DNA of 12,389 nucleotides from Candidatus Thorarchaeota archaeon (GCA_011364905.1 RDNZ01000062.1:1-12389); one strand, 5' to 3'. Shown: positions 1 to 12,389, numbered from the stretch's first letter. Numbers and translations are program-made. The notes: generated by a model not told the origin, from the letters alone.

Positions 1-228
1 GTGATGATGTCTGTCTTACTAGCTGAGTTCTCAATTATGGGTGTCATGTTTGCGGACATCTTCCTCTCACTTGGTCTTCATATTGACTTCTTTGGAGTCA
101 TAGAGAGTATCTTTGGTCCCGGAAACATGATGTTTGGAATTTCCGTATTTGGACTCATAGTCCAATGGACTATTGCTCTCCTCCTCGTGTGGTCAGGAAT
201 CAGGAGTCTCTCTAGACCTGAGGCCTAG
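1..228 (+). CDS. C-terminal part of a hypothetical membrane protein (probably 5'-truncated)
   Basis: Frame is open from base 1 to TAG at 226-228. It has two hydrophobic segments and a short charged tail (RSLSRPEA). Confidence 0.7.
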   Translation: MMMSVLLAEFSIMGVMFADIFLSLGLHIDFFGVIESIFGPGNMMFGISVFGLIVQWTIALLLVWSGIRSLSRPEA

Positions 229-281
229 TGAACGTGGTGAAGGTCAAGCTTCTTGATTTTGGGAGCTCGACCTTGCCACAA

Positions 282-296
282 TTTTTTTGGAGGAGG
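282..296 (+). promoter_or_regulatory. T7 tract (possible archaeal terminator) followed by a Shine-Dalgarno-like GGAGGAGG
   Basis: TTTTTTT at 282-288 and GGAGGAGG at 289-296, ending 7 nt before the GTG at 304. Confidence 0.55.
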
Positions 297-303
297 AATC
301 TAA

Positions 304-1779
304 GTGAAACTTGTTCGGAATAAACTCGAGATGATTATTCTACTTTCAATCATTCTTGCATCTGGTTTTCCACGAGGATTGGAGAACAGTACTAACAGCC
401 TTGTGCGAACGCAAGCCTATGCACCAGCTGCAGAGGTGACGGGAGTCCCTTATGTCTGGCAGGAAATCAATGGCTTCTGCATGTGGGCTGCTGTTTCTAT
501 GGCGCTACAGCATGCGGGAGTACCTTTGGGCCTTCATGAGCTTTTTGCGGCATCCGGTATCGGATTCTCAGCTTCATATCTACGATATGAGGAGAATATG
601 CTGTTTGTGCCGGGTGCATTCTATAGACAGCTTGCCCCTCTTGAAACACTCACTAATCTCTATGGATTAAACACTACTATGTACCTGAATCCTTCAACAG
701 AACTTGGGATGGTATTTCTGGAACTTGGTGCCAACTTCACCTCTCTCAACACATGGGATGAAGCGCTCAGCTTTCTGAAACAGACCATTGCGAGTGGTCA
801 GCCCCTTATCTTGTGGACTGACCCGTATTATCTTCCTCACGACTCTTATGATGTTGTTCGTGAAATAGGGCTCACAAGCTCTATCTCGGGTTCTGGTCAT
901 GCGATTCTTGCTGTTGGTTACAATAAGACTGATGAAACCGTGCAGGTAATGGATCCCGGTATCGGTGCTTTTGGAGAGGACTTTGGGTATCCAGCTGAAG
1001 GTAGTTGGTACTATAGTATCAATCAGTCATCTCTCAGGTATACTTGGAGTTCAATGGCATATGGGGCCTTCCTCATAAAAGCTGGAACCGGCAAAGTGAG
1101 CGGTTTCACACAACAATTGGCGACACTCATCATAGAACGAATGCGAGGTGAAAGGGCGTCTTACGGTCCTCAAGAAGAACAATTATTCTTCTGGAACTTT
1201 GGATCCGATGCTTTTCGAGGCTTGGCATACGACTTCACAGCAGAGGGTCTTTCATCCTGCATAGCTGACATGAAAATCGAAGATGTTGAGACAAAGGCCT
1301 TGGTTCTAACAGTCTTGGGATTGATGTTTGAAGGGTATCTTGACATTCAATACCTTTCATTTCGATCTGCGGTTGATGCGTTGCCCGGTCTCCTGCCAGA
1401 TCTGAATCTTGATGAGTTTGTTTCGATTTGTCAGAACGCTTTACCTCACTTCGATGCACTAAGCGATAATTCGACCATGATTGAGCTGGACTATTCTGGT
1501 GGAAACACAATAATGACTGAAACGCTTGGTGGCATTGCAGCTTCCTGCAACTCCACGATATCGGGGGACGTTCAAGCAGCAGCCATGGAATACGAGAATG
1601 AGCTTAGTGAAATTAGAAACCATCTCACTGACATTGCAGATCTCTGGGATGCGGCTGCAAGCACGCTAGAGAGCGCACTTCAGGATGACGGAACACTCAC
1701 GCTTGTAGTCGTGTCATTCAGCATAGTTGGGATTCTTGTTCTTGTTGTTGTTATTACTCGACGAAGATCGAGCATGTGA
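304..1779 (+). CDS. Secreted, C-terminally anchored papain-like cysteine peptidase (C39-like / BtrH_N-like)
   Basis: N-terminal signal-like segment. Motifs QEINGFC (Q53, C59), PLILWTDPYYLP, GHAILAVGY (H199) and VQVMDPG (D217). C-terminal TM helix followed by RRR. Seven N-x-S/T sequons. Confidence 0.8.
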   Translation: MKLVRNKLEMIILLSIILASGFPRGLENSTNSLVRTQAYAPAAEVTGVPYVWQEINGFCMWAAVSMALQHAGVPLGLHELFAASGIGFSASYLRYEENMLFVPGAFYRQLAPLETLTNLYGLNTTMYLNPSTELGMVFLELGANFTSLNTWDEALSFLKQTIASGQPLILWTDPYYLPHDSYDVVREIGLTSSISGSGHAILAVGYNKTDETVQVMDPGIGAFGEDFGYPAEGSWYYSINQSSLRYTWSSMAYGAFLIKAGTGKVSGFTQQLATLIIERMRGERASYGPQEEQLFFWNFGSDAFRGLAYDFTAEGLSSCIADMKIEDVETKALVLTVLGLMFEGYLDIQYLSFRSAVDALPGLLPDLNLDEFVSICQNALPHFDALSDNSTMIELDYSGGNTIMTETLGGIAASCNSTISGDVQAAAMEYENELSEIRNHLTDIADLWDAAASTLESALQDDGTLTLVVVSFSIVGILVLVVVITRRRSSM

Positions 1780-1781
1780 CT

Positions 1782-2543
1782 TTATCTCCGGGAGTGAATG
1801 ATCATATTTCGGTCATCACTCCCAACAAAGATAGATTCGGAAAAGTCTGAGTAGAACTTGGTCTCTCTGAAACCTGCACGTGCTAAATGACGTTTCATCA
1901 GGCTTTCATTGAGGTTCAGCACCTTCTGTGTGGAAACTTGAGATGTCCATCTGCCTTTGACCTTGATTTGGGCAGTCATTACTAAAGTCGAGGAGTGTGG
2001 AGGATCAGTGTGCTCATAGAATCTTGAAAATACCACTTCCTCTCCATTGTCCATTGTTCCCGCTTTCTGCGGGAAAAACCTGAAACCAGTCCTGTATATC
2101 TCTTCAAAATTCAGAATCTGAGCTATGAACACACCATCTTTCCGCAGTGTGCCATATATCGATGATAATACCCTCTCTAATCCTTCTAAGTTATTGAGTA
2201 ATGCTAGAGAGTTTCCAAGACAGATTATCAGATCATATTGCCCCGGTGCTATTGTTTGAAACTCCTCCATGTTTCCAAGTATGAATCTAGGTGCAGCCCC
2301 ACTTGACAGGGCATGGCTCTTAGCCTTTGAAATCATTGCTTTGCTGCTGTCAACTCCCACAACTTTTGCGCCTTCAAGTGCGAGCGCAACGGAATGCCTT
2401 CCAGTCCCACATGCCAAATCTAAGACGGACTTGTCCTTGGGATTGCCAAGACGTGAGGTCAGGAAAGGCATTTCTCTCGCAAGTCTTGCTTTCCAATCAA
2501 TTGCGTCATTGTAAGCAATTGCTACATCATCGAACGAGCTCAT
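1782..2543 (-). CDS. Class I SAM-dependent methyltransferase (glycine/sarcosine N-methyltransferase-like)
   Basis: Motif I VLDLACGTGRHS, GVDSS, YDLIICLGNSL and LRKDGVFI. ATG at 2543 is preferred over the TTG at 2579 used by the ORF track. Confidence 0.85.
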   Translation of the reverse strand: MSSFDDVAIAYNDAIDWKARLAREMPFLTSRLGNPKDKSVLDLACGTGRHSVALALEGAKVVGVDSSKAMISKAKSHALSSGAAPRFILGNMEEFQTIAPGQYDLIICLGNSLALLNNLEGLERVLSSIYGTLRKDGVFIAQILNFEEIYRTGFRFFPQKAGTMDNGEEVVFSRFYEHTDPPHSSTLVMTAQIKVKGRWTSQVSTQKVLNLNESLMKRHLARAGFRETKFYSDFSESIFVGSDDRNMIIHSRR

Positions 2544-2568
2544 GTGAAACTTGCTGACAGATAATCCC

Positions 2569-2591
2569 TTGAACTTCAACTTTACGTAAAG
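2569..2591. promoter_or_regulatory. Two abutting palindromes in a divergent intergenic region
   Basis: TTGAA-C-TTCAA at 2569-2579 and the perfect 12-bp CTTTACGTAAAG at 2580-2591. Confidence 0.35.
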
Positions 2592-2630
2592 GATTAAGTG
2601 CTCTCAGGCTATATGATATGTAGTGAGTGA

Positions 2631-2873
2631 ATGCTCGGAATAATTATTGGATTGATTTTCATTGGTGGAATTCTTATTGCCTTTCTTCCGAAACGAAGAG
2701 GCGGCTCACCACCAAAATCTGAGAAACCGGTAATGCTCTATGCTCCGGGTTCTGAAGATGTTGCAGGTGAATCATACTTCCCTGCACGGAAGGATGGATC
2801 AATGCCATTTCCAGTTGGCAAGAGGGAAGAACGGGAGAAGACCGAAACCTTTCGAAGGTCCGTCGAAGATTAG
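2631..2873 (+). CDS. Small single-pass membrane protein, hypothetical
   Basis: ATG start, a hydrophobic N-terminus of about 19 aa followed by PKRR (positive-inside rule), and a Pro/charge-rich tail. It fills the gap between genes and overlaps the convergent SDR stop by 4 nt. Confidence 0.7.
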   Translation: MLGIIIGLIFIGGILIAFLPKRRGGSPPKSEKPVMLYAPGSEDVAGESYFPARKDGSMPFPVGKREEREKTETFRRSVED

Positions 2874-3679
2874 CTTTCAGTAGAATCAGTTTCATCCAGA
2901 GTGAAGAGGACTCTCCCCTCCATTCCTCCTGCAACTGTGATTGTTTGTCCACTCACATGACCAGCAAGCACATCAGATGCGAGATAAAGGATGGCTCCAG
3001 CAATATCCTCCGGTATAGCTGTTTTGCGCATTGGGATTGTTTGTAGAATTCTCCTTATCATATCTTTATCAGTCAGTGCTTCTTCAGCCATCGGCGTCAT
3101 TGTCCACCCAGGATTGACGAGATTTACGCGTCCTTTAGGAGCCAAATGCACAATCTCATTCTTCAGACTCATCATCATACCATGCATTGCTGATTTCGAT
3201 ACTGAGTAATCAACATACCAAGCTTCTCCGAAATATCCCGCAGTTGATCCAACAAGTATCAATGAGGCTGATTCGCCGGGAAACATTTCAAGGTTGGAGA
3301 AGAAATACTTTGAACAGAGGAAGGTTCCAGTAAGGTTTACTCTCAACGTGTTCTCCCATTGTTCCATTGTCATATCTTGAACAGCTATTCCCTCATGATT
3401 AGCTATTCCTGCATTTGCAACTAACACATCGACTCGACCAAATGCATGATTTGCCGTGGCAAAAAGTTTCCCAACTTCATCTTCAGAGGTCTGGTCCACT
3501 TTCACAGCTTCCAATTTGTCTGGCCATCTATCTTTAAGATTATTGAGCGGTTTTGCAGATTGATTATATGTTCCAGTCACGAAGGCTCCCTCGAGAAGAA
3601 ACATTCGTGTGATGACCAACCCAATTCCTCCGGATGCCCCAGTGACTATGATGTGTTTTCCAGATAATCCCATATCCAC
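2870..3679 (-). CDS. Short-chain dehydrogenase/reductase (classical SDR)
   Basis: TGASGGIG, NAG, catalytic Ser in GST, YSVSK (YxxxK), VNPGWTMT and SGQTITVAGG. GGGGAGGT RBS upstream. The start is either GTG 3679 or ATG 3673. Confidence 0.93.
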   Translation of the reverse strand: MDMGLSGKHIIVTGASGGIGLVITRMFLLEGAFVTGTYNQSAKPLNNLKDRWPDKLEAVKVDQTSEDEVGKLFATANHAFGRVDVLVANAGIANHEGIAVQDMTMEQWENTLRVNLTGTFLCSKYFFSNLEMFPGESASLILVGSTAGYFGEAWYVDYSVSKSAMHGMMMSLKNEIVHLAPKGRVNLVNPGWTMTPMAEEALTDKDMIRRILQTIPMRKTAIPEDIAGAILYLASDVLAGHVSGQTITVAGGMEGRVLFTLDETDSTES

Positions 3680-3718
3680 TCTATGTACCTCCCATTCATG
3701 ATATTGAATCTCAAGGTA

Positions 3719-4222
3719 TCAATCAGTGGGCTCTGATTTCCAAAGAATGCGATGATACCTTTCAATGAGAACTTCAGGCCAGCTGCCGACAGACCTCAAA
3801 AGAAGGTCCGCTGTCAATCCAACCTCATTATCTATTTTGAGTTCCTTGAGGTTTCCGCATTGAAACAACGGAGAAAGGTCTACACGCTTCAGACGATTAT
3901 TGAGTAAGGAAACTTCTTGCAGATTTGGACACGAGCTCAAAGGTTCCAAATCTACCTCTTGGAGTCTGTTATGACCCAAATTTAAAACCTTTAAATTTCT
4001 CCCGCATTTTTCCAACGGAGACAGGTCAATCTCAGTGATGCTGTTGCTGCGAATGCTTAAGGTTTCAAGATTTTCACACCAGATTAATGGTAGTAGATCA
4101 ACCTGGGCTATATTGCGAAGATCGAGACTGATTCTAGTTTCATCGGATTCGAAACGTGCAGTTTTCTCCAGACCATTGGTTGTTACATACCTGATGAAGA
4201 TCTCTGATACCACTACCACCAA
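3719..4222 (-). CDS. Small leucine-rich repeat protein
   Basis: About four 24-25 aa repeats of the form LxxLxLxxNxLxxVDLxPLxxCxN (DLLPL, DLSPL, DLEPL, DLSPL). The exact start is uncertain because there are several GTGs. Confidence 0.88.
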   Translation of the reverse strand: MVVVVSEIFIRYVTTNGLEKTARFESDETRISLDLRNIAQVDLLPLIWCENLETLSIRSNSITEIDLSPLEKCGRNLKVLNLGHNRLQEVDLEPLSSCPNLQEVSLLNNRLKRVDLSPLFQCGNLKELKIDNEVGLTADLLLRSVGSWPEVLIERYHRILWKSEPTD

Positions 4223-4377
4223 CCTTCCTAGGAAGCAGCTTGAATCCTGTAAGAAAAGGTTTCCCTATAAAATGATGGCTCTTTTATCCGAAGAAGGCGC
4301 AAAATCCAATTAACCGGATTGTCTTAAAACAGGGGTGTGCATTAGCCAGCAGTGCTGCATAAAGGAGTCTGTTAAAA

Positions 4378-5292
4378 ATGTCAAACCTGAGTGTTCCCTC
4401 AACATTCTCAATTGTGGCCCGAGACCCCATTAACGGTGACCTTGGAGTCATAGTCCAATCGAAATTTCCTGCTGTAGGCTCTGTTGTTCCATGGGCCAAA
4501 GCAAATGTTGGCGCTATAGCGACCCAGGCATGGGCAAATGTAGGATATGGCCCCAATGGCCTTAGCCTTCTCGAAAGTGGTCACAGTGCGTCAGAAACTC
4601 TGAAGACCCTACTCAATGAGGATGAAGGGCGAGAGCATCGTCAGATTGGTATTGTTGATGCCAAGGGGCAAGCGGTGGCTCACACAGGAAAGGAATGTAT
4701 GGAGTGGGCTGGTCAGATCATTGGAGATGGTTTCACATGCCAAGGTAACATCTTAGCCGGTGAAGATGTGGTCATCGAGATGGCTGAGGCATATGAAATC
4801 ACAGAAGGTGACTTGATAGACAAGTTGTTCGCAGGCCTTGCTGCAGGTCAAGCTGCAGGCGGAGACCGACGTGGAATGCAGTCAGCTTCCATTCTTGTGG
4901 TTCGAGAGAAGGGCGGTTATGAGGGAGGCAACGACAGATATGTTGACGTTCGTGTTGATGATCACCCGACTCCAATTGATGAGCTTGTTCGAATCTTCAA
5001 TATATACGACATGACACTTCTATCTCGTGAAGATCCGAATCTTCTTATGAGGATTGAAGGCGATTTACTTGCTATCATCCAAGAAGCATTGGTCACACTA
5101 GGGTATCTGGACAAAGTCTACGCTGATTTCTTCGACCAGAAAACCAAATCTGCTCTCACGGAATGGATTAACTCAAACAACTTCGAGAACAAGGCGAGAG
5201 ATGATGGGACCATCTGGCCCAGCGTTGTTGATTTTCTGCTAGAAGATGCTGATCTGATGACTGAATGGCTCAAACGAAAGCAAACTGAATAG
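4378..5292 (+). CDS. DUF1028 family Ntn-hydrolase-like protein with a C-terminal PG-binding-like domain
   Basis: TFSIVARDP, GAIATQA, HTG, QGNILAG, GGDRRGMQSA and DVRVDDH. The C-terminal IQEALVTLGYL...TKSALTEW...NFE pattern matches the appended domain. Confidence 0.9.
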   Translation: MSNLSVPSTFSIVARDPINGDLGVIVQSKFPAVGSVVPWAKANVGAIATQAWANVGYGPNGLSLLESGHSASETLKTLLNEDEGREHRQIGIVDAKGQAVAHTGKECMEWAGQIIGDGFTCQGNILAGEDVVIEMAEAYEITEGDLIDKLFAGLAAGQAAGGDRRGMQSASILVVREKGGYEGGNDRYVDVRVDDHPTPIDELVRIFNIYDMTLLSREDPNLLMRIEGDLLAIIQEALVTLGYLDKVYADFFDQKTKSALTEWINSNNFENKARDDGTIWPSVVDFLLEDADLMTEWLKRKQTE

Positions 5293-5295
5293 GTT

Positions 5296-6051
5296 TCAAG
5301 ATTCTTGATCAAGACTCTCAAGATTCTTCTTCCAAGCTCGTTCGATACGTTTTTCGCGGTTATAATGTCCCATCTCGCCTCTTGTTGCAGATGGATTTCC
5401 GCTGAGAATTACTCCTCCCTCGAATATTATCAAAAACGCGGCAACGATGGAAGCTGTGTAATCTCCAGCAACCCACATACCAAGAATCCATAGCCATAAT
5501 GATGTGATTAAAGTCCAAATCCCAGCAAAGAAGAAGAACCACTTCCGTTTCCAAGGTGGAGCCTTGAGAAATGTTGCATAATCAATCTTCACGGTTGGTT
5601 CGTAATATTCGTCTCTACACATCCCATCCAGCTTTATTCCCGCCCATAATCCTGCTATGACTCGTCCAATGGGATAAAGAAACGCAACAACTGCAAAGAT
5701 GAAAACAAACCGTAGTGCGAAGGTAGTCCAACCTGGTATGCCCCATGTTAGAACCCCGCCCCAGTTCAATGGCGTTTCAAGGGCCCAGAGATATCCCCAG
5801 ACAGCCAGTAGTCCTAGGATGGTTTCTATTAGGAGAACAGGAACAAGCGGATACGTCTTACCACGGGCCGCTTGAAACAGGATATTCCTTATCTCAGACG
5901 CTTGAATGATCTCTTGTTCATCAGGTCTGGGGTCTTTCTTGATCTGGCGCACAATCCTCCAAAACTCCTTACGTGTTGCGCCGGGCACCTCCTTTGGATT
6001 CTGTGTCACAATAGAAAGAATTTCCTGCAGTTTGAGCAAGCGGTCTGTCAT
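5296..6051 (-). CDS. Four-TM membrane protein, divergent peptidase M50 (site-2 protease)-like, lacking the Zn motif
   Basis: ATG start and four hydrophobic segments. FLYPIGRVIAGLWAGIKL and FLKAPPWKRKWFFFFAG resemble M50 motifs. The CDS is solid but the family call is tentative. Confidence 0.6.
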   Translation of the reverse strand: MTDRLLKLQEILSIVTQNPKEVPGATRKEFWRIVRQIKKDPRPDEQEIIQASEIRNILFQAARGKTYPLVPVLLIETILGLLAVWGYLWALETPLNWGGVLTWGIPGWTTFALRFVFIFAVVAFLYPIGRVIAGLWAGIKLDGMCRDEYYEPTVKIDYATFLKAPPWKRKWFFFFAGIWTLITSLWLWILGMWVAGDYTASIVAAFLIIFEGGVILSGNPSATRGEMGHYNREKRIERAWKKNLESLDQES

Positions 6052-6176
6052 CAGAAAGGGTCTCCTGGAACACTAGACTGATGTTTTCTCCCACTTTTAA
6101 CGGCTTCTAAAATAATGAAGAGTAGATAAGCAGATTCGCAAATAGTAAGCTAGAGATTGTTCTATGGAGCTTTCAT

Positions 6177-6980
6177 ATGACGTCCAAGATTGAAAAAGGC
6201 ATCAGGGATCTCTCAAAGTATGACCTAGTCGTGAAACGTTTCAATCTAGCCATTGACGAGAACCAAGCGAGGTTGCCAGAACTTGAGTTTGACCGGGCAA
6301 GCTATCCTGGATTTGAAGCGCATCTATACACGATTGCTGATGCCGCACTATGGACTCCTAAATTGGATTCAACAGATGATGTTTTGGTTCTAAAAGGACC
6401 CAGAGATATAATCGATCCATATTACTCCTGGAAGAGGCTGCTAGATATTACTAACCGGATAATGAAGTATCTTGAATTCCATAGGCAGGAGGTGAAGCAT
6501 GGAATCATTCCGAGCACGAATTGGCTGTTCAATGAAAATCAGTGGTATCGCAAAAACTGGGATCACCCTCAGCATAAGACTTCGGCAGTTGATGAGTTTC
6601 TCGCCTCTGTAGACGAGTCGATTCAAGCGCACATTAAAGAGCTAAACGACCTCGGATTTCCAACAACCCAGAGTTGCTCCGGAATGGAAAAAGACCACCG
6701 CGACAGAGAACCATATCTGCCCTATGTCATGTTTGATGAGAGAGCATACCAAAGATCCAGTGCTCACTTGTTTACACTTGCAGACATTTCTGGATGGATA
6801 CCAAGTTATGGTCCGCACAATTTCGATATTGAAATCAGGCTACTAGATTCAACAGATGCAGAAGCATGCTGGGACAAGTTGGTTACGTCTGCTCGGACTC
6901 TTGCACGCCTGCTTCAACACTACAGAACAACTGTCAAACCCGACTTGGTGGTTGCTCGTCAACAATTCCAAATTCTCTAA
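6177..6980 (+). CDS. Hypothetical protein made of two homologous domains, with a TYW3/Taw3-like motif in the second
   Basis: VDESIQAHIKELNDLGFPTTQSCSG at aa 145-169. Internal repeat between aa 33-61 and aa 181-209. Confidence 0.7.
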   Translation: MTSKIEKGIRDLSKYDLVVKRFNLAIDENQARLPELEFDRASYPGFEAHLYTIADAALWTPKLDSTDDVLVLKGPRDIIDPYYSWKRLLDITNRIMKYLEFHRQEVKHGIIPSTNWLFNENQWYRKNWDHPQHKTSAVDEFLASVDESIQAHIKELNDLGFPTTQSCSGMEKDHRDREPYLPYVMFDERAYQRSSAHLFTLADISGWIPSYGPHNFDIEIRLLDSTDAEACWDKLVTSARTLARLLQHYRTTVKPDLVVARQQFQIL

Positions 6981-7004
6981 AAGGAGTGCTGCAATTCTAT
7001 TTTT

Positions 7005-7355
7005 GTGCCAATTGATAGGACATTCAGGGAAACATGGACGATTGTTAATGATCATCTTGGGCACCCTGTATGGCGCTTGTCTGAGAATGCGACGATTGAG
7101 ATTCATGGAAGCCGAGTGGGAGTAGACTTCTCACTCTGTTATGGTTGCACGAAGTGTGTCAACGCATGTCCAACCGTTGTGTTCGAACTAATACAAGATG
7201 AATCTGGACAATCAGTTGCAGACCCAGAAAGAGAGGATGACTGTATTCTCTGTCTGGTATGCGAGATTGTATGTCCTGTTGAGGCAATTAGTGTTGAGAG
7301 AGAAGGTGGATCAGACGATACACTCACTTCTCTACTAGAGGGAACGAGAGGTTAG
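7005..7355 (+). CDS. zfx: Zinc-containing-type dicluster ferredoxin, predicted 2[4Fe-4S]
   Basis: CYGCTKCVNACP and CILCLVCEIVCP. The N-terminal extension PIDRTF...DHLGHPVW...IHGSRVGVDF and the ADP motif match the Sulfolobus/Thermoplasma Zn-ferredoxin pattern (H17, H20, H34, D73). Confidence 0.88.
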   Translation: MPIDRTFRETWTIVNDHLGHPVWRLSENATIEIHGSRVGVDFSLCYGCTKCVNACPTVVFELIQDESGQSVADPEREDDCILCLVCEIVCPVEAISVEREGGSDDTLTSLLEGTRG

Positions 7356-7358
7356 ACG

Positions 7359-8618
7359 ATGTTTGATATTTTGCTGAATAAGGATGAACGTGGCATTCGA
7401 GATGAAGTTCGAGAATTTGTGAGAGACAAAGTCGACAGAAATCTAGTCCTAGCCATGGATAGCAAGGAGAAGGAATATCCCTATGAATTCATCAAGGTCG
7501 CAGCTAAGGAAAATCTGCTTGGACTACGGTTTCCTAAAGACTTTGGCGGCCGGGGTCTAGGATGGGTTTCTGAGATGGTAGCACTTGAGGAGATCGGTGT
7601 GCTTGGAATTGCCCTTGGTTGTGCATTCTCTCTCCCAAGTATTGTTGGCGAAGCAATAAACAAATTCGGGACCGCCGAGCAAAAGAAGCAGTATCTGCTT
7701 CCAACCCTTCAAGGAAAGAAAATCTGTGGAGAAGGACTAACAGAGCCTCGAGGGGGTTCAGATTTCTTTGGTACGAATACTACCGCAGTTAAGCATGGAG
7801 ATAGCTTCGTGGTGAATGGTGAGAAGCGTTTTGTAGCCGGAGGAGTCGGTGCAGATTACTTCTTGGTATACGCAAAAACCAACTTCAAAGCACCACCGCA
7901 TCAATCATTGAGTGCTTTTCTCATTGACCGTGATATGGGTGTGAAGGTTGAAGAGGAGTATGAGTTGATGGGTTGCCGGGGTATGGGTGCTGCCCGGATA
8001 GTGATGAAGGATGTAGAGGTTCCTGAGTCGAATATAGTTGGACAACTTGACGATGCGAACTCCGTTTTTAATGCGATGATGGTTCCCGAGAGACTGACCT
8101 CAGCCGCTGGTCCCATTGGAATGGGAAGAGCTGCTATTGAAATCGCAGTGAGGTACTCGAACAAGCGAGAAGCTTTTGGACGGAACATCAGGAAGTTTGA
8201 AGCGATTAGCTTCAAGGTGGCAGACTGTACAACTCAGTTGGATGCGGCAAGAGGGCTTGTCTATAGAGCTGCCAAGAAGGCAGACACAGGGGCCTGGTGC
8301 CGAAAAGAGGTGTCACAAGCAAAAGTCTTCGCTACAGAGGCTGGTTTTACTGCGGTCCATGAGGCGATGCAAATTCTCGGAGGCATAGGCTATACTGATG
8401 TCTACCCAATTGAGCGTCTATATCGAGATGCAAGACTCGCAACCATATGGACCGGAAGCAATGAAGTTCAACGACTTATCATCCAGAATGAGGTCTTCAG
8501 AGAGATACTGTCAGAGGATCGGTCCCTGAAGAGAGATGTAGAGCTTGACACTCCTGGAGCCCACAAGATGCAAGAGAAGGTGTATAGTGAAGACCCGAAA
8601 AAATACTACCCTGCTTGA
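7359..8618 (+). CDS. Acyl-CoA dehydrogenase family protein
   Basis: GLTEPRGGSD, NGEKRF, REAFGRNI, QILGGIGY, IERLYRDAR and IWTGSNEVQR. It starts 3 nt after the ferredoxin stop. Confidence 0.95.
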   Translation: MFDILLNKDERGIRDEVREFVRDKVDRNLVLAMDSKEKEYPYEFIKVAAKENLLGLRFPKDFGGRGLGWVSEMVALEEIGVLGIALGCAFSLPSIVGEAINKFGTAEQKKQYLLPTLQGKKICGEGLTEPRGGSDFFGTNTTAVKHGDSFVVNGEKRFVAGGVGADYFLVYAKTNFKAPPHQSLSAFLIDRDMGVKVEEEYELMGCRGMGAARIVMKDVEVPESNIVGQLDDANSVFNAMMVPERLTSAAGPIGMGRAAIEIAVRYSNKREAFGRNIRKFEAISFKVADCTTQLDAARGLVYRAAKKADTGAWCRKEVSQAKVFATEAGFTAVHEAMQILGGIGYTDVYPIERLYRDARLATIWTGSNEVQRLIIQNEVFREILSEDRSLKRDVELDTPGAHKMQEKVYSEDPKKYYPA

Positions 8619-8711
8619 AGTGTCGTAGTCGCCTGCAAGCTCTTTCACGAATCTCCATGCCTTGTGGCTCGTCCTTCACAAGAATGGTGTTTCCTCCTGA
8701 AACCTCTTCCT

Positions 8712-8745
8712 AAAACTTCATATGCTTAACGATAATTAATAAGCA
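8712..8745 (+). promoter_or_regulatory. Putative BRE/TATA promoter overlapped by an inverted repeat (candidate operator)
   Basis: AAAACTTCATATG at 8712-8724 and TGCTTA-N11-TAAGCA at 8723-8745, upstream of the ATG at 8770. Confidence 0.4.
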
Positions 8746-8769
8746 GTAGAAGTCCGAAGAGGATCAAAA

Positions 8770-8937
8770 ATGGGAAAACTAGTATGTCCAAAATGCGGTG
8801 CAGAGGTTTCTGTACCTGTTCACTGCGGCAAAGAAATGCACAAAGAAGGCGACCAATTAGTCTGCTGGATGGGTTACACATGTGGTCATCAGGACATTCC
8901 TGAACACTGTGGTACCGTAATGGCTATCAAAGAGTAA
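8770..8937 (+). CDS. 55-aa Cys/His-rich metal-binding microprotein with two desulforedoxin/Zn-ribbon-like modules (absent from the ORF track)
   Basis: Translated by hand: MGKLVCPKCGAEVSVPVHCGKEMHKEGDQLVCWMGYTCGHQDIPEHCGTVMAIKE*. GAGG RBS at 8759-8762. The LVC...PxHCGxxM pattern occurs twice. Confidence 0.88.
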   Translation: MGKLVCPKCGAEVSVPVHCGKEMHKEGDQLVCWMGYTCGHQDIPEHCGTVMAIKE

Positions 8938-8963
8938 ACTAGAGGAAGTATTGCTGGTAAGTT

Positions 8964-9506
8964 ATGATTCTAGAGGAGATTATGAAAAGGCGTAGTGGAA
9001 GGGCTTTTTCCAGTAAACCGATACCTGATGATATGCTAAACTCAATTTTAGAAGCCGGAAGATGGGCTCCATCTTGTATGAATGCACAATCATGGAACTT
9101 CATTGTTCTACGGGAACCAGATATTCTTGCAAAAGCCCATGAGGCACTTACTATTGGAAATGCATTTGCAAAAGCTGCTCCTGTTATGATAGTTGTTGCA
9201 GCAAGAGCGGATAGTGGTTGCCAAAGTCATAGACTTCCCTATTTTGCTCTCGATGTTGGTCTGGCAGTCGAAAACATGCTTTTGCAAGCTGTTCATCTTG
9301 GTCTCATAGGCCACCCAACTGCAGGTTGGAATGAAGCTCAGATCAAAGAGATTGCCAGAATTCCCAAGGAGTATCGGATTCTTACCGTGGTCTTCATAGG
9401 ATATGAGGGGGACCCTAACACACTCGACGATCGTAGTTGGAAGAGGGAAAAAGCTCCAAGGAGAAGGAAGAAGCTATCTGAGATTGTACACTGGAACGGC
9501 TGGTAG
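8964..9506 (+). CDS. Nitroreductase family FMN-dependent oxidoreductase
   Basis: RRSGRAF, AGRWAPSCMNAQSWNF, DVGLAVENMLLQAVHLGL and RKKLSEIVHWNGW. Confidence 0.95.
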   Translation: MILEEIMKRRSGRAFSSKPIPDDMLNSILEAGRWAPSCMNAQSWNFIVLREPDILAKAHEALTIGNAFAKAAPVMIVVAARADSGCQSHRLPYFALDVGLAVENMLLQAVHLGLIGHPTAGWNEAQIKEIARIPKEYRILTVVFIGYEGDPNTLDDRSWKREKAPRRRKKLSEIVHWNGW

Positions 9507-9587
9507 CTAAGGCACCTCACTCGAGCAGTACAGTTGAAAAGAATTATGAACATTCTTCCCCATCTATAATGCTGCGGAGGATGCCTC

Positions 9588-9992
9588 ATGCAGTTCGCAC
9601 CAATCATTGACAACATTCCCTTGATTACCATTGGCATAATTACCGGGTTGGTCTTTGGTTACTTTATCTGTGGCATGCCTAGTCTCAGCCTAGACTATCG
9701 GATTGGTTTGGGTATCATAATTAGTCCCTTTGCGGGTTTGATTACTGGATCTCTGCTAATTGCTTTGAATTCACCTTACTTCTCTTTTCCCCCTGAGAGT
9801 GAAGCCTTTGAGTTTCTTCTCCTAGCATTGTCCAACTTCGGCGGGTATATTCTAGGTGCTATGGCTAATTGGGCTCCGCTCCCTGAGAAGGCCCCAGAAA
9901 GACACGTTATCTTTGAGATAGATGAGGATGATCAATTTGACAGGGAAATAGAGGAGGCAATGGGCGGGGACTATAAAGCAGACAACAGTTAA
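9588..9992 (+). CDS. Hypothetical three-TM membrane protein with an acidic C-terminal tail
   Basis: GGAGG RBS at 9576-9580, three Gly-rich hydrophobic helices and the tail EIDEDDQFDREIEE. Confidence 0.8.
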   Translation: MQFAPIIDNIPLITIGIITGLVFGYFICGMPSLSLDYRIGLGIIISPFAGLITGSLLIALNSPYFSFPPESEAFEFLLLALSNFGGYILGAMANWAPLPEKAPERHVIFEIDEDDQFDREIEEAMGGDYKADNS

Positions 9993-10046
9993 AGGCAATT
10001 GTCCTACCTCTTCTTCATCGTTGAGTCCCTAGGAGGCAACTCAGAA

Positions 10047-11285
10047 GTGCGAAAAACGCTACCACATCTTCTTCTCATATTCTCGGTCACATGCCTTTTG
10101 TGGTCAATGGTTTTTGTACCAACCCAAGCAGCACCCCCGGCTGGTTGGAGTGGTGATGACAATCTTGGATTCTTACTTGAGGTGAACGGAATAAACGCTG
10201 CAACATCTGATGCCGCAAATCCGATTCAGCTGGATGTTTCAGAGTCCATCTTGATAAACATTACAATACTCACTGAGAGAAACCTGACAATCCAAGAGGC
10301 AAAGTTCCAGATGGCCTACATGTCTATCCCGATAATAAATCCGGCACCTTTCGACATGAGTATCTATGGTGAACTTCCTGAAGGGACAGGCGCAAGTTTC
10401 AATCTAACTCCCATATCTTTGGCACCACTCTTCACGTTTGCAAACTTGACGCTGGTTTCAGGCACTGTAACTGGTCTTTTTTCATTTACATATTCCCTAT
10501 CTTCCTCTCCAAGTACCAATGAAACTGTCAGTGAGAACTTCGTCTTGAGAATTGGTCCCACTGGAATTGGTGTGCTGTTTTCTGTAACTGGCCTGGTCAC
10601 TGTGGGATTTGCTGTGATGTCAGTGTTCTCACTAATCCTATCTCTTGATGAATTTCAAAGAGGAATTATGGCATCACGAAAATTAAGAGGAGCAACTCGA
10701 GGATCTGATGTTGGCATTTTTCCCTCAGCCGTAGTTCTTCGAAGAAAGCCAAAGAAAAGCTCTGAAACGATTGACAAGGACGAGCTGATTAGGCGAGTGA
10801 GTACAGCTGCAGACAAATCCTGGGATGCAAAACGGTGTCCGCAGTGCGGTCGAAAGTGGAAGAAAAACGCTCCGAACTGTAGTAAGTGCGGTATCGATAC
10901 TGCGTCTGCTGTGCGGTTCTTCTCCCAAGACATTGCAGAGTACGCACCAAAGGCTCTGAGAGTCATCAAGCCTAAGTCAAAAATTACAGTGGGTCAGCTA
11001 GGAAAGAAACTGAAGTTGAAGTCCGATAAGGCTGGGGCTCTAGCAGCAGCTCTTGTCGATATGGGCGTACTGCAGACAAAGACTGTCAAGGTCCCACTAA
11101 ACAAAGTTGCATTTTCTGGAATGACCTTGGCTGGGATCTATTGGTCAACCATGCAGATGTTCTATGGAGCGACGCCTCACTGGTCTGTCGTTCTTCTAAC
11201 CACAACTGCAGGTCTTGTGGTATCTGTCTTGATTGGATACTTCATGAATTTCCTTGCTAGAGTGCCCTCGCTAGGATATGATTAG
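10047..11285 (+). CDS. Membrane protein: signal peptide, ectodomain, TM, Zn ribbon, winged-helix-like region and two C-terminal TMs
   Basis: GTG at 10047 with GGAGG at 10032-10036 gives a canonical signal peptide (RK-hydrophobic-TQA|A). CPQC-x10-CSKC Zn ribbon and the segment ITVGQLGKKLKLKSDKAGALAAALVDMGVL. The ORF track starts earlier, at TTG 9999. Confidence 0.8.
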   Translation: MRKTLPHLLLIFSVTCLLWSMVFVPTQAAPPAGWSGDDNLGFLLEVNGINAATSDAANPIQLDVSESILINITILTERNLTIQEAKFQMAYMSIPIINPAPFDMSIYGELPEGTGASFNLTPISLAPLFTFANLTLVSGTVTGLFSFTYSLSSSPSTNETVSENFVLRIGPTGIGVLFSVTGLVTVGFAVMSVFSLILSLDEFQRGIMASRKLRGATRGSDVGIFPSAVVLRRKPKKSSETIDKDELIRRVSTAADKSWDAKRCPQCGRKWKKNAPNCSKCGIDTASAVRFFSQDIAEYAPKALRVIKPKSKITVGQLGKKLKLKSDKAGALAAALVDMGVLQTKTVKVPLNKVAFSGMTLAGIYWSTMQMFYGATPHWSVVLLTTTAGLVVSVLIGYFMNFLARVPSLGYD

Positions 11286-11293
11286 GTCATAAG

Positions 11294-11331
11294 ATGGAAC
11301 GGCGCCGCTCCGTTCCATTCCCCTCTTTTTT
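11294..11331 (+). terminator. Hairpin followed by a T tract (putative terminator)
   Basis: ATGGAACGG (11294-11302), a 7-nt loop, CCGTTCCAT (11310-11318), then a pyrimidine run ending in T6 (11326-11331). It begins 8 nt after the stop at 11285. Confidence 0.6.
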
Positions 11332-11339
11332 GATTCTTC

Positions 11340-12167
11340 GTGAAGACATATAACATCAATCCTGAACACTTACGGGTAATACATCAGGCAAGCCCGGGGA
11401 TTGTGAAATCAGTGAACGAAAGTGTGGTCGATGATTCTAGTACTACTTGGGAAAACGATGAGGTTCAAGTGAGAGTACCTTTCAGTATTGCAGGAGTCGG
11501 TACAACGATAGTCCTGACTTCGAAGTTCACAGGCAAAATCATGCTTCTCGACGTAGGAGATGGTGCCCTCAGAGACCTCTTACAAATGGGAAACATGGAT
11601 TTCGTGAATGACATTGACCCTATAGCACTTTCCCACGGTCACTTTGATCACATAGGCGGACTCTATACGCTTTTGGGATTCATGCGAATGATGGGTCGGA
11701 CCACGCCTCTCAACATACTAATTCCAAAGGGCTGCATTCAAGCAATTAGTGTGATTAAAGGTTATCGAGAAATACATCGTGCAACCTTGCCATACACAAT
11801 CTGGTATCACGAGCTCTCGCAGGGCTCAGGATTTGATACAGACTTTTTCAAGGTGAAATCAATCGAGGTCGAGCATTTCTCTCTCGAATCAGACTCAGGT
11901 GAGGGACTTCTCGAACCTGCTTTGGGTTTTAGAATAGGGGTGGGTGGAACTGTAGTAGGTTATACTGGTGACACTCGACTATGTTCTGGAGCAGAGGCAG
12001 CTGTACGAGATACTGACCTTGCTATCATAGAGGCTACCCGCAAGAAAGCTCCAGCTTCTGGTCACCGTGTTCATCTTTCGCTATCTGAAGCCAATGATCT
12101 TGGAAAACTTGCAAAGGAATTCATTCTGATTCACGAAGTCCCAGAAGCGTACTTGCAGAGACCTTGA
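11340..12167 (+). CDS. Metallo-beta-lactamase fold hydrolase, RNase Z/BN-like
   Basis: LLDVGDG, SHGHFDHIGG (HxHxDH), VEH, YTGDT, IEAT and LIH. The true start is probably a later GTG, around 11403-11424. Confidence 0.88.
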   Translation: MKTYNINPEHLRVIHQASPGIVKSVNESVVDDSSTTWENDEVQVRVPFSIAGVGTTIVLTSKFTGKIMLLDVGDGALRDLLQMGNMDFVNDIDPIALSHGHFDHIGGLYTLLGFMRMMGRTTPLNILIPKGCIQAISVIKGYREIHRATLPYTIWYHELSQGSGFDTDFFKVKSIEVEHFSLESDSGEGLLEPALGFRIGVGGTVVGYTGDTRLCSGAEAAVRDTDLAIIEATRKKAPASGHRVHLSLSEANDLGKLAKEFILIHEVPEAYLQRP

Positions 12168-12218
12168 AGGAATCTCATGGATTTATTTTACTATTCAGAA
12201 AACCAAGGTTCGGATGAC

Positions 12219-12389
12219 TCATACGAAAGGCGAAATCATCGCATATACAATTACTCCGAAGATAGCAGATATGGGAACAGTAATCACCCATGATAGTATT
12301 ATGTTCTTCACTTGATTTGTCTTGACTGGGGTTTGTGTAACCCACCCTACTGCTATCAATGCAGCGACTAAGACATGGGTCCCACTCAG
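12219..12389 (-). CDS. Inorganic phosphate transporter (PiT/PHO4 family), C-terminal fragment
   Basis: Reverse strand translated by hand: LSGTHVLVAALIAVGWVTQTPVKTNQVKNIILSWVITVPISAIFGVIVYAMISPFV*. The (P)xSxTH and WxITxP motifs are typical of the PiT C-terminus. Confidence 0.85.
   Translation of the reverse strand: MSGTHVLVAALIAVGWVTQTPVKTNQVKNIILSWVITVPISAIFGVIVYAMISPFV

Follow-up and report, generated by a model that had tools for sequence, protein, structure and literature searches.

A thorarchaeal membrane protein with a predicted Ig-like ectodomain and a predicted zinc ribbon-bearing winged helix held between membrane helices

The locus and the start of the gene

The window is the whole stretch of DNA that was analysed, 12,389 nucleotides from a Candidatus Thorarchaeota archaeon (GCA_011364905.1 RDNZ01000062.1:1-12389). 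The gene under study lies on its plus strand, downstream of a small gene of the same orientation and upstream of a terminator-like element:

9588..9992, plus strand: upstream gene of 134 amino acids (aa), with three predicted transmembrane (TM) helices and a conserved acidic tail (4 K/R versus 13 D/E)
10032..10036, plus strand: Shine-Dalgarno-like GGAGG, 10 nt 5' of the GTG start, read directly from the sequence
10047..11285, plus strand: target gene for a 412-aa membrane protein, stop codon at 11283-11285, start shared with 33 aligned orthologues
11294..11331, plus strand: terminator-like hairpin (9-bp arms, 11294-11318) and T-run (11326-11331); weak fold, -14.1 kcal/mol, z = -1.7

The open reading frame is listed as 9999-11285 and TTG-initiated, whereas the true start is the GTG at 10047. 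The aligned homologues open with MR(K/R)TLPH at this same point, and their N-termini, together with the GGAGG located 10 nt upstream, identify the GTG as the real start. The 134-aa gene ends 54 nt before it. This short spacing, the Shine-Dalgarno sequence and the hairpin with its T-run after the stop codon make a two-gene unit likely, in which the small gene and the target are probably co-transcribed.

The 412-aa product is a conserved thorarchaeal membrane protein without a name of its own. Searches of the target against Pfam and NCBIfam return generic zinc-ribbon matches below cut-off and no characterised family, and the same two collections give no match to the 134-aa upstream protein, whose acidic tail contains the conserved motif HIIFEPxDDxEFDREIEE. 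As far as the literature can be searched, neither the family nor its architecture is described there.

Architecture and membrane topology

The polypeptide can be divided, from its N-terminus to its C-terminus, into the following parts:

10047..10130, plus strand: signal peptide, aa 1-28, hydrophobic core aa 8-26, site between TQA and AP (hydropathy and motif scan)
10131..10562, plus strand: ectodomain, aa 29-172, predicted Ig-like (E-set) beta sandwich (motif scan, AlphaFold2 strands and fold matches)
10563..10646, plus strand: TM1, aa 173-200 (strong hydropathy and model), the helix running into the cytoplasm to about aa 215
10647..10775, plus strand: basic juxtamembrane segment, aa 201-243, including the strand VVLRR (aa 229-233) and KPKK; mean column identity 0.89
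10776..10820, plus strand: helix alpha-0, aa 244-258, N-terminal to the zinc ribbon (models); retained in variants without the zinc ribbon
10836..10889, plus strand: putative C4 zinc ribbon CPQC-x10-CSKC, aa 264-281 (motif scan; Pfam DZR and Zn_ribbon_3 matches sub-threshold)
10899..11093, plus strand: predicted winged helix (WH) with its leading helices, aa 285-349 (domain model and VIA matches); the most conserved part (0.92)
11097..11165, plus strand: TM2, aa 351-373, moderately hydrophobic (hydropathy and AlphaFold2); column identity 0.87
11181..11261, plus strand: TM3, aa 379-405 (hydropathy and AlphaFold2)
11262..11282, plus strand: short conserved C-terminal tail ending in LGYD, with G410 and Y411 invariant

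The full-length AlphaFold2 model has a mean pLDDT of 75.7, and aa 22-28 of the signal peptide fall below 50. The first-pass annotation, written from the sequence alone, had read a signal peptide, a beta-like ectodomain of about 145 aa with five N-x-T sequons, a TM helix at about 10565-10645, the CPQC-x10-CSKC motif at 10836-10889 in a very basic segment, a wHTH-like segment and a closing two-TM hairpin, and had assigned the protein to no described family. Each part reappears here, the motif at exactly that position, the TM helix within two nucleotides at either end, the ectodomain as an AlphaFold2 beta sandwich and the wHTH-like segment as a predicted WH; Pfam, NCBIfam and PDB sequence searches contain no characterised match. 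Three outcomes had been named beforehand as counting against that reading, namely the lack of a WH, a zinc/WH region outside the cell and membership of a known family; we find a predicted WH, a zinc/WH region placed inside and no match to a known family.

The orientation in the membrane, which that annotation had drawn with the zinc/WH loop in the cytoplasm and tethered at both ends, is upheld by two properties of the sequence. In 34 orthologues, four to nine sequons precede TM1, within the ectodomain of about 145 aa, and zero or one follow it in the other ~265 aa. The loop between TM1 and the hairpin (aa 201-355, 155 aa) carries 35 K/R versus 14 D/E. The distribution of sequons and the positive charge of the loop place the beta-rich domain outside and the zinc ribbon and WH inside.

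The closing hairpin appears in the hydropathy scan as a moderate segment (aa 356-376) and a strong TM segment (aa 381-404), and in the AlphaFold2 model as helices 351-373 and 379-405; a conserved proline in the five-residue turn and basic residues after TM3 support it further. Because TM2 is merely moderately hydrophobic, its assignment leans on the model and on conservation. In the models, about three residues separate the WH from TM2. With hardly any linker between it and the membrane helices, the predicted WH must lie flat on the inner face of the membrane.

The ectodomain belongs to the E-set fold class

The five N-x-T sequons of the ectodomain lie at aa 71, 79, 119, 133 and 158 (motif scan). 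In Foldseek, the ectodomain matches NPC2, RhoGDI, TRAP subunits, TMEM106B and Wzt, with E values of 1e-4 to 1e-3 and probabilities of 0.99-1.00. In the VIA all-against-all comparison for ectodomain plus TM1, the top match is TRAP-alpha (8b5l_q; Z 11.2, 146 of 153 residues aligned, rmsd 12.4 A), followed by RhoGDI (Z 10.6, rmsd 2.8 A over 121 residues), Spo0M (Z 10.4) and NPC2 (Z 9.8), and since these scores tie, they establish the fold class alone. The Ig-like fold, put forward earlier as a point to check, is thus recovered as a predicted E-set sandwich. The modelled ectodomain superposes on known E-set domains, and a common fold is not a common function.

One relative, P0152 (1225 aa), carries a VWA domain and Ig-like repeats ahead of the same core, so that the outer part, like that of adhesins and receptors, is modular. 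We see no sign of diversifying selection on the ectodomain, whose rough dN/dS is about 0.15 with dS saturated.

The cytoplasmic module combines a putative zinc ribbon with a predicted winged helix

The putative zinc ribbon sits as an insertion after helix alpha-0 and before the first helices of the WH. All four cysteines are invariant across the 42 family members aligned. The target scores 19-21 bits against Pfam DZR (PF12773) and Zn_ribbon_3 (PF13248), where the cut-offs are 27, and sub-threshold DZR matches occur in 32 of the 42 members. A PDB sequence search gives a generic, weak likeness to ribosomal and nucleic-acid-binding zinc ribbons, again below cut-off. In orthologues of several genera, aa ~259-293 are cleanly deleted in frame, with all else retained.

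Modelled by itself from an alignment of 42 sequences, distant relatives among them, the cytoplasmic loop reaches a pLDDT of 79 and a pTM of 0.68, and a WH fold is predicted within it. Residues ~294-349 adopt the order H-S-H-H-S in the prediction, comprising helix 300-306, strand 312-314, helix 315-322, helix 326-338 and strand 342-347. Nearly all of the 50 best VIA matches of the loop model are WH domains aligned to aa 294-349 (Z 4.5-6.5; rmsd 1.6-3.0 A over 52-77 residues, and down to 1.6 A over 52-57). The top three are protein-binding WHs, from GATOR1 (Z 6.5), FAM91A1 (6.4) and the SEA complex (6.0); DNA- or RNA-binding WHs, including those of PH1932, Z-alpha, SelB, IclR, MarR, ArsR-like proteins and TFE-alpha, follow at Z 4.5-5.6 and rmsd 1.6-3 A. 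The protein-binding WHs top the ranking yet tie with the DNA-binding ones, within 1 Z unit.

The WH surfaced in VIA alone. The per-domain Foldseek comparison suggested in the first-pass annotation returned the E-set matches for the ectodomain but no match at E <= 0.001 for the cytoplasmic domain, and the ESM Atlas scores for the cytoplasmic part (0.75-0.79) are at noise level, the first match being a small archaeal Zn-ribbon/HTH_24 cluster. Among the 42 members, one or two match Pfam DNA-binding HTH families (E 0.008-0.1) and a single one matches PCI, weakly (E 0.055).

The recognition helix H3 of the target, SDKAGALAAALVDMG, is almost unchanged across the 20 orthologues compared, and H3 is Ala/Gly/Val-rich in the paralogues and distant relatives too. 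An alignment comparison revealed no conserved basic or polar H3 position in any subfamily of the superfamily. The net charge of the Zn-WH module is +15 in the target. Orthologues range from +11 to +16, typical paralogues from +8 to +12 and distant members from -4 to +19, with three of the distant members at -2 to -4. Taken together, the zinc-ribbon deletion, the composition of H3 and the variable charge of the module speak against a conserved function in sequence-specific DNA reading. Reading of DNA sequence by the predicted WH looks unlikely on these grounds; non-specific binding of nucleic acid or lipid would be compatible with the same data.

Conservation, distribution and loss

Mean column identity is highest in the WH (0.92), followed by the juxtamembrane segment (0.89), TM2 (0.87) and the zinc ribbon (0.86), and is 0.68 in the ectodomain. 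Rough Nei-Gojobori dN/dS values for 29 orthologues of one genus are 0.15 for the ectodomain, 0.13 for TM1, 0.06 for the loop, 0.06 for the WH and 0.10 for the hairpin; with dS saturated (~1.5-2), these ratios are indicative at most, and what they indicate is purifying selection on every region of the protein.

A word-indexed search found 229 relatives, of which the best 120 are 62-90% identical to the target, and those among the best 120 of 229 that carry an organism name are all Candidatus Thorarchaeota. These best relatives are labelled 'hypothetical' or 'zinc ribbon domain-containing'. A profile search run exhaustively over 1.84 billion representative proteins yielded 57 clusters, which makes for a small superfamily. 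The orthologue profile matches 84 of the 85 genomes of the host's family (Thorarchaeaceae), or about 77 of 85 counting strong matches, and elsewhere in the phylum its matches are all weak. The superfamily profile matches 5/5, 4/4, 8/19 (weakly) and 6/135 genomes of other Asgard families.

Three genomes of a single genus, which are 92, 96 and 88% complete, have lost the gene by excision from an otherwise intact locus. All three retain the paralogue described below and a small gene of the upstream type.

Gene neighbourhood and the paralogue

The gene order is kept in 20 loci from many genera and runs from ferredoxin through acyl-CoA dehydrogenase, a 55-aa Cys-rich protein and nitroreductase to the small membrane protein, the target gene and an MBL-fold protein. 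The nitroreductase gene changes strand in some loci, which places it outside the transcription unit of the target. The 134-aa gene is found in 78 of the 85 genomes of the host's family, and in 17 of the 20 inspected loci it is the immediate upstream neighbour of the target, in the same orientation; three loci have the target without the small gene. The pairing is therefore not obligate. Across the superfamily, we found no shared neighbour: the small acidic-tailed gene and the receiver gene described below are both missing from the loci of out-of-family relatives.

A second copy, ~24% identical to the target, is present in the host genome and in most relatives. This paralogue is ~470-560 aa long, and its C-terminus consists of a basic stop-transfer sequence and a long acidic tail. 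In 14 of 18 loci, a gene for a stand-alone receiver (CheY-like) lies upstream of it in the same orientation; the receiver matches PF00072 (E 2.7e-19), and its acidic pocket and phospho-acceptor Asp look intact by eye. This neighbour hints at a link between the paralogue and phospho-signalling.

The net charges in this neighbourhood are complementary, at +15 for the target module, -9 for the tail of the upstream protein and -18 for the tail of the paralogue, and this complementarity makes the acidic tails natural candidates for partners of the basic module. Synteny of the whole neighbourhood is high in the family, so that adjacency by itself is weak evidence of a functional link and the gene pairings are leads.

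Interpretation

From the predicted architecture, topology and folds, the conservation pattern and the gene pairs, we infer roles in ligand binding, partner binding and signalling. The account that we favour, though we would put it at somewhat less than an even chance, is that the protein is an N-glycosylated surface receptor or adaptor specific to the Thorarchaeaceae, in which an inner WH platform binds proteins rather than specific DNA. The outward Ig-like (E-set) sandwich would bind an outside ligand or partner, with the protein anchored by its three predicted TM helices. The extended WH with its inserted zinc ribbon, placed between TM1 and the TM2-TM3 hairpin, would lie flat on the inner face and act via protein-protein contacts, perhaps also with lipid head groups, and without reading a DNA sequence. 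The likely candidate partner would be the acidic tail of the 134-aa three-TM protein, supplied in trans; in the paralogue, the acidic tail supplied in cis is the corresponding candidate. Conservation is strongest in the inner module and the hairpin and weakest in the ectodomain, a pattern that counts for the WH platform. The WHs of GATOR1/SEA (Nprl2/3) and FAM91A1 are its best fold matches (Z 6.0-6.5 over 73-75 residues), and the H3 helices of these proteins, like those of PCI and ESCRT-II, are likewise not specialised for DNA. However, they are subunits of soluble complexes without sequence homology to the target, whose WH is a membrane-clamped loop. Against the receptor or adaptor account are the tie of DNA-binding WHs in the fold search and the strong positive charge, which also suits nucleic acid, as well as the non-obligate pairing and the out-of-family relatives without either neighbour.

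A more far-reaching proposal, which is correspondingly more tentative, is that these proteins constitute an undescribed Asgard coupling system. The glycosylated E-set ectodomain, on sensing or binding a target outside the cell, would act through the three-helix core on the availability of the clamped Zn-WH, which would recruit cytoplasmic partners, either the acidic tail of the small protein or the paralogue's own tail and receiver.

The first-pass annotation had inferred a tethered nucleic-acid- or protein-binding loop coupled to an extracellular sensor or adhesin, and had listed a membrane-bound one-component regulator, a DNA-membrane tether and an ESCRT-II/PCI-like adaptor as its possible forms. 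The architecture and topology of that inference stand; the DNA-reading version is weakened by the H3 sequence SDKAGALAAALVDMG, by the dispensable zinc ribbon and by the neutral or acidic modules of three distant members. In this version, the Zn-ribbon/WH would bind chromosomal DNA at the membrane under the control of the ectodomain, and the protein would serve as a membrane-bound one-component regulator of transcription or as a DNA-membrane tether. ToxR/CadC and the nuclear-envelope WH proteins MAN1/LEM2 are models for a DNA-binding WH held at a membrane. Proteins of the ToxR/CadC type consist of an N-terminal cytoplasmic wHTH of the OmpR type (Trans_reg_C), a single TM helix and a C-terminal periplasmic domain. 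As in these, the target unites in one polypeptide an outer domain and a WH held at the inner membrane face, but its orientation is reversed, with the sensor-like domain N-terminal behind a signal peptide; its WH lies between TM1 and a TM hairpin rather than at a free N-terminus, it has three TM helices, and its H3 is non-polar. None of the 42 members matches Trans_reg_C at E <= 1, and the target lacks the features that define the ToxR/CadC type. A DNA-binding role agrees with the predicted WH and its tied matches to MarR, IclR, ArsR-like proteins, TFE-alpha and Z-alpha, with the strongly positive module of the orthologues and, generically, with the likeness of the zinc ribbon to those of nucleic-acid-binding proteins. 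It is difficult to reconcile with an H3 devoid of conserved basic or polar residues in every subfamily, with genera that have deleted the zinc ribbon and kept the rest, with the net negative modules of three distant members and with Pfam HTH matches as inconsistent as those given above, and the gap of about three residues between the WH and TM2 leaves little room for a DNA duplex. We consider such a role improbable. Somewhat less so, though still unlikely in our estimate, is a structural envelope or adhesion protein with the ectodomain as its working part and the Zn/WH and hairpin as a passive anchor on anionic lipids. The Ig-like ectodomain with its predicted glycosylation, the adhesin-like VWA/Ig-repeat variant, the basic residues close to the membrane and the loss of the gene in genomes that retain the paralogue all fit this description. 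For a mere anchor, though, the conservation of the module and hairpin above that of the ectodomain would be unexpected, as would an H3 that hardly changes among orthologues.

We regard as very improbable a TRAP-alpha-like accessory of the translocon and ribosome, in which the outer sandwich would sit beside the Sec channel and the basic module would contact the ribosome. In its favour, the top structural match for ectodomain plus TM1, 8b5l_q, comes from a ribosome-Sec61-TRAP complex, and TRAP-alpha (SSR1) shares the order of parts, comprising a signal peptide, a luminal or extracellular sandwich, a TM helix and a charged cytosolic part; the weak likeness of the zinc ribbon to ribosomal ones points the same way. 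TRAP subunits have been reported in Asgard archaea (PMC10307638, PMC11417166), which also counts for such a role. However, the Z score of this match ties with those of RhoGDI (at a far smaller rmsd, 2.8 A), Spo0M and NPC2, and TRAP-alpha has a single TM helix and a short unstructured tail, with no zinc ribbon, WH or hairpin. None of the 42 members matches Pfam TRAP_alpha (PF03896) even at E <= 1, the host genome contains no match to Pfam TRAP_alpha, -gamma or -delta, and the loci examined show no linkage to Sec, OST or SRP genes. The TRAP_alpha profile gives no match over cut-off in 400 Asgard genomes and is without power there. The TRAP_beta profile has a match in the host genome, in an unrelated frame of 562 aa, and gives matches in control genomes as well.

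Eukaryotes have their closest known relatives in the Asgard archaea, and to our knowledge there is almost no information on how these archaea sense or attach to what surrounds them. If the proposed coupling system is real, it would be a signalling or adaptor architecture without a bacterial or eukaryotic counterpart. Should the predicted WH be a docking platform, it would provide a lineage-specific way to pass information or force across the archaeal membrane; should it bind DNA, the protein would be an archaeal membrane-bound regulator. The 155-aa cytoplasmic loop is small enough for direct biochemistry. What is new is the arrangement, familiar domains in a combination undescribed in the searchable literature. 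Also new are the in-frame deletion of the zinc ribbon, the loss of the gene in a subclade, the composition of H3, the adjacency of paralogue and receiver and the VWA/Ig relative.

The protein is near-universal in one thorarchaeal family, where it occurs in two copies, yet it is named merely 'zinc ribbon domain-containing protein'. With the DZR/Zn_ribbon_3 membrane proteins, the target does share a C4 ribbon (CPxCG...CxxCG) on the cytoplasmic side, and the name is that given by NCBI to several orthologues. It differs from them in that its ribbon is inserted in an extended WH, scores below the cut-offs and is dispensable in some genera. We note that the name covers 26 of the 412 residues.

Deletion of the zinc ribbon and loss of the orthologue

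In orthologues of several genera, the entire zinc ribbon (residues ~259–293) is deleted in frame. These proteins still have their winged helix, juxtamembrane segment and TM hairpin; they are the protein P0122 and those encoded at three related loci:

L061: 4001–5116
L062: 4001–5122
L064: 4001–5107

The whole orthologue is absent from an otherwise intact locus in three genomes, all from one genus, where the MBL-fold gene comes immediately after the small gene with the acidic tail; the paralogue, the longer second copy of the family, is retained elsewhere in these genomes. The loci without the orthologue are:

L092: genome G392, contig C46
L093: genome G391, contig C86
L094: genome G394, contig C90

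A receiver gene beside the paralogue

Of 18 loci, which come from many genera, 14 conserve a receiver gene upstream of the paralogue. At locus L084 the two genes share a strand and are separated by 72 nt:

L084: 3467–3892, +, stand-alone response-regulator receiver gene (PF00072)
L084: 3965–5473, same strand, paralogue

No histidine kinase is apparent within 4 kb.

Other relatives

The giant relative P0152, a metagenome protein of 1225 residues, begins with a VWA domain and Ig-like repeats (Big_3_5), after which the last sandwich of the family leads, via a TM, into the zinc ribbon, winged helix and hairpin. A genome from another Asgard family (G308, contig C4) bears a distant relative in two tandem copies of 507 and 518 residues (L089: 3851–7208), with a lysine-rich C-terminal sequence common to both.

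Other genes in the window

8770–8937, +, 55-residue Cys/His-rich protein, conserved in synteny
5296–6051, −, 251-residue ORF
6177–6980, +, 267-residue ORF

The first of these is very likely a real gene, because 17 of 20 related loci have it at the matching position, with an identity of 60–89%; the 60-residue ORF list of the window lacks it. Its sole domain match, Zn_Ribbon_1, is sub-threshold.

The gene at 4378–5292 (+) encodes a fusion of a DUF1028 protein with a domain that putatively binds peptidoglycan (PG_binding_2, E = 2.4e-16), which is odd in an archaeon that lacks this polymer. Just upstream, on the opposite strand, a small leucine-rich-repeat protein is encoded at 3719–4222. Neither the 251- nor the 267-residue ORF had a Pfam match at E ≤ 0.01; the latter is conserved in one or more related loci, with 57% identity at L066.
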